From a virus: DNA of 52,509 bases. Shown here piece after piece: positions 1 through 52,509 of the stretch. Below the pieces are notes generated by a model. The model worked only from the letters and a program-made list of their open reading frames with translations. It ran no database searches and had not been told where the DNA came from. The stretch lies in IMG/VR virus record IMGVR_UViG_3300020131_000001, positions 1 through 52,509 of that record. One strand, given 5' to 3'. Within the stretch, counting starts at the first letter, position 1. Each line of letters begins with the position of its first letter. A program made the translations under genes and the position numbers.

Positions 1-127
1 CGGAAGCCCGCCGAGTTGGTGGAATTTTACGCTAACGACTACATCCCTGATTCTTCTGGCTTTGACCCCGCCGACGCCGTAGAGACCTTTGCTGCAATCG
101 AAATTACATGGAACGGAATAGCGTATA
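1..127. repeat. Left copy of a 127-bp terminal direct repeat, identical to 52383-52509. It is either a circular-assembly overlap or true terminal redundancy.
   Basis: Read directly. The string cggaagcccgccgagttggtgg...ggaacggaatagcgtata occurs at both window ends and matches base for base over 127 nt. Confidence 0.95.
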
Positions 128-3100
128 GAAGAGAGACCGTCTCGCGTGGTGACATCTCTCGAAGCATGGGTCAGCAGAGTAATTCGGTATCCATTACATT
201 CAGCAACATAGATAGATACCTAGCTGCATGGGCGCAGACAACAGATATAGAGGGAATGTGGCTAGTTATTCGCTATGTCGAGAGGGATATAACAAGTGAT
301 TCTGTAGTGTTGTTTGCGGGTAAAGCGGGAAAGCCTTCGACAATAAACAACAAATCGTTTTCTATTTCCGCAACTCAGGACTTTCTATCACTGACAGCCG
401 AGCTGCCACTTCGTTCCTTTGTTGCCGAAGACCCGAATGGTAGAGACCCGTCTGACGTGCTCTACGAAGGCATAAGGTTTGTCGCTATAAGCGGTACGCA
501 TAGTTATCCTGAGATAATCCCTGCTCAAAACTTCTTTGCGGGACTGATAGGCCAGCGTGACACGAGGATGGTCACTAAGGGATGGTCAACACAGGACGGA
601 ACCCCGCACGGTGCGCCTATAGCGGAACTGTTAGGCCAGGCTCAAATCCAGTTAATTCCCTTCCTGTGGGCAGACCGTGGTGAGTACATGGCCTATAACA
701 TGGCTGCGGGCAGGGGACGTATCGAAGCATTAGAGCAAATCAAATCACGTACGTCAGGCTTCAGCGACCCGCTCTCTAACTTTAACGGAGCGCCGCCCTT
801 CATTTACTTGGGCGACCCCGGCGGAACGGGTAGTAATGCTAATCCGAGTAATCAATTTCCAACGGCAGGGTATTTTTCAGGCTTGGCTTATATCTCCGGT
901 GGCTCAACGGGTACGCGGGCTGATGTAGAAGACGAGCCCCCGGTTGTTACGGCGGTCTATAGAGGCTTACGGATGCCCGTGCCTAACTCCAGTGGTGTTT
1001 ATGCTTCGGACGCCTGGACTGATAACCCGGCCAACATAACAAGATGGGTATTCACCGCGACCGGAACTCCCGAAGGTCTCATGGACGATGCCGAGTGCTA
1101 TCAAACTTCTCTCTTCTGCGACCAACCGTTACTGGATGAATCAAACTCGGAAAGAGTATTCATCCCTTCAACCGACTTTCCCGAAGCTGGCAACCGAATA
1201 AGACGCTTCAATTCTTCCGGACGGTTAAATTCAAGAATCATCAGGGCGAGAATCATAGGTGATTTAGCAGAGCCCGGACTTATTGAGGAAGTATACGAAC
1301 CCCTTGATTTAGGAAACATACCGGGAACGTTTGTTGCCCAGAGGTTCCATAGAAAACGATATACCTTCAATGCTCCGATAACCGAGAGAGTAAAAGCCAC
1401 CGATTTTCTATACAAGATTGTCTATCCAACATTCCGTGGTTATCACGTCATAACAGGAAAGGGGAAAGTAGCCCCTAGAAGTGAAAAGGCGAGCGACAAT
1501 GCAATTCTAAGAAGTGACACGGCGATAGGAGCAACATCCATTCCGGTTGATGACGTGACGCCGTGGAAAACATCAACATGGGGACGGCTTCTAATCGGTT
1601 ATGGTCTGACTACCTCTGAAGTCCGAAAGGTAACAAGCGCCGATTATACGAGTGCGGCCAATGCTATAACGTTGACGACCTCCGCGTCTGGTATCTCTTC
1701 ATCGGCGTCAGGGGCAACACTCGGAAGCGGCTCAACTACTGTTCAAGCTTTCGGCACGGTCACTCTATCTGGTACCCCGGCCAATGGTGCGAGTGTCACA
1801 GTCACCATAAATGGTATTGCGATAACTTACACGCTAGACGCTTACGACACTCTAGCTAGTGCTGTGATTATGCTGGCGATGGCCGTCAATGCTGACACAA
1901 GACTTAATCGCTTCATCTCTGCGACATACGCTGGTGCCGTACTCACCATAAAAGCCAAGTGGGGAACACTTAATCTAAATGCTGCATTAGCGAACGTCCA
2001 TACCGGCCCGCTTGCTAATCCTACCGTTGCGACGGTTCCTTCGATTTCAGCAGGAACATTAGCGGCGGGTGTCTACAAAATAGCTTACGCGAACGTCTCA
2101 GTTATTGGCACGACTCTAATATCCCCGATTGCTTCTGCCACTCTGGTTGCCAATCAGAAGATTGATATTCCCGCGATGGGTAGACCCGCCGGTGTAACTG
2201 CTAGAAACTGGTATGTCTCGGAATCCCCCGGCTCGGATAAGCTTATTTTCTACACTCAGAACACCGGACAGGCTTTCTCGATTACATCACTACCATCAAA
2301 AGACAACCCCGGTATTCCTGCATATAACAGTACGGGTGAAGAAGCTCTGAGAATTGCCATGCCGTTCTCGTCCAATTCTCAGGGCTCTACTGTTCTTGCG
2401 CAGTCTGGGCTAACGCGCGCCAACATCATGGCGGATTCTTATAACTTCCCTTTGGGTTCTGAGCAGAGTTCTATAAATCAGATTAAGGGAAAGTTCAGGG
2501 ATGCGGCTAACGACTGGGCATTGACTGACTTCAAAGTAAACGACAAAGACCACCAGGCACAAATAAGCAAGACCAATCCTTTAGAAGTAGATTTAACCGG
2601 GGTTGATAACTGGCATCAGGCGTTTAGATTGGCTAATGGGTTACTTAGTAAATACCGTGAGGGTGATTGGTTCAATTCACTGAAGACCGGAACAGGCGAA
2701 GCGCTGCTATTAGAGGAGGGCGACCTGATTACCGCAAGTGATGATTCGGGAGAGCATATAAATGTCTGCACGAGGATAGAATCACTTTCGATTAGTCCGA
2801 CATGGGAAGTGACAATCAGACGCGCGCGTAGATACTCAACACTTATGTTCTCAGATGATGTAAGGCAGCACATCATCCCTCTACCTACAACATTAAGGTA
2901 CGTCCAGACAATAGATACTAATTTCGTACCGCTGGATATTCCGATATGGCGAGAGAGCGATGCTCAGCTAGGGCCGGGTATCTATGTGCCGGGAGCGCCG
3001 GAAGCGGGGGAAGGCGATTGGCGGGGCTGGTATGTCTACAGTGATTATACCGGAGAGGATGTTGCTTTAACCGGAAAGCTCGACACTATAAATGTCCTAG

Positions 3101-4539
3101 GTGATGCGCTAACGGTTCTATCTGCTACAACAAATGTTACTACGATAGATACAAGTTCAACAGGCAGAGTCCAGATAACTTCACGCGGTAACCCTGACGA
3201 CACTTATCCTCTGGTCTCTACGACAGAAGATAAGATGTTGAGGGGGGCCAATCTTGCGGCGTGGGGCGCACCCGGCAGATGGGAATTGGTTAATTTTCAG
3301 GATGCCGATTTGGTTGCAGGCACTACTGATACCTACGATATTTCTACGTTCCTTAGGGGCAGGCACGGCACGGAAGCCAATACTTCAAACCATCAGGTGG
3401 GGGACAGATTTGTTCTACTAACAGACGCAGATGGTAATGATATGGGTGTTAAGTATGTACCCTTACCGCTTCATCTGTTAGAACAGACCTTTAACTTGAC
3501 TCCGGTTACAGTCAATCAGGATGTGGCTGATGCTACGCCGCAGAGTTTCACATGGTCAGGATTATCAAGAAAAGACCTTGCTCCGGTTATTGAACCCGTC
3601 ACCAGAGACACGGACGGAGACATACTTATCCCCCTCGCACTAAGGGCAAGAGTCGGAGGAGGCTTGCGTGCTAATCAAGGCGGCTCGGTTAGCGAAGAAG
3701 CAATAGAAGCTTATGTACAGATTTTAGATAAGGACAATGGTTATTCTGAAACACTTCCTAATGGCGAACAGAGAATAATGAAGGTCACGCCGGGGATGCC
3801 CTTAGCAGCATTTCTTGTATCTAATCAAGCTGGAAATTTAGGCGTTGACCAGAACAGCGTGAATCAGTTCAGCTCCAACCCGTTGCCCATAGCAAGAAGC
3901 ATTTACGAGATGGAAGTGCCGGGGCCGGGAAACTTTGTAGAAGCCTCTCTGGAGATTGACGCTAACCTGGGGCAGCAGGTAGCGATGCTGGGTCTTCAGA
4001 GGTCGGGTGGCGTGTGGAATGACTATGACGTGACCCGACTTGCCTATGCCGTACAATTGGACGGCCTCTTTGATATAACTGAGGGCGTTATACAACGGTT
4101 ACACGTTTACGAGCACGGCAATCTTGTTTTCACGGCCTCAAGCAGTGCCACATACCCCGGCTATGACCCCGATTTCGGATGGTCGAGCCTGTCCGATGGA
4201 AGGTCGCTTTTTAAGGTCAGGTTTGAGTTTGTTGGTTCCTCGGTGGTCATCAAGAAAGCCCATACTCAAAACGCTCCCCTGACAAGAATATACACCGGAG
4301 TAGTGCCGACACAGTTCCCTATATTCGCCGTGGGTTCTACCGGAGGCGGGACTAACGACTGGGTTCGGAATATAACTTTAAGTGTGGCCCCCCGCTTAAT
4401 GACCATCTACGACGCCGACCAGCTAAGAGAAGACTTTAATTTAGGCCCGTCCGACCCCCTACCTACGAGTGTTGCAGTGAGAGCATGGCAGCACTCGGCA
4501 ACGATTGGAAGAGGACAGACTACAACAAAGCTTGTTTAG
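1..4539 (+). CDS. Tail tip / host-specificity protein (gpL-like N-terminus fused to a J-like body). This is the 3' 1512 codons; the ORF starts at ATG 52317 across the circular junction.
   Basis: Frame 1 is open from base 1 and continuous with the ORF at 52317. The N-terminus (ITWNGIAYRRETVSRGDISRS...SVSITFSNID...GMWLVIRYV) resembles lambda gpL. It is the largest ORF and lies downstream of the tape measure and gpM-like genes. Confidence 0.75.
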   Translation, partial: RKPAELVEFYANDYIPDSSGFDPADAVETFAAIEITWNGIAYRRETVSRGDISRSMGQQSNSVSITFSNIDRYLAAWAQTTDIEGMWLVIRYVERDITSDSVVLFAGKAGKPSTINNKSFSISATQDFLSLTAELPLRSFVAEDPNGRDPSDVLYEGIRFVAISGTHSYPEIIPAQNFFAGLIGQRDTRMVTKGWSTQDGTPHGAPIAELLGQAQIQLIPFLWADRGEYMAYNMAAGRGRIEALEQIKSRTSGFSDPLSNFNGAPPFIYLGDPGGTGSNANPSNQFPTAGYFSGLAYISGGSTGTRADVEDEPPVVTAVYRGLRMPVPNSSGVYASDAWTDNPANITRWVFTATGTPEGLMDDAECYQTSLFCDQPLLDESNSERVFIPSTDFPEAGNRIRRFNSSGRLNSRIIRARIIGDLAEPGLIEEVYEPLDLGNIPGTFVAQRFHRKRYTFNAPITERVKATDFLYKIVYPTFRGYHVITGKGKVAPRSEKASDNAILRSDTAIGATSIPVDDVTPWKTSTWGRLLIGYGLTTSEVRKVTSADYTSAANAITLTTSASGISSSASGATLGSGSTTVQAFGTVTLSGTPANGASVTVTINGIAITYTLDAYDTLASAVIMLAMAVNADTRLNRFISATYAGAVLTIKAKWGTLNLNAALANVHTGPLANPTVATVPSISAGTLAAGVYKIAYANVSVIGTTLISPIASATLVANQKIDIPAMGRPAGVTARNWYVSESPGSDKLIFYTQNTGQAFSITSLPSKDNPGIPAYNSTGEEALRIAMPFSSNSQGSTVLAQSGLTRANIMADSYNFPLGSEQSSINQIKGKFRDAANDWALTDFKVNDKDHQAQISKTNPLEVDLTGVDNWHQAFRLANGLLSKYREGDWFNSLKTGTGEALLLEEGDLITASDDSGEHINVCTRIESLSISPTWEVTIRRARRYSTLMFSDDVRQHIIPLPTTLRYVQTIDTNFVPLDIPIWRESDAQLGPGIYVPGAPEAGEGDWRGWYVYSDYTGEDVALTGKLDTINVLGDALTVLSATTNVTTIDTSSTGRVQITSRGNPDDTYPLVSTTEDKMLRGANLAAWGAPGRWELVNFQDADLVAGTTDTYDISTFLRGRHGTEANTSNHQVGDRFVLLTDADGNDMGVKYVPLPLHLLEQTFNLTPVTVNQDVADATPQSFTWSGLSRKDLAPVIEPVTRDTDGDILIPLALRARVGGGLRANQGGSVSEEAIEAYVQILDKDNGYSETLPNGEQRIMKVTPGMPLAAFLVSNQAGNLGVDQNSVNQFSSNPLPIARSIYEMEVPGPGNFVEASLEIDANLGQQVAMLGLQRSGGVWNDYDVTRLAYAVQLDGLFDITEGVIQRLHVYEHGNLVFTASSSATYPGYDPDFGWSSLSDGRSLFKVRFEFVGSSVVIKKAHTQNAPLTRIYTGVVPTQFPIFAVGSTGGGTNDWVRNITLSVAPRLMTIYDADQLREDFNLGPSDPLPTSVAVRAWQHSATIGRGQTTTKLV

Positions 4540-4548
4540 GAGTTCATT

Positions 4549-5601
4549 ATGCCTACACCTAATTTATTGATTGACCATGTTGAGAATGTCGGAGACCCTA
4601 TACCACTGTTAAATGACAGGCTGAATAAGTTTGATTATTCATTAGCAGGACGTTTGAGGTTAGATGTCTCTGCGGTCTCGACGCCTTATACTTTAGACTT
4701 AACGACTGCTAGTAACAGGGCGACAAGATACGAGTTTCATGGGACGAGGGCTTCGGCTTTAACTATCATCATCGGCCCGCAGGCTAGCCGAAGGTTCTCT
4801 GTCGAGAATGAAAGCACTACTCAACCGATTACAGTTAAGGTTACATCGGGCGGTGTGGGTGTAACAGTCCCGAACGGCGCAACTGTTCTAATGGAGCATG
4901 ATGATACGAATGTTTATCAGCTTTCATCCTCAAGCCCATTACTGACGAGCCTTATATCCTACTGGGCATTGGATGAGACATCAGGCACCAGACTTGATTC
5001 GCACGGCTCCAATCACTTAACTGATAACAACACGGTCACTCAGAACACCGGAAAGATTGGTAACGCTGCACAGTTTACATCCGCAAACTCTGAATTTCTC
5101 TCCGTTGCTGACAATGCCCTACTTTCTACAGGTGATATTGATTTCACGATAGCCGGATGGGTGTACTTCGATACCATCAGTGTTGACCGCCCCGTAGCAG
5201 GGAAGTGGCTGACAGCCGGGAACCGTGAATACATTGTCCAGTTGGACGGTACTGTAAATAAGATACGGCTTTATGTATCTAACGATGGAACTGCTACCGC
5301 CAACGTTGCGAGTTCGGTAGTCTGTACCACAGCAACATGGTACTACTTCGTGGCGTGGCATGATTCGGCAGGGAATACAATAAACATTCAGGTCAATAAC
5401 GGAACTGTGGATAGTACGGCGCATTCCACGGGCGTGAGAGATGGCACCGCTGGACTAAGACTCGGTAACAACCAGAACACCGGCACGGATTATATGAACG
5501 GTCGTATTGATGGGCTGGGGTTCTGGAAAAGGATTCTGACCTCTGCCGAGCGCACCAATTTATACAATTCTGGGTCGGGCTTAGCATATCCGTTTAACTA
5601 A
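4549..5601 (+). CDS. LamG / concanavalin-A-like lectin domain protein (probable fibre or receptor-binding accessory).
   Basis: AGGAG RBS upstream. The C-terminal half has a LamG-like pattern (YWALDETSG..., FTIAGWVYFD, INIQVNNG, NGRIDGLGFW). It directly follows the host-specificity gene. Confidence 0.65.
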   Translation: MPTPNLLIDHVENVGDPIPLLNDRLNKFDYSLAGRLRLDVSAVSTPYTLDLTTASNRATRYEFHGTRASALTIIIGPQASRRFSVENESTTQPITVKVTSGGVGVTVPNGATVLMEHDDTNVYQLSSSSPLLTSLISYWALDETSGTRLDSHGSNHLTDNNTVTQNTGKIGNAAQFTSANSEFLSVADNALLSTGDIDFTIAGWVYFDTISVDRPVAGKWLTAGNREYIVQLDGTVNKIRLYVSNDGTATANVASSVVCTTATWYYFVAWHDSAGNTINIQVNNGTVDSTAHSTGVRDGTAGLRLGNNQNTGTDYMNGRIDGLGFWKRILTSAERTNLYNSGSGLAYPFN

Positions 5602-5610
5602 GAGGGAAAC

Positions 5611-5988
5611 ATGGACGCTAAAAAGAAGGTTGAAGATTTAATGGTTGATGTCCTCACTCAGATGAGAGACCGCCAGCATATCCACAGGGCCATGAAGGGT
5701 AAACATTGGCAGGGCGCGAGGACTCACAAGACTACCCCGAAAGAGCAGGGCGCAGCCCCTAATCCCTCGGCTAAGATTGAAGGACAGGAAAGCTGGGCCG
5801 AGTTCGGCGTAAATCTCCCCCAGAGCTTGCCTGCAAGCCTCCAGGTTGACGTTTATGACGGCCCGCTGGGTTCGGGCTACACCGTGACCGCAGACGTGGT
5901 TATAGAGGGTAAGACGTGGCGTAGAGTAGCTAACGTGGGGCCGGAATCATACCGCACTATGGATTGGCACATTGTTGAGGTCGGATGA
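5611..5988 (+). CDS. Hypothetical protein.
   Basis: GAGGGA RBS; packed 9 nt after the previous stop; no recognisable motif. Confidence 0.5.
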   Translation: MDAKKKVEDLMVDVLTQMRDRQHIHRAMKGKHWQGARTHKTTPKEQGAAPNPSAKIEGQESWAEFGVNLPQSLPASLQVDVYDGPLGSGYTVTADVVIEGKTWRRVANVGPESYRTMDWHIVEVG

Positions 5989-6027
5989 TTTGTTGCCTGC
6001 AACCGCTGGTTATGGTAATAAGTCCCT

Positions 6028-6543
6028 ATGCGAAAGATTCCTCTCGGCCATAGCGGGCTATTCGCACAGATAGATGATAGAGACTTACCCAAAGTGTCTA
6101 TGTATAAATGGTTTGCTGTGAAGCCCCGAACAGCCTACACGTACTACGCCAGGGCAAATGTCCTTATAGCGCCTTACACTCATAAGACAATCTACATGCA
6201 CAGATTTATTCTTGATGCGCCAGCAGGTAAATCAGTAGCACATAAAGATGGAAACGGCCTGAATAACCAGCGGTCTAATCTCGTGGTGACTACCAAATCA
6301 GTTATTGCTCAGAATCGAAAGGTAAGGAAGAAGCGAGAATCTAAATCAGGCTTTCGTGGTGTGGTATTAGCTGGAGATGGCCGTTATGAGGTTCGGATTC
6401 GCCATAACAAGCAGTTGCACTATCTTGGGGGATTTCCTACAGCAGAAGAAGCGGCAAGGGCTTATGATAGGGAAGCATTAAAGAGATTCGGACATCATGC
6501 TGTGTTGAACTTCCCGAATAAGAGAGCTGCTACAGCAAACTAA
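6028..6543 (+). CDS. HNH homing-type endonuclease with a C-terminal AP2 DNA-binding domain.
   Basis: HKDGNGLNNQRSNL (HNH_3-like motif), followed by FRGV...GRYEVRI...LGGFPTAEEAARAYDREA (AP2 signature). Confidence 0.7.
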   Translation: MRKIPLGHSGLFAQIDDRDLPKVSMYKWFAVKPRTAYTYYARANVLIAPYTHKTIYMHRFILDAPAGKSVAHKDGNGLNNQRSNLVVTTKSVIAQNRKVRKKRESKSGFRGVVLAGDGRYEVRIRHNKQLHYLGGFPTAEEAARAYDREALKRFGHHAVLNFPNKRAATAN

Positions 6544-6799
6544 AAAGTTCAACTTGCGGCACACAAAACAGCCCGTCATATCCAGGCAGGTTAAGTTCAA
6601 GTTCTGCCCATGCCTTCCCCATTGAAGCAGTGATGCTATGCAGGCGGGCTTTATCGGTAATGTCTTGGCCGTCCTTATCTTCTATCCTTTGGCTGATTTT
6701 AGCTTTAGAGCTTTCCAAGCTGCCCGTAGCATGAATGATGATGCGGATTAAGTGGCCATCGAAAAGTATGAGTTCGTTGTCAGGTGAAAGCGTTCTCAT
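6530..6799 (-). CDS. Hypothetical protein.
   Basis: GAGGG RBS; last gene of the leftward block; its stop overlaps the convergent HNH gene by 14 nt. Confidence 0.5.
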   Translation of the reverse strand: MRTLSPDNELILFDGHLIRIIIHATGSLESSKAKISQRIEDKDGQDITDKARLHSITASMGKAWAELELNLPGYDGLFCVPQVELFSLL

Positions 6800-6806
6800 G
6801 CAACCC

Positions 6807-7121
6807 TCATTTTACAACAGCATGTTTCGGGTCAAGTTTGACAATTAGCTTTGGCGACGGGTCGTTATCTTTTAGAAAGAGATTGCCAATGCTGCCCTTA
6901 TTGGAAAATGCAACCGCACGGCCCTTTACGTAGAGAATACAGAGCGACATAGAAGGCTCCGGTTCATAGCCCAGAGTTTCAAAGGCGCACTCGTCAACGG
7001 GGATTTCGGGATGCTCATTAAGAAACTCTACCTTTACCCTGTGCCTAATCGGAAAAGGTTCGTCACCAATAGAAACCTCAATGTTTTCAGGCGGGGCGAT
7101 GAATGTATTTTTGAATAGCAT
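6807..7121 (-). CDS. Hypothetical protein.
   Basis: AGGAG RBS 9 nt upstream of the ATG; co-directional packing. Confidence 0.55.
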   Translation of the reverse strand: MLFKNTFIAPPENIEVSIGDEPFPIRHRVKVEFLNEHPEIPVDECAFETLGYEPEPSMSLCILYVKGRAVAFSNKGSIGNLFLKDNDPSPKLIVKLDPKHAVVK

Positions 7122-7139
7122 ATTCTTACACTCCTAACT

Positions 7140-7382
7140 TTATTCTCCCTTTGAAACGGTTTCAGAAAGAGAGCCCCGTAAGTCGAGTATGGCTTTGGAT
7201 GCCTCATCTAACGCTTGGCGGGCTTCGTATGCTCCGCTAGCCCAGCCTTTCTTCATCTCTAATGCCTTCTGTGCAGCCTCTTCATAGGCTTGTAAGACAG
7301 CATCACGGATGACGGGCATCAGTCCCGGTAGTGAGCTTCCATAGCGCTTGATGATTGTTGCTTCTATATCTTCATTTGTCAT
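7140..7382 (-). CDS. Hypothetical protein.
   Basis: The ATG lies 4 nt after the upstream stop; helical, Ala/Glu-rich. Confidence 0.5.
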   Translation of the reverse strand: MTNEDIEATIIKRYGSSLPGLMPVIRDAVLQAYEEAAQKALEMKKGWASGAYEARQALDEASKAILDLRGSLSETVSKGE

Positions 7383-7385
7383 ATC

Positions 7386-7583
7386 TCACGCTTTAGTTTT
7401 CGGAGGCTCAAGTGGCCCAAACCACTCCCCTTGTTTTTCCTCTACCGTGCAAGGAAATTCCGAGCCGCATATAGCTACTTGAGTCTTTCCCCATACCTCA
7501 AGAATCTCTGGCTCGCTATCTTGCGTCTCTCTGTACCAGTAAAAGCCGTCTATGTTCGGCTTCTCTTTCTTCCAATCGCTCAT
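7386..7583 (-). CDS. Hypothetical protein.
   Basis: ATG preceded by TGGTATAATGAGG (extended -10 and/or GAGG RBS). Confidence 0.5.
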   Translation of the reverse strand: MSDWKKEKPNIDGFYWYRETQDSEPEILEVWGKTQVAICGSEFPCTVEEKQGEWFGPLEPPKTKA

Positions 7584-7617
7584 AACGCCTCATTATACCA
7601 TGTGATAGAATTTGCTC

Positions 7618-7770
7618 ATGTACATCTGTAGAAAGTGCCATCATATTCAGAACAGCTTATTGGAATGCGAGAAGTGTAAGCGCCGAACGATGGTTTCAAC
7701 TTTCTTCCTGCACTTCTTCTTAGGTGCCGATTGGCTGCTTTTGTTTACGGCTGACGAGACGGTTCACTAA
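7618..7770 (+). CDS. Possible 50-aa zinc-ribbon plus TM protein on the opposite strand (below the ORF-track cut-off).
   Basis: My translation: MYICRKCHHIQNSLLECEKCKRRTMVSTFFLHFFLGADWLLLF... The ATG lies 6 nt after TGATAGAAT (extended -10), which suggests a leaderless mRNA. It sits in a gap between minus-strand genes. Confidence 0.3.
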   Translation: MYICRKCHHIQNSLLECEKCKRRTMVSTFFLHFFLGADWLLLFTADETVH

Positions 7771-8077
7771 GCCGCTTTCTCATATCGGCAAGTAAAGTGT
7801 GATGCTGTTTTATCTTTTCCGCCTCTGCCTCAAACCTTGCAATAGAGATACACTCCTGCATCCAACCCATCATCCCTTCGTGGCTTTCACCGTAAGGTGC
7901 GCCAGCTTCAAGATAAGCTTGCCATGAGGCTTTATATACCGCCCTGCCCGCTTCTCTTATCGCATCGAAAAGAGGCTGTAGGTTCCTGACATAAGCCGCA
8001 GCAAGAGCGTTGGCGGCTTGAGAGAATTGTTGCATTTGATTAGCGTATTGTTCGCTCATAAGTCTATTATACCCCAA
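7745..8077 (-). CDS. Hypothetical protein.
   Basis: TTG start with a GAGGTG RBS 6 nt upstream. An alternative ATG at 8059 lies directly after a TATAAT. Confidence 0.5.
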   Translation of the reverse strand: MGYNRLMSEQYANQMQQFSQAANALAAAYVRNLQPLFDAIREAGRAVYKASWQAYLEAGAPYGESHEGMMGWMQECISIARFEAEAEKIKQHHTLLADMRKRLSEPSRQP

Positions 8078-8260
8078 TCTTACACCTCTTACAGAAACTC
8101 CCCTTTGTCCACCTATGCCCGAATCTCTTACATATAAGATGACGAATGAGTCTGTGATAGAAGTGTATGAGTCTGCGGGTGAGATGCATGGGAGTCCTCC
8201 ACGCTGATTCTACTCCGTTTTCTAATCCGTGCATCCCCCCTACAGACAGGAAACCAGATG

Positions 8261-8527
8261 TTAATCAGCGGCGCGGATAGCTTTAATGATGCCGCCAATC
8301 GCCCCATTAGCACCGTTGGTATAGTGGGCTGACCACGGCGGATGCTGCCACTCTTCCCGCTCTTTATCACAGATTTGAATTATACGCTCCCGTTCTGCTT
8401 CTACCGCTTCACGAATCACGGATACCAGCTCTTTATGTTTCTTGCATTTTGGCTCATCCGTGCAATAGCAGATAGTGTTGACTGAAATAGCTAATGCTCG
8501 TTGCTCAGGTGATAAATGTTCGTTCAT
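8261..8527 (-). CDS. Hypothetical protein.
   Basis: GAGAGAGGG RBS; contains CYCTDEPKCKKH. Confidence 0.55.
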   Translation of the reverse strand: MNEHLSPEQRALAISVNTICYCTDEPKCKKHKELVSVIREAVEAERERIIQICDKEREEWQHPPWSAHYTNGANGAIGGIIKAIRAAD

Positions 8528-8592
8528 TTTCCCTCTCTCATTAAGACGAGACGTTAGGTTGATAGGACAGAAGGGTTGCTAGATTCTAACGG

Positions 8593-9357
8593 CTAATCCC
8601 TAGAGGGCTGTAAAGCGTATGCAATCTCTAGCAACTTGAAGCCGTTAATACCGTCTCTGAAGTAATACGAGTTCCAGTTGTCGGGTTTGATTTCAAGTAG
8701 GCTTGCTTCGCGCAGGGCTATCATGCCAAGCCGCCAACGTTCCTCTGACGCCAAGTCGTACCAAGCATCCCAATCTTCGCCGTCTTCATTCTCAGGTGGT
8801 TCCCAGTGGGCAGCGCGGGCATTAGGGAATTGTTCACAGACGCTATAGCTTGTCACCACCGGCAATTCATTGTTAGAGCGCAGAAGACTTACGACACTTT
8901 CCCATCCCATCTCTGCCCGCATGATGCCGCTTTCACGGCCCCGCTCTATGATGTCGGCAATCCAGGCCCGATTCTGCCCCTCAATATAAGCGTGTATCTC
9001 GCATTGACCATGCAGCCGAGACATTAACTTTATAGGGTCTGAGCCGACTATAAAGGCGGTGTTGAGAGCGGCAGAGAAGACATCAACACGCTTTCCGTCA
9101 ACAACCAACAATTCACCATCCATCGCTACATGTAAGGCCGTCTCAAGACTCTCGTTGAATTGCTTTCCTGTATATCTCTGGCAATAGTGATTTGGTGAAA
9201 CGATGCTTCGCAAGGGACTTGGGCGGCCCGGCGTATCCGTATCGTTGATGCCGAGCGACATGGTAAATATCTCATTGCAGATATAGCCCATGTATGCCCG
9301 CTCTGCTCCGCTAACTTCTGCTTCACCTTCTTGAGTGTGAAAGTATATTCGTGACAT
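8593..9357 (-). CDS. Hypothetical protein (254 aa).
   Basis: GGGAGGG RBS; acidic, Trp-rich C-terminus; no motif recognised. Confidence 0.6.
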   Translation of the reverse strand: MSRIYFHTQEGEAEVSGAERAYMGYICNEIFTMSLGINDTDTPGRPSPLRSIVSPNHYCQRYTGKQFNESLETALHVAMDGELLVVDGKRVDVFSAALNTAFIVGSDPIKLMSRLHGQCEIHAYIEGQNRAWIADIIERGRESGIMRAEMGWESVVSLLRSNNELPVVTSYSVCEQFPNARAAHWEPPENEDGEDWDAWYDLASEERWRLGMIALREASLLEIKPDNWNSYYFRDGINGFKLLEIAYALQPSRD

Positions 9358-9395
9358 ATTCCCTCCCGAGTGATTATAACGCTTTGTCTATCGTA

Positions 9396-9779
9396 TTACC
9401 CTACCTTCTGTTTTTGAGCATGGAGAGCAGCACGGCAGGCATCCCGCCATGAAAGAACACGGCGAACCTTTTTGACTAGCGGATTCGTGCCGAGTTCATA
9501 AAGCGTCACCCATTCGGCATCTGCCCTGTCTTTCCCGCCCGGATTCTGCGGATAGGGGATATGAACTATGCCGCCCATGTTGGCGTCGTTTGATTCAATA
9601 TCAGGCAGGCCGTAGATATAGCCGTAGTCTGTGACGCCCTCTAGTTCGCCTTGCCATTCGATAGCTACAGTATCGCCGTAGTGGACATCATCAAGCTTTG
9701 AATAGTCGGGGTCTTCCCCATCGGCCATACCGCACTGCTTATCTAAATTCTCTCGTATTCGCTTTTCATTGCTGCTCAT
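9396..9779 (-). CDS. Hypothetical protein.
   Basis: Start trimmed to ATG 9779 (MSSNEKR), which has an AGGAGA RBS. Confidence 0.55.
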   Translation of the reverse strand: MSSNEKRIRENLDKQCGMADGEDPDYSKLDDVHYGDTVAIEWQGELEGVTDYGYIYGLPDIESNDANMGGIVHIPYPQNPGGKDRADAEWVTLYELGTNPLVKKVRRVLSWRDACRAALHAQKQKVG

Positions 9780-9811
9780 TTTGGTTCTCCTGTATGGTGG
9801 AACGGGGGCGG

Positions 9812-10351
9812 CTAAACAGGCTCGGCACGCAAAGGTAAATGCTTCCACCATTGGACGCCCGCTTCTGGCACTGATGTATATCCCCAGAATGTCTCGTTTT
9901 CTAAATCTGGGACGGCAGGGACAAGGTTGCCGATTTGGTCAGTCATGCCCATATAGGTTTCGTGTCTCCCGTCCTCATTGACTGTTATCTCCTTGCATTG
10001 GTCTTTGATGGCGCAGTCAACACAGAGCAGTTCAATATGCTCTAGGAAAGTATTCCACTGACGCCAGAGTTTGACCCCTTTAGCCTCACATTTAGCGCAG
10101 CCATACCGTTCCGGTGTTTGTAGGTTCGTATAGGTGAAAGGCGCGGGCTTTACGTTCTCAAGGCATCTAATTTCGCCCGTTACCACCGGTTCAAGCGGCA
10201 CGCCTTCAAATTCCACAGGCAGTTCTACGCTTTCATTTAGAACGTAGATGCGGATTCGGTTGTCACCTATGCCGAAGCCTGCAATGCCTTTGACATCCTT
10301 GAAAGCCTCTTTAACTCGCTTCTTGATTTCCTTTAGCTGCTCAATATTCAT
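9812..10351 (-). CDS. Hypothetical Cys-rich protein.
   Basis: Start trimmed to ATG 10351 (MNIEQLKE), which has a GGAGGA RBS. The C-terminal half has CAKCE...CVDC pairs. Confidence 0.6.
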   Translation of the reverse strand: MNIEQLKEIKKRVKEAFKDVKGIAGFGIGDNRIRIYVLNESVELPVEFEGVPLEPVVTGEIRCLENVKPAPFTYTNLQTPERYGCAKCEAKGVKLWRQWNTFLEHIELLCVDCAIKDQCKEITVNEDGRHETYMGMTDQIGNLVPAVPDLENETFWGYTSVPEAGVQWWKHLPLRAEPV

Positions 10352-10557
10352 TTTTTGTTGTCCTCCTATATAAAGGGGGAAACCGTGTGTCAGTGGTGCG
10401 TCAACTGGTTCGCACACGGTCAAAGACGGAGCCTGAGATGAGGCTTGAAATGCTGGGAAATCACCCCACCCCAGACCCCTTCAAACACGGCCAAACGACC
10501 CCCGGTTAAATCAAGGTTAACAAGCGGAAAAATCGAAAGGCTATAATTATCAACAAC

Positions 10558-11757
10558 TTACATTACCCGTTCGGCCTCTTCGTGTGTCAGCGTTGCGTCA
10601 GACGCCTTAAAAAGCAGGCTCTCAAAGCTGTCCGAGAGGCTTTCTTTCATCTGAGGCAGCACCTTCGTGTAGACCTTCTTTGTAAAGTTCACGTCCGAGT
10701 GTCCCATCTGAGCAGAGACGGCCTTGTCCAGTTCCCCGGCCAGTAGAGACAGCGTGGCGAAGCTGTAGCGCATGGTATAAGGGGTAAACTCCGGCGGCAG
10801 CCCCGCCTTCTTGACGAGCTTGAGAAAGCCGCTCCTGAGCCGTCCCGTGGTGTTCAGGGGCCGTCCGTCCGACGAAGGGAATACAAGGCCGAAATCCTGC
10901 CACCTGTTTCCCATCAACTTCCGGCGCTCGTCCACCTTCTGAAAGTGCCGAAGGAGGTCATAATAGATATGCGCCGGAAATCTAGCGTCCCGCTTGCTGT
11001 TCTCAGTCTTAGGGTCGAGCAGCTTCCACTTGCCTTCAACGAGTAGAGCTACTTTCCTGATGCGGGCTATCCCCCTGCCGTTCTCGAAAGATATATCCTC
11101 TCGTCTGAGTCCTGATAATTCTTCGGGCCGCAGGCCAGTGACAAGCCCGAAGATGTAAATCAAATCTTCAGGGTCTTGAGTAGCGGCCTGTAAAAACTGA
11201 ATAGCTTGAGGCACGTTGAAAGCCTTGCCCTCGCGCGGAGGGTTCAACGATTTCAGGTGTTTGATGCCTGTGGCCGGATTCTCCTTGATGTACTTGAGAG
11301 TGACGGCATCCTTCATGCCCATGTGCCACACGGCCCTTGCCAGTTTCATCGTTGCTGTAGACTTCCCCCTGTCCCACAGCCACGCCGCAAAATCACGGGT
11401 ATGCTTCGGGGTCAAATCCGAGAGCTTAAACGCTCCGAGATACGGCGCTATGTACAGGTCAATCATATCCTGATAGGTGCCGTAGGTTGTCGGCCTCACC
11501 CCTTCCCGTCTTTTCTGCGGCAGCCATTCCTTCTCGAAATAGTCCTTGACGAGCATCTGCGAGGCTTCAAAGAACGTCCCGCCGTCAACTTCCGCTAGCA
11601 GAGCGATGCACCGTTTCTCGGCTTTCAGTGGTGTAGTGTCAAAGAGCGTTTCGTTGTGGTAGTGCTTCTTACCTTGTCCGTCCCGGCCGGTGAAGATTCG
11701 GATGCGGAACTTCCCGCCGCCGAGGTCTTTCACCTGGCCCCTGCGTCTCTTAGGCAT
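10558..11757 (-). CDS. int: Tyrosine site-specific integrase.
   Basis: N-terminal SAM-like core-binding region plus a catalytic domain (TGLRPEEL, MRYSFATL, GHSDVNFTKKVYTKV). Start trimmed to ATG 11757, which has a GGAGGAGAG RBS. Confidence 0.85.
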   Translation of the reverse strand: MPKRRRGQVKDLGGGKFRIRIFTGRDGQGKKHYHNETLFDTTPLKAEKRCIALLAEVDGGTFFEASQMLVKDYFEKEWLPQKRREGVRPTTYGTYQDMIDLYIAPYLGAFKLSDLTPKHTRDFAAWLWDRGKSTATMKLARAVWHMGMKDAVTLKYIKENPATGIKHLKSLNPPREGKAFNVPQAIQFLQAATQDPEDLIYIFGLVTGLRPEELSGLRREDISFENGRGIARIRKVALLVEGKWKLLDPKTENSKRDARFPAHIYYDLLRHFQKVDERRKLMGNRWQDFGLVFPSSDGRPLNTTGRLRSGFLKLVKKAGLPPEFTPYTMRYSFATLSLLAGELDKAVSAQMGHSDVNFTKKVYTKVLPQMKESLSDSFESLLFKASDATLTHEEAERVM

Positions 11758-11797
11758 AGCCTCTCCTCCTTTATTGGATTTAAGGCTGGACAATTTA

Positions 11798-12061
11798 TCA
11801 CGCCGCATTTTCTAATTCACCCTTTTTATAGGCATCTATATCCCTGCGCCGGATTCTTAAAGTTTTGGAGCTGGGGCGATAAGAGGGTAGTTTGCCCTCC
11901 CTACACATCTCGTAGACGCGCCACTTCTTGACGCCTAAGAGTTTAGCCGCTTCATCAGCGCTGACACCTTCGTCCGAGAGGTCAAGCATCTCACGGACTT
12001 TCTGCTCAACCATCGGCTCGACAATTCGTTTTAACTGTTCGTCTGGTATGACTAATTCCAT
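11798..12061 (-). CDS. xis: Excisionase-family helix-turn-helix DNA-binding protein.
   Basis: VSADEAAKLLGVKKWRVYEMCREGKLPSYR...RIRRRDIDAY is typical of MerR-like excisionase HTH proteins. It lies directly upstream of int. Confidence 0.7.
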   Translation of the reverse strand: MELVIPDEQLKRIVEPMVEQKVREMLDLSDEGVSADEAAKLLGVKKWRVYEMCREGKLPSYRPSSKTLRIRRRDIDAYKKGELENAA

Positions 12062-12130
12062 TTGTTCCCCCGGTAACAGAAAACCTAGATGATGAAAAAG
12101 ATAAAAAGGATTAGATTTATACGATAAACA

Positions 12131-12388
12131 TCACGGGCGGCCAGGGTCTCCGCGTCCCGTGCCGGGCTCTTGAACGAGTCCGTACAAATCGCCACTAGCA
12201 TAAGAGGCAATTTTCTTAATCAAGTCTGGGCGACGATTGAAGAGATTAAAGGCCACGCGACCATCAACACGAATTGAGCGACTAGAAGGCAGGACAATAA
12301 AAGCTCGCTTGCCTTGCTTCCAAAGCTCCGCGCCCTGCCCCATCAAGGTTATGACCGAACCTAAGCTTTTGATTGAATGTGAAGCCAT
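12131..12388 (-). CDS. Hypothetical protein.
   Basis: AAGGT RBS; co-directional with neighbours. Confidence 0.45.
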   Translation of the reverse strand: MASHSIKSLGSVITLMGQGAELWKQGKRAFIVLPSSRSIRVDGRVAFNLFNRRPDLIKKIASYASGDLYGLVQEPGTGRGDPGRP

Positions 12389-12441
12389 ATCATTTACCTT
12401 TCCGCTCTTTGTTCTCCCCCATACATTTAGTGCTTATGTAG

Positions 12442-12621
12442 TCAGCGCAAAACAGGCGGCCAAGCTTTTGGCACCATAATCCTATACTCATAGTGCCGAA
12501 GTAGACGCAGGCAAGTTAGACAGGTAATGAGTGCCCCTCTGGTGGTTGTGAACTCGCCTGACTTAGCACCGCACAGAAAACCTATCTTCCAAGTCGGTTG
12601 ATGATGTACTTTTCTCTTCAT
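12442..12621 (-). CDS. Small 59-aa hypothetical protein (below the ORF-track cut-off).
   Basis: My translation: MKRKVHHQPTWKIGFLCGAKSGEFTTTRGALITCLTCLRLLRHYEY... AAGGAGAG RBS. It fills a gap that otherwise has no gene. Confidence 0.4.
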   Translation of the reverse strand: MKRKVHHQPTWKIGFLCGAKSGEFTTTRGALITCLTCLRLLRHYEYRIMVPKAWPPVLR

Positions 12622-12668
12622 AATCTCTCTCCTTACTTCTGCTCTGGTGATTACCCGCCAACACGGAC

Positions 12669-13313
12669 TTATGCTGCTTTTTCAAAACAAGCCTGCATAA
12701 TCTGACTGCCTAAAAACTCAGTAAAAGCGGGTGGTATCGCTTCCTTCAATTCGTCGGCAATCATCCAATCAATCCCATAAGCTAAGGGGGCGTTCTTTAC
12801 TGACTTATAGTTACCCTTCTCGCGTATCGCTCTGCTGTTAGCCCCAGCGGTCGTAACCAACAAGGGCTTGAAGTCGTGCCTACATGGGGGAGTCAGCAAA
12901 GAGATAAATGGATAGACCTCGAAATAACGATGCCTAAAAGTTTGCAATCCAAACATTGAGCCGCAGAGTTTTATGGGATTGATAAGATGGCGCCGATTGT
13001 TCTCGACGTTCTCAATAATGTAAGGCTTGCCGGCGGCCTGTAATCTTTCGCGTATGGCCGGGATTAAGTTCTGATGATTGGCCCTATGCGACTTAGGCGT
13101 AACAATACTCCCGAACTGACAGGGCGGTGATGTGAAATACAAATCATACCCGTCTATGTCTGCGGTGAGGGCGTCGCCTAAGATGAATGGATAGGGATAC
13201 CGAGGCTGCGGGCGAATATCCAAGCCTGTGACATCAAACCCGGCCAAAGCAAGGCCACGACTGGCGCCGCCAGCGCAGCAACAAATATCCAGAGCTTTCG
13301 GCTTATTGTCCAT
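12669..13313 (-). CDS. DNA (cytosine-5) methyltransferase, compact.
   Basis: Motif I DICCCAGGASRG, motif IV SPPCQ, motif VI IIENVEN, motif VIII QTFRHRYF, motif X-like AIPPAF. The start may instead be the upstream ATG at 13388. Confidence 0.8.
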   Translation of the reverse strand: MDNKPKALDICCCAGGASRGLALAGFDVTGLDIRPQPRYPYPFILGDALTADIDGYDLYFTSPPCQFGSIVTPKSHRANHQNLIPAIRERLQAAGKPYIIENVENNRRHLINPIKLCGSMFGLQTFRHRYFEVYPFISLLTPPCRHDFKPLLVTTAGANSRAIREKGNYKSVKNAPLAYGIDWMIADELKEAIPPAFTEFLGSQIMQACFEKAA

Positions 13314-13432
13314 AATCTTCCGCCCGGTGATTACCCGCTGCTGTGGGGAATTAAGATTTAGAGCTAGACGCCTGCCCGTGGTTATCATGGTCGCAGCTGC
13401 TCGCTAATCGCTTGGCATCCTGAGAGCCTGCG

Positions 13433-13975
13433 TCACTCATTCACCGCGAACAGGGAAGATGGTTGATAGACTCTTCTCCCCTTGAACTGCTCCCAAGCCG
13501 ATGTGACCGCCCCTGAACCTGGAAACATATCTATCAGTTCATCCTCTTGCCGCATGTTCAGGATTTCAAATAACCAATCACAGAACTCTTTGGGCTTCGC
13601 TCCGGCCAAGCCTTTTCTGAGTGTGATATTGGCTTTCACAGCTGGCACTTCTATCCAATCTCTAACCGTAGCCTGCTCACGAGTTCTCTTCCTCGAGCTG
13701 TAGAAAATCACAGGCTCAAAGGCATACGCAGGGTTGACGCCGGGCTTAAAAGAGCAGAAAGGCTTAAACCACATGCCTAAACGCACGGGTTTAGTAAACA
13801 GAGAGATAAGCCAAGCCAACTCCTGGGCGTTGGATTTACAGCTGAGCGCGAAGCCGTCAAATCCCTCGAGCTCGAGAATCAGGGCCGTATGGTCAACTTC
13901 GGCGCACCGTTCGTCATGTGAATAGTGCTTCTTTGCCTGACCGATATAGGGAGGGTCTGCGTAGGCAAATCTCAT
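13433..13975 (-). CDS. DNA N6-adenine/N4-cytosine methyltransferase (DPPY class).
   Basis: N-terminal FAYADPPY catalytic motif and C-terminal DMFPGSGAVT AdoMet motif (beta-class order). Confidence 0.75.
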   Translation of the reverse strand: MRFAYADPPYIGQAKKHYSHDERCAEVDHTALILELEGFDGFALSCKSNAQELAWLISLFTKPVRLGMWFKPFCSFKPGVNPAYAFEPVIFYSSRKRTREQATVRDWIEVPAVKANITLRKGLAGAKPKEFCDWLFEILNMRQEDELIDMFPGSGAVTSAWEQFKGRRVYQPSSLFAVNE

Positions 13976-13978
13976 AAC

Positions 13979-14140
13979 TTAATCTTCGTCATCGGGAATA
14001 CAATCGTTGCAGTATTCGCGCTGGATGTGTTTGCAATCCAGCTTGCAGCAATCGAAACGTTGTTCACAATCGGGGCATTGATGTACATGCCTTCTATATT
14101 CAGGTGGTGCGAATACCTCCAAAGCGCCCATTCCACTCAT
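13979..14140 (-). CDS. Small Cys-rich protein.
   Basis: Start trimmed to ATG 14140 (MSGMGALEV..CPDCEQRFDCCKLDCKH..CNDC). This removes the overlap with the next ORF. Confidence 0.45.
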   Translation of the reverse strand: MSGMGALEVFAPPEYRRHVHQCPDCEQRFDCCKLDCKHIQREYCNDCIPDDED

Positions 14141-14178
14141 AAGCTCTAGCCCTTTCTCTAAATTCCGTTTCTCTCCCG

Positions 14179-14400
14179 CTATAAAGAGCGGGCCACGGAA
14201 CCCGACTTGGTTTCGGTTAATTCCTCGACACACATGGGGCCGATTCCGCCGACGGGGTAGTAGCCCTGCCTGCCACAGTTCAGGCACCCAATCACCGACC
14301 GTTCCTCTTCGTGCCGGATAACCTTCATGATGCCCTGCCGTGACTTCTCACAGTCTTCATGCCAGAAGCAGCGGCCGTACAGTTGGTAATTGATTTTCAT
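14179..14400 (-). CDS. Small Cys-rich protein.
   Basis: Strong AGGAGGGG RBS; CFWHEDC...CLNCG motifs. Confidence 0.55.
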   Translation of the reverse strand: MKINYQLYGRCFWHEDCEKSRQGIMKVIRHEEERSVIGCLNCGRQGYYPVGGIGPMCVEELTETKSGSVARSL

Positions 14401-14466
14401 TTGACCCCTCCTTAGTCCCGGTAGCCGAGCGGCCCCCGAAACCTAAAAGCACCATTAAGAAATCAC

Positions 14467-14967
14467 TCAACATCGCTTTCGGGAACACTCAGCACATTGG
14501 CAAGGGTCACGGTAGCTCACATCCCCGTGCTTATGCGGTGTTGGCAGGGTAGCGCCCTTTTTATGTTGGCGGCAGCCAGTAACATAACTCCCGTAACCAC
14601 TCACCACCATGATAGAGCCTTTACCGCAATGCTTTCGTGGAACGGCTTTCGTGCAGCCTTCGCAGTCACAGTAACTACATTGGCCGACGTACCCATATTC
14701 AGGGTCGGCCTCTCTGCACTTCTGGCAAATAGGTTTTTCAATGCTATAGACGCCAGCCCAAAAGGTCTGCGAACTGTGGTTTAAATGATTGTCTTGCTCG
14801 GCAAGGGTGAACTCCACGCCACACTCTTCACAATTCTTGTACAGAGTGACACGCCCGTTGCTATGCTCGTACATCATGTGCTCGGCGCGTAGCAGGCGAG
14901 AGCTTTTAAGGCTGCTTCTGTCGTACTTACATTCCGGCGCAGGCTCAGGCGGCCTGTATCTACACAT
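14467..14967 (-). CDS. Cys-rich protein (multiple CxxC zinc-ribbon-like pairs).
   Basis: Start trimmed to ATG 14967, which has a GGGAGGAAG RBS. Contains CEECG, CQKC, CSYCDCEGC and CQCAEC. Confidence 0.55.
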   Translation of the reverse strand: MCRYRPPEPAPECKYDRSSLKSSRLLRAEHMMYEHSNGRVTLYKNCEECGVEFTLAEQDNHLNHSSQTFWAGVYSIEKPICQKCREADPEYGYVGQCSYCDCEGCTKAVPRKHCGKGSIMVVSGYGSYVTGCRQHKKGATLPTPHKHGDVSYRDPCQCAECSRKRC

Positions 14968-15460
14968 CAGAAGCTTCCTCCCTGTTACTAGAAAGACGGC
15001 CAATCTGAGGCCAACGGGGGTGGCCCGCTGCAATCAACCTCGCTCTCTTACACCTAGCCTTCTCCATCAAGCGAGCGGCGTTCTCGCGCTCCACCGGGTC
15101 GGGCGAATACACGCCCCACAAAAGAAAGTTAAAGTGGGTGCTGTGCTCAATAGCCGCCTCTAGTGGGCCGAGCATATAGAGGCGAAAGCCTAAGTAGTGC
15201 AGGCCAAAAGCGCCGAGTAAATGCGTTGCGGGAGCGAAGAAAAAATCCACCCAAAACACACTCTTATCGTGGTCGTAATCAATCTGCTCTCGCCTAATCT
15301 TCCTGCGCGCACGGGCGGGCAAGGTGCGGTAGTGCCACCACTCGCACAGTCGCCACAGGCCCACGTAAGACAAGACGGCCGCAACGGGGTGTCCCAAAAG
15401 CATGTGCGGTAACATCTGCCAAAGCATCAGAGTTCGTAGTTGTTTCCTTGTAAAACGCAT
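14960..15460 (-). CDS. Hypothetical membrane protein.
   Basis: GGAGAAGGAGAA RBS; hydrophobic segments (HPVAAVLSYVGLW, FFFAPATHLLGAFGL). Confidence 0.55.
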   Translation of the reverse strand: MRFTRKQLRTLMLWQMLPHMLLGHPVAAVLSYVGLWRLCEWWHYRTLPARARRKIRREQIDYDHDKSVFWVDFFFAPATHLLGAFGLHYLGFRLYMLGPLEAAIEHSTHFNFLLWGVYSPDPVERENAARLMEKARCKRARLIAAGHPRWPQIGRLSSNREEASDV

Positions 15461-15510
15461 AATCCATTTTCTCCTTCTCCGGTAGCCGTCACGCGCTCAG
15501 ACAGCGGCAA

Positions 15511-15729
15511 CTAATTGCAATAAGGACAGACCGCATATCTTGAAAACCTCTGGCACGTCTCACAGTAATGTTCGCCTTCAAGTTGATATGCAGGACTGAC
15601 CGTCACTGCTGGCCTACTAATCAAGATTCTGAATCTCAACCGTGCGAATCTCATAGCTATACGCTCAAGCACTTCGGGCCTGATTAGCCGTCTGTCGTGC
15701 TGGGGGTTGTCGGACAAAAGGACTGGCAT
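15511..15729 (-). CDS. Small zinc-ribbon protein.
   Basis: AGGAG RBS; CETCQ...CPYCN at the C-terminus. Confidence 0.5.
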   Translation of the reverse strand: MPVLLSDNPQHDRRLIRPEVLERIAMRFARLRFRILISRPAVTVSPAYQLEGEHYCETCQRFSRYAVCPYCN

Positions 15730-15740
15730 TGATTTACTCC

Positions 15741-16277
15741 TTACAATCTGCTGACTAATTCGCCTGTGTTGATGTTGAACTGGAGCCCGTGGCCGGGACA
15801 GGTAACTTTGCTGTCTTTAACTGGGATACCGTTAAGGGGCATACCGCGATGTGGACAGCGTAAACAGGAAAGCTTTTGCTTGCTATAAGCCTTCTCAAGT
15901 TCCTCAAACCACGGTGCAGGCAAGAGACTTATAATCATGGGAAAGTCGGACATAGACCTTCGGCACTTCACCTTGCGCTCTACAGGTGTGCGGTGCTGTA
16001 AGCGAGACGCAAACAGAATCTTCGTCATGGATAGCTGCTCAGGCGAACAGCTCACGGCAATGCGGGCGTATCTTTCTAGATAAGTCGTAATCTCGTGGTC
16101 ACTCAGGAAGCGTAAGTCTTGGTGAAAGTGGCGCTGTGGTACGTTGATGTAATCGGCGTCGTCATGCTCTGGGCCGATAATGGGAATCCATCGGCCATGG
16201 GCATACTTAACGCACGGCACCAGATAGAACTTACCTACAATCGGCTCATGCTCTAATTCTGATACTCTTTGAATCAC
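15741..16277 (-). CDS. Rieske [2Fe-2S] domain protein.
   Basis: The C-terminal CPH-x16-CPGH matches the Rieske ligand pattern C-x-H-x(15-17)-C-x-x-H. GTG start with a GGAGGAAGAG RBS. Confidence 0.65.
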   Translation of the reverse strand: MIQRVSELEHEPIVGKFYLVPCVKYAHGRWIPIIGPEHDDADYINVPQRHFHQDLRFLSDHEITTYLERYARIAVSCSPEQLSMTKILFASRLQHRTPVERKVKCRRSMSDFPMIISLLPAPWFEELEKAYSKQKLSCLRCPHRGMPLNGIPVKDSKVTCPGHGLQFNINTGELVSRL

Positions 16278-16319
16278 CGCTCTCTTCCTCCGGTAGTCAT
16301 GCCCCCAACGAAACGGGAG

Positions 16320-16595
16320 TTACATGCTTCTTTCGTAAACATGCCAGATGAGTTGCCCGCCGTTGGTTTGGACTGTGCCGATATACTTACGCTCTATTCC
16401 CATATCCACATGAATCGGATGCCCCGTGCCAAAGATTTCAATAGAGCGATACTCAAGCCCTACCGTGCTATCTACTTCGGCCCACAGGCAGGGCGTCTCA
16501 CCTTGCATCTGAGCGCAGAGAATCTTGGCTCCCTTCGGCATTCTTACGTCTTGATTGTCGGTAATCTTAATCGGGTATTTGTAGATGGTTTTCAT
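16320..16595 (-). CDS. Hypothetical protein; paralogue of 23401-23673.
   Basis: IYKYPI..MPKGAKILCAQMQGETPCLWAEVD...GTGHPI...GGQLIWHVYE aligns along its length with the + strand ORF. ATGA overlap with the upstream gene. Confidence 0.65.
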   Translation of the reverse strand: MKTIYKYPIKITDNQDVRMPKGAKILCAQMQGETPCLWAEVDSTVGLEYRSIEIFGTGHPIHVDMGIERKYIGTVQTNGGQLIWHVYERSM

Positions 16596-16984
16596 GCTGC
16601 TTCCGTCCTTAAATCATCCCGCCTTGCCATGATTGCCCTTATCTCTTCTGCCATCTTTTCTTCGCCCAACTTTTCCAGGTTCCAGTGGCAATTCCAGCAA
16701 AGACAGGCGCTTTCCTTCATGTTAAGTTCCCGCTCGGCACTCTCCCATTTACCCATATGCCGACGCTTCCTTGTGTGCGCGAATGAGAGATAGTTGTCAT
16801 AGGTGCAGCCGTCTAATCTTGCTTCGCAGGTAACAATACTGAGATTCAATAATTCCTGTTTCTTCTCACGGCAGACCTTTTGATTCTCTCGCCCTCTCTT
16901 ACCAATAGGATTCAAAGACTTGCGCTGTCTCCTAATGTGGACACGCTTCAACTCCTGTTTACGCTTGATGTAGCTGCGCTTCAT
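16592..16984 (-). CDS. Zinc-binding putative nuclease (YbcO/DUF1364-like or NinG-like).
   Basis: CEARLDGC...SFAHTRKRR...CLCWNCH pattern. ATGA overlaps with both neighbouring genes. Confidence 0.4.
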   Translation of the reverse strand: MKRSYIKRKQELKRVHIRRQRKSLNPIGKRGRENQKVCREKKQELLNLSIVTCEARLDGCTYDNYLSFAHTRKRRHMGKWESAERELNMKESACLCWNCHWNLEKLGEEKMAEEIRAIMARRDDLRTEAA

Positions 16985-17175
16985 TGGGCTACAACATATT
17001 CCTGAACGAGTTGAAGCGCTTCGTCATAGCTTGCACAGTCCCAAATCTTTTCAGACAACTCTTTAGCAAGGTCTTGATGCCCGGCGTGTCTTAGTGCCTT
17101 TGTCGTCCTGCCTAAAATCGAAAAGACGTTTCCATCTTCGCCGCTCAGTTGAACCGTTACGTCTGTTTTAGCCAC
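16981..17175 (-). CDS. Hypothetical protein.
   Basis: Co-directional and translationally coupled to the downstream gene. Confidence 0.5.
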   Translation of the reverse strand: MAKTDVTVQLSGEDGNVFSILGRTTKALRHAGHQDLAKELSEKIWDCASYDEALQLVQEYVVAQ

Positions 17176-17227
17176 CTTCTTATCTCCTTTTGGATTTGTT
17201 ATTGGAACGGAGCATCACAAACAGCCT

Positions 17228-17617
17228 TTACTGATTAGGCGGTTGGAAGCTAAAGGCGTTAGCTTGCAGTTCAATGCTAGCTCGTGCGCCACAGTCGCAC
17301 CTGAAACCGATGGAGCACATGCTGATGCTGCCGCAACTTGCGCCCCCATTAGAGTGTGTTTCCATAACCTTTTCGCAATAAGGGCAAGTAAGACGGAGAT
17401 AGCGCTTAGCAATGCGGGAAATGATGTTTGACTCAGAGTGAAAATCAAAACCGTCTTGCCCCATTTTTATCAGCGCATCAATAGCGCGTTCCCTATAGTC
17501 AGTATCATGGTCTCTTTTATAGAACTCGTTTGAGACGATAAGTTCTGTGTGGTCTATCTCGGCCGCATTTAGAGCTTCGGGCAGTAGTCCGAGTTCGTTA
17601 ACGTCGCTTAGTTTCAT
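17228..17617 (-). CDS. Hypothetical protein with a CxxC motif.
   Basis: AAGGAGAGAG RBS; CPYCEK...CDCG. Confidence 0.55.
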   Translation of the reverse strand: MKLSDVNELGLLPEALNAAEIDHTELIVSNEFYKRDHDTDYRERAIDALIKMGQDGFDFHSESNIISRIAKRYLRLTCPYCEKVMETHSNGGASCGSISMCSIGFRCDCGARASIELQANAFSFQPPNQ

Positions 17618-17635
17618 CTTCTCTCTCCTTAATAT

Positions 17636-17842
17636 TCAGCATCCCAGCCCTTCCAAACGGGCAGCCGAACTGTCTGACGATAAAGAACTGGTCGCTAATT
17701 TCTCGCAGTAGATACAATTCTCTTCACACTGCCCGCGCAGATGAGAACGTGCGGCATCACGGAGATAGTCAACATAGCGTTCGGCTTCTTCCATGTTGAT
17801 GCCTATTCGTCTACGTTGGATGACGCGGTTAAAGTCAGACAT
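17636..17842 (-). CDS. Hypothetical protein.
   Basis: Start trimmed to ATG 17842, which has an AGGTGA RBS; CEENCIYCE motif. Confidence 0.45.
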   Translation of the reverse strand: MSDFNRVIQRRRIGINMEEAERYVDYLRDAARSHLRGQCEENCIYCEKLATSSLSSDSSAARLEGLGC

Positions 17843-18308
17843 TTGATTCACCTACACACTTCAAAGCGGCTAAACAGATTGCTAAAGGGAGTGATTCGTT
17901 TTCTACCGTCGCGTCTAGTTGGCCGTTGTCGAAGTCCACAACCCACGGTGCTTGTCCGCATGTATCGGCTATAACCACGCCGTGTTTAAGTTGGCGCATC
18001 TTTTCAACTACTTCCCATGCTGCCGATATATCGGTTGAGTAGCGCGGAATGTTTACCCAGCCCAAACCTTCAACTAGCATCAACTGCGCTGGCATATCGC
18101 CTTTATCGTCGGCAAGGTACACTTCGGTAGGGAATCGGTTCTCGCTGAAGGCCCGCATGGAAAACAGCCCGTGTCGCCACTCTTTACCTTCCACCTCTTG
18201 CGCCGAGTTGATTGCGTGGATGCTCCAATAAGAGACGGGATAACCCATAAGCACGGCAATCTCAGCATCTAAATCTCTGCTAGCTTGTTTCTGTTTCGCT
18301 GCACTCAT
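17835..18308 (-). CDS. Hypothetical protein (phage ABA-sandwich-domain-like).
   Basis: Start trimmed to ATG 18308, which has a GGAGG RBS. YSTDISAAWEVVEKM...PLAICLAALK resembles that family from memory. Confidence 0.45.
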   Translation of the reverse strand: MSAAKQKQASRDLDAEIAVLMGYPVSYWSIHAINSAQEVEGKEWRHGLFSMRAFSENRFPTEVYLADDKGDMPAQLMLVEGLGWVNIPRYSTDISAAWEVVEKMRQLKHGVVIADTCGQAPWVVDFDNGQLDATVENESLPLAICLAALKCVGESNV

Positions 18309-18330
18309 AGAACCTCCAAAGTGGGAAAAG

Positions 18331-18606
18331 TTAGCTTTCCAGTGAATAGACCGATTCGACTTTCCTACGGTCGTAGTCGGGACTGTACGGGTCTGCAATA
18401 GAGTAAATAGCTAGCCTACACATAAGAGCATTTAGCTTTGGGTCATTTATCTCGGCGGCTCTTTCACCGACCTGTGCAAGCAGCTTTCCGAAAATATTAA
18501 GAGGGATGCGTAATGCGCTAGCCGATTTATTGAGCAATATCTCTTCTAGTAAAGCCGGGGTATTGACTTGCCATTTCAGCGTTAAGTCCTCTCTCTTATT
18601 TGCCAC
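18331..18606 (-). CDS. Hypothetical protein.
   Basis: GTG start; co-directional packing. Confidence 0.45.
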   Translation of the reverse strand: MANKREDLTLKWQVNTPALLEEILLNKSASALRIPLNIFGKLLAQVGERAAEINDPKLNALMCRLAIYSIADPYSPDYDRRKVESVYSLES

Positions 18607-18653
18607 CTCTTATACCCTTTCTTCACCCCCAACCCACGGGGCAGCCCAAACAG

Positions 18654-18872
18654 TCAGCGTCTTCCGGCACACGCTACACAGCAATAGTGCTTGCCGTCGT
18701 CAACTATCCATTCGTGCTCACTCCCAAGCTTTCGCTCTATTGCCTTGTCGCTGGTGTCATAGCGGCCGCTGGACTCAGACATACCGCTGTAAACAAATTC
18801 GGGTTCAACCTGTACACCGTCATAGCAGCCTTTTCCGTCACAGGTAACTTCTACTTTTGCGTCGTGAATCAT
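18654..18872 (-). CDS. Small Cys-rich protein.
   Basis: AGGA RBS; CDGKGC...CCVAC. Confidence 0.5.
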   Translation of the reverse strand: MIHDAKVEVTCDGKGCYDGVQVEPEFVYSGMSESSGRYDTSDKAIERKLGSEHEWIVDDGKHYCCVACAGRR

Positions 18873-18884
18873 TGATTTATCCTT

Positions 18885-19049
18885 TCAGGCCGCGGCCGAT
18901 TTATCAAAAGGCACAACGTTAGATTTAGTGGCTTCATCAAGACGGCGCTCAACATCGGCTAGTCTCTGCTCAAGTTCTTCAACTCGTCTTGATTGCTTAT
19001 GAATAGTTCTGTAAAACTCGTCAAAGGTTTCCCAGATACTTTCGCCCAT
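18885..19049 (-). CDS. Small coiled-coil protein.
   Basis: Start trimmed to ATG 19049, which has a GGAGAG RBS. Confidence 0.45.
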   Translation of the reverse strand: MGESIWETFDEFYRTIHKQSRRVEELEQRLADVERRLDEATKSNVVPFDKSAAA

Positions 19050-19096
19050 CAAATTCTCTCCGTTCTCTGCTGTCCTCAAAAAAGTGGTTACTTTTC

Positions 19097-19363
19097 TTAG
19101 TAGCTCATCGCGTCTGCGCGGTCTTCCAACTCGGACTGATACTCTTCTTCGACTCTTAACTGCTTCCTGAGCTCTGGCGTCCAGATTTCCTTGAGTTCTT
19201 TCCGAATGGTCACAAGCTTATCGTTCAGGGCTTTGAGTTCAGGGAAGGCTTTGAAATAGCCCTCCATATCTTCCGGCTCTAAGTTCTCAGTGATGCCGTC
19301 CAGGGCGCTGTCAATCCATCCCTGCGCGTTATCAAGGTCGTCTTTGATTTGAATCAGGCTCAT
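19097..19363 (-). CDS. Hypothetical protein.
   Basis: Start trimmed to ATG 19363, which has a GAGGAA RBS inside a 16-nt repeat that also occurs at 19900-19915. Confidence 0.5.
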   Translation of the reverse strand: MSLIQIKDDLDNAQGWIDSALDGITENLEPEDMEGYFKAFPELKALNDKLVTIRKELKEIWTPELRKQLRVEEEYQSELEDRADAMSY

Positions 19364-19443
19364 CTGTGCTGTTCCTCTCAAACAAATAAGTGCCGATATG
19401 ACTTAATCTTTCGCGTGGTATCTATGCGCGACCCAGAATAAGA

Positions 19444-19884
19444 TTACTGTTCCCGTCCATCCGAGCATTTGACACGGAAGGTGCAAAGTGCCTGTTCCGA
19501 TGTGTAAGTGAAACTGTCGCCGGGTTGCATGGATTGAGCGAACTTGTAGATATCCCCAAGCTGTTCACCAGCGATGCGCTCAAGGTCTCTCAGAAGGTAG
19601 TAGTCTTCGCTGTTGCCTTCGGGGTCGTCGGCCTGGGTGACTTTGAATTGCCAGATGCGGCTATCTTTTGAGGCGTCTTCGCAAGCGGGCTTATCGCAGG
19701 TGAAAGGCCCGTCATAGTTAGCATCCGTGATTGCAGCGCAGGCTTCGTTGTAGCAATCAAACCAGTCGCCGCAAATAGCGCATCTGTGGTTGGCCTCATG
19801 CGCGCGGGGCATCAAAGGGTTATCAAGTTCAGTAAACTCGTACTCACTAATTGTCTCTTCCATTCTATCTAACGTGTCGTACAT
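19444..19884 (-). CDS. First gene of the leftward early operon; Cys-rich hypothetical protein.
   Basis: AGGAGG RBS; lies 54 nt downstream of the -10 of the promoter at 19938-19966. Confidence 0.6.
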   Translation of the reverse strand: MYDTLDRMEETISEYEFTELDNPLMPRAHEANHRCAICGDWFDCYNEACAAITDANYDGPFTCDKPACEDASKDSRIWQFKVTQADDPEGNSEDYYLLRDLERIAGEQLGDIYKFAQSMQPGDSFTYTSEQALCTFRVKCSDGREQ

Positions 19885-19937
19885 GATGTCCTCCTGTTGT
19901 GTGCTGTTCCTCTCACTCGTTCCTAGCTGGTATATAC

Positions 19938-19966
19938 ATAATATATACTTAACATATACCTGTCAA
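19938..19966 (-). promoter_or_regulatory. Leftward early promoter (PL-like), sigma70 type.
   Basis: The minus strand reads TTGACA, a 17-nt spacer, then TATTAT. It is overlapped by (T/C)ATATAC repeats at 19931, 19942 and 19953 (11-bp phasing) and by the inverted repeat GGTATAT/ATATACC. Confidence 0.6.
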
Positions 19967-20014
19967 TAGGGTAGGCAAAGATTTTTGAGAAATATTTTCA
20001 GGCAAGAAAAAAGG

Positions 20015-20046
20015 CGCTTCCGAAGAAGACGCCTCTTTCCTGTCGG
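20015..20046 (-). terminator. Rho-independent terminator ending the repressor/PAS operon.
   Basis: The minus strand reads GGCGTCTTC-TTCG-GAAGCGCC followed by TTTTTT, 16 nt after the PAS gene stop. Confidence 0.75.
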
Positions 20047-20061
20047 GATTGTCGGGTTTTA

Positions 20062-20703
20062 TTAGATGATTTGAGTTAATCCAACCCAGTTCGTAATATT
20101 GCCTGAACTGTCCAGAATTGGAATTGCGAGATTCAGAAGCCGGACGTATGCGCCAGAAGCATTTAGTACTCGGTTTGTGTGATTAAATGTCTGTTTAGCT
20201 GCCTGGGCATCTATCCATTTTCTTGCGTTTATTTCTCGGTCGTCCGGATGTACTAGAGAAAGGAAGTCGTTAACTGCTTCTGGAGGATGACCAGTGAGCC
20301 TTGACCACTCCTCGCACGGCTTAATTATGCTATTGTGGTCAGCGACCCAATTCCATCTATTCGGCATAGATGATTTGTCCAGATTCATAACTCTTCCTTG
20401 AATCGCAACGACTTCGCCTTCTATTTCATATTCAAACTTCGTTAGCCTTACTTCTCGATTATCACTACCGCAAATTGTTATGGTTCCGTGCCTATCTATG
20501 CTTATCAAGAGACTACAAAACGAGTAACCGCGCGCACGCAACCATATGAGCTGCTTAGGGGCCACCGGCCCTAATCTGACAATGCAGCAATCGCCTTCCT
20601 GTATACCTTGCTCCAGCCAGCCCTCAATAACTTTGTGGGAGGCAAGAGTAGGTTGTTTTTTGGCGGGGTACATGCCTCGGGGCTGAAGTACATGTACTGA
20701 CAT
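20062..20703 (-). CDS. PAS-domain protein with an unknown beta-rich N-terminal domain.
   Basis: C-terminal NRWNWVADHNSII.PCEEWSRLTG......FLSLVHPDDRE......NRVLNASGAYVRLLN...ILDSSGNITNWVG has the PAS-fold signature. Confidence 0.65.
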   Translation of the reverse strand: MSVHVLQPRGMYPAKKQPTLASHKVIEGWLEQGIQEGDCCIVRLGPVAPKQLIWLRARGYSFCSLLISIDRHGTITICGSDNREVRLTKFEYEIEGEVVAIQGRVMNLDKSSMPNRWNWVADHNSIIKPCEEWSRLTGHPPEAVNDFLSLVHPDDREINARKWIDAQAAKQTFNHTNRVLNASGAYVRLLNLAIPILDSSGNITNWVGLTQII

Positions 20704-20889
20704 ATTAGTGATGCTGAATACAATTTCAGCTACTCCTTTCTGAAGAATTTCGGGAGTTAGGAAATAGGGAGACCGTCCTCTTAGACACCACTATACACGC
20801 GAAGGATTACCCGAAGTCTTGAAAATTATCTGAGAAAATAGATGAAGTTTTTATGAAAGGAATTGTTAGAGGAAATAGCAAAATTTTAG

Positions 20890-21195
20890 CTAGGTATCAT
20901 TACCGTTTTTCTCAGTACCAGTTGGAGGGAGTTTTGTTAGACCAATCTCACGCTCTACCGTATCCTTTACGCCCGCCATAGCATCCAGTTCCACGCTGTC
21001 AATTCTGTAATAAGCTACAAGAATCGCCTCAATTTGTTTATTCACACTTCGACGGCACCGCTCGGCATCCTTAGCTATAACGTCGTGGAGGCGAGGGGGT
21101 ATCTCAAGAAGTTTTTGCTTGACCTGCTTCTTCTTCGAGGATTTCTTCTGCGCCATGTTCCCGTTTATATCATATCGTTTCGATATATCCAACAT
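20890..21195 (-). CDS. Ribbon-helix-helix (Arc/CopG-like) repressor; candidate maintenance (CI-like) repressor.
   Basis: LLEIPPRLHDVIAKDAERCRRSVNKQIEAILVAYY has the RHH pattern. AGGAGG RBS 8 nt upstream. Divergent from the rightward operon. Confidence 0.6.
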   Translation of the reverse strand: MLDISKRYDINGNMAQKKSSKKKQVKQKLLEIPPRLHDVIAKDAERCRRSVNKQIEAILVAYYRIDSVELDAMAGVKDTVEREIGLTKLPPTGTEKNGNDT

Positions 21196-21264
21196 ATCTA
21201 GCGCCTCCTAAATCCTAGAAAATAAACGGTATATACTTTCCATATGAAAAGTATGCGAATTTCC

Positions 21265-21296
21265 TTGACGCCAAACCTATACTTGGTATATATAAA
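21265..21296 (+). promoter_or_regulatory. Candidate rightward early promoter (PR-like).
   Basis: TTGACG, then 17-18 nt, then ATATAT/TATATA. The -10 is embedded in a GGTATATAT copy of the operator motif. Confidence 0.45.
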
Positions 21297-21318
21297 GTAT
21301 ATGAAAGGACAGAAACAT

Positions 21319-21489
21319 ATGGTTGAAGAGAAAGAGACAAAAACATTTCTTGCTACTGTCAGCGCAGAGGCCGAAGAGAAGCTGAGGGAAGAAGCTAAGG
21401 CCATGATGCGCAGTCGTAACGCCCAGCTCGCTTACATCCTTGAAGAGAGATATGGCCTTCTCTCGGAACAGCAACCGCAGGCAGCTTAA
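21319..21489 (+). CDS. Ribbon-helix-helix protein; candidate Cro-like regulator.
   Basis: Start trimmed to ATG 21319. KTFLATVSAEAEEKLREEAKAMMRSRNAQLAYILEERY has the RHH pattern. It is the first gene of the rightward operon. Confidence 0.55.
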   Translation: MVEEKETKTFLATVSAEAEEKLREEAKAMMRSRNAQLAYILEERYGLLSEQQPQAA

Positions 21490-21500
21490 TAGAGGTCAAT

Positions 21501-22262
21501 ATGCGCGTTGAAACCATAACCATAGAAGACATCCGTGGAATCCCTTTTATACTTGCTGATATGAAAACAGACAATATCAGCCGCAGAAATTTAACCACCT
21601 ACGAAAAGTCAAAGACTATCGTTGAACTGGCCGATGCCGTTGGGGGGCAGCTAGCAAGGGGAGCCGCCGCTCAAGTTGAGCCGTTGGCCGACTCTAGCTC
21701 TGCATACTTCGGAATCCTGAAAGGGTCTAAGACGCGCCGCTTTGCTAAAGCCTACCCCTCTGCCTGGACTGGACATTGGCATTTGGCGGCGATAATTGAA
21801 GCAGAAGTAACATATACAAATCACCCGGAACCTCAAGAGAACGTCGCATTTTGGTTTGATGCTCAGGGCTTTGATTTAGCGGACTTCACTTGGGGCTCGT
21901 CCCCCTCAGAGCCTTTGGAGCATAACCCTTTTTATAAGCTCGAACCTCCGAAGCTTCGTCTGGTACAACCGGAACCGGAATCAAAAACTTCATACGTGTA
22001 CTTCATTCAGGCCGAAACAACCGGACTGATTAAGATTGGCGTTACTAACAAGCCCGCAACTCGCCTTAAGGCCCTCCAGACGGGCTCCCCTATGCTTCTA
22101 CGACCACTAGGGCTAATTGAAGGCGACACAAGATTGGAAGCTGCATTACACGCTCAATTTAAGCATTTAAGGCGTCATGGCGAATGGTTTGAGCCCAGCG
22201 CCGAATTACTAGCATTTATCAAAGAACGGGCTAAAGCGTGGCCCTCTAAGACAAACAAATGA
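21501..22262 (+). CDS. T5orf172 (GIY-YIG-related) domain protein.
   Basis: C-terminal YVYFIQAETTGLIKIGVTNKPATRLKALQTGSP...HGEWF. Confidence 0.6.
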   Translation: MRVETITIEDIRGIPFILADMKTDNISRRNLTTYEKSKTIVELADAVGGQLARGAAAQVEPLADSSSAYFGILKGSKTRRFAKAYPSAWTGHWHLAAIIEAEVTYTNHPEPQENVAFWFDAQGFDLADFTWGSSPSEPLEHNPFYKLEPPKLRLVQPEPESKTSYVYFIQAETTGLIKIGVTNKPATRLKALQTGSPMLLRPLGLIEGDTRLEAALHAQFKHLRRHGEWFEPSAELLAFIKERAKAWPSKTNK

Positions 22263-22393
22263 CCCTAGCTGAGTGTTTCCCCCACTAAACAGGGGGCCGA
22301 ACAGACTGTAAAAGGTTGATACGACAAGCGATTGCTAACGCCCGTATCCCTTGTATCGCATGTAACCAGCTACTAGCCGAAAGGAACATCATT

Positions 22394-22924
22394 ATGTGGA
22401 CTCACTTCTGGGATATGCATAGTGGCGGCGGAACTAAAGTAATCCGCCTTGATGACGGCTCTTTCATTGACGGCGATAACTACGTCAAAGAGGGCCAGCC
22501 TATAAATCACATCTACATTGAAGCCCCAGAAGATGAAGCCAAAGTAATCTTCTATAACCGCTTTGGTCATAATCCTGAGCGTGTTTCCTGCACATGCTGC
22601 GGTGGTGACTACTCAATAAGCGAAGGCGAAAGCCTTGCACAACTTACCGGCTTCCATCGCCATTGCGCTTGGGAATCTGTAAAGGGCGAAAAGGGTGGCG
22701 GTCATTATGTCGAAAGACAGGATGAAGGCCATCGTAAGTACATCCTACACGGCGATGATGACGCTGTATGGCAAGCGTATCTTACCGAGCGCGGCGATTC
22801 GGTCAAATATCAAACCCTTGAAGAGTACATGAAAAACGACGATGTACTTTTCATCCCTAAGTCTCATATCAAGCCCGAAGAACGTAAAGGCGAAGTGCCG
22901 GAACAAGGTTTTGTCTGGGTCTGA
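22394..22924 (+). CDS. Hypothetical protein.
   Basis: Start trimmed to ATG 22394 (MWTHFWDMHSGGG), which has an AAGGAA RBS. Confidence 0.55.
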   Translation: MWTHFWDMHSGGGTKVIRLDDGSFIDGDNYVKEGQPINHIYIEAPEDEAKVIFYNRFGHNPERVSCTCCGGDYSISEGESLAQLTGFHRHCAWESVKGEKGGGHYVERQDEGHRKYILHGDDDAVWQAYLTERGDSVKYQTLEEYMKNDDVLFIPKSHIKPEERKGEVPEQGFVWV

Positions 22925-23145
22925 GCCGTGTACGTGCGACTAAGGGATAACGACTTGGCCCTAATCGTTTTTCTTTTATTCATCTGACTTCTTTTTTCTG
23001 TTGACCTTTGGCTTCGGCCAGCAACACACGAGTTCTTTCATAATTTTAAGGTTTGGCTTCCCTGTATGCTGCCGCATTTCTAAACGGTGGCTACTAGCTA
23101 GGTACAGGATAAGCCGAAACGGGGCGGTCATTGAGGGCAACATCT

Positions 23146-23211
23146 AGCAACGTACCTCAGATGGATAGAGTCCCTTCGGGGAAGTCGCGGGTTCGAGTCC
23201 CGTCGTTGCCG
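23146..23211 (+). ncRNA. tRNA-like element: acceptor, D-arm and T-arm are present, but the anticodon arm is replaced by a C(UUCG)G-capped 4-bp hairpin.
   Basis: AGCAACG TA CCTC AGATGGATA GAGT / TCCC-TTCG-GGGA / AGTC / GCGGG TTCGAGT CCCGT / CGTTGCC G. No 7-nt anticodon loop can be drawn. Confidence 0.45.
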
Positions 23212-23262
23212 AAGATTGACTGATGATGTTGAGCGACCTGAGCCGCCCCTTTATCAAACATC

Positions 23263-23364
23263 ATGGCAGACATAGTTATTGGAATCATCATTGGCTTATT
23301 GCTTATCACCCTATGCGCTCTCATAGCGTGGGGGATTAAGTCATTGTTTGAAAACGAACTCTAG
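23263..23364 (+). CDS. Possible 33-aa single-pass membrane peptide.
   Basis: My translation: MADIVIGIIIGLLLITLCALIAWGIKSLFENEL. The start codon lies in the 3' arm of an 8-bp stem (23223-23230 pairs with 23257-23264). Confidence 0.3.
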   Translation: MADIVIGIIIGLLLITLCALIAWGIKSLFENEL

Positions 23365-23400
23365 TTTTTGTTTGGCTACACCTTAAAAGGAAACACGACC

Positions 23401-23673
23401 ATGAGAGAAATTTGGAAATATCAACTACCAGATTCAGGTTGCGTCACACTTAACCTGCCTAAGTTTGCCGAGATTCTAACCGTTCAAATGCAGCGCAGAA
23501 TAGCTTGCTTGTGGGCCTTAGTTGACCCGAAAGCCGAAACAGAACAGCGAACCTTTTTAGTCGCTGGCACGGGCCATCCGATTAAAGAAGACGGTAGGCT
23601 GGAATACATCAACACCATTCAAATGTTCGGCGGCGACCTTATATTTCACATCTTTGAAGTGACTAAAGAGTGA
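23401..23673 (+). CDS. Hypothetical protein; paralogue of 16320-16595.
   Basis: IWKYQL..LPKFAEILTVQMQRRIACLWALVD...GTGHPI...GGDLIFHIFE; AAAGGAAA RBS. Confidence 0.65.
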   Translation: MREIWKYQLPDSGCVTLNLPKFAEILTVQMQRRIACLWALVDPKAETEQRTFLVAGTGHPIKEDGRLEYINTIQMFGGDLIFHIFEVTKE

Positions 23674-23814
23674 TTGCCAAAGAACTAAGTTTTGAGAGCG
23701 AGCCATCAGCCGCCACAGCTACCTAACCCGCTCTCATGGTTTGAGCGCCTTTATCCGATGGTCAACGGAGGCAAGTCGTTAGCACGACGAATACGAGATT
23801 AGCAAGAGGTAGCC

Positions 23815-24378
23815 TTGAAGGGAATCGTAAAAAATCCACAGCTTATGAAGGCCGCTAACAAGGGGAACCTTGTCACTCGTAGATGCTTTGTCGAGCGCGA
23901 CGGCGTGAAACTTAGGCGAGTAGATGAGCTGGCACAGATAGTCGGTAAAGCAGGTTCTACTGCCTACCAGATGACGGAAGAGGTCAGCCCCTACGGCTCC
24001 GGTACACCGTCCCCGCTTTATAACCTGAATGAGCTTATAAGACATCTTGTTGATATTGATGACATCCCTAGTGCCGTTGAAATGGCCGATTGCCCGAGAC
24101 GCTTTCTTGACCAGTTAAGAGGCGAAGATGTGGCGGGCGATGCAATCAATAAGAACAATCTTCTTCTAAAGACGGCATCCGACGCCAACTATCTATTAGC
24201 AGGGCGCGACCTTAAAGACCTTCCACTGGGGCAACTCAAAGAATACGCCCAGATGATTATGACTGTCAGAACGGTGTCGAGTGAGATTGAAAGGATGGTA
24301 GACGCCCAGATAAAGACCGTAGAGCAGAGCTTTACCGGAGCGCCTATCCAGGCAGAGAGATTACGCGGGGTTGGCTAA
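23815..24378 (+). CDS. Hypothetical protein, possibly with an HTH.
   Basis: TTG start with an AAGAGG RBS. RVDELAQIVGKAGSTAYQM looks HTH-like. Confidence 0.45.
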   Translation: MKGIVKNPQLMKAANKGNLVTRRCFVERDGVKLRRVDELAQIVGKAGSTAYQMTEEVSPYGSGTPSPLYNLNELIRHLVDIDDIPSAVEMADCPRRFLDQLRGEDVAGDAINKNNLLLKTASDANYLLAGRDLKDLPLGQLKEYAQMIMTVRTVSSEIERMVDAQIKTVEQSFTGAPIQAERLRGVG

Positions 24379-24564
24379 CAACCAGATGATGATTAGGTCA
24401 ATGGTAGAAAGCTCGGCTGATTGCGTAGAAGTGGAGTTAGAGCAGTTTTCAGTACAAGCGGGCGGCTCGGGCGTTGGCTTAGCACCTGGAACTTCCATAT
24501 TCCCCTGAGCAAAGACGGGGACGGTTAGCACGAGCAGAAGGAAAAGAACACGCAGGGATTTCAT
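24361..24564 (-). CDS. Small secreted or membrane-anchored protein on the antisense strand.
   Basis: Start trimmed to ATG 24564, which has an AGGAG RBS. Signal peptide MKSLRVLFLLLVLTVPVFAQG. Hydrophobic C-terminus IDLIIIWLL. Confidence 0.5.
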   Translation of the reverse strand: MKSLRVLFLLLVLTVPVFAQGNMEVPGAKPTPEPPACTENCSNSTSTQSAELSTIDLIIIWLLANPA

Positions 24565-24606
24565 ATCGTGGCTCCTAGAAAAGTTCATAAAACGGAGTGA
24601 TTGTTA

Positions 24607-25293
24607 ATGAAAGACTCACACGTAGCCATCGTAAAAAACATCGGTTTTATGGCAGACCTTGTTGACGGTCTGATTAAGGAAGCCGACTACTCACAGGCCA
24701 GAGAGATTATAAGCGGGGCCATAGCTTCCTTGTCTGCGGACGAGACGGACGAGCTGCTTCATTGTAAGAACATACTCTGCAAGGTAGAGCGTGCGGACAA
24801 GAGCCTTCACAAAGCCCTGAGAATCCACCGCGAAGCCTACCCGCTCGTCCAGCTCAGCGAGAATCACTATTTAATCGCGCGCTTTCATAGCGGGCTTGGA
24901 ACCACCTATGAGGAGTTGGGCGAGTATGACAGAGCATTCATAGAGTATGAGGCCGCAAGGGTTCACTTTGAGATAGACGGTGATTCTGAGGGCGCAGGAT
25001 ACATTGAAAACAACGTCGCATTCCTAAGCCTTGCATTAGGTCTAACGGAAGAAGCCCGCCTGCATTTAGAGAAAGCCCGAAGCTATTTTACTGATGCCGT
25101 GAAACTGGCCGAGATAGGCGTCACGGAGGCCCAAGTTTATCTGAAAGAAGGGGAGCCGGAGAAGGCTGTATATCTCATGCTGGAGTGCCTACGAACGTTT
25201 GAACGACACGGAGCCAAACATCTATTTGATAAATCCCTGGACACTCTGATTAAAGCGGCCTGTGATTACAAGCTTAAAAGGGAAGGCCAATGA
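24607..25293 (+). CDS. TPR-repeat protein.
   Basis: Repeating LG..YEELGEYDRAFIEYEAA / NNVAFLSLALGLTEEARLHLEKA helical pairs. Confidence 0.55.
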   Translation: MKDSHVAIVKNIGFMADLVDGLIKEADYSQAREIISGAIASLSADETDELLHCKNILCKVERADKSLHKALRIHREAYPLVQLSENHYLIARFHSGLGTTYEELGEYDRAFIEYEAARVHFEIDGDSEGAGYIENNVAFLSLALGLTEEARLHLEKARSYFTDAVKLAEIGVTEAQVYLKEGEPEKAVYLMLECLRTFERHGAKHLFDKSLDTLIKAACDYKLKREGQ

Positions 25294-25460
25294 AGACGCC
25301 GCCCGACATCTACTGGAAAAGATGCAAGAGGAAAGTAGCGCATAAATCCGAGGGTGCTGCTTTGGCTCACATCCGGTCTTTAGAGAAGCGGGGAATTAAA
25401 CAGGGCGAAGTTCATGTCTATGTCTGTGGATATTGTAAGCATTGGCATATCGGCCATTAG
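25290..25460 (+). CDS. Small 56-aa zinc-ribbon-like protein (below the ORF-track cut-off).
   Basis: ATGA overlap with the TPR gene. My translation: MKTPPDIYWKRCKRK...VHVYVCGYCKHWHIGH. Confidence 0.4.
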   Translation: MKTPPDIYWKRCKRKVAHKSEGAALAHIRSLEKRGIKQGEVHVYVCGYCKHWHIGH

Positions 25461-25489
25461 TTTTCTGTTTGAGAGAGGTAAAGAGATAA

Positions 25490-25744
25490 ATGAGAAATTG
25501 GTATGCAGAAGCGATTCAGATAGTGACCGACGAAAAGACAGACTTTAGGGCGTTGCTTATTGAAGTTGCCAAGAAGCATCCGAAGGCCGTTGTCACGGCT
25601 AAGACCGGGACGGGCTGGGAAGAAGAGGTGCGATTCTTAGTCGAGTCTGGTCAAAAAATTAACGCAATCAAGGTGTGCCGAAATGCTACGGGCATGGGAT
25701 TAAGGGAAGCCAAAGAAGAGGTTGAGAAACGGTTTAATTGTTGA
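25490..25744 (+). CDS. Ribosomal protein L7/L12 C-terminal-domain-like protein.
   Basis: GQKINAIKVCRNATGMGLREAKEEVEK parallels the bL12 CTD pattern KI.VIK.VR..TGLGLKEAK.LVE. Confidence 0.55.
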   Translation: MRNWYAEAIQIVTDEKTDFRALLIEVAKKHPKAVVTAKTGTGWEEEVRFLVESGQKINAIKVCRNATGMGLREAKEEVEKRFNC

Positions 25745-25851
25745 GCAGCGAGGGGGCTGCTATGAGAGGCGGGGGCTTATTGCTTGCTGACCGCATTCCT
25801 CCGGTTCTCGCCTCTATTTATTTTTCTGTTTAAGAAAGGGAAGCCGAGAAA

Positions 25852-26127
25852 ATGAGCGCACGGTTTGATAAAGATGTGAAGTCAATAGAACGCTATGCGG
25901 AACAGCTCAGGCCGCCAGAACAGAATTTAAGGCTTGCTTACTTTGATTTGTCTCAGACCTATGAGGCGCAGGGCAAGCAGCTAGACGACCTTCGCAGGCG
26001 GTTCATAGAAGACACTGGCGCAGATTGTATTGCGTGCAGTCTTCCTATCTTGAGAGAGGCTTTTATGAGTAAGAAGGATTCCAGTCGCGGGCCTCTTTGC
26101 AGGGCTTGTTTTGTGGAGAAGAAATGA
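25852..26127 (+). CDS. Hypothetical protein.
   Basis: GGGAAG RBS; CIAC...CRAC pairs. Confidence 0.5.
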   Translation: MSARFDKDVKSIERYAEQLRPPEQNLRLAYFDLSQTYEAQGKQLDDLRRRFIEDTGADCIACSLPILREAFMSKKDSSRGPLCRACFVEKK

Positions 26128-27203
26128 CACAAGAAACCGGACTAATAAGGTGGGATGATAACGGCCTTCCCATATTTTTAGGTGACTCGTGGGAGGCGCA
26201 CATATCTTCGTGGCTAGAAGTTTCTTTGCAAGCAAAGCAAGACAGAGTGCTGCTTGCCTCTATAGCTTACAGCCTAGCGAGTAAATGGGCGCGCCGAAAG
26301 ACGGGAAAAACCGTAGAGCAATTTGCTGGTGATGTTGGTTTAAGAGCGCGAACAATATATGACTACATACAGGTCTACGAAATGTTGCAAAAGTGCGACC
26401 AGTCGCAAATTCGCAATCTTTTAGAAAGCCCGCTCTCTTTCAAGCATTTAATCTTGGCCTCCGACATTAAAGATGAAGCAGAGCGCGAGGCAGCACTAGC
26501 AGAGGCAGAGGATGAAAACCTTAGTGCGGAGTCAATGCGAGACCGCCAGAAAAAGAAAAGGCGAAAAGCACGTATTGATGAAGGCTTAAAGTCTATCGCT
26601 AGTACGGCTTTATCTGACCGCTACAAGCTAATCAAGTGTGACATACGAGAGGCGCATAAAAAGATAGCGGCACAAAGTATTGACGTGATTATCACTGACC
26701 CACCTTACCCTCAAGAATACATCCCTCTATATGAAGACCTTGCCAAATTAGCAGCACACGCGCTGAAACCAGGCGCATCTATGCTTGCGATGGTAGGCCA
26801 GTCCTACCTACCTGAAATCCTATCTCTAATGACACCGCACATGCGCTACCACTGGGCCGTTGCTTATTTAACTCCAGGCGCGCACACGCAACTTTGGCAA
26901 CGTGAGGTAATGACCGGCTGGAAGCCCGTTCTTTGGTTTACGAACGGCGATTATCAAGGTGAGTGGAAATACGATGTGGCTAAATCGGAGAAGCCAGATA
27001 AAGAACACCACGAATGGGGGCAGAGTGAGTCCGGTATGGCTGACCTTATCGAGAGATTCAGTTATCCAGGCGATACAATCTTAGACCCGTTTCTAGGCGG
27101 TGGAACTACAGGCGTGGTAGCGCTCCGAATGAATCGCTGTTTTATTGGAATTGATGACGACCCAGAGGCCATTGACACTACAACGAAAAGGATTGCGGCT
27201 TAA
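26124..27203 (+). CDS. DNA N6/N4 methyltransferase with an N-terminal HTH-like extension.
   Basis: IITDPPYPQEY catalytic motif and LDPFLGGGTTGVVA AdoMet motif. ATGA overlap with the upstream gene. Confidence 0.75.
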   Translation: MTQETGLIRWDDNGLPIFLGDSWEAHISSWLEVSLQAKQDRVLLASIAYSLASKWARRKTGKTVEQFAGDVGLRARTIYDYIQVYEMLQKCDQSQIRNLLESPLSFKHLILASDIKDEAEREAALAEAEDENLSAESMRDRQKKKRRKARIDEGLKSIASTALSDRYKLIKCDIREAHKKIAAQSIDVIITDPPYPQEYIPLYEDLAKLAAHALKPGASMLAMVGQSYLPEILSLMTPHMRYHWAVAYLTPGAHTQLWQREVMTGWKPVLWFTNGDYQGEWKYDVAKSEKPDKEHHEWGQSESGMADLIERFSYPGDTILDPFLGGGTTGVVALRMNRCFIGIDDDPEAIDTTTKRIAA

Positions 27204-27661
27204 TGCAAGAAGAGAAATACGGCCACAGAGACCTTATCTACTCCGCTTGGCACAGGCGCGGCTCGACCCGCCGATTTATCGGTCTTGAAAAGGCACAGCT
27301 ATTGGCAATGGTGGATTTAGATGTAAGCCTCTGGCTTGAATATGACGACGGGACGAAGGATACGCTGGCACTTGTCGAAACAGCTCAAGATGTGGGGCAG
27401 AGCATAAAGCCTGCTACCGTCCTACTGAAACTTGCTAAGCGTATTCACCCTGTAGTGCCTGCCTATATTTGCCTTTACACACCTTCGGTGGCGCTTAATC
27501 CAGCCGACTCGCGGTGGCCTGACATTGAGAAGTTTAGATGTAAGAGACTCTGGCCTTTTCCTGAAAACGTTTACACGGAGTACAGCCCAAGGGAATGGGC
27601 AGAGAAGCTTTTGAAGATGCGTGAATGGTCAGCAAGTCAATTAGATAAAGAGGTCGCATGA
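27203..27661 (+). CDS. Hypothetical protein.
   Basis: TAATG overlap upstream and ATGA overlap downstream, indicating translational coupling within the replication module. Confidence 0.55.
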   Translation: MQEEKYGHRDLIYSAWHRRGSTRRFIGLEKAQLLAMVDLDVSLWLEYDDGTKDTLALVETAQDVGQSIKPATVLLKLAKRIHPVVPAYICLYTPSVALNPADSRWPDIEKFRCKRLWPFPENVYTEYSPREWAEKLLKMREWSASQLDKEVA

Positions 27662-28383
27662 GCGTTCACGTAATGTCAAAGGTCTGGAAGTGCGCGCCGT
27701 ATGAAGGCGGCACCTTACTTGTCCTCTTAGCTTTAGCAGACTGGGCAGATGATGACGGCCTATGCTGGCCGTCCGTTCCCGTATTAGCTAAGAAAGCTCG
27801 GTTAAAGGACAGGCAGACCCGCTACGCTTTAAGACAACTGGAAGAGGACGGTTTCATATCCACGGACGAACAGCGCGGACGGAATCACACAAACCGCTAC
27901 AAGATAAACCTGCACAAATTGCAGGTTATAGAAGCGGAAAACCTGCACTCCACGACGCTAAAACCTGCACTCAGCGGCACCGAAAACCTGCACTCCAGTG
28001 CAGCCGAACCATCAATAGATACACCAAGAGATACACAGCAACCTAAAAAACAGGTTGCTGGTCGCACAACGATAAAGAACGACCCTACGATGATTCACGG
28101 CGCAGTGATTATCTATCGCGATACTTTCCAGAAAACACCGACACCAGAACAACGCCGCTTGATTACCGAACGTGTGGATGATTTCAAGGTGTGGTATCAG
28201 GTGTGTGAACAGTTCATGAGTGAGGGCCGCCCGCCGCAGCGCGTTGATTGGCTGCTTGAACGCTACGTAAAGGCCAGAGGCCAGCCCGCGATTGAGACGA
28301 AGGAAGCGAAGCAAGAGAGGTTAAGACGCCAGTACGAAGAGAGGGCTAAAAATGGACGAGATACCGCACGACCTACAAGCTGA
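27658..28383 (+). CDS. Replication initiator-like winged-HTH protein (lambda O analogue).
   Basis: The N-terminus LLVLLALADWADDDGLCWPSVPVLAKKARLKDRQTRYALRQLEEDGFI is typical of phage replication HTH proteins. It carries the iterons and precedes dnaB. Confidence 0.6.
   Translation: MSVHVMSKVWKCAPYEGGTLLVLLALADWADDDGLCWPSVPVLAKKARLKDRQTRYALRQLEEDGFISTDEQRGRNHTNRYKINLHKLQVIEAENLHSTTLKPALSGTENLHSSAAEPSIDTPRDTQQPKKQVAGRTTIKNDPTMIHGAVIIYRDTFQKTPTPEQRRLITERVDDFKVWYQVCEQFMSEGRPPQRVDWLLERYVKARGQPAIETKEAKQERLRRQYEERAKNGRDTARPTS
27906..28003. repeat. Iteron cluster (candidate origin of replication) inside the initiator gene.
   Basis: AAACCTGCAC occurs at 27906, 27939, 27961 and 27984. There are inverted copies at TGCAGGTT 27920-27927 and CTGCACTCCAGTGCAG 27988-28003. 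Confidence 0.6.
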
Positions 28384-29692
28384 GAGGGCAATCCTGGGTT
28401 CAATACTCATGGATAACGGCAAGTTTCTGGAAGCTAAGTCTAAACTGAAAGCAGACTCTTTCTACGGCCCGTTACACCGTAGGGTTTGGGCCGCGGCGTC
28501 CTCTCTTCACGAAGAAGGAAGGGAAGCAGACCCTATCACTCTATGCGAGAGAATGAAGGAACAGAACGCTTTACGAAACGGCGAACAGCAGGAAATCTTC
28601 TCTCTCATCACGGGTATTCCCTACAAGGTTTCCATAACGCCCTACATCGAAATTGTGAGGCGTAAGGCACAGCGCAGGTGGTTAATTCGCTTCGGCGGTG
28701 AAATAGAAAAGCGAGTTATGGAAGGCGACGAGTCCGAAGCCGAGCTGATTCAGTGGATAGACTCTCGCCTTGAACTTGTACGACCGCGAATAGAAGAACA
28801 GAAGCGCGGGCCTGCGGAAGTAAGCGAGCGCTTAGAAACTCAGACTCTAAGGTTCGAGAAATTCTATCGCGGCGTCTCTGACTGTGTTGGTACTGGGTTT
28901 CGTGAGATAGATTCAAAACTCACGGGCGCGGGCTTCGGCAGAAAGCACCTGGTCATACTTGCAGCTAGACCGTCCATCGGAAAGACGGCTTTAGCTTTGG
29001 ACTTCGCCGCCAACTGCGCCTCTCGCGGCGAACGTGCGCTTGTCTTCTCTCTCGAAATGTCAGCCGAAATGCTGATTGACCGTCTCGTAGCTGTCGAGGC
29101 GGGCGTGCCACGCTGGAAGATTCAAGCGGGGATAAGGCAGTTTGAATACGAACGCATATCGGAAGCCCTGCCTTCGGTCTGTGACAAGGGAATCATCATT
29201 GACGACTCATCTTATTCACTCGCGGAAATCAGAAGGCACACGAGAGAAATCATGCGGTCGCAGCGGCCCGTGGATTTAATCATAGTTGACTATCTTCAGC
29301 TAATTGATGTCGAGCGAAAGCACGGAAGTCGTAATGATGACGTTGGCGAAGTGTCTCGCGCGCTAAAACTCATGGCTATGGAATGGAACGTCCCTATTAT
29401 CGCGCTGTCTCAGCTCTCTCGAAACTGCGAGTCACAGAATAGAGAGCCCGAACTGAGGGATTTGAGAGACAGCGGCGAAATTGAACAAAACGCGGACACC
29501 GTGTTTTTCCTCTTTGGTGATAAACCAGAGGAACAGGTTTCTTTTCGAGACATAACAATTAAGTGCGCGAAGCAGAGAGAAGGAATGTTGTTCAGAACCC
29601 AGGTTCCATTCAACTGTGAGCTAGTTACATTCCGCGCACTGTCTCACATTGTCAGACCCGTTGAAGACGTTCCTTTTGAGGTAAGCCATTAG
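28352..29692 (+). CDS. dnaB: Replicative DNA helicase, DnaB family.
   Basis: N-terminal AERAILGSILMDN, Walker A ARPSIGKTALAL, Walker B LIIVDYLQL, and the SQLSR motif. Confidence 0.9.
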   Translation: MDEIPHDLQAERAILGSILMDNGKFLEAKSKLKADSFYGPLHRRVWAAASSLHEEGREADPITLCERMKEQNALRNGEQQEIFSLITGIPYKVSITPYIEIVRRKAQRRWLIRFGGEIEKRVMEGDESEAELIQWIDSRLELVRPRIEEQKRGPAEVSERLETQTLRFEKFYRGVSDCVGTGFREIDSKLTGAGFGRKHLVILAARPSIGKTALALDFAANCASRGERALVFSLEMSAEMLIDRLVAVEAGVPRWKIQAGIRQFEYERISEALPSVCDKGIIIDDSSYSLAEIRRHTREIMRSQRPVDLIIVDYLQLIDVERKHGSRNDDVGEVSRALKLMAMEWNVPIIALSQLSRNCESQNREPELRDLRDSGEIEQNADTVFFLFGDKPEEQVSFRDITIKCAKQREGMLFRTQVPFNCELVTFRALSHIVRPVEDVPFEVSH

Positions 29693-29744
29693 AGCTTCTA
29701 AATACCTTTCTGTGGGGCGTCCGACATGAGAGAGGGAGACAAAA

Positions 29745-29930
29745 ATGAGAGAAATCATTTCGTACATCTGGAATATGGATGGTTCCACGCTGGCGATAAT
29801 CCTAGTGCTTATCGTTTTGGCTATAGCCGTCCCCGCCGTGCTGATTCAGATAAACGTGTGGCGTAGATACCGCCGAATGGAATCAGACTTTGACGAGACC
29901 CGCAGCCGTATACGGTCAAGAATGGAGTGA
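29745..29930 (+). CDS. Small single-pass membrane protein.
   Basis: GAGAGGGAGA RBS; TM segment LAIILVLIVLAIAVPAVLI. Confidence 0.5.
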   Translation: MREIISYIWNMDGSTLAIILVLIVLAIAVPAVLIQINVWRRYRRMESDFDETRSRIRSRME

Positions 29931-29972
29931 CTGTGTTTGAGATTTCCCTCAACGCGAGGGGATAGATGGGAG

Positions 29973-30248
29973 ATGGAAATGGATTCACCTAAAACAATGG
30001 AGTTATTAGCTGAGTTTCGCAGGGAAGTAGGCCACTGTCTGAACATCAAAGACTCGGCACAGAAGACCATTGATGCCCTGAATAAGATAATCAACGGGCT
30101 TGGCAATTCCAAGCCTCTGACAGATGAAAGTATCAAGGCGGATTGTAAAGCCCTACTAGATGCACAGAACAGAATGGTTGACTGCTACAAGGCTTTCTTT
30201 GACTACATGGAGCAGAGGGCAAATAAGGCATCTGCCCAACGCGGGTAG
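29973..30248 (+). CDS. Hypothetical protein.
   Basis: Start trimmed to ATG 29973. Confidence 0.45.
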   Translation: MEMDSPKTMELLAEFRREVGHCLNIKDSAQKTIDALNKIINGLGNSKPLTDESIKADCKALLDAQNRMVDCYKAFFDYMEQRANKASAQRG

Positions 30249-30353
30249 ATAGGTGAACTGCTAAGCCGGAAAGGGCTAGCTTTCATCTCAAGCAAGGGGG
30301 CGGGTGGTTTGTTTTCAGGGCAAGTCACTCGCTCCCTAAAAAGGATAATCATT

Positions 30354-30602
30354 ATGGCCTGTGGTAAGTGCGGAAAAGTAGCAATCTTTAAGACTTGCTC
30401 GGAATGCAAGCGCCAGCGTCCGCGCAGGATGTCGAGATGTAAGGACTGCGGAGGCCAGGGTCACTTCGGACACGAAAGATGCTGGAACTGTTACGTCATT
30501 AGGATGAAGAGGCGAAAGAAGCAATCTTGGGTTCCAATGGAAAAGATATACGAGCCTTCGCCTGTTACTTCTGTTTTAGCTAGGTGTGGGTTTCTCAGAT
30601 GA
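30354..30602 (+). CDS. Zinc-finger protein.
   Basis: Start trimmed to MACGKCG. Contains CGKCG..CSEC..CKDCGG..CWNC. Confidence 0.5.
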   Translation: MACGKCGKVAIFKTCSECKRQRPRRMSRCKDCGGQGHFGHERCWNCYVIRMKRRKKQSWVPMEKIYEPSPVTSVLARCGFLR

Positions 30603-30608
30603 GAGTCA

Positions 30609-30833
30609 ATGATGTTTTCACCTGCTGAATTAGTAAACCCAAAACCGCGCTACTACAAAATCACCTTCACCTTTGAAGATGAGAGCGGCATTCATACAGA
30701 CCATGCTTTCCTGAGAAGCACGGGCGGTAGGGATTTACTGAAAAGATTCTGGCGATTCGTGCATGAGAATGTCGGACTTTATAACTGCTATAGCGTTCGG
30801 ATTATCACCGTTATCTTCTGGTTGAATGATTGA
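30609..30833 (+). CDS. Hypothetical protein.
   Basis: ORF packed in the operon. Confidence 0.45.
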   Translation: MMFSPAELVNPKPRYYKITFTFEDESGIHTDHAFLRSTGGRDLLKRFWRFVHENVGLYNCYSVRIITVIFWLND

Positions 30834-30858
30834 TTTGTCGGATAGGAGAGCAAACAAA

Positions 30859-31032
30859 ATGGAAGCAAGAGATATTAGAAAGCACATCAAGAAGGCTATA
30901 AAGGAAGGCAAGGTTAAACCTGTTCCTATTGCTGAATACGAAAGGACTTTGCGCGAGCAGTATCCAGATGTAAGTGAAGAGGCTATAGCGGGCGCAATCT
31001 TCTGGGCTATCTGTTATGGCATCGCTGTCTGA
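30859..31032 (+). CDS. Hypothetical protein.
   Basis: Start trimmed to ATG 30859, which has an AGGAGAG RBS. Confidence 0.45.
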   Translation: MEARDIRKHIKKAIKEGKVKPVPIAEYERTLREQYPDVSEEAIAGAIFWAICYGIAV

Positions 31033-31044
31033 CTGTTTTTTGAT

Positions 31045-31236
31045 ATGGGAGGGGGGCGCACACCAAAAATGACAGCAATCGAAAAGAAGATGGACAAAGC
31101 GCTCAAACTCCTAGATGAGATAGCAGAGTGCGATGAGCCTTACATTGATAAGGTCGAGCATCTTTCAGGCATTAGAGATGCCATTGATAATTGGATGGAC
31201 GAATTAGATAAACAACGGAAAGGAAAGCGACTATGA
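31045..31236 (+). CDS. Hypothetical protein.
   Basis: The start is either 31045 or 31069 (the latter follows GGGAGGGGGG). Confidence 0.45.
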   Translation: MGGGRTPKMTAIEKKMDKALKLLDEIAECDEPYIDKVEHLSGIRDAIDNWMDELDKQRKGKRL

Positions 31237-31418
31237 GAGAAAGAGCAACTGAACTTGAATACCTGAAATGGTTTCGTGTTAATGCCGACTTCGGCCCTGC
31301 TTCGTCGGACATCATTGACGACATGAACGAACGCTTTATGAACAAGACGGGTAAGAATCTGCCCGAGGGTTGGAATCTATCGCAGGACGGTGAAACGGTA
31401 ATAGACCGTGAAGATTAA
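31233..31418 (+). CDS. Hypothetical protein.
   Basis: ATGA overlap with the upstream ORF. Confidence 0.45.
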   Translation: MRERATELEYLKWFRVNADFGPASSDIIDDMNERFMNKTGKNLPEGWNLSQDGETVIDRED

Positions 31419-31472
31419 GTCTCAATCATTTTCCTGTTTTCTGGGGGCTGTAGCCGAGTAGAGAAAACACAG

Positions 31473-31952
31473 ATGGCAAAACCTGATATGACATCCGAAC
31501 AATTTCTCAAGAGCGGTTTAGGCTCTCAACTCAGAACGTCCAGGCATCGGACGGACTATAAGGCAGAGTTTGTGCGGCAGATGAAGGATGCCGAATTGCC
31601 TGAGTGTGAGCGTGAATATGTTTTCCATGACAAGCGTAAATGGCGATTCGACTTCGCTTTTGTAGAACAGAAGGTAGCTGTGGAATATGATGGTGGAATA
31701 TTTGATAGACAACCATCTCATAGTTCTATTGCTGGCATCCTACGAGATAAGGAGAAAGTCACAGAAGCGCAGTTGGCAGGATGGATTGTGATTCAAATTA
31801 CTGCCCAGCAAGTTCCTGATGGCTCGGCCTTGCGTTATGTAAAACGTGCTTTGAATCTAAGAAATCGTGGTATACTCGCACCTGTTGAGCAAGCGGCTAA
31901 GGATGCCGCTAGAACACTTCGGAGTGTGGCGGATAAATTAGAATCCGCTTAA
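31473..31952 (+). CDS. PD-(D/E)XK nuclease (Vsr/DUF559-like fold).
   Basis: WRFDFAFVEQKVAVEYDGGIF...DKEKVTEAQLAGWIVIQI matches the restriction-endonuclease-like core pattern. Confidence 0.55.
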   Translation: MAKPDMTSEQFLKSGLGSQLRTSRHRTDYKAEFVRQMKDAELPECEREYVFHDKRKWRFDFAFVEQKVAVEYDGGIFDRQPSHSSIAGILRDKEKVTEAQLAGWIVIQITAQQVPDGSALRYVKRALNLRNRGILAPVEQAAKDAARTLRSVADKLESA

Positions 31953-31964
31953 TGGTTGAAGGCT

Positions 31965-32135
31965 ATGAAGTGCAGACTTTGCGGAGACGAATTAGAAGAG
32001 GCGGGGCTTGATGAAGGCGTCTTTGAGCATAACCCGCAAACTTTCCGTAAAGCTTGGATGCACGCATGGTGCGCTCGCACAGCGGTTGAAGACTTAGACG
32101 CTGAAAGACGGGATGCTTACTTTCAGCTAGATTAA
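31965..32135 (+). CDS. Small 56-aa hypothetical protein (below the ORF-track cut-off).
   Basis: My translation: MKCRLCGDELEEAGLDEGVFEHNPQTFRKAWMHAWCARTA... It is the last ORF before the terminator. Confidence 0.35.
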   Translation: MKCRLCGDELEEAGLDEGVFEHNPQTFRKAWMHAWCARTAVEDLDAERRDAYFQLD

Positions 32136-32169
32136 CAACTTAATCACATAGGGATTTCGGTCACGTCCG

Positions 32170-32228
32170 CTCCCGCTTTACATCTTCCTTGATGCGTTCA
32201 CGAAGATGAAGGCGGGAGTTTTCTTTTT
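32170..32228 (+). terminator. Rho-independent terminator at the end of the rightward early operon.
   Basis: CTCCCGC(32170-76) pairs with GCGGGAG(32212-18), with an inner stem CATCTTC/GAAGATG, followed by TTTTCTTTTT. Confidence 0.65.
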
Positions 32229-32253
32229 GACCAACAGATATTGGGCAGCACAG

Positions 32254-32499
32254 ATGAACCGTCCACAGCTTAAATACGGCGATAAGAACAAAGATGTACG
32301 TGAGTATAAGGGTGGCCTGTGCGCTCTCGACTATATAGCAAAGGGCGATGTCAATGATGAGTTCGACAAGTTGACTAAATCAGTGACAGAGCTATTTCAG
32401 GCGGATGAGGGATTAGAAGAAACGGGGATTGTAGATGAAGAGACCTGGAATGCTCTGAATAAAAAGATTGGAGAGAAAGCAAGTGCGAGACTTCACTAA
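32254..32499 (+). CDS. Peptidoglycan-binding-domain protein.
   Basis: Start trimmed to ATG 32254, because the longer ORF would begin inside the terminator stem. LKYGDKNKDVREYKGGL....FDKLTKSVTELFQADEGLEETGIVDEETWNAL has the PG_binding_1 pattern. Confidence 0.5.
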   Translation: MNRPQLKYGDKNKDVREYKGGLCALDYIAKGDVNDEFDKLTKSVTELFQADEGLEETGIVDEETWNALNKKIGEKASARLH

Positions 32500-32764
32500 A
32501 TTCTTACTTAAAGCGGGTATCCGATATGCACTAACTGCCCTCGGTGCGGCGCTTCTTGCCTGGGGAGTGATTACGAAGTCAGAGGCAGACGGCTTTATTG
32601 CTACCTATCTGGAAGAGATTGTGGGCTCTGTGCTGATGGCTGTCAGTGCCGCTTGGGAGTTCGTTTATCAAAAGTATGTGAAGGACAAAGTAACTACTGC
32701 TTTAGCTCTACCACAGCATACCAGCCCTGAGACGCTGGCAAAGGTTTTAGGTGAAAAGGAGTAA
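32483..32764 (+). CDS. Two-TM protein; holin candidate.
   Basis: GTG start after a GGAGAG RBS. TM segments IRYALTALGAALLAWGVI and IVGSVLMAVSAAWEFVY. Confidence 0.4.
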   Translation: MRDFTKFLLKAGIRYALTALGAALLAWGVITKSEADGFIATYLEEIVGSVLMAVSAAWEFVYQKYVKDKVTTALALPQHTSPETLAKVLGEKE

Positions 32765-33007
32765 GTGATGCAGGAAACACGTTACACCGGAATTCAGCTT
32801 ATGACTGAACGCGCAACGCCTGAGCAGATTCAAAAGGCGATTGCTAATCCTGAAAATCAGTCCGTCTTAGTTGGCGCTCCCGGCGCTCATCTAACTTCTA
32901 AGACCGGGGCTGAATACGTTGTTCAAAGAGACGGCAGTTTGAAGCGAACCAATAAGCCCCTGTCAAAGAAAGCTCGTCGTCGTCTCCGAAAGGAAGGCTC
33001 GCTATGA
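32765..33007 (+). CDS. Hypothetical basic protein.
   Basis: Packed ORF with a KKARRRLRK tail. Confidence 0.45.
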   Translation: MMQETRYTGIQLMTERATPEQIQKAIANPENQSVLVGAPGAHLTSKTGAEYVVQRDGSLKRTNKPLSKKARRRLRKEGSL

Positions 33008-33450
33008 AACGTAAATCAACAATTCTATTACTTGCCGTCACCCTCCTGCTGGCAACTGGCTGTCCGAAGTCGGCACAGTCAAGAGTTGAAACCGCTTTTA
33101 ATGTCGGCTTGCCCCGTGTTGTAGATAGATTCCGAGCGGCTGACAAGCTAACTCAGGATGAAGCCGAGGCGCTAAAGGGCCGTTCCCCTCTTATTGTCGC
33201 TGCTATTAAAGCTAAAGACTTCGCTGCGGCTGCTGTACATCTTGGCGAACTTGCCAAACTCCGCATCAAGAATCAGGAAGCTAAGTTGTGGCTTGATGAC
33301 CTTCTAGCGGTCACATCCGTAATTCTAGGTGTGGATATTCCGAGTGATTCACCACAAATTCGTGGTGTTATGGCTAAGTCTGTACCTAAACAGAGAGAGC
33401 CGAACCTGAGCAACGCCAACCTGAAACGTCTTGAAGAGTTGACTAAGTAA
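33004..33450 (+). CDS. Lipoprotein.
   Basis: MKRKSTILLLAVTLLLATGC is a signal peptide with a lipobox-like ATG|C. Confidence 0.6.
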   Translation: MKRKSTILLLAVTLLLATGCPKSAQSRVETAFNVGLPRVVDRFRAADKLTQDEAEALKGRSPLIVAAIKAKDFAAAAVHLGELAKLRIKNQEAKLWLDDLLAVTSVILGVDIPSDSPQIRGVMAKSVPKQREPNLSNANLKRLEELTK

Positions 33451-33720
33451 ATGCCGAAGCTAACTCGCGTACAACATGGAAGGCCGCTTGCTCCCGGCGA
33501 ATGGTTTGCCGTTGCTGATAATCCCGAGACGGACAGGCGTTTTGCTGAGCAGTTTCCGATTGTTCTTTGCTGCCCTCAATGCGGAAAGGATTGTTCTGTA
33601 GCAAGGCGCAACCATCAAGTGACTTTCCATGAAGACGGTTCATTTACGGCACACCCTTCGTTTGTATGCCCACATGCGCCTTGTACGTGGCACGTCTTTA
33701 TTACGAAGGGCGAATATTAG
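33451..33720 (+). CDS. Zinc-ribbon protein.
   Basis: CCPQCGKDC...CPHAPC. Confidence 0.5.
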   Translation: MPKLTRVQHGRPLAPGEWFAVADNPETDRRFAEQFPIVLCCPQCGKDCSVARRNHQVTFHEDGSFTAHPSFVCPHAPCTWHVFITKGEY

Positions 33721-33759
33721 GTTGGTGCGGCTAAACAGGACAGACAAAAAGGAGAATTG

Positions 33760-33972
33760 ATGAGTTACGGGGCGATTTGTAAGTACTGCCGACACTGGAC
33801 AACGGAGCATGACGCTAATGGTAAATGCCATTTCAGCCATCAAAACGTTAACAGTGACGCAGAGTGTGAATGCTCTACCTATGAACTTTTGCCGGGAAGT
33901 GACTTTGACCCGTTCGTGGATAAGGTCTGTGACGGCATAGATGACGCGCGCCGAAAAGGACTACTGACTTGA
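33760..33972 (+). CDS. Small Cys/His-rich protein.
   Basis: AAGGAG RBS; CKYCRH...H..CECS. Confidence 0.5.
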   Translation: MSYGAICKYCRHWTTEHDANGKCHFSHQNVNSDAECECSTYELLPGSDFDPFVDKVCDGIDDARRKGLLT

Positions 33973-34352
33973 TTACGGCTGACCAATTACTAGCCCACGC
34001 CATAGGCGACTACATTCTACAGTCGCATTGGATGGCAACGGCTAAGACTAAACAGAGTCTTGCCGCTCTTATCCACGCGACTCTTTATAGTCTGCCGTTT
34101 CTGCTGTTTCGTCCCTCATGGCTGGCGCTATTCGTTATCTGGTCAACACACTTCTTTATTGACCGCTATCGCTTGGCCCGCATGGTTGTGTGGCTCAAGA
34201 ATTTGATGAGTCCGACGCTTCATACATGGGAAGAATGTCAGGGAACAGGCTACCCGAAAGATGCGGCAGCATGGCTAGCGGTGTGGCTACTCATTATCGC
34301 AGACAACATCATGCACGTAACCATAAATGGGTTAGCACTGAAGTATTTATGA
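33969..34352 (+). CDS. DUF3307-like membrane protein.
   Basis: LLAHAIGDYILQSHWMA...HATLY...STHFFIDRY pattern with hydrophobic segments. Confidence 0.5.
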   Translation: MITADQLLAHAIGDYILQSHWMATAKTKQSLAALIHATLYSLPFLLFRPSWLALFVIWSTHFFIDRYRLARMVVWLKNLMSPTLHTWEECQGTGYPKDAAAWLAVWLLIIADNIMHVTINGLALKYL

Positions 34353-34548
34353 TTTTGTTGCTGCATAAGGGTAAGCAAGAGCAAGGGGGAAACGGGCGGG
34401 CTGGCATGAGTTGAAGGCTCAGAGGCCAGCCCTTGACAGAGCAAAGGCCATAGAACTTTGCCCCATCGGTCGCTAAGTCTAGCGGCAGAAAAGGCAAAGG
34501 TAAACAGTGGAACAGGCGAAGCCGCCTATAACTTATGTGAGGAAAATT

Positions 34549-34671
34549 ATGGAAGATAAGAAAGAGAAACAGCCTAAGCCGTTGCCGCAGGATGAACCGA
34601 CACAACCGCCTCCGAAGGAACCCCCCTTAGACCCTCCCGATGAGGGCGACCCGGAAGGGCCTGGGCGCTGA
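34549..34671 (+). CDS. Possible 40-aa Pro/Glu-rich peptide.
   Basis: GAGGAAA RBS. My translation: MEDKKEKQPKPLPQDEPTQPPPKEPPLDPPDEGDPEGPGR. Confidence 0.3.
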   Translation: MEDKKEKQPKPLPQDEPTQPPPKEPPLDPPDEGDPEGPGR

Positions 34672-34673
34672 CC

Positions 34674-35129
34674 ATGAGCGCATCGGCTAAACAAGTCTCT
34701 CCCCTACAGAACGTGGAGCGGGCTTTCTACGTTGGGAGGCGGCGTCACATTGATGAACTGCCTCCCTTCAAGAGATTCATTGTCCGACTTCTATTCGTCT
34801 ACGTGGGCCGTCTTGTTTATTTCCTCTTACGAATACCTGTGCCGGATATAAATGGATTGTGGACGGAAGGGCAGGGGATTTACACAAGCGAAGTTGAGGC
34901 CGACAGGTGTTTGAAGTCTGAAAACTGGCTCTGCATGGAACTGCCTGTCAATCAGTGCTTATCGGAAGGGACGGCGCAGTTCGGCAAGCATTGGTTCGGA
35001 GGTAAACAGAAACTCTATGACAAGAGAGAAATGGATTACCTCCAGATTCCCCGTAAGCAGGTTAGTCGAGATATACAGGGGCTTTCTGAAGCCGTAAAGA
35101 GCCTCAAGAACACGGCAAGCGAATTATGA
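34674..35129 (+). CDS. Hypothetical membrane-associated protein.
   Basis: TM-like segment FIVRLLFVYVGRLVYFLL. Confidence 0.5.
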   Translation: MSASAKQVSPLQNVERAFYVGRRRHIDELPPFKRFIVRLLFVYVGRLVYFLLRIPVPDINGLWTEGQGIYTSEVEADRCLKSENWLCMELPVNQCLSEGTAQFGKHWFGGKQKLYDKREMDYLQIPRKQVSRDIQGLSEAVKSLKNTASEL

Positions 35130-35136
35130 GCATGAG

Positions 35137-35502
35137 ATGCAAGGACTGGCTCAAACCGCGCCCTGGATAAACACGCTCTACAGTGCCGTTACTCTATTGT
35201 TAGGGGGCGGGCTACTTGGCGTTATTGTCAAAAGCCTCTTTGACAGAAAAGAACAGAGGGCAAGGACTGAAAAGATTAGGGCCGAGACAGCAAGAGAAGA
35301 GGCCGAAAGCTACAAGGGATTTTCAGATGCCATGCGAGCCATGCGGCAGGATGTTGATGATGCGGAGGGTAGGCTACGAAAGGCTAAAAGGGAGCGAGAG
35401 AAGTTGGAAGAAAAGATAGCTGATTTAATCCATTCTATTGAATCGAAAGACTCTTACATTCTCAAGTTGGAAGAGAAGGTCAGGCGGTTAGAGAAGAAGT
35501 GA
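35137..35502 (+). CDS. N-terminal TM plus coiled-coil protein.
   Basis: TM segment LYSAVTLLLGGGLLGVIV, followed by charged heptad-like sequence. Confidence 0.5.
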   Translation: MQGLAQTAPWINTLYSAVTLLLGGGLLGVIVKSLFDRKEQRARTEKIRAETAREEAESYKGFSDAMRAMRQDVDDAEGRLRKAKREREKLEEKIADLIHSIESKDSYILKLEEKVRRLEKK

Positions 35503-35780
35503 AAGAGACCATCACGGCGGTTAGTGCAATACTTGGACTCCTGACGTTAATCGTTGGCTTCGTGGTGTTGATTGTGAAGTGGAGTAGGCATACAGCTAAG
35601 ACTGAAAGCGCACTTGAACAGGCGCTTGGTGAACTGGCGAAGCACCTGAATGATAAGAGCATCCATGCTAATGAGGAACTTGAGAAGCTTCGCTACAACA
35701 CCATCAAAGAGGGCATGGAAGACCTGAAATCGGGGCTCAGTAAGATGGGTGACAAAATCGAGGAACTGGGGAAAAGATGA
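35499..35780 (+). CDS. N-terminal TM plus coiled-coil protein.
   Basis: GTGA overlap with the upstream gene. TM segment AILGLLTLIVGFVVLIV. Confidence 0.5.
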   Translation: MKETITAVSAILGLLTLIVGFVVLIVKWSRHTAKTESALEQALGELAKHLNDKSIHANEELEKLRYNTIKEGMEDLKSGLSKMGDKIEELGKR

Positions 35781-36088
35781 ACGAAACGCAAAGCCTTTTC
35801 GTGATGGCCGTTAGTGTCGTGGCAGTCACATGTATGTTGATTGCCGCCTATGACGTTAGAAGCTCTAACGGTCGAACGGCACGGGCCTTCTCTAATCTCC
35901 TGTTTTGTCTCGCTGCCGGAATAGTGTTTGTGACGATTGCTGAATATATGACTCTCAGTTCACGCATAGAAACGCTACTGATTATCAGTGGGCGGTTAGT
36001 CAAAGTCGCGGGTGTAGCTTATTTCATGCACCACTTGAGACGTAAAGCAAAAGAAGCTCGTCAGGATGAGCATACAACAATGCTGTGA
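35777..36088 (+). CDS. Multi-pass membrane protein.
   Basis: ATGA overlap with the upstream gene; three hydrophobic segments. Confidence 0.5.
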   Translation: MNETQSLFVMAVSVVAVTCMLIAAYDVRSSNGRTARAFSNLLFCLAAGIVFVTIAEYMTLSSRIETLLIISGRLVKVAGVAYFMHHLRRKAKEARQDEHTTML

Positions 36089-36337
36089 AGGTTCAATGGG
36101 GAATATTCGCTCTCTACATGGTTATTGTAATGGGAGTGTTTATCTACTGCTTTTGGATACTTAGATGAGATGGAAAACAGCACATAAACGGAAGCGGTCA
36201 AGGCTGCATGGTAATTCATTAGTCGGCACTTACTACCGAACGGGATTTGCCTTGAGGGATTTCGGTAAATCATGCCGCAGAGCAGCCGAATCATTCAGAA
36301 GACTTGCTGGTTTTGGGTTGCCGAAGGATGTTGGGGG

Positions 36338-36901
36338 ATGAGCAAGGAACTGACAACCAAGCAAAAGCTATTCATAGAATCTTATCTATCGAACGGTTTT
36401 AATGCTACCGAAGCAGCTAGGAGGGCGGGCTATAAAGGCAACGAGCATACGTTGTCCAGTGTCGGATATGAAAACCTGAGAAAACCTGAGATTGCTGCCG
36501 TAGTTTCGGAGCGGATAAATGAAGCCGCTATGTCGGCAAATGAGGTAATGGCAAGACTTTCAGCCATTGCGCGCGGCAAGGTAACGGACTTTGAGGACGA
36601 AAGCGGCAACTTCGACTTGAATAAGGCAAAGAGAGCCGGAAAGGATGGACTCTTAAAGAAGCTCAAGCGTAAACGCACACTCAAGCGTGTTGATGTTCGT
36701 TCGGAGGGGGAAGATGAGGCAGAGACTTTGGAAACGTCGCTCATCTTTGAAGAGGTTGAGTTTGAGATGTACTCAGCTCATGAGGCTCTAAGGGATTTAG
36801 GGAAGTTTCATAAGCTCTTTGTAGACAAGCACGAGCATAGCGGGCCGGATGGCTCTGCTATACCGATTTCAATTATTGAGGCCGTAAAGCCTGATGCCTG
36901 A
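36338..36901 (+). CDS. terS: Terminase small subunit (Terminase_2-like).
   Basis: KQKLFIESYLSNGFNATEAARRAGYKGN. Start trimmed from 36272 to ATG 36338. Confidence 0.8.
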   Translation: MSKELTTKQKLFIESYLSNGFNATEAARRAGYKGNEHTLSSVGYENLRKPEIAAVVSERINEAAMSANEVMARLSAIARGKVTDFEDESGNFDLNKAKRAGKDGLLKKLKRKRTLKRVDVRSEGEDEAETLETSLIFEEVEFEMYSAHEALRDLGKFHKLFVDKHEHSGPDGSAIPISIIEAVKPDA

Positions 36902-38192
36902 GTTGATGGAGGTCACAGAAGACGGGCGCTTACGGCTGCACTTCCATTCTGGACAGTGGACGGCATGGGAGTCTCGCAGGCGCTTTGTAGTTGTTCTCGC
37001 TGGCACACAAGGGGGGAAGACATCTTTCGGGCCGCATTGGTTATATAGGGAGATTAAAGAAAAAGGGCCGGGTGATTACATGGTCGTGACTCCTACCTTC
37101 CAACTGCTAGAACTCAAAGCCTTGCCGGAACTCCGCAAGTTGTTTGAAACCATCCTGCGATTAGGGCGCTATGTTGCTTCACCCGTTCGGAAGTTTGTTT
37201 TCTCTGAAGAGGGGGAGATTAAGACCTTCGGACAGAAACAGAGCGTCCCTACTACCGTTTACTTTGGTTACGCGGCTGACCCTGAAAGCCTGGAGTCAGC
37301 TACGGTCAAGGCCGCCTGGTTAGATGAGGCGGGGCAGAAGAAATTCAAGCTGGGGTCATGGGAGGCTGTTCTAAGACGCCTTTCTCTCGCCATTGGGAGA
37401 GTTCTGATAACGACTACGCCCTATGACCTGGGATGGCTGAAACAGAAGCTATGGGATAAGTGGAAGGCTGGGGAAAAAGATGTTGAGATTACCAGATTTG
37501 ACAGCACAGAAAACCCAAGCTTTCCCGTGGAAGAGTTTGAAAGAGCTAGACGCGACCTTCCCGGATGGAAGTTCGATTTATTCTACAGGGCGATATTCAC
37601 AAGGCCAGCAGGGTTAATCTACGACAGCTTTAATGAGGATTTATGCAAGGTTCCGCGCTTTTCAATCCCTGATAAATGGCAGCGTTATTTAGGGCTGGAT
37701 TTCGGCGGCGTCAATACCGCCGGGCTGTTCTATGCAGAGGAGCCGGAGACGGAAAGGCTTTATCTTTACCGTGAATATAAAGCAGGTGGAAGGACGGCCA
37801 AAGAACACGCCGAAGCCTTGTGTAATGGAGAGCCTATGCTGCCTGTTTGCGTTGGCGGTTCTCATTCAGAGGGCCAGTGGCGGCAAGAGTTCAAAGCAGG
37901 TGGTTTACCCGTTCGTGAGCCCGACATTAAAGACGTGGAGATAGGTATAGATAGGGTTTACGGGGCGCACAAGCGAAACGAGATATATGTCTTTGATGGC
38001 CTCTTTGGCTATCTGGAAGAAAAGCAAACATATGCGCGCGAGTTGGATGCTAATGGGGAGCCAACGGAAAAGATAGAAGACAAAAGTACATTTCATTTTA
38101 TGGACGCCGAAAGGTACATCATAGGTTGGCTGAAGAGGAATAAACAAGACTTTGAACTTCCCAAATCCAAGAGTCAGGGGCAACTAGGATGA
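36894..38192 (+). CDS. terL: Terminase large subunit.
   Basis: Walker A LAGTQGGKTS, Walker B AAWLDEAG, and a C-terminal nuclease-sized domain. Overlaps terS by 8 nt. Confidence 0.85.
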   Translation: MPELMEVTEDGRLRLHFHSGQWTAWESRRRFVVVLAGTQGGKTSFGPHWLYREIKEKGPGDYMVVTPTFQLLELKALPELRKLFETILRLGRYVASPVRKFVFSEEGEIKTFGQKQSVPTTVYFGYAADPESLESATVKAAWLDEAGQKKFKLGSWEAVLRRLSLAIGRVLITTTPYDLGWLKQKLWDKWKAGEKDVEITRFDSTENPSFPVEEFERARRDLPGWKFDLFYRAIFTRPAGLIYDSFNEDLCKVPRFSIPDKWQRYLGLDFGGVNTAGLFYAEEPETERLYLYREYKAGGRTAKEHAEALCNGEPMLPVCVGGSHSEGQWRQEFKAGGLPVREPDIKDVEIGIDRVYGAHKRNEIYVFDGLFGYLEEKQTYARELDANGEPTEKIEDKSTFHFMDAERYIIGWLKRNKQDFELPKSKSQGQLG

Positions 38193-39745
38193 AATTTCAA
38201 GACGTAAAATACGATGATGCGATAAAACTCATCATCGAAGACAAAGCAGGTATAAGCTCTCGACTCTTCTATCAGGGCGACCATTTCCAGAAGCGTGAAG
38301 GCTGGATAGGCCCGCCCGCCAAGAAAGAGACTCTATGGAAAGAGATTGAACGGGGATTTGTCTCTAAGAATGTCATTAAGGAAGTTACCAAGCGCCATAG
38401 AGAAGCAGTTGTCGGACGTGAGCCGGATTGGAACCTGACGCCGATTGAAGAAAGAGATGCTGATGAAGATGGCAACGTGCTGTCTGCCGAAGAACTACAA
38501 CTTGTTGATTATCTCATTGAATGGTGGGATTCAAGGAAAGTCCTCAAGAAACTACAGGATGCCGTTACATCTCTACTCGTAGAGGGCCGGGGGTACTTAC
38601 GTATCTTCGTTCCAAAAGAGTTTGTCGAGCAGGCCAATGGAACAATTAACACGAACCAGAATCTACAGGATGCACTGGATTTAATCTATCTGATGGTGCC
38701 GGAACCTTCTCAGGCCGTTGTTTATATTGACCCTAATTCTCAGGCTGAAATAGGAGTCTTTACCTTTGAGGAAAAGAACGACAAAGACGAGGCAGTGAAG
38801 GGAGCGGAGGTTACATTCTTAAGTGGTGAAAATACAGTTATCCGTATCCTGAAAGACGGAAACACCGTAGATGATGGAGAGTTCAACGGGCCGCTAAACA
38901 GGCATCTTTCATTATTCGAGATGTCAGCCGAGCCGCTAATCACGGAACAGGTAAGAAAGAATCAGGCGCTACTCAACATGGCGCTTTCCATGATGCAGAG
39001 AAATGTTGTCTTAGGCGGGTTCCTTGAAAGAGTCCTGATAAACGCTGAATTACCGGACGAGATGGAGGTTGGGGCGTCAACCATAAATGCCGTTGTCGGG
39101 TATGTTGTAAGAGACAAGCAGGGCAATCCTATAACGGATGATTCCGGCAAGCCAACTATTGCAACCCCAGACTTCAAGCGCTTCGACCCCGTACCTGTTC
39201 AGACCTTCACGGACACCGTTGAAACTGCTTACAGGAACATCCTAGAAGAGTGCCATCAACTCCACGCCCTTATATCAGGTGATGCTACTGCTTCGGGTGA
39301 ATCCCGAAAGCAGGCTGCGGAGGATTTCAGGCAGAGCCTTGAGACTACTAAGGCAGAAGTAGACGCCTGTGGTAGATGGTTGATTGAAACGGTTGTAGCT
39401 ATGGCGGCTAGGTTCGCTAATCTTACAGGCCGTTATGATGTGTTGAGGGCATCGTTTGAAGCGAAGATTAATCTTAAAGCTACTTCCGAAGAAATTAACA
39501 CTATGCGAGACCTTGTTAAAGATAAGGTCGCAGCACGGGCAAGGCTACAAATGCTGTTTGGTGTTGACGACCCCGACGCGGAAGACGCCGCTATCCTTGC
39601 CGACGAAGAGAAACTAGAGCCCATCAAGAAAGTTCAGCTACAGAGGCAGGAGATAGGTCTAGCAAGGGATAAGCGATTTACAGACGGCGGCATTGGTAAT
39701 CGAATAGATGAAGGCACTCAGGATGCTACGCAGACAACTCAGTAA
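38189..39745 (+). CDS. Portal protein.
   Basis: 518 aa, immediately after terL with an ATGA overlap; acidic C-terminus. Confidence 0.75.
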   Translation: MKFQDVKYDDAIKLIIEDKAGISSRLFYQGDHFQKREGWIGPPAKKETLWKEIERGFVSKNVIKEVTKRHREAVVGREPDWNLTPIEERDADEDGNVLSAEELQLVDYLIEWWDSRKVLKKLQDAVTSLLVEGRGYLRIFVPKEFVEQANGTINTNQNLQDALDLIYLMVPEPSQAVVYIDPNSQAEIGVFTFEEKNDKDEAVKGAEVTFLSGENTVIRILKDGNTVDDGEFNGPLNRHLSLFEMSAEPLITEQVRKNQALLNMALSMMQRNVVLGGFLERVLINAELPDEMEVGASTINAVVGYVVRDKQGNPITDDSGKPTIATPDFKRFDPVPVQTFTDTVETAYRNILEECHQLHALISGDATASGESRKQAAEDFRQSLETTKAEVDACGRWLIETVVAMAARFANLTGRYDVLRASFEAKINLKATSEEINTMRDLVKDKVAARARLQMLFGVDDPDAEDAAILADEEKLEPIKKVQLQRQEIGLARDKRFTDGGIGNRIDEGTQDATQTTQ

Positions 39746-39755
39746 GGAGATTGCT

Positions 39756-39956
39756 ATGGAAAAGTTTATTAAGGTCGGAGATTCAAGGATTAATGCCGAT
39801 AAGCTATTGCTTATTACGCCCGAAAAGGTAATCAACACAGGTGAAGAAACGGGTTACGCCACACTTGTTTTTGAAGGCAACGTAGAGAGGCAAATCCCTC
39901 TTTGCGGTCAAACCGTTGACGAAATACTTGGGGGTTTAATAGCTGAATCTGTATGA
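39756..39956 (+). CDS. Hypothetical protein.
   Basis: Start trimmed to ATG 39756, which has an AGGAG RBS. Confidence 0.45.
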   Translation: MEKFIKVGDSRINADKLLLITPEKVINTGEETGYATLVFEGNVERQIPLCGQTVDEILGGLIAESV

Positions 39957-40765
39957 GCAGGGAAGCTTTCAAAGCCTATCTAGTCCGATGTGTACAGGAT
40001 GAACTTCTCACGGAAGCTCAGGCCAGAGACTTACTGCGCCAATTCGACAACGATGAACTAGATACCTCGGATATGCCGCTTCCTCTAAATGAAGCGATAG
40101 ACACACCAACGGAAAGGGATGCCGAGTTGGCGATACTAGCCCTAATCACCCTCGGAATGCTGGCTAAAGACGGGCTACAAGCCCTCTCAGACGCCCGTAA
40201 AGATGTTTTGAGGGAAAGGCTACAGGACAGATTCCAAAGTGAAGCCAGAAGGCTCACAGAGGCGCTATACGATGGCTCTAAGCTGGGAATCTGGCAACGC
40301 GGAATGTCCGATTTAATCCGAGACAATATCTTGCAGCAAGCACAGGTCGGATTAGGTGATGTCATCACAGCCGAACGCCTAGCCGAGTTGATACCTGGTA
40401 TTCAGGAACAGCAAGCATTCCTGTCAAGGTTTGCTGATGAAATACGAGCAAGAGACCTTATCGGTCAGCCTATGAGCTTGGGAGAGGCCAGGAATAGAGC
40501 GGAATTATATGCGGGTGCGGGGCGTGCGGAGTGGTTTAGAAGCGATATGAGCATCACAGGCGAAGAGGGGACTGTGATTGATTTTATCAGCCAAGACGAC
40601 GAATCCACCTGTCAGGATTGCTTAGCCGCCGATTCAAGCGGCCCTTATCTACATGATGACCCGACACTTCCAATTCCAGGCTCGGTTTGTTTGGGCGGGG
40701 GGCGGTGTAGATGTGAGCTTAGAGAAAGGTACGCGCCGGAAGAGGCAAGGAGGCTTGCCGCGTGA
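39953..40765 (+). CDS. Head morphogenesis protein (SPP1 gp7 / Mu F-like).
   Basis: The C-terminus CQDCLAA...PGSVCLGGGRCRCEL matches the Mu-F family end motif. It follows the portal gene. Confidence 0.65.
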   Translation: MSREAFKAYLVRCVQDELLTEAQARDLLRQFDNDELDTSDMPLPLNEAIDTPTERDAELAILALITLGMLAKDGLQALSDARKDVLRERLQDRFQSEARRLTEALYDGSKLGIWQRGMSDLIRDNILQQAQVGLGDVITAERLAELIPGIQEQQAFLSRFADEIRARDLIGQPMSLGEARNRAELYAGAGRAEWFRSDMSITGEEGTVIDFISQDDESTCQDCLAADSSGPYLHDDPTLPIPGSVCLGGGRCRCELRERYAPEEARRLAA

Positions 40766-41301
40766 CTTGCATAGCTGGAATATCTCATAAAGGCAAAGTC
40801 TACATGGGGGCCGATAGTTTCGCCCTTGCTGACAGTATTGTTTATTCATGCGATACCAAATTGTTTCGGCGGGGCGAATTTCTTATGGGAGTAGCGGGGG
40901 ATTGGAGATATGCGGAAATCTTAGCCTTCGCATTGGAGTTTCAGCCGCCTTCTGTTGATGCCGATGTAAGGCGGTACATGGCAACGGATTTTACCAAAGC
41001 AATCCGACAGGCCGTGAAGGAATACGGTTTCATGCAGTCAGAGGAGGGCAGAGATAGGGTTGACTCCCGCGCGCTGGTAGGTATTAGAGGATGCCTGTTT
41101 AATTTTGACGGGCTCTTATCTCATCTCTGCATTAAAGAGGGATTCTCTGCTATAGGAAGCGGTACGCATGTAGCTTTAGGTTCTCTGTATGAATCGCAGG
41201 ATAGTGATGCTGACCCCAAGACGAGAATTAATAGAGCATTAAGAGCGGCAGAGGCTTTAACCGATGGAGTGAGAGCGCCGTTTTATATTGAGAGTTTATG
41301 A
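40762..41301 (+). CDS. HslV / proteasome beta-subunit-like Ntn (T1-family) peptidase; candidate prohead protease.
   Basis: GTG-Thr start (M)TCIAGISHKGKVYMGADS, DTKLFRR (the Lys33 position) and FSAIGSGTHVALGS parallel E. coli HslV TTIVSVRRNGHVVIAGDG / KKVRRL / AIGSGGPYA. Confidence 0.6.
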   Translation: MTCIAGISHKGKVYMGADSFALADSIVYSCDTKLFRRGEFLMGVAGDWRYAEILAFALEFQPPSVDADVRRYMATDFTKAIRQAVKEYGFMQSEEGRDRVDSRALVGIRGCLFNFDGLLSHLCIKEGFSAIGSGTHVALGSLYESQDSDADPKTRINRALRAAEALTDGVRAPFYIESL

Positions 41302-41528
41302 GGCGTGCGGAAATCCAACTCAAGCACTGTCAGATTAAGTCAATAGAGAAGGCGCGCATAGTTGCTAATGCCCTTCATGTTCTGGAGACGGAAACGGGCA
41401 TCAAGGAAACCAGAATAACTTTGATTGACTGTTTTATCTGCCCTGATATTACGGATGAAGAGTTGGATACTTTGAATAAGACAGCTATGGAAAAGGCTCT
41501 CAGGTCAATTATTAGGCAACTGAGATGA
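41298..41528 (+). CDS. Hypothetical protein.
   Basis: ATGA overlaps with the genes on both sides. Confidence 0.5.
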   Translation: MRRAEIQLKHCQIKSIEKARIVANALHVLETETGIKETRITLIDCFICPDITDEELDTLNKTAMEKALRSIIRQLR

Positions 41529-41791
41529 GTTCTAACCCAACACAAGGAACAACACAAATCACACAATGCACTCGCATGGGCTGTGCTCACTGCGGCGGGA
41601 CAAGTGGCGTGTTTGTTGACGGTGCTTTCGTCTTTAGACTTAGACACAACGGGCAGATTCACCCTAACGCTATCAGTGCCGAGCAGATTATTCAGGGGAT
41701 AGGCGCGGAGAATGTTTTGAGGAAGTTAATAAAAACAGTTGGCACTCAGAGAATTTATGCTATACTCGGAGACGTAGAGCGCGCGGCCTAA
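41525..41791 (+). CDS. Hypothetical protein.
   Basis: ATGA overlap with the upstream gene. Confidence 0.5.
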   Translation: MSSNPTQGTTQITQCTRMGCAHCGGTSGVFVDGAFVFRLRHNGQIHPNAISAEQIIQGIGAENVLRKLIKTVGTQRIYAILGDVERAA

Positions 41792-41931
41792 GTCCGCGTT
41801 ACAATTTATCAGGCATCTTTTGAGGCCGAATATTTGTTACTCGATTGAGTACAGATGTTCGGCCTCTTTCGTTTTTGTTGCTCCCTTTTAACCAACCCGC
41901 TTGCAGCGGAAACAATGGAGTCCAGCGGACA

Positions 41932-42669
41932 ATGTTGAAACCCTACGATAAGCCGGAAGATATTCCCGACGAACTAAAAGAGCATTACTCAAGACGTGAG
42001 GACGGGAAGTATCACGCCGATATTCCTAACGACCATCCCGCCGTCAAGCACAACGCTACTCTTCTCAGCGAGAAGCAGCAAGCGGAGGAAAAAGCTAGGA
42101 CGGCAGAGGCGGCACTTGAGTCCGCGAAGGCCAGCGGCCTACCACGCGGACACGTTGCCGTCACTACTGCTGACAAGACTTTCCTTGACACTGTGAAATC
42201 ACTCGGCAGCGCCGATGAAATCAAGTCAAAGCTTACGAAGCATGATGAGTTGTTACAGGAGTCCGTTACCCGCCAGAAGGTGGACGCTCTGAAAGAAGCG
42301 GCTAAAGGGGCAGGCTATGACCCTGAGAAGGTTGCCGCACTTGAAGACCGTTTTCCTATCCCTGAATTTCGGGATGTAAAGGTTGGCGACAAAACAGAAC
42401 GCCAGACTTTCTTCAAGGTCAAAGACGGCGACAAGGAAGTAGAACGTTCATTCGCTGAACACCTAGAAGCAGACCCGAAACTAAAGCTTTTATCCGATGG
42501 GTTGAAAGCGCAGGGGGGCGGCACTCCATTCCCAAGACAACCTAGTGGGGGCAGGGCTCCAGCCAGCGATGTCTTTACGAAAATCAGACAGGAAGAAGAA
42601 GACAAGAAGAAGGTACGGAAACCCGCCGCAACTCTGGATGACAGATTCCCGCGCGCCGTTTCCGCCTAA
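41932..42669 (+). CDS. Scaffolding protein (putative).
   Basis: Start trimmed to ATG 41932. Charged, Ala/Lys/Glu-rich and helical. Lies immediately upstream of the capsid genes. Confidence 0.55.
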   Translation: MLKPYDKPEDIPDELKEHYSRREDGKYHADIPNDHPAVKHNATLLSEKQQAEEKARTAEAALESAKASGLPRGHVAVTTADKTFLDTVKSLGSADEIKSKLTKHDELLQESVTRQKVDALKEAAKGAGYDPEKVAALEDRFPIPEFRDVKVGDKTERQTFFKVKDGDKEVERSFAEHLEADPKLKLLSDGLKAQGGGTPFPRQPSGGRAPASDVFTKIRQEEEDKKKVRKPAATLDDRFPRAVSA

Positions 42670-42681
42670 GAGGAGAACTTT

Positions 42682-43095
42682 ATGCCTATCATGATTTCAA
42701 GCGTGGCCGAGCAGGGTACTTACGGCCATCCCTTTGTGGGGGACGTGCTGATAACGGATGTTGTCTTGGTTGACATCTCCGACCTGACCACTGCGGAAGT
42801 AGATGCTGATGGCTACTTGAAGCCCGGCGTCCCGTTCGCAAAGGACGGCTCTACAGTCGGCTCTGGCGTTCCTGTGTACGGTGTAACCATCGAACCCATC
42901 CGGCTGACGCACGCCACTATTCCGCCTACGAACGTGAGTCTTGCCGCCGATACCGGGACTATGCAGGTTGCCGTTGGTACGCATGGTCTCATCAATCGAG
43001 ACATCTGTGAAGACAACCTGGGGAGAGCTTTGACGGCTGACGAGATAGCCGGATTCGCTCTTGCTGGTTCAAATCTTCACCTGACACGAACCTAA
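42682..43095 (+). CDS. Head decoration protein (lambda gpD-like position and size).
   Basis: AGGAG RBS; 137 aa, directly upstream of the major capsid gene; the C-terminus resembles gpD-family ends. Confidence 0.4.
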   Translation: MPIMISSVAEQGTYGHPFVGDVLITDVVLVDISDLTTAEVDADGYLKPGVPFAKDGSTVGSGVPVYGVTIEPIRLTHATIPPTNVSLAADTGTMQVAVGTHGLINRDICEDNLGRALTADEIAGFALAGSNLHLTRT

Positions 43096-43112
43096 GCTAA
43101 AGGAGAAAGACA

Positions 43113-44171
43113 ATGGCTACTAGCTGGATTCCCGAAGTTGAGGAGCTTTCGCCTGCGGCTTTGACTGTCCGTGCTCAGACGATTGACCCCAACGACCCCG
43201 CAAACATGCTTCTCTGGCCCGCATTCGCACCCAGACGAGATGTTGACTCCGTTGACCTGAGTGACGTGACTACCCTGGACGACCGCCCCACGGCAGACCG
43301 TAGGGAGTGGAACCAGAGAGGCCGTCATGTTCCGCCTCGCATCCCCGCGCGTCGTGAGGTCTCGATAGTTCCTATTGAGGCTTACGACAAGATAGGGGAA
43401 AAGGAAATGCAGAGATTGGCTGAAGGCTCTAATGGCAACGAAGCCATTATGCAGCAGCTCATAGGCGTTCGCATCCCTGATCGGGCTATGAGATTGGTGA
43501 TGGCTGATTACCGAAGGCTTGAGTTCGACTTTTTCAACGCCTGGTTGAACGGCCAGATTGTCCAGCGCAATCCGCAGAATGCAGCCGAGACACAGACTGC
43601 CTCTTTCGGGTTTGACTCCGCTCGACTTACCACTGCTGGAACCGCATGGGACGACCCCGGCGAGGACGCCTATGCCAATCTCATAGGGTTTCTTGAGGAT
43701 GCCATATCGGCAGTCGGAAACATTCAGGGTGTGGCGACAAGGAACTCCGTTATCGCCGCTATTCAGGCTGACGCCCCTGACCTTATCGGCGGCGTAGCCA
43801 TGACCCGCGCTCAATTAGAGCAGCGAATCTCTGACGATGTGGGCCAGCCGTTCCGGTTCTACATGGTCGAGAATACCGTGGACGTTTTCACAGATGGCGG
43901 CACGGCTACCACTTCCACGAAGGTTTTCACTGCCGGACACCTCGCTGTGGTTCCCGCGGGTGGACAAGTGGGTTACACGGCCTTCGCTCCGGTTGTCCGC
44001 GCGATGGAATTAGCACGGCAGGTTCCCGGTGCCGGGATAGACATTCGCGGCGTCACGGTTTACTACGACGAAGAGTTGATGGGGAGAGGGCTGACCATAG
44101 AGGCACAGCTTAACGCCCTTCCTGTTCCTGACGAGCAGCGTGTTTTTGTCGTGGATACTCTCATAGCCTAA
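43113..44171 (+). CDS. Major capsid protein (gpE-like).
   Basis: AAGGAG RBS; 352 aa. Position and length match the lambda E family, and the C-terminal ...LNALPVPDEQRVFVVD resembles the E-family end. Confidence 0.7.
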   Translation: MATSWIPEVEELSPAALTVRAQTIDPNDPANMLLWPAFAPRRDVDSVDLSDVTTLDDRPTADRREWNQRGRHVPPRIPARREVSIVPIEAYDKIGEKEMQRLAEGSNGNEAIMQQLIGVRIPDRAMRLVMADYRRLEFDFFNAWLNGQIVQRNPQNAAETQTASFGFDSARLTTAGTAWDDPGEDAYANLIGFLEDAISAVGNIQGVATRNSVIAAIQADAPDLIGGVAMTRAQLEQRISDDVGQPFRFYMVENTVDVFTDGGTATTSTKVFTAGHLAVVPAGGQVGYTAFAPVVRAMELARQVPGAGIDIRGVTVYYDEELMGRGLTIEAQLNALPVPDEQRVFVVDTLIA

Positions 44172-44181
44172 AGGAGAAGTC

Positions 44182-44409
44182 ATGGCTGACGAAAGAAAGA
44201 TACTAAGAGGCGTCCGCATGGGACGGGAGCTTTATACGGATGTGGACGAACTTCAAGAGGTAGCCAGCAAGGAGCAGCTAGAGGAACTCTCGGCTAAGGG
44301 CTACATCACGGGGTTCGGTTATCCCGGCCCTGATGAGGCAGAGCAGAAGCCCCGCCGAAGTTCCAAGAAGGCTGCTAAAAAGGCTGCGACAAAAGAAGCC
44401 GCGAAGTGA
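44182..44409 (+). CDS. Small protein with a Lys/Ala-rich tail.
   Basis: AAGGAG RBS. Confidence 0.5.
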   Translation: MADERKILRGVRMGRELYTDVDELQEVASKEQLEELSAKGYITGFGYPGPDEAEQKPRRSSKKAAKKAATKEAAK

Positions 44410-44413
44410 GGTG

Positions 44414-45007
44414 ATGATGAAAAACAAACTCACTCTCATTCTTGCTTTCCTTCTTTGCTTCTCTGTCACCGGATTGGTAGTCGTGGAGGCTCAGAGCAGG
44501 ATGAGGGCGCACGGGGCGTCAATCATCTTCAGTAGTGCGGGAGCCCTGACCCTGACGCCTAGAAGCGGGCAGGCGGTCACAGTCGGCGGGCCTCTGACAG
44601 CTACCGGAAACTTTTCAGTCAATACAAACAAGTTCACCGTTGCTGCGGCCTCTGGAAATACTGCGGTAGCCGGAACACTAGGAGTAACCGGGGCTTCTAC
44701 TCTAACAGGCGGGGCGACTATTGGGTCGGGTGGTACGGCAATAACTAAAGTCCTGAGAGGGACGGTAGCTATTGACCCTGCCAGCATCGCCACGGACGCT
44801 GTTAGCTCTCAGACCTTTACTCTAACAGGTGCGGTAGTCGGGGACTCAATAGAAGTAAATCCCCCGGCCGCCGGGCTAACTGCTGGCTTGGTTGTCTCTC
44901 ATGTGTATGTATCCGCCGCCGACACCATCACTATTGTCTTTCACAACACAACGGGTGACGCGATAGATGAGGCTTCGGCTAGCTGGACTTATTTGATTGT
45001 GCGCTGA
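44414..45007 (+). CDS. Signal-peptide-bearing Gly/Thr/Ala-rich beta protein in the head module.
   Basis: Start trimmed to ATG 44414 (GAGGTGA RBS). MMKNKLTLILAFLLCFSVTGLVVVEAQS. Confidence 0.55.
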   Translation: MMKNKLTLILAFLLCFSVTGLVVVEAQSRMRAHGASIIFSSAGALTLTPRSGQAVTVGGPLTATGNFSVNTNKFTVAAASGNTAVAGTLGVTGASTLTGGATIGSGGTAITKVLRGTVAIDPASIATDAVSSQTFTLTGAVVGDSIEVNPPAAGLTAGLVVSHVYVSAADTITIVFHNTTGDAIDEASASWTYLIVR

Positions 45008-45013
45008 AATCAC

Positions 45014-45316
45014 ATGGCCTTGACATCTGAGCAAATTGATACCGTTGCCGAGATAGTGGATGAGTCTTACGCGACGGTAGCAGATAAAGCTTCCGTGATA
45101 GAGGCCGCAACCGAGGCTCATATCGTAGAGGACATAGCGACTTGGAACGCTAATCGAGACAAGGTGAAGCTGGAAATCGGCGGCGGGGGCGATGGTGTCA
45201 ACTTGAAGGCTAAGAGGTTGTTGGATGCTATCACGGCGCGGACACGTAGAAGGCTTGGGCTGCCTACTTTAGTTGGGTATAGGGGTGGAAGTATTTCAGC
45301 CGGTTCGGTGTACTGA
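45014..45316 (+). CDS. Head-tail connector candidate.
   Basis: Assigned from position and size only. Confidence 0.4.
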   Translation: MALTSEQIDTVAEIVDESYATVADKASVIEAATEAHIVEDIATWNANRDKVKLEIGGGGDGVNLKAKRLLDAITARTRRRLGLPTLVGYRGGSISAGSVY

Positions 45317-45699
45317 TGAGTGACTTAGGCAATGCTTATAGCGAAGTGGCGGTGGCCTGGGGTGAAGCGGCGGCTGATGTCTATTCAGATGTTTGCACCA
45401 TTAAGAGGAAGCAAGCCGTAAGCGGCTCAGCAACTCTGGCAAATATCCACGTTGATGTTCCCTGTAGTGACCCGAAACCCAAAGGCGGCGGTCAATCTGC
45501 CGATGCGATAAGAGGCAAGACCACTTACTTAATTGAGATGCCAGCAAGCATTAACGGCACGACTCTTAACACGGTACAGACGGAAGATTTTCTGGTAGTC
45601 GCAGCAAGAGGCATACAGCCCGTAAGGACGTACAAGGTTCAAGCGGTTGAGCAGGACAGAGGCATTAAGGTCTTTGCACGCTGCACCATCGAGTCATGA
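45316..45699 (+). CDS. Head-tail adaptor candidate.
   Basis: TGATG overlap with the upstream gene; otherwise position only. Confidence 0.4.
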   Translation: MSDLGNAYSEVAVAWGEAAADVYSDVCTIKRKQAVSGSATLANIHVDVPCSDPKPKGGGQSADAIRGKTTYLIEMPASINGTTLNTVQTEDFLVVAARGIQPVRTYKVQAVEQDRGIKVFARCTIES

Positions 45700-46232
45700 T
45701 AACGATTGAAGTTCAAGGCGAAAAGCAACTAGACATCGCGCTCCGTGGTGCCGCTAAGGACTTGTCTGATTTCCGATTAGTAGCACTCGCCGTCTCGGAT
45801 GAAATTTACAGCATTGTTCGTGAGCAGTTTGCAACCGAAGGTGGTAGAGCTGGTAGACGCTGGCCGAAACGTACAACCGCTTATCTTGATTCGATAACAC
45901 GGACGAACCGGAAGGGCTTCAAATCTTTAGGACTTCCACTTCGCTCAAGTGATGCGCTCTTTACAGCGGTAACGACAAGAAATGCGCCCGGTGGAATCTA
46001 CGATGCCACTGAGGAAGGTTTAACGCTCGGCACTAACTTGAAATCCGAAAGAGGCTATCCATATCCGATAGCGCATCAGGAGGGCAGGGGCAATAACCCT
46101 GTAAGACGTATCTATGATTTGACGGATGAAGACGGAAAGCGAATCGGGCGAATCATCACTAAAGCACTGAAGGGGCCGATTCAGGATAGAGGGTTTGACT
46201 ACACGGAAGACAGCGGAGAGATACCTTTCTAA
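45696..46232 (+). CDS. Virion morphogenesis / tail-completion protein (HK97 gp10 or Mu G-like).
   Basis: The N-terminus ITIEVQGEKQLDIALRGAAKDL......VREQFATEGGRAGRRWP is typical of that family. Confidence 0.5.
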   Translation: MITIEVQGEKQLDIALRGAAKDLSDFRLVALAVSDEIYSIVREQFATEGGRAGRRWPKRTTAYLDSITRTNRKGFKSLGLPLRSSDALFTAVTTRNAPGGIYDATEEGLTLGTNLKSERGYPYPIAHQEGRGNNPVRRIYDLTDEDGKRIGRIITKALKGPIQDRGFDYTEDSGEIPF

Positions 46233-46727
46233 ATGGTTTGGGAGCCGTCAATAAGAGTCACAGATATTCGGCCAATCAGCCCGAATCTTTTGCAGTTCTT
46301 TAGAGACCATCAGACGGAAACTCTTTTTTGGGCGAATGGTAATCAGGCTGGGTTAAGTGACTTCGCGGTTATCTACAACACGGGAGAGGGACTTGAGTAT
46401 CAGATATTCCCGAATGTGCAGGTTATCAGAGAGCGTCATTCGACAAGCTATGACGATGGTGGGTTAACTATTAAGTACAGCTTGGATTTGCTCTATGAGG
46501 TTTACGGCACGAATCCAACTGATTTGAGAATTGAAGCGAAGAAGAGGGGTTACGCTTTGGAATCTATGGCCGTGAATATTCCGGCAGACGAGTTGATAGA
46601 TGGGATTGACAACATAACGACTCTGACGGTCAACGAGGTAACGCTGGAGCACGGGCTTTTACAGGGCGAAGAGGGTAAGTGGGTAATCGGCTCAACCCTG
46701 CGGCTAGCATACGAATTTATGGAGTAA
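46233..46727 (+). CDS. Tail terminator/completion candidate.
   Basis: Position only. Confidence 0.4.
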   Translation: MVWEPSIRVTDIRPISPNLLQFFRDHQTETLFWANGNQAGLSDFAVIYNTGEGLEYQIFPNVQVIRERHSTSYDDGGLTIKYSLDLLYEVYGTNPTDLRIEAKKRGYALESMAVNIPADELIDGIDNITTLTVNEVTLEHGLLQGEEGKWVIGSTLRLAYEFME

Positions 46728-46731
46728 GAGA

Positions 46732-47031
46732 ATGGCGACGACAACTACTAAAGCAGAATCATCGGAAGTAAAAAGCGTTGTGGTAGAAGGCTCGGAGCAC
46801 GACGTTAAAAGAGACGGCGTGAGGGCTGTAAGTTACGACACCTATAAGCAAGTCGCTATAGCGGGCGGCTTCTTTAACCCCGACGAGGAGCCCACGAACA
46901 CAAGGTACTACCCGCCGCTCGACATCTCAGGTCTCAGGACTCTCAGAGATGACGCTAAAGCCGATGCGGGAAGAAGGCAGGCCGCCGGAAGCCGTCTAGC
47001 CGAGATTGATAAGATTCTTGGAGGTCAATAA
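46732..47031 (+). CDS. Hypothetical structural-module protein.
   Basis: Position only. Confidence 0.4.
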   Translation: MATTTTKAESSEVKSVVVEGSEHDVKRDGVRAVSYDTYKQVAIAGGFFNPDEEPTNTRYYPPLDISGLRTLRDDAKADAGRRQAAGSRLAEIDKILGGQ

Positions 47032-47645
47032 TGCCTGGTTCAACTCTTAACTGGAACACCGTAAACATCCCCCGTGGTCAGAGGGTTGAAATCTGGGCGA
47101 AGCTGGCCGTGCCGGGTGCCGGGGCAAGGCTTACTCTGCACACTGACTTAACGCCTGAATCCGTCGCCAACCCTAACGCCCTTCATCTAGGCAGAACGGA
47201 AGACGGCGCAGAGCTTCGCTATGCTACCACATTGGCCCACAAGGTATCTGATGAGTTTGACGCCCCCTTTGACACTACCATTGAAGTAGTTGAGGGGATC
47301 ATAGCGGCAACGATTATGCCCACCCTTGATACTCAGATAATGGAAGTCCTGATGCCGGGAACAACCCGTGCCGTGGGTTCGGGGTATGAAGAACTTCCAT
47401 TCGGCGGCTCAATCGGCGCACCTTCTAAATACTCCGTTGCTGCTATATGGCGAATGCCGGAAGATAACACCAAAGTCGCGGTCTTCCATCTCTACAATGC
47501 AATTCAGGATAACGCCTTAGCCTTCAGGGTCCGCAAGAGCGGTAACGCGATAGGTTCTACTCCGATAGCCTTTAGGGGCTTCGCTGTTGCATCAAGAGCA
47601 GCGGGCGACCAAACGGGCAAGTTCTGGAAACAGGTCACAGTCTAA
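47031..47645 (+). CDS. Major tail (tube) protein.
   Basis: 204 aa, directly upstream of the chaperone/tape-measure genes, and followed by a 9-bp-stem hairpin. Confidence 0.6.
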   Translation: MPGSTLNWNTVNIPRGQRVEIWAKLAVPGAGARLTLHTDLTPESVANPNALHLGRTEDGAELRYATTLAHKVSDEFDAPFDTTIEVVEGIIAATIMPTLDTQIMEVLMPGTTRAVGSGYEELPFGGSIGAPSKYSVAAIWRMPEDNTKVAVFHLYNAIQDNALAFRVRKSGNAIGSTPIAFRGFAVASRAAGDQTGKFWKQVTV

Positions 47646-47662
47646 GGTTAGTTGCTTCAAGA

Positions 47663-47695
47663 GAAGGGCTGAGCATAGTCCAAAGCCAGCCCTTC
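47663..47695 (+). promoter_or_regulatory. Hairpin after the major tail gene (attenuator or mRNA-stability element).
   Basis: GAAGGGCTG-15 nt-CAGCCCTTC. No U-tract follows. Confidence 0.35.
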
Positions 47696-47765
47696 CACAT
47701 CTCCCATCATTCATTCCTTTGGATAACAACTTAATCTGCTAAGCCTCACAGCCGAAAACTATCTT

Positions 47766-48251
47766 ATGGAGATATTTATGCAGGCCACATTTTTAGACGG
47801 AAGTACACAAGAAATTGAGTTAGTCAACATCCCCAGGAACATACTCTGGAAACACGGGCGCACAGGGCAAGCCTTTCAGTCCCGAATAAATGAGATTGTC
47901 AGTGGATATAAGGATGAGTCGCCTGAAGCACAAGGGCTGATATTTCTTGAATCCATGACGGACGAGGAGAGGCTGAAATTCAAGAACTTTGCCGACGACA
48001 TCATCAAGTACTCGACAAGCCCCCAAGTGGAACCTGACAGCCTAACCGAGATGTCCTATTGGGTGATATTCGGCAGGAAGATGTACGGACTACCCGACGC
48101 GCCTATCCAGACCACGGAAGGAGAGACGACCGTTGAAGCGGTCGAGACGTTTCCTGTTCAGTCCACACTTTCTGAGGCTGGCGAGGATGTGCCGAACCTT
48201 CGGACAGAGGCCGTCCAAAGTGATGGGACTAATAGACCCACTGCTATGTGA
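47766..48251 (+). CDS. Tail assembly chaperone (gpG-like).
   Basis: Lies between the major tail and tape measure genes; acidic. Confidence 0.55.
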   Translation: MEIFMQATFLDGSTQEIELVNIPRNILWKHGRTGQAFQSRINEIVSGYKDESPEAQGLIFLESMTDEERLKFKNFADDIIKYSTSPQVEPDSLTEMSYWVIFGRKMYGLPDAPIQTTEGETTVEAVETFPVQSTLSEAGEDVPNLRTEAVQSDGTNRPTAM

Positions 48252-48390
48252 CGACATTGACATCCTTGCGAGTGAGTTACTGAAACAGGAAGACCCCGAC
48301 CCGCAGGATTTAATGGTGGCGATGCTGATGGGCAACGTGCCTAGTCAGAGCGACCCGCAGTTGATAGTTGACGGCATACCTTATGGCTGA
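48223..48390 (+). CDS. gpT-like segment: either a frameshift extension of the chaperone or an independent 55-aa ORF.
   Basis: The +1 frame relative to 47766-48251 is open from 48067. The plausible sequence LLCDDIDILASELLKQEDPDPQDLMV lies downstream of the chaperone stop. Confidence 0.35.
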   Translation: MGLIDPLLCDDIDILASELLKQEDPDPQDLMVAMLMGNVPSQSDPQLIVDGIPYG

Positions 48391-51079
48391 CGCTTCTTTA
48401 CTCTTTAAGATGCTCATGGACGCCTCTCAGGCGAAGCGTGAGGCTACGGCTGCCCGCGAGCATATCTCGAAAGAGATGAAGCAACTGGAGTCTGCCTTTG
48501 GTAAGGATGCCGGTTATTCTTCCAAACTCGCTAATGCTACAGGCGTCTTTATATCCGACAGTCAAAGGGCCATTGCTAATGCACAGAACGTCGCTACGGG
48601 TGCCGAGAGGGCGATACAGAGAACGACCACTAATATAGCGGCAGCACAGAAGCAGGCGGCATCTTTTACGAGTCAGTTGTCTTCTATGGCGGGACAGGCC
48701 GGGGCTGTCATAGGCGTTTTAAGTGGGGTTGCAAGTGGAGCTATTGCAGCAGGGACGGCGATATTCAAACTGGCCCAGAATGCAGCGGAATCGGCGGGAC
48801 ACTTCTTTGACCTCTCACAGAAGACCGGGCTTGCTACCGAGACCATATCAGCTCTTAGTTTAGCGAGTGATAAGGGCGAAGCTTCAATAGATGAGATTTC
48901 CCAGGCGGTAGTTATTTTCTCAAGGACTATTGGGGAGGCTGCGCGGGGAAGCGATGCGGCCAAAGAGAAGCTGGAACGCTTGGGGGTTGACCCGCAGAAA
49001 GCGGTTAAGGATTTAGACGGCGCTTTAGCCCAAGCCTTTAAGACTATTGCTAATGGCCGTTCGGATGTTGAGCAGACGAGCTTAGCAACAGATGCTTTCG
49101 GAAGGTCGGGGGCTAATCTAAAAGGAATCATTCTTGATGCTAATGGAAGCCTAGAGAAAATAATTGAAACGGCTCGCGAACTCGGATTGGTTATTGATAA
49201 TGAAACCGGGCGACGGGCGGATGAATTTGGCACAACCCTTGTTACCCTGCAAACTCAACTAAAAGCTTTAGCTAATACCATAGGCCACGAAGTTATTCCT
49301 GTTATCACAAAGGGAATGGGGGACGCATCGGCTTCGCTTAAAGAGAACCGTGAGTCATGGAAAGAGTGGGGCCGCGATGTCGGGGCCGTAACCGCTTTAG
49401 CAATCGAAGCCATTCGCTCAGACCTTCAAAAGCTGGAGTTCATGATTAACGCCAGCCCTGCCGGTTTTCTTCTGCTTCAAGCAGGGAGACGGATTGCTGA
49501 CAACGCCAGAACAAATACGACAGGGACGAAGCTTGGTACAAGTGATGTTTCGGGTAGTAGGCAGGGGCAGGCGGATTTAGGTAACTGGAGAGATATTGTT
49601 GACCCCGCAGACGTAAAGAGGGCGAAGGAGAGGGAAGAAAGAGAGGCTGAGACTGCCGCAAGAAAGGCTGAGGCTGCTGCTAGGAAAGCTGAGGCTGCTG
49701 CTAGGAAAGCTGAAGATGAGGCGAGAGAGCGGGCTAGAGCGAGATTTAGAGATATAGAGGGTCAGTTAGATGAGGAACAACTAGCCTACCAGAAACAGGC
49801 TGATAACCTTGAGCGAATATATGACCAAAAACTGGTAGACCTTGATGGGTACGTTCAGCAGTTTGAGGCGATTGAAAACAGGCACCTTAATGCTCTTAAA
49901 GCCCTATTTGAAAGAGAACGCCAAGAGGCTGACCAGACAGAGAAAACCGAAGAGGCGCGGTTAGCCAAGCGAAGGGAGATTGACAACAAGGAGAAGGCGG
50001 CGGAATACGCCACGCAAAAAGCTATTGCTGACGTAAGGGAAAGGGCAAGACAAAAAGAGGCCGACGCTCTTGCACAGCATCTCCGCGAAGTGGCCGACCT
50101 GCACGACCGAGCAAGGGAGCGTGAGATTGAGATTATCAATCGGGCCATAGAAATAGATGTTGGAAACGTAGAAGAAGGCACTAAAAAGATAGATGCCATT
50201 CTTGAAGCGTCGTTTATTGAGAGGCGCAACCTCTTATTAAAAGATTTGGCCTTAGCTGGCGCTGATAAGCAGGAACGCCAGAGAATTTACAACGAGCTTG
50301 CGAAATTAAACGATGACTACTCACAAAGGTTTTTAGATAACGCTCGAAAGAGGACAGAGGCTTTAATTAACGAGCGTATTGAGCAGTTAAGACAGACCAA
50401 AGCGATAAGCGCCCCTCCGGGCTTGGATTTGTCGGCAAGTGGCCCGCGAAACCAATATCCAGCCGAGCTGGGTGCAGCAATAATCAAGGATATAGGAGAA
50501 GCCCCGCCCCCGGATTTCAGCCCGTGGTTTGAAGCCTTCAACATGCTCAAAGAGTCGGGGGCCAATGCCTTTAATTCCTTAGCTCGGGGAATGGGCAATC
50601 TCGTACAGCAATATATCTTACTTGGGACTACCGGCCCCGCAGCCCTGAAGAAACTATTAGCTTCTGCCGTGGCTTCAATAGCTGCTGAAGCTGCTGTCCG
50701 TGCCATCTTTGAACTCGCTAAAGGCTTCGCCGCCCTCTTCCTTAATCCCGCAGAAGCTGCCGCACACTTCAAAGCCGCCGCCCTGTTCGGCTCAATAGCC
50801 GGAGCCGCAACGGTGGTAGGTAGAGCTATAGCTGGGGACTCTTTCCAGAACGACGCAAGAAATGACCGGGGATTACCTACAGGCTCAAGATTGGCGCAAG
50901 AGGATAGACCGACTCAACCCATAGACGTAGGACGGAGAACGGGCGAAGCTTCAACCATAAACATAGTGGTGACTTCAAGGCCGCAGCCCGGAACGATTAT
51001 CGAAACATTGGTTGAGGATTACCGAAACAACGGGCGCAGCCGCTCAATTATTCGTGATGATGGAGTGCTGGCTACTTAG
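48383..51079 (+). CDS. Tape measure protein.
   Basis: About 898 aa, Ala-rich and helical, with hydrophobic segments. Lies after the chaperones. The start at ATG 48383 overlaps the preceding stop (ATGGCTGA). Confidence 0.85.
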   Translation: MADASLLFKMLMDASQAKREATAAREHISKEMKQLESAFGKDAGYSSKLANATGVFISDSQRAIANAQNVATGAERAIQRTTTNIAAAQKQAASFTSQLSSMAGQAGAVIGVLSGVASGAIAAGTAIFKLAQNAAESAGHFFDLSQKTGLATETISALSLASDKGEASIDEISQAVVIFSRTIGEAARGSDAAKEKLERLGVDPQKAVKDLDGALAQAFKTIANGRSDVEQTSLATDAFGRSGANLKGIILDANGSLEKIIETARELGLVIDNETGRRADEFGTTLVTLQTQLKALANTIGHEVIPVITKGMGDASASLKENRESWKEWGRDVGAVTALAIEAIRSDLQKLEFMINASPAGFLLLQAGRRIADNARTNTTGTKLGTSDVSGSRQGQADLGNWRDIVDPADVKRAKEREEREAETAARKAEAAARKAEAAARKAEDEARERARARFRDIEGQLDEEQLAYQKQADNLERIYDQKLVDLDGYVQQFEAIENRHLNALKALFERERQEADQTEKTEEARLAKRREIDNKEKAAEYATQKAIADVRERARQKEADALAQHLREVADLHDRAREREIEIINRAIEIDVGNVEEGTKKIDAILEASFIERRNLLLKDLALAGADKQERQRIYNELAKLNDDYSQRFLDNARKRTEALINERIEQLRQTKAISAPPGLDLSASGPRNQYPAELGAAIIKDIGEAPPPDFSPWFEAFNMLKESGANAFNSLARGMGNLVQQYILLGTTGPAALKKLLASAVASIAAEAAVRAIFELAKGFAALFLNPAEAAAHFKAAALFGSIAGAATVVGRAIAGDSFQNDARNDRGLPTGSRLAQEDRPTQPIDVGRRTGEASTINIVVTSRPQPGTIIETLVEDYRNNGRSRSIIRDDGVLAT
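49661..49716 (+). repeat. 21-nt in-frame tandem repeat (about 2.7 copies) inside the tape measure gene.
   Basis: AG(A/G)AA(G/A)GCTGAGGCTGCTGCT repeats, encoding (RKAEAAA)n. Confidence 0.8.
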
Positions 51080-51512
51080 CTTTCTTCAGTGCTTTTAGAA
51101 AGTTCTTTGCAAGGTTCATCTCATTAGGACGGCTAAGAGAAAAGCCGGATGATTCTTCGTAGGTTTCATCATCCTGCCACAGAATCCGCTTTCTCTTTTC
51201 AGTCTGGACATACGCGGTTAGCTGAGAGCGCATGTAGTGAGACCTTCTGCGGCCAAGTGATTCTGTACTGGACTCAACGGTATAGAGAAGGATGAACTCG
51301 GCTTCATCGGGAGAGTCTACTAGGATGAACTGCTTCTTTAGTTCATTGGCAATTATTTTCCGAGAGCTAACGGACTCGGCAGCAATATAGACCTTTTGCT
51401 TTCCCTGTAGTTCGGTGATTTGACCGTATTCAGGAAGTTCTTGAGCAAGAACGGTAGAAGTCAAAAGCGTTATCAGTAGCAAGGAGATTGTTTTAAGTCT
51501 CATTTTATTCAC
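51072..51512 (-). CDS. Secreted (Sec signal peptide) protein on the antisense strand.
   Basis: MNKMRLKTISLLLITLLTSTVLAQE. ATGA overlap with the upstream antisense gene. Its 3' end overlaps the tape measure stop by 8 nt. Confidence 0.6.
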   Translation of the reverse strand: MNKMRLKTISLLLITLLTSTVLAQELPEYGQITELQGKQKVYIAAESVSSRKIIANELKKQFILVDSPDEAEFILLYTVESSTESLGRRRSHYMRSQLTAYVQTEKRKRILWQDDETYEESSGFSLSRPNEMNLAKNFLKALKKAK

Positions 51513-51724
51513 CTAGCAAATAGAGGAGCAAGAAGCAATATGAAAAGGAGGCCAGCTAGAAAGCAGGGTATGAGTATCGCAACTAATACGCCCCACATGA
51601 TTGCAATGGACAGGCTGGCTTTGTCTATCCAGAGCGGCTTGTATTGCCTACCGCAGTGCGGACAGAGGGGCGCAAGTGGGGAGATTGCAACTCCGCAATC
51701 TGAGCAAGCTACTGTGTTAGGCAT
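51509..51724 (-). CDS. Zinc-ribbon plus two-TM membrane protein on the antisense strand.
   Basis: Start trimmed to ATG 51724 (AAAGGGG RBS). CSDCG...CPHCG, then IAIMWGVLVAILIPCFLAGLLFILLLAPLF. Confidence 0.55.
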   Translation of the reverse strand: MPNTVACSDCGVAISPLAPLCPHCGRQYKPLWIDKASLSIAIMWGVLVAILIPCFLAGLLFILLLAPLFAR

Positions 51725-51779
51725 AAGCACCCCTTTCGGGGCATAGCCTAGCAGAAGAAAGAAGAAGGAATCAAGAGAC

Positions 51780-52157
51780 GTGCCTACGTACCCATCTCTA
51801 ACAACTATAAGACCTTCGTACTACAACGAAGAAGCACCCGAATGGCCGGGACTCAAACAGGAGTATCAGGACGGCGGGGCGGATTACCTTTCTCTATCGG
51901 ATACAGCAATTAGACGCTGGACAATTCTATACGCATCCCCGGGTGGTTTAACTGCGGCTGAAGCAACTACATTTACAACTCTTATAGCTTCTGTGAAGTA
52001 CAACCCCAGAGAAGGGTCATTAGTAGGGATGGATTTTACGCCGCGTGGTGAAGCTTTAATTTCTAATGTTCACTTTGATGAAGGTGGGTTTGTGATTAGG
52101 AGAGGGCCGAGGGCGCACATTTACTTAATAGAGTGCCGATTGATTAAGAGGCCATAA
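51780..52157 (+). CDS. Minor tail protein (lambda gpM-like).
   Basis: GTG start. EYQDGGADY...RRWTILYAS..LTAAEATTF...MDFTP...VHF parallels gpM FGDGYSQR...YSVTL...EEA..FL...F.W.P. Confidence 0.5.
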   Translation: MPTYPSLTTIRPSYYNEEAPEWPGLKQEYQDGGADYLSLSDTAIRRWTILYASPGGLTAAEATTFTTLIASVKYNPREGSLVGMDFTPRGEALISNVHFDEGGFVIRRGPRAHIYLIECRLIKRP

Positions 52158-52160
52158 ACC

Positions 52161-52316
52161 ATGAAAAGAATCAAAGCTTGGATTAAGCAATTCATCATTA
52201 ACACCGTGATAGAGGACATGAAGGCGAATGGGCGACTAAGGCAGACAGTTAATGTCACGGTTCGCCCTTCCGACTCTCATATCACGCGGGTAGTGAGCAA
52301 AGAACACAAGGCATAG
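52161..52316 (+). CDS. Possible 51-aa protein.
   Basis: My translation: MKRIKAWIKQFIINTVIEDMKANGRLRQTVNVTVRPS... Its stop TAG abuts the ATG at 52317. Confidence 0.35.
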   Translation: MKRIKAWIKQFIINTVIEDMKANGRLRQTVNVTVRPSDSHITRVVSKEHKA

Positions 52317-52509
52317 ATGCAGCAAGTAAATTCAACCCTTCTTTCGAGACTTCAGCAGCCCGTATCAGGTACGGAGACGGAGCGGAAGCCCGCCGAGTTG
52401 GTGGAATTTTACGCTAACGACTACATCCCTGATTCTTCTGGCTTTGACCCCGCCGACGCCGTAGAGACCTTTGCTGCAATCGAAATTACATGGAACGGAA
52501 TAGCGTATA
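52317..52509 (+). CDS. 5' end of the host-specificity gene. It continues at base 1 (52383 corresponds to base 1).
   Basis: ATG 52317 followed by 22 codons with no stop, running in frame into the repeat and then into the 1-4539 ORF. Confidence 0.75.
   Translation, partial: MQQVNSTLLSRLQQPVSGTETERKPAELVEFYANDYIPDSSGFDPADAVETFAAIEITWNGIAY
52383..52509. repeat. Right copy of the 127-bp terminal direct repeat.
   Basis: Identical to 1-127. Confidence 0.95.

Follow-up and report, generated by a model that had tools for sequence, protein, structure and literature searches.

The gene at positions 20,062 to 20,703 (minus strand) of the window, by which we mean the whole stretch of 52,509 nucleotides analyzed here, is part of a temperate-phage immunity cassette and lies between its OL/PL and OR operator sets. 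The product is a soluble 213-amino acid protein without a DNA-binding domain, composed of an N-terminal arm, a catalytically dead S24-like barrel, a linker, and a PAS_3 domain; neither Pfam nor the AF2 model revealed an HTH or any other DNA-binding domain. The phage that encodes it is probably a temperate phage of Chloroflexota. In the ORF list, the gene starts with ATG and ends with a stop codon at 20,062–20,064, and every peptide string quoted from it in the first-pass annotation is present in the translation. Because the protein has a PAS_3 match (E 1.8e-10) and 15 true homologues of its N-terminal domain, this ORF is a real coding gene. An identical protein was found on three Logan contigs.

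The first-pass annotation had described the order of RHH repressor, 213-amino acid protein gene, strong terminator, and PL-like promoter as that of lambda, with the gene in the rex position, and this order held once the promoter, terminator, and operators had been located and the lambda annotation had been checked. The repressor candidate (20,890–21,195, minus strand) is an Arc/RHH-type protein of 101 amino acids without an S24 domain; its match to the Arc-like repressor phrog_582 of PHROGs (E 2.5e-5) supports the assignment, and a weak ParD_like match was obtained with Pfam. RHH genes related to it also precede the family homologues in L002 and L025. The Cro position is occupied by a small RHH-like protein of 56 amino acids (21,319–21,489, plus strand), recognized from a gene call on a Logan contig and from reading of the sequence, and a longer ORF of this gene showed a weak ParD_like match. 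The cassette is closed by an intrinsic terminator (20,005–20,041, minus strand), a hairpin followed by a T-run with a ΔG of −20.9 kcal/mol (z −3.6; 0 of 200 shuffles were equally stable), which was overlooked by a generic terminator scan owing to a one-base bulge. A near-identical terminator lies 3' of the homologous gene in L007 and L002, with the same AATCCCGACAG upstream of the terminator. Just beyond the terminator of the window, the predicted PL-like sigma-70 promoter of the leftward early operon (19,938–19,966, minus strand) proved to be near-consensus, with the form TTGACA-17-TATTAT and 11 of 12 matches. Since the 213-amino acid protein gene runs in the same direction as the repressor gene and has a terminator at its 3' end, it is not transcribable from PL or PR.

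A putative operator motif, ATATAC-N5-ATAT, was observed 13 times against 2.1 expected, and 10 of the 13 copies were concentrated in two clusters. One is an OL-like cluster over the PL-like promoter (19,927–19,968; 11-bp phasing), in which the counted motif copies occupy 19,932–19,957, and the other is an OR-like cluster between the divergent RHH genes (21,183–21,302); the RHH gene and the 213-amino acid protein gene are thus bracketed by OL- and OR-like sets, as are cI-rexAB in lambda. The Cheo-type LexA box GAAC-N4-GTTC, a motif that may not be that of the host, was not enriched, and none was present in the immunity region.

The spacer, or leader, between the repressor gene and the 213-amino acid protein gene (20,704–20,889, minus strand) is exactly 186 nucleotides long, as had been noted, with a GC content of 36%. 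Spacer sequences from six loci and their alignment showed that several blocks are kept in divergent relatives, namely, a −10-like TATAGT (20,790–20,795), CTCCCGA (20,750–20,756), and an SD-like GGAG (20,733–20,736). The GGAG is located 29 nucleotides ahead of the ATG, and a hairpin (20,713–20,730) lies between the two. Cotranscription with the repressor, also proposed in the first-pass annotation, is only a possibility: no terminator was found in the spacer, but the conserved promoter-like blocks, including TATAGT, suggest that the gene may have its own promoter. The RNA fold of the spacer was not unusually stable compared with shuffles (z 0.29), and no Rfam match was found for the leader RNA. 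A conserved leader RNA structure was dropped because the alifold covariation was too thin with three sequences, as was a sigma-54 reading of a conserved TGGCRTC block, in which the spacing was wrong by eye. A 50-amino acid ORF that starts from a TTG at 20,723, just past the SD-like GGAG, looks noncoding and has no counterpart in the relatives.

The C-terminal half adopts the PAS fold suspected from its sequence. Residues 115 to 213 (20,065–20,361, minus strand) were modeled by AF2 as five strands and helices with a pLDDT of about 90, and Pfam PAS_3 (PF08447) matched residues 131 to 209 with 41.4 bits against a cut-off of 25.6. Foldseek returned PDB entries 3h9w (TMt 0.74, rmsd 2.7), 3f1p (TMt 0.72), and 3eeh (TMt 0.71), and a single-sequence search of PDB sequences gave only a weak PAS match, to 3eeh. 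PAS_3 was also matched in three relatives, two above the threshold and one (P0004) below it. By eye, no LOV motif of the GxNCRFLQ type was found in the window protein, and no heme or other cofactor signature was noticed. Residues 104 to 114 (20,362–20,394, minus strand) form a flexible linker to the N-terminal half, with a pLDDT below 50 for residues 106 to 112.

The N-terminal half comprises an arm (residues 1–17; 20,653–20,703, minus strand), predicted to be disordered with a pLDDT below 50 for residues 1 to 13, and an all-β barrel (residues 18–103; 20,395–20,652, minus strand) that we assign as a truncated, catalytically dead S24-like module on the basis of AF2, Foldseek, and hhalign. The AF2 model was built on a 15-sequence alignment and had a mean pLDDT of 86.7, with both domains confident; a model from the single sequence alone (pLDDT 35) was of no use. 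The barrel has seven strands with pLDDT values of 90 to 98. Foldseek matched BFVD entries named 'Repressor protein CI', 'LexA-like', and 'SipA' over 85 to 98 columns with rmsd values of 2.3 to 3.3, a probability of 1.0, and E values from 2e-4 to 1e-2. The Foldseek output gives no query region for the CI matches, and their placement in the N-terminal half is our assignment, made because the S24 targets are all-β and the hhalign register agrees. With hhalign, the family scored 28.8 against a 10-sequence S24 profile (P 1.6e-4), and the best of 200 column shuffles reached 17.0; the profile sequences were taken from GenBank phages, as PDB alignments yielded only E. coli LexA variants. Only weak agreement (P about 1e-3) had been obtained with a profile of three S24 sequences, and a comparison with a single UmuD-like neighbor was not significant.

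The possibility of an active S24 fold, raised in the first-pass annotation, is contradicted by the alignments. K156 of LexA aligns to Ser64 of the window protein, a position taken by Ser, Asn, Ala, Gln, Gly, or Cys in the relatives, and no Lys is conserved anywhere in the N-terminal domain across the family alignment. In the profile alignment, a gap stands opposite the segment that carries the S119 nucleophile of LexA (the G-x-S-M loop); at the end of the corresponding strand, every member has a Trp, and in nearly all of them a Pro comes next. Since both residues of the catalytic dyad, Ser and Lys, are missing, the S24-like domain cannot be a protease. The guess of an S24 relationship thus stands at the level of fold and profile, but for a truncated module that has lost the Ser–Lys dyad. 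By sequence-family searches the relationship was invisible: with E values of up to 10 allowed, none of the 15 members was matched by PF00717 or by any other S24 or repressor family of Pfam or PHROGs, NCBIfam gave no S24, LexA, or UmuD match for the window protein, P0012, or P0015, and a search of PDB sequences with the family profile found nothing. The arm of the relatives carries a V-[LY]-x-[FY]-[PK] motif in the alignment. The arm lacks an A-G, and by eye the V-L-A-F-P of the relatives resembles the V-Q-C-G-F-P of UmuD minus the Gly, so that the arm may represent an at best vestigial UmuD/LexA cleavage-site region.

The family consists of about 16 clusters among 1.84 billion representatives and was absent from Pfam, PHROGs, PADLOC, NCBIfam, GenBank phages, IMG/VR, and GTDB. 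Pattern scans of GTDB genomes, IMG/VR, and JGI metagenome contigs gave no relatives, and a DNA search of GenBank phages gave no match. A word-indexed protein search returned only the query itself; with the family profile, the same search returned five proteins, namely, the query, three known members, and one new member (P0019). P0003 and P0013, which are large SprB and β-propeller repeat proteins, were discarded as spurious domain-search matches. Across the family, the ORFs are intact at 25 to 52% identity, and certain Trp, Gly, and Ile positions never vary. Members without PAS (P0009, P0012, and P0016) occupy the same genomic slot; in P0002, the final PAS strand is all that is left of this domain, suggesting that PAS was lost by deletion, and P0006 has three tandem copies of the N-terminal domain. 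In the four fused members, the identities of the N-terminal and PAS domains track each other, which indicates that the fusion is stable. The PAS sensor domain for which the first-pass annotation named the protein is thus present, but relatives in the same position lack it, and the dead barrel is the conserved core. The barrel–PAS family is unannotated, no description of a dead-S24/PAS protein was found in the literature, and the N-terminal domain deserves a family definition.

In all nine phage-like loci (the window, L002/L003, L004, L005, L007, L023, L025, L026, and L034), the family gene is located directly downstream of the CI-position gene on the same strand. The CI-position gene was assignable in eight of them as an RHH or HTH_3 repressor, none with an S24 match, and it is one of a divergent pair in all but L002/L003, whose contigs are too short to show this. 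The slot is kept across 33 to 46% protein identity and two unrelated repressor classes, and L034 has operators of its own, unrelated to those of the window, of which inverted copies likewise flank the family gene. At a tenth locus (L024), an unassigned gene on the same strand is all that can be seen upstream. In a plasmid/ICE-like element (L008/L009), there is an overlap between the family gene and the end of a UmuD-like gene, whose product by eye also lacks the Ser, with TGKPR where UmuD has SGDSM.

In CI and LexA, the C-terminal domain acts in cis: it dimerizes or oligomerizes and docks on activated RecA filaments. We tentatively favor, at a little short of an even chance, the view that the 213-amino acid protein is an accessory of the switch that works in trans through protein interactions, PAS serving as an input or a dimerizer. 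The protein would be made in the lysogen, and the barrel would act through protein–protein contacts as a stand-in in trans for the CI/LexA C-terminal domain, tuning the stability of repression or the induction threshold without proteolysis. In four lineages, PAS may add a small-molecule or redox input or simply dimerization. The unrelated DNA-binding folds of the partner repressors speak against specific recognition of the repressor body; the only remaining targets would be repressor tails or host factors, for example RecA*. A stronger version of the idea, which we regard as unlikely, is a split CI repressor, in which an RHH or HTH gene would supply DNA binding and the separate dead barrel would provide oligomerization and/or RecA docking in trans. 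Induction would then be nonproteolytic, with the barrel titrated away or allosterically released and the repressor left uncleaved, and where PAS is fused to the barrel, the switch could also be gated by a small molecule, redox state, or light.

Genes next to phage repressors often serve exclusion or defense, as do lambda rex, 933W stk, dairy-phage sie, and the defenses of mycobacteriophages, and this general precedent speaks for a rex-like gene of lysogenic conversion, exclusion, or abortive infection, a moron with expression in the prophage state and no part in the phage's own switch. PAS would then be a sensor and the dead barrel a decoy or trap for a component of an invading phage. The gene has the hallmarks of a moron: it stands in the same position as lambda rexAB, is flanked by a conserved promoter-like block that may be its own promoter and by its own terminator, and has a GC of 0.46 and a GC3 of 0.435, below the phage average of 0.494. 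Morons normally come and go, however, and this slot is kept through the nine loci and both repressor classes described above. The protein matches no PADLOC defense model. Its two folds are of the interaction or sensor kind, neither a membrane segment nor an effector domain (such as a nuclease, kinase, or pore) is present, and exclusion does not explain the association with S24-less repressors. We consider this reading a genuine possibility, albeit on the unlikely side.

The S24 ancestry of the barrel could also indicate a modulator of the host DNA-damage response, a UmuD/LexA mimic binding RecA filaments, LexA, Pol V components, or the clamp. Such a protein would weaken or reroute the SOS response of the lysogen, for instance by blocking the induction of competing prophages, and any effect on its own repressor would be indirect. 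The overlapping tandem with a UmuD-like protein in L008/L009 fits this idea, as does the diversity of the partner repressors, which is too great for a common direct contact. According to one report (PMC9926225), a single groove of the RecA filament receives LexA, UmuD, and lambda CI alike, which also speaks for it. On the other hand, the truncated barrel is without the strands that bear the Ser, and at most a vestige of the cleavage-site region is left, so a RecA-docking surface may or may not survive; strict adjacency to a phage repressor is also nothing that such a modulator requires. We rate it as rather improbable. Hardly credible is a nonfunctional, decaying remnant of a CI-type C-terminal domain accidentally fused to a captured PAS domain. 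The missing catalytic residues, the truncated barrel, and the loss of most of PAS in P0002 are what decay would leave behind, but the intact ORFs with their invariant residues and confidently predicted fold, the conserved leader and terminator, and the three tandem domain copies of P0006 all run counter to it.

Prophage induction is known mainly through the RecA-stimulated self-cleavage of S24 repressors and through antirepressors, and there are only a few, prized examples of phage-encoded sensors of other signals, VqmA_Phage and arbitrium among them. The arrangement found here is different, an S24-less repressor accompanied by a stand-alone S24 pseudo-protease that is sometimes fused to PAS, and the barrel–PAS gene beside such a repressor may represent a new wiring of the lysis–lysogeny switch. 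If repressor and barrel cooperate, as in the accessory role that we favor, the function of the CI C-terminal domain would be separable from DNA binding and proteolysis, and the family would offer a handle on signal-dependent lysogeny in the barely studied mobile elements of Chloroflexota and Acidobacteriota. A split repressor would constitute a new class of prophage switch, and an exclusion gene would constitute a new defense architecture derived from a repressor-domain decoy.

Compared with the S24 domain of LexA, lambda CI, and UmuD (Peptidase_S24, PF00717), the family barrel has the same β-barrel fold and strand order and a common motif register (GD...V, a G-Q-hydrophobic strand, an x-R-L strand, and a final I-E-G-x-V strand); it too is found in a phage immunity context and in one element has a UmuD-like neighbor. 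It differs in its length (about 85 instead of about 125 amino acids), in the lack of the Ser-bearing loop, the replaced Lys, the apparent absence of an Ala-Gly cleavage site, and the lack of a Pfam match, and in being a separate protein, PAS-fused in four lineages, rather than joined to a DNA-binding domain as in CI and LexA. In the ImmR/ImmA modules of ICEBs1, phi105, and many Gram-positive phages, too, an S24-less repressor is followed in the operon by a separate protein for derepression, a likeness of logic and gene order only; there, ImmR is cleaved by ImmA, a COG2856 Zn-metalloprotease. Like ImmA, the 213-amino acid protein adjoins the repressor, but it has neither a COG2856-type Pfam match nor an HExxH or other protease residues in its sequence, and any action on the switch would therefore be nonproteolytic. 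It shares with lambda rexA/rexB, and with 933W stk and sie, the slot downstream of the repressor on the same strand, in the OL–OR interval and with a terminator before PL. It differs from rexA/rexB in having no sequence or fold relationship to them and no membrane partner; PADLOC, PHROG, and Pfam showed no homology to RexA/RexB or to a catalogued defense protein, PAS being the only match. VqmA_Phage of vibriophage VP882 is a quorum-sensing receptor with PAS and HTH domains that triggers induction (PMC8284805). Whereas VqmA_Phage binds DNA, has DPO as its ligand, and acts via the antirepressor Qtip, the 213-amino acid protein has no DNA-binding domain; like VqmA_Phage, it is a phage-encoded PAS protein placed to influence the lysis–lysogeny decision.

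The 213-aa protein is encoded at 20062-20703 (-) from an ATG start and contains every peptide string quoted for it in the first-pass annotation. The repressor candidate proposed upstream on the same strand was also found, as a 101-aa ORF at 20890-21195 (-) that matches Arc-like (ribbon-helix-helix, RHH) repressor PHROGs (E 2.5e-5) and ends 186 nt before the 213-aa gene. A divergent RHH-like gene of 56 aa (21319-21489, +) takes the Cro position. On the 3' side of the 213-aa gene lies the anticipated strong terminator, a hairpin plus T-run at 20005-20041 (dG -20.9 kcal/mol, z -3.6), whose stability was equalled by 0 of 200 shuffles, and past it the PL-like promoter, TTGACA-17-TATTAT at 19966-19938. 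The motif ATATAC-N5-ATAT occurs 13 times in the window against 2.1 expected, and 10 of the 13 copies fall in two clusters, one OL-like (19932-19957, over the PL-like promoter) and one OR-like (21183-21302, between the divergent RHH genes). Two genes, that of the RHH repressor candidate and that of the 213-aa protein, thus form a cassette enclosed by OL- and OR-like operators, and comparison with the lambda record bore out the proposed likeness to the layout OR-cI-rexA-rexB-OL/PL. The 213-aa gene lies inside this immunity cassette, where its orientation in the present layout permits transcription only from the repressor-side promoter or promoters, and the terminator insulates it from PL.

The PAS fold annotated in the C-terminal half was recovered by Pfam (PAS_3, aa 131-209, E 1.8e-10; score 41.4 bits, cut-off 25.6). 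An AF2 model built from a 15-sequence alignment of relatives reached a mean pLDDT of 86.7 (the single-sequence model was useless) and comprises an all-beta domain at about aa 18-103 (pLDDT 90-98) joined to a canonical PAS domain (115-213) by a linker modelled as disordered (106-112). In the PDB, Foldseek matched PAS structures only (e.g., 3h9w, TMt 0.74; 3f1p, TMt 0.72); among the viral models of BFVD, it matched PAS proteins and, in addition, numerous entries annotated as Repressor protein CI, LexA-like protein, SipA, or COG2932. The latter CI/LexA-type matches covered 85-98 aligned columns with rmsd 2.3-3.3 Å, probability 1.0, and E 2e-4 to 1e-2. The Foldseek output gives no query ranges, and we infer that these matches belong to the N-terminal domain because S24, the C-terminal domain of LexA, CI, and UmuD with its Ser-Lys dyad, is the sole all-beta module of the targets, and because an independent hhalign test agreed. 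In that test, a 19-sequence alignment of the N-terminal domain was compared with a 10-record S24 alignment (E. coli LexA and UmuD, lambda CI, and seven diverse phage repressors), giving a score of 28.8 (P 1.6e-4, 69 aligned columns), against a maximum of 17.0 and a mean of 10.9 for 200 column shuffles and 13.6 for the reversed alignment.

The register agrees strand by strand: GD-LL-V, GQ-VVVA, TV-K-RL, VELLP, and FTIEG-AVGV of S24 pair with GD-CC-IV, KQ-LIWL, FC-S-LL, ITICG, and YEIEG-VVAI of the N-terminal family, respectively. At the column of LexA K156, the window protein has Ser, and its relatives have Ser, Asn, Ala, Gln, Gly, or Cys. The S119-bearing G-x-S-M loop is an alignment gap adjoining a Trp that is invariant in the family and a Pro that is nearly so; across the family alignment, this domain has no conserved Lys, His, Asp, or Cys. 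Taken together, the register, the replaced Lys, and the gapped Ser loop identify the N-terminal half, as judged from profile and model, as a relative of the S24 barrel that is shortened and catalytically dead. The vague S24 resemblance noted at first pass thus holds for the barrel, by Foldseek and hhalign, but the domain is shortened and both the Ser loop and the Lys are gone. Sequence searches of Pfam, NCBIfam, PHROGs, and the PDB did not match this domain to S24, the divergence being too great.

A word-indexed protein search with the 213-aa protein found no relative. Exhaustive HMMER searching of 1.84 billion representatives with aa 1-115 (E <= 1e-3) returned 18 proteins, namely the query and 17 others; two of these, giant SprB and beta-propeller repeat proteins, were discarded as spurious, leaving 15 true relatives, all small (84-362 aa). 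The family was not found in Pfam, PHROGs, NCBIfam, PADLOC, GenBank phages, IMG/VR, or GTDB representatives. The homologues P0004, P0005, and P0017 have the N-terminal domain plus PAS, as in the window protein, and the majority of the others are the N-terminal domain alone; P0014, P0015, and P0018 carry a C-terminal tail of another kind, and P0006 (362 aa; contig L024, 975-2063) consists of the dead S24-like barrel repeated three times in tandem. A relative with only the N-terminal domain comes from a Pyrinomonadaceae (Acidobacteriota) MAG. In P0002 (contig L007, 752-1129), the barrel runs straight into GEIPRWAGSTQPI, the counterpart of the final PAS strand in the window protein (GNITNWVGLTQII); nearly all of the PAS domain was apparently lost from P0002 through an in-frame deletion. 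Among the four fused proteins, N-terminal-domain and PAS identities covary (46/47, 40/35, 36/36, and so on), which indicates, at the level of sequence, that PAS was fused to the barrel once and stably. PAS is dispensable in part of the family.

In all recovered phage-like loci, the family gene follows a CI-position gene 124-188 nt on and on the same strand, and the latter is one of a divergent pair in each locus long enough to show the partner. Both members of the pair are RHH genes in the window, L007 (62.9 kb; P0002), and L025 (77 kb; P0009); in L002/L003 (P0004), the CI-position gene is an RHH gene related to that of the window and the Cro position was not recovered. Both are HTH_3 genes in L004 (P0005) and L034 (51.7 kb; P0020), and an HTH_3 gene in the CI position faces a Cro-position gene without a Pfam match in L005 (61.9 kb; P0017), L023 (56.6 kb; P0012), and L026 (P0016). 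In L024, the tenth locus, three-copy P0006 comes after a same-strand 207-aa gene of unassigned type. None of the assigned CI-position repressors has an S24 domain; in these loci, the family gene is constantly paired with S24-less repressors of two unrelated folds. In L034, a promoter (TTGACT-17-TACAAT) lies <50 nt past the family gene, amid repeats that recur, in inverted orientation, between the same phage's cro and cI; a lineage whose repressor and operators are unrelated thus shows the OL-OR bracketing as well. The terminator 3' of the family gene is nearly identical among the window, L007, and L002.

The non-phage members P0010 and P0015 follow an HTH_17 gene in ParA-, Mob-, or primase-bearing elements. 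In L008, a 164-aa UmuD-like protein (7510-8004, +; NCBIfam PRK10276, E 5.4e-6) overlaps P0015 (8001-8573, +) at its end, and the same pair occurs in L009 (1295-2358); by eye, the UmuD-like protein has TGKPR in place of UmuD SGDSM, so that the Ser is gone. The L008 element, with ParA, Mob_Pre, and a DUF927 primase, is plasmid- or ICE-like; it holds two degenerate S24 proteins in tandem, and no umuC-like gene was called alongside.

No terminator separates the 213-aa gene from that of the repressor, and transcription from the repressor promoter could therefore read through. The intervening spacer (20704-20889, -) is AT-rich (36% GC) and shares blocks with those of phages whose proteins are only 33-48% identical (L002, 369-492; L007, 565-775; L023, 4819-5000; L025, 4851-5000; L026, 2630-2796; L004, 1003-1179; L005, 5860-6000). 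These blocks are a -10-like TATAGT followed by GG(C/T)GTCT (window, L002, and L007) or TGGCATC (L023, L025, and L026); CTCCCGA(C), whose CTCC(C) can pair with a complementary SD-like GGAG downstream; and AGGAGT-GC, kept across divergent phages. The GGAG lies 29-31 nt from the ATG in the window, L002, and L007, with a small hairpin between them whose stem sequence varies by locus (GCUGAA/UUCAGC versus GGUGCC/GGCAUC). The annotated ATG of the 213-aa gene lacks an SD at the usual spacing. The leader fold was no more stable than shuffles (z 0.29), no Rfam family matched it, and covariation among the three leader sequences was too scant to use. The spacer may combine an internal promoter with a leader that controls translation. 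Given these blocks and the read-through option, we treat the annotated co-transcription with the repressor as unproven and an internal promoter with a structured leader as equally possible; lambda has a second promoter for rexB. A 50-aa ORF overlapping the gene start in another frame (20571-20723, -) is not protein-like, has no counterpart in the relatives, and is probably no gene; it begins at a TTG nine nt past a strong SD-like AAAGGAG. Short direct TCCCGAC-like motifs flank the 213-aa gene, in the leader (CTCCCGA, 20750-20756, -) and before the terminator (CCCGACAATCCCGACAG, 20041-20053, -). The 3' copy is kept in L007 (about 1140-1150) and L002 (about 1152-1162), and the L034 version is AATCCCGCC (10702-10710); these motifs may serve for binding or processing, or may mark the boundary of a cassette.

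The window is nearly the entire 52.5-kb contig and represents a temperate phage genome, with a tyrosine integrase (10558-11808, -), an O-like initiator and DnaB-type helicase (27658-29692, +), a large terminase (36894-38192, +), a portal gene, and a major head protein (43113-44171); no tRNA genes were found in it, nor a DNA match among GenBank phages. Terminase relatives at 68-70% identity come from four Herpetosiphon genomes and from Anaerolineales and Caldilineales MAGs (L013-L022), so the host is probably a Chloroflexota bacterium. Directly 3' of the Cro-position gene, where lambdoid phages have cII or an antirepressor, is a gene for a 253-aa protein (21501-22262, +) whose C-terminal domain is of the T5orf172/MUG113 type, related to GIY-YIG (Pfam E 1e-10; phrog_8130, E 1.6e-23), and which gives a weak PADLOC match to PDC-S57 (E 1.2e-3). 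The first gene of the PL-like operon, at the location of lambda N, encodes a 146-aa Cys-rich protein (HRCAICGDWFDCYNEACAA…CDKPACED; 19444-19884, -) without a family match. Each arm carries one DNA methyltransferase gene (12669-13388, -, phrog_363, E 6e-28; 26097-27203, +, phrog_67, E 2e-33).

The anatomy and synteny of the family are solid and suggestive, and its function is wholly inferential. Two roles of the S24 domain in LexA, CI, and UmuD are non-catalytic: dimerisation or oligomerisation, and docking in the groove of activated RecA filaments (PMC9926225). The most economical reading, which we hold tentatively, is that the family takes over one or both of these roles for a switch with an S24-less repressor: the protein would be made in lysogens, act via protein contacts, and provide in trans the dimerisation or oligomerisation and/or RecA docking that the repressor itself is lacking, while PAS would serve as a further dimeriser or as a source of signal input. 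In the RHH repressors of the window (20890-20940, -, LTKLPPTGTEKNGNDT) and L025 (4800-4850, LTKLPNGGEDKSGTNDA), the C-terminal tails are closely similar and the DNA-binding parts differ; together with the diversity of partner repressors, this argues less for contact with the repressor body than for contact with the tails or with a host partner. In L004 and L026, the HTH_3 repressors have acidic Gly/Asn/Asp-rich C-terminal tails (…DGTNDE and …GENGDDATGTGE). Such tails could be a docking peptide, a degron, or merely low-complexity sequence.

A rex-like exclusion or moron gene is a somewhat weaker candidate, and on balance unlikely: the promoter-gene-terminator packaging and the lower GC of the gene would suit it, but PADLOC found no effector or defence signature and the gene position is deeply conserved. 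Conservation within the family contradicts a non-functional remnant, which we regard as extremely improbable, and a UmuD/LexA mimic modulating host SOS seems improbable, though less so than a remnant.

Among known systems, the S24 C-terminal domain is the one to which the barrel is likened in working mode and descent; the barrel is without the defining catalytic features, and the 213-aa protein is no functional member of peptidase S24. The gene occupies the rex position of lambda but is unrelated to Rex. The likeness to VqmA_Phage is limited to the occurrence of PAS in a regulatory context of a phage (PMC8284805), and that to ImmR/ImmA to a shared logic in which a separate gene for an accessory protein comes after an S24-less repressor. 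Our literature search turned up no account of phage immunity regions encoding a dead S24 barrel as a protein of its own, whether fused to PAS or not; compared with these systems, the 213-aa gene is an immunity-region accessory gene whose folds are known and whose architecture is new.

Follow-up and report, generated by a model that had tools for sequence, protein, structure and literature searches.

Phage tRNA genes are usually explained either by codon supply or by the replacement of host tRNAs destroyed by defence nucleases, and tRNA genes are also the target of many tyrosine integrases. Among the described tRNA-like RNAs that come closest to the one analyzed here, mascRNA is released as a small RNA from the 3′ terminus of human MALAT1 by tRNA-processing enzymes, and tRNAOther, a pseudo-tRNA of Bacillus cereus, retains its anticodon arm. 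A recent report presents mascRNA as a 58-nt tRNA-like RNA (10.64898/2026.01.19.700226), and tRNAOther has been presented as a tRNA-derived, non-translational RNA having a regulatory effect (PMC3399842). YrlA and Yrn1, which occur in bacteria and in certain phages, are non-decoding tRNA mimics on which RNase P, the CCA-adding enzyme, and tRNA-modifying enzymes act (PMC4201824). In YrlA, the stem binding Ro60 is located at the position of the anticodon and the acceptor stem takes the form of a closed hairpin, and the Y RNAs carry a GNCGAAN0-1G motif near their 5′ end (Chen et al., 2014, PMC4201824). No description of phage tRNA-like RNAs with shortened anticodon arms was found in the full-text literature searched, the coverage of which is incomplete.

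The window analyzed here is a stretch of viral DNA of 52,509 nt (IMG/VR record IMGVR_UViG_3300020131_000001) belonging to a temperate phage, the terminase and integrase of which share less than 30% identity with their counterparts in any cultured phage. An initial description of this window, hereafter the original prediction, had pointed out a tRNA-like element, which is real: all the features first described can be read from the sequence where they had been placed. The element occupies 66 nt, including the discriminator G73, at positions 23146–23211 of the plus strand, as delimited by the Rfam tRNA model (RF00005). Its 5′ acceptor strand AGCAACG (23146–23152) pairs with positions 23204–23210 of the 3′ acceptor strand CGTTGCC, which is followed by the discriminator G (23204–23211 altogether), to give six Watson-Crick pairs plus an A1·C72 mismatch, the 1–72 position being flagged as non-standard in the cmscan alignment. 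The D arm CCTC-AGATGGATA-GAGT (23155–23171) forms three pairs plus C10·U25 and carries G18 and G19 along with A14, G15, and A21. The variable loop AAGUC (23182–23186) is of the class-I type, with the equivalents of G46, U47, and C48, and the T arm GCGGG-UUCGAGU-CCCGU (23187–23203) has all five of its stem pairs, including a G49·U65 wobble, and a loop carrying the GTTCRANYC motif. The universally conserved bases making tertiary contacts are all kept (U8, A9, A14, G15, G18, G19, A21, G46, C48, G53, T54, T55, C56, A58, and C61). The base at position −1 is U, and CCA is not encoded, the bases directly after 23211 being AAG. The T arm and the 3′ acceptor strand are closest to those of tRNA-Asp, and the T arm matches E. 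coli tRNA-Asp across that arm.

The normal anticodon arm, with its 5-bp stem, 7-nt loop, U33, and anticodon, is absent. In its place, both the sequence and the covariance-model alignment give a stub, CCC-UUCG-GGG (23172–23181), with an optional fourth pair between U23171 and A23182, which on its own folds at −4.0 kcal/mol. The prediction of a tRNA-like RNA lacking an anticodon is therefore borne out by the Rfam match, by the intact acceptor, D, and T arms, and by the UUCG stub, and decoding by this RNA is impossible. Two of the details originally given have to be amended. The hairpin read as TCCC-TTCG-GGGA does exist, but T23171 was used both as the end of the D stem, where it takes part in C10·U25, and as the start of the hairpin. 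The anticodon arm was likewise said to measure 12 nt instead of 17, and it is indeed shortened, but 8 nt are missing and not 5: in the Rfam alignment, 13 core model positions are cut to 5, and the same 8-nt gap appears upon aligning the element with the tRNA-Asp of E. coli and that of an Erwinia phage.

RF00005 matches exactly positions 23146–23211 over model positions 1–71, with a score of 32.3 bits as against a gathering score of 29 (E-value 0.006 over the whole window and 6e-5 over 501 nt). It is the sole Rfam family matched in the 52.5 kb, no other family being matched even at E = 0.1, and the deviations from the tRNA model are all concentrated in the anticodon arm. ARAGORN called neither a tRNA nor a tmRNA at the element with default settings, and reported a “tRNA-???” without a usable anticodon at thresholds of 80% or less; two of the checks initially proposed, relaxed ARAGORN and Rfam, thus detect the element. 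Its Rfam score is below those of the other shortened elements considered below (32 vs. 44–56 bits), because of the A1·C72 and C10·U25 mismatches, which could reflect decay.

The main alternative to a functional RNA, which we consider less likely than not, is that the element is a functionless, decaying tRNA-Asp-like pseudogene of the phage, which lost its anticodon arm through an internal rearrangement while the rest has so far escaped erosion. The low score, the mismatches at 1–72 and 10–25, and the G·U pair in the T stem would all be in keeping with this process, and genuinely decayed tRNA fragments do occur in phages, one example being a similar stretch of Microbacterium phage BAjuniper that shows no acceptor pairing. 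In the window, however, all the bases involved in tertiary contacts have survived along with the five T-stem pairs and six of the seven acceptor pairs, and the sole large lesion has given a perfect tetraloop hairpin. A single contiguous deletion in a class-I arm could probably not have yielded this stub, since the loss of N26, the loss of the lower stem, and the gain of a new loop would call for more than one event.

The possibility that the hairpin might be a class-II variable arm was tried and rejected: the pattern CCCTTCGGGG-N8-GGTTCGANTCC matched only normal phage tRNA-Tyr genes. The variable arm of these genes is CCC-UUCG-GGG and is separated from the T stem by 5 nt, as in the window element, and a tRNA-Tyr of this kind that lost about 20 nt in one deletion could in principle acquire the same architecture. 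This origin is less likely, since the D arm, the variable loop AAGUC, and the T arm all belong to the class-I tRNA-Asp type, the class-I traits of the D arm consisting of a non-standard pair at 10–25 (not 13–22) and a 9-nt loop.

The window copy appears to be a singleton, with no orthologue in any of the collections searched. BLAST searches with the gap containing the element and with the surrounding 12 kb yielded nothing among 50,697 GenBank phage records. The 21-mer GGTTCGAGTCCCGTCGTTGCC, which covers the T arm and the 3′ acceptor strand, had no exact match in the genomes of 185,579 species (one genome each) or in 2.9 million viral contigs, nor were any matches obtained with an exact 33-mer in the viral and genome collections, or with an architecture-specific pattern in metagenome contigs. 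The best match of the window element among 308 shortened elements found elsewhere is 80% identical, which amounts to generic tRNA similarity. When the DnaB gene was used as a synteny anchor, no related viral locus was found. The relatives of the 176-aa gene preceding the element (loci L001 and L007–L010, the closest showing 64–74% identity) have no tRNA-like element alongside, and one of them has an HNH gene at the position of the element; the relatives of the DUF7352 gene following it (L002–L005) have no tRNA-like element at the site either. The absence of orthologues and the variability of the slot, which in the window has a T5orf172 endonuclease-like gene just upstream, are points in favor of decay, and the HNH gene and the nearby T5orf172-like gene make an endonuclease-driven rearrangement plausible. 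On the other hand, none of the relatives of the flanking genes examined carries an intact tRNA at this site. Since there is no orthologue on which covariation could be assessed, a mimic and a decayed tRNA are inseparable in the case of the window copy itself.

The same 21-mer bears on the suggestion, also made originally, that the element might be the tRNA-derived attP core of the phage integrase. Comparing the 3′ half with host tRNA genes had been proposed as a check, and no exact 21-mer match was obtained in the 185,579 species' genomes, a collection which may not include the host. The phage does encode a tyrosine integrase, the only one in the window (10558–11808, minus strand), but this gene is 11.3 kb away from the element, which lies within the early operon and contains a whole tRNA body, in which both the D arm and the acceptor strand of the 5′ side are present, instead of a 3′ half. 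These three points largely refute the attP core, which we take to be extremely improbable.

Other shortened tRNA-likes provide a broader basis for comparison. The class was defined by normal D-arm and T-loop motifs, at least six of the seven acceptor pairs, and a gap of 8–17 nt from the D stem to G46-U47-C48, a distance that is normally about 21 nt; the pattern used in the scans consisted of a normal D arm and T loop with the 8–17 nt gap, the acceptor stem not being part of it. This pattern matched at least 120 viral contigs and 104 bacterial contigs among the 185,579 species' genomes, and its version restricted to 12–14 nt matched 83 metagenome contigs. The window element, with its 13-nt gap and six of the seven acceptor pairs, comes under this definition, and at least six acceptor pairs are present in 232 of the 308 elements outside the window. 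In the 14–17 nt class, 64–86% of the stubs form mini-hairpins, vs. 29–41% after shuffling. A non-standard 10–25 pair, as in the window element, is also enriched elsewhere, occurring in 20 of 73 other strongly shortened tRNA-likes vs. none of the 28 normal tRNAs present at the same loci. In one covarying family, which is found in Clostridia and comprises 13 distinct sequences, pairing is 100%, all seven acceptor pairs and two T-stem pairs have changed on both sides, and none of 500 shuffles reached the observed number of paired cells, that of both-side-changed cells, or the covariation score; the linker substituting for the arm is conserved in sequence in this family. The covariation indicates that some members of the wider class are under selection, and the recurrence of the design in hundreds of phage contigs suggests a non-translational tRNA-shaped RNA rather than plain debris. 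That the same design recurs, and is under selection in other phages, argues against decay, and the recurrence together with the covarying family lends indirect support to the idea that the window element may be a mimic.

For about 30% of the wider class, normal tRNAs are encoded on the same strand less than 1 kb away. No neighboring gene was found to be common to the window element and the other shortened elements. The element of locus L092 lies about 2 kb into an early operon opposite a CI-like repressor, a position of the same kind as that of the window element. A CI-like repressor is present within 3 kb at 17 loci, corresponding to eight element clusters; this proximity may merely mirror the layout of temperate phages.

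The element is located inside a rightward early operon, on the same strand as both of its neighbors: a 176-aa gene with no Pfam family upstream (22394–22924) and a 90-aa DUF7352 gene downstream (23401–23673). The statement that it lies in the largest non-coding gap is roughly correct, since positions 22925–23367 (443 nt) include no coding-strand ORF reaching 50 aa, but there exists one other comparable stretch (51080–51539); in the depositor's gene calls, the gap is the largest in the surrounding 12 kb. Scanning for sigma-70 promoters and intrinsic terminators gave nothing convincing near the element. A second UUCG hairpin, which had been correctly noted as GGC-TTCG-GCC, is present as UGGC-UUCG-GCCA (TGGC-TTCG-GCCA in the DNA) at 23009–23020 on the plus strand, 126 nt upstream. 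The plus strand of the whole window contains three cUUCGg hairpins with a stem of at least 3 bp, two of which, both having 4-bp stems, are in the gap, which favors a structured region.

Since the element is flanked by co-oriented early genes, it might also serve only as a cis-acting processing signal, recruiting RNase P or RNase Z in order to cut the early polycistronic RNA between the upstream genes and the DUF7352 block, the RNA released having no role of its own. The U at −1, the intact acceptor/T minihelix, and the intact elbow would suit such a signal, and precedents are known: RNase P matures the C4 RNA of phages P1 and P7 and the CI RNA of P4 out of operon transcripts, and transcripts are punctuated by tRNA-like structures in mitochondria and in MALAT1. 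An extra cutting site would nevertheless be redundant for those members of the wider class, about 30%, that adjoin same-strand tRNAs, and the conserved linker of the covarying family suggests that the RNA itself matters; we regard this explanation as improbable.

The hypothesis we prefer, which we hold with somewhat less than even confidence, is that the element gives rise, through cleavage by tRNA-processing enzymes, to a tRNA mimic that does not decode. From its structure and its setting, we infer how this RNA might be transcribed, processed, and kept stable, and what it might target. A tRNA-derived gene, with tRNA-Asp as the closest relative, would have been converted into a non-decoding tRNA-shaped RNA, keeping its acceptor stem, T arm, D arm, and elbow contacts, whereas the anticodon arm would have been reduced to a stem of 3–4 bp capped by UUCG. 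The element would be transcribed together with the rightward early genes of the temperate phage. Its 5′ side, where U(−1) is present, could be recognized by the host RNase P, and its 3′ side could be dealt with by a 3′ tRNA-processing activity and then by the CCA-adding enzyme, which is proposed here because no CCA is encoded. The product would be a stable RNA of about 66–69 nt that the ribosome cannot read. This RNA might act via its tRNA shape, as a decoy or competitor for a host or phage factor binding the acceptor/T/D body, the candidate partners being a nuclease or toxin of a tRNA-directed defence and an enzyme of processing or modification. When excised, the RNA would also split the early transcript, separating the part upstream of the element from the part downstream.

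More tentatively, and with a rather low probability in our opinion, the anticodon-less look-alikes might constitute a widespread, undescribed class of phage small RNAs, made of the upper tRNA body without the decoding arm and acting as competitors or decoys towards host factors whose binding of tRNA does not involve the anticodon, such as tRNA-directed anti-phage toxins or nucleases, or tRNA-processing enzymes. The window element might be an independently derived, tRNA-Asp-based member of this class, with expression from a temperate phage's early operon. A tRNA that does not decode fits neither codon supply nor the replacement of destroyed tRNAs. If the stubs are functional, phages exploit the shape of tRNA and not decoding, and the identity of the protein, from the host or the phage, to which the acceptor/T/D body binds becomes a directly testable question. 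If the window copy is a pseudogene, it is an ordinary remnant of little importance. Annotation pipelines either miss such elements or label them “tRNA-OTHER,” “pseudo,” or a specific isotype, as in the case of the Proteus phage 7 copy, which is annotated as tRNA-Asp, and phage tRNA inventories are therefore slightly wrong.

Like the element, mascRNA is a cloverleaf whose acceptor, D, and T arms are well formed and whose anticodon arm is undersized and non-decoding; it differs in being eukaryotic and nuclear-encoded, there is no sequence relationship between the two, and the processing of the phage element is a prediction. The acceptor stem, the T arm, and the elbow motifs are shared with canonical phage tRNAs and with the tRNA-like domain of tmRNA. 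Canonical tRNAs, however, have an anticodon arm in which a 5-bp stem carries a 7-nt loop, which the window element does not, while tmRNA has a tag reading frame and no D stem, and ARAGORN did not call the element a tmRNA. The Bacillus tRNAOther is chromosomal and offers no structural match to the window stub.

In YrlA the arms are permuted, whereas those of the window element are in the normal tRNA order. The element might instead be a Y-RNA-like RNA with the Deinococcus Yrn1 topology, having a tRNA-like head on a long flank stem binding the host Ro60 (Rsr), given that pairing of the flanks could extend the acceptor stem by an interrupted helix of about 17 bp. In the MFE fold, the 5′ flank (23121–23144), consisting of GGGGCGG(TCA) and CAACATC, pairs with GATGTTG (23225–23231) and (TGA)GCCGCCCC (ending at 23249) in the 3′ flank (23225–23249), on the plus strand. 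The clamp originally proposed between GGGGCGG (23121–23127) and CCGCCCC (23243–23249) is thus present as sequence, but its strength is marginal in comparison with shuffles: the flank duplex has an energy of −30.6 kcal/mol vs. −23.2 ± 3.9 kcal/mol (p ~0.04), the joined fold gives p ~0.22 and the 151-nt fold z = −1.15, and the thermodynamic z-scores of the region are unremarkable. The flanking clamp, being only marginally better than chance, is weak evidence of structure. The GGCAAC repeat also reported in the 5′ flank does occur at 23136–23141, but the alternative acceptor pairing it was thought to offer is not statistically compelling. The GNCGAAN0-1G motif has a near-match, GCCGAAAC, at 23113–23120, which is not exact, and an exact match, GCCGAAG, at 23208–23214, but the latter is at the 3′ acceptor end and not near the 5′ end, so that no exact Ro60 motif stands in the right place. 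The YrlA genes, including the YrlA RNAs reported in phages, adjoin Ro60, whereas a scan of 30 window ORFs, including every ORF of at least 400 aa except those of 1507 and 903 aa in the tail region, revealed no TROVE/Ro60 gene. As the non-tRNA Rfam families also fail even at E = 0.1, we consider a Y-RNA-like identity very improbable.

The nearest counterpart in a phage is the “tRNA-OTHER” of the Salmonella jumbo phage SPN3US (NC_027402.1, 2933–3002), which is tRNA-Asp-like and has intact D and T arms. Elements of this kind are 95–100% identical across about 35 genomes of cultured SPN3US-like jumbo phages, where the “tRNA-OTHER” label is a software annotation only, and the SPN3US-like Salmonella phages provide cultured models. 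Over 53 nt, the SPN3US element shares 77% identity with the window element, as would be expected for any pair of tRNA-Asp-like sequences, and it is not an orthologue. It adjoins another tRNA in a lytic jumbo phage, whereas the window phage is temperate. Two linker bases (AA or AG) follow its D stem, where a normal tRNA has one (N26), and its stub, CCUC-UUU/UUC-GAGG, has four pairs and a 3-nt loop, as compared with the CCC-UUCG-GGG of the window.

The element at 23146–23211 (plus strand) matches the Rfam tRNA model with a score of 32.3 bits (curated threshold, 29), and tRNA was the only Rfam family detected in the window. The alignment spans the full model (positions 1–71), and the deviation from it is confined to the anticodon arm, where 13 core positions are reduced to 5. 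The features listed in the original prediction were all recovered at their coordinates when the sequence was read. They consist, all on the plus strand, of the acceptor stem AGCAACG/CGTTGCC (23146–23152/23204–23210; six Watson-Crick pairs plus A1·C72), the D arm CCTC-AGATGGATA-GAGT (23155–23171; three pairs plus C10·U25), the stub CCC-UUCG-GGG in place of the anticodon arm (23172–23181), a variable loop AAGUC of the class-I type (23182–23186), the T arm GCGGG-UUCGAGU-CCCGU with a G49·U65 wobble (23187–23203), and the discriminator G (23211), CCA not being encoded. Two details had to be corrected: T23171 had been used both as the end of the D stem and as the start of the hairpin, and cannot be both, while the shortfall with respect to a true tRNA, given as 5 nt, amounts to 8 nt according to the model and the tRNA-Asp alignments. 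The bases holding the elbow and core together are complete (U8, A9, A14, G15, G18, G19, A21, G46, C48, G53, T54, T55, C56, A58, and C61). In the proposed check with Rfam and relaxed ARAGORN, the tRNA model was thus passed, but ARAGORN found neither a tRNA nor a tmRNA at its default settings and called the element "tRNA-???", with no usable anticodon, only at thresholds of 80% or less. The element therefore passes the threshold of the tRNA model yet fails on the anticodon-arm feature which defines a true tRNA: it is a tRNA-Asp-like cloverleaf unable to decode.

In a comparison with all 5,426 complete Escherichia coli genomes, the element matched tRNA-Asp best, via the T arm and the 3' acceptor strand (96% over query positions 35–59; 93% over 39–66), and the GenBank phage matches covering most of the element are mostly annotated tRNA-Asp and tRNA-Arg genes. 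When it was aligned to the tRNA-Asp of E. coli and that of Erwinia phage Kwan, the gap versus both sequences corresponded exactly to the lower anticodon stem and loop, and the upper anticodon stem (CC...GG) aligned with both. The stub might instead derive from the variable arm of a phage tRNA-Tyr-like gene, a class-II origin suggested by the identical CCC-UUCG-GGG and the identical T-stem spacing of phage tRNA-Tyr. This origin is less likely, since the D arm is of the class-I type (9-nt loop, non-standard pair at 10–25) and the xxGUC variable loop is kept in the alignment with both tRNA-Asp sequences. The conversion of a class-I arm into the stub would presumably require more than one event, namely the loss of N26, the loss of the lower stem, and the acquisition of a new 4-nt loop.

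The window corresponds to a metagenome contig of 52.5 kb (ENA ERZ27257317, k141_599596) without any nucleotide match among 50,697 GenBank phage records, and its terminase and integrase show less than 30% identity to any cultured counterpart. Its predicted gene layout is that of a temperate tailed phage: a tyrosine integrase (10558–11808, minus strand), small genes forming a leftward block, an Arc-like repressor (20890–21195, minus strand), and a rightward early block composed of a T5orf172 endonuclease-like gene (21501–22262), a gene encoding a 176-aa protein belonging to no Pfam or PHROG family (22394–22924), and the DUF7352, TPR protein, DNA methylase, HTH_36 protein, and DnaB genes, beyond which the small terminase, portal, major capsid, and tail genes are located. 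The Cys-rich motif CTCCGGDYS occurs in the 176-aa protein, for which metagenomes supplied 1,346 homologues, some from Acinetobacter and Parcubacteria records. The attP core suggested in the original prediction was rejected: the integrase is 11.3 kb away, the element lies inside an operon and includes a 5' acceptor strand and a D arm, and the proposed search for a host tRNA gene yielded no exact match to the 3'-half 21-mer in a collection of 185,579 bacterial and archaeal species, one genome per species.

The genes on both sides share the strand of the element. The gap holding it, described as the largest non-coding gap, is indeed the largest in the depositor's gene calls for the region, but window-wide the 443 nt of coding strand without any ORF of at least 50 aa are among the two longest of their kind. 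Scanning near the element revealed neither a sigma-70 promoter nor an intrinsic terminator. Among the three cUUCGg hairpins with stems of at least 3 bp on the plus strand of the 52.5-kb window, two occur in this gap (23009–23020 and 23171–23182; 4-bp stems, within 175 nt), a clustering which hints at structured RNA being encoded here. The flanks proposed to clamp the element can pair, and in the predicted fold the pairing of GGGGCGGUCA with UGAGCCGCCCC and of CAACAUC with GAUGUUG prolongs the acceptor stem; since this pairing only marginally exceeds that of shuffled flanks (p ~0.04 for the duplex, ~0.22 for the joined fold), the clamp was given little weight. Directly after the 3' flank there is a 33-codon candidate ORF (23263–23364), absent from the depositor's gene calls and devoid of a Shine-Dalgarno sequence, with a predicted hydrophobic peptide, MADIVIGIIIGLLLITLCALIAWGIKSLFENEL.

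No orthologue was found in the viral, genome, and metagenome collections with exact and degenerate element-specific patterns. The tRNA-like element is also absent beside the four closest contig-placed homologues of the 176-aa protein (64–74% identity) and beside the relatives of the downstream DUF7352 gene, so that the window copy is a singleton in a variable slot. At one related locus (L008, 1826–2180 versus 22925–23262 in the window; flanking gene 70% identical), the homology persists for about 70 nt beyond the stop codon, and an HNH endonuclease gene then fills the place of the tRNA-like segment. With this gene and the T5orf172 endonuclease-like gene of the window, the slot resembles a hotspot of mobile endonucleases. 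The element may simply be a tRNA gene in decay, a serious possibility, although not the one we favor: it is a singleton with two stem mismatches and a low score, and its neighborhood is rich in endonucleases. The flanking gene has a remote relative at locus L001 (46% identity); 1.1 kb downstream of it, two to three clustered tRNA genes occupy the opposite strand (5238–5538, minus strand), among them tRNA-Thr and a gene whose T loop is irregular.

The collections were also scanned for a standard D arm (TCAGNNGG..AGAG) followed by a T loop (GTCNNNGGTTCGANTCC) at a spacing of 8–17 nt versus ~21 nt normally, the acceptor strands being excluded from the pattern. Matches were obtained in at least 120 contigs of the viral collection, in 104 of the genome collection (185,579 species; many are gut or environmental MAGs), and, for the 12–14 nt subset alone, in 83 of the metagenome collection; these loci (L016–L135 viral, L136–L218 metagenome, L219 onward genomes) contain more than 300 truncated tRNA-likes. 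Among the matches listed, 232 of the 308 outside the window show at least six of the seven acceptor pairs, ARAGORN recognizes just 18 of 232, and about 30% have a normal tRNA gene less than 1 kb away, on the same strand in 67 of 68 cases. Rfam labels those checked as plain tRNA (44–56 bits). The acceptor pairing outside the pattern, the co-orientation with tRNA genes, and the behavior of Rfam and ARAGORN speak for genuine units and against noise. Two architectures can be distinguished: at 8–13 nt the anticodon arm is missing altogether (e.g., CUUU + AGGUC), and at 14–17 nt it is replaced by a mini-hairpin of 3–5 bp with a 3–5-nt loop (GCAA, ACAA, and UUU, among others), which was found in 64–86% of this class versus 29–41% after shuffling. 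Within the mini-hairpin type, the window element stands at the compact extreme. It shares with the strongly truncated group a non-standard 10–25 pair, present, among the matches listed, in 20 of 73 strongly truncated and 3 of 88 mini-hairpin elements versus none of 28 normal tRNAs from the same loci. One viral contig (L024) carries a ROOL RNA (Rfam RF03087, 391 bits; 1462–2022), flanked by a truncated tRNA-like (775–836) and normal tRNA genes.

One family without any anticodon arm, with linker GAAAUUGUGUC and conserved core TAACTCAGNTGGNNAGAGGAAATTGTGTC, originates from viral contigs and from MAGs of Lachnospiraceae and other Clostridia, and often adjoins tRNA-Gln. In its alignment (A1: L025, L036, L067, L076, L094, L102, L107, L110, L247, L258, L276, L281, and L305), the genome matches with readable titles are all Clostridia (Lachnospiraceae, Faecalimonas, and Eubacteriales MAGs). 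The 13 distinct sequences have all 195 pair cells paired (100%), with two-sided changes in the seven acceptor pairs and in two T-stem pairs, and none of 500 shuffles reached the observed paired cells, two-sided changes, or covariation score. Judging from this covariation, the family is clearly an RNA selected for the tRNA upper body without any anticodon arm.

Cultured examples occur in the SPN3US-like jumbo phages of Salmonella, E. coli, and Proteus, including SPFM4 (L324), which carry a tRNA-Asp-like element with the arm CCUC-UUU/UUC-GAGG (4-bp stub, 3-nt loop) in a region 95–100% identical across about 35 records. It is annotated "tRNA-OTHER" in SPN3US (L326; NC_027402.1, 2933–3002) and "tRNA-Asp" in Proteus phage 7 (L327); most other records have no RNA annotation, but either nothing or an opposite-strand hypothetical protein. 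A tRNA-Ile(CAU)-like gene, unannotated in SPN3US, directly follows. In Microbacterium phage BAjuniper (L323, 41329–41460), a similar stretch lacks acceptor pairing and lies amid tRNA fragments: this is a true remnant of tRNA decay. Both living and dead truncated tRNA-likes therefore exist. In the BAjuniper array, a 5' tRNA half has also been duplicated and fused to tRNA-Asn, beside an HNH gene.

At another viral locus (L092, 131–3072), a truncated element of another family lies about 2 kb into an early operon diverging from a CI-like repressor and is co-oriented with the early genes; the window element is placed likewise relative to its Arc-like repressor. Among the matches listed, a CI-like repressor (Peptidase_S24 plus CI HTH) occurs less than 3 kb away at 17 loci, in eight element clusters. 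This proximity may be meaningful or may merely reflect where temperate phages carry accessory genes; no protein family was found to be common to the neighborhoods of the window element and the other truncated elements.

The window element thus fits an architecture that recurs in phages and on which selection acts in at least one family. The reading we tentatively favor, from sequence comparisons, is that of a non-decoding tRNA mimic processed from an early transcript: it would be transcribed along with the early genes, freed by RNase P together with an activity processing the 3' end, and might act via its tRNA shape on anticodon-independent readers of tRNA, such as RNase P or Z, the CCA-adding enzyme, elbow-binding modification enzymes, or acceptor-end-directed toxins. 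A purely cis-acting processing site is improbable, and the Y-RNA-like and attP readings, even jointly, are very improbable. Membership of the YrlA family was rejected: there is no Ro60 gene among the scanned ORFs of the window, the arm topology is unpermuted, and there is no corresponding Rfam match.

A full-text literature search yielded no description of phage tRNA-likes with a truncated anticodon arm; since its coverage was incomplete, we rate the element as a phage variant within the known tRNA mimics rather than as categorically new. Its small anticodon arm recalls that of mascRNA, a functional analogue which is produced by tRNA-processing enzymes. The nearest functional analogues further comprise bacterial Y RNAs that mimic tRNAs, YrlA and Yrn1 (PMC4201824), and the Bacillus cereus pseudo-tRNA tRNAOther (PMC3399842).
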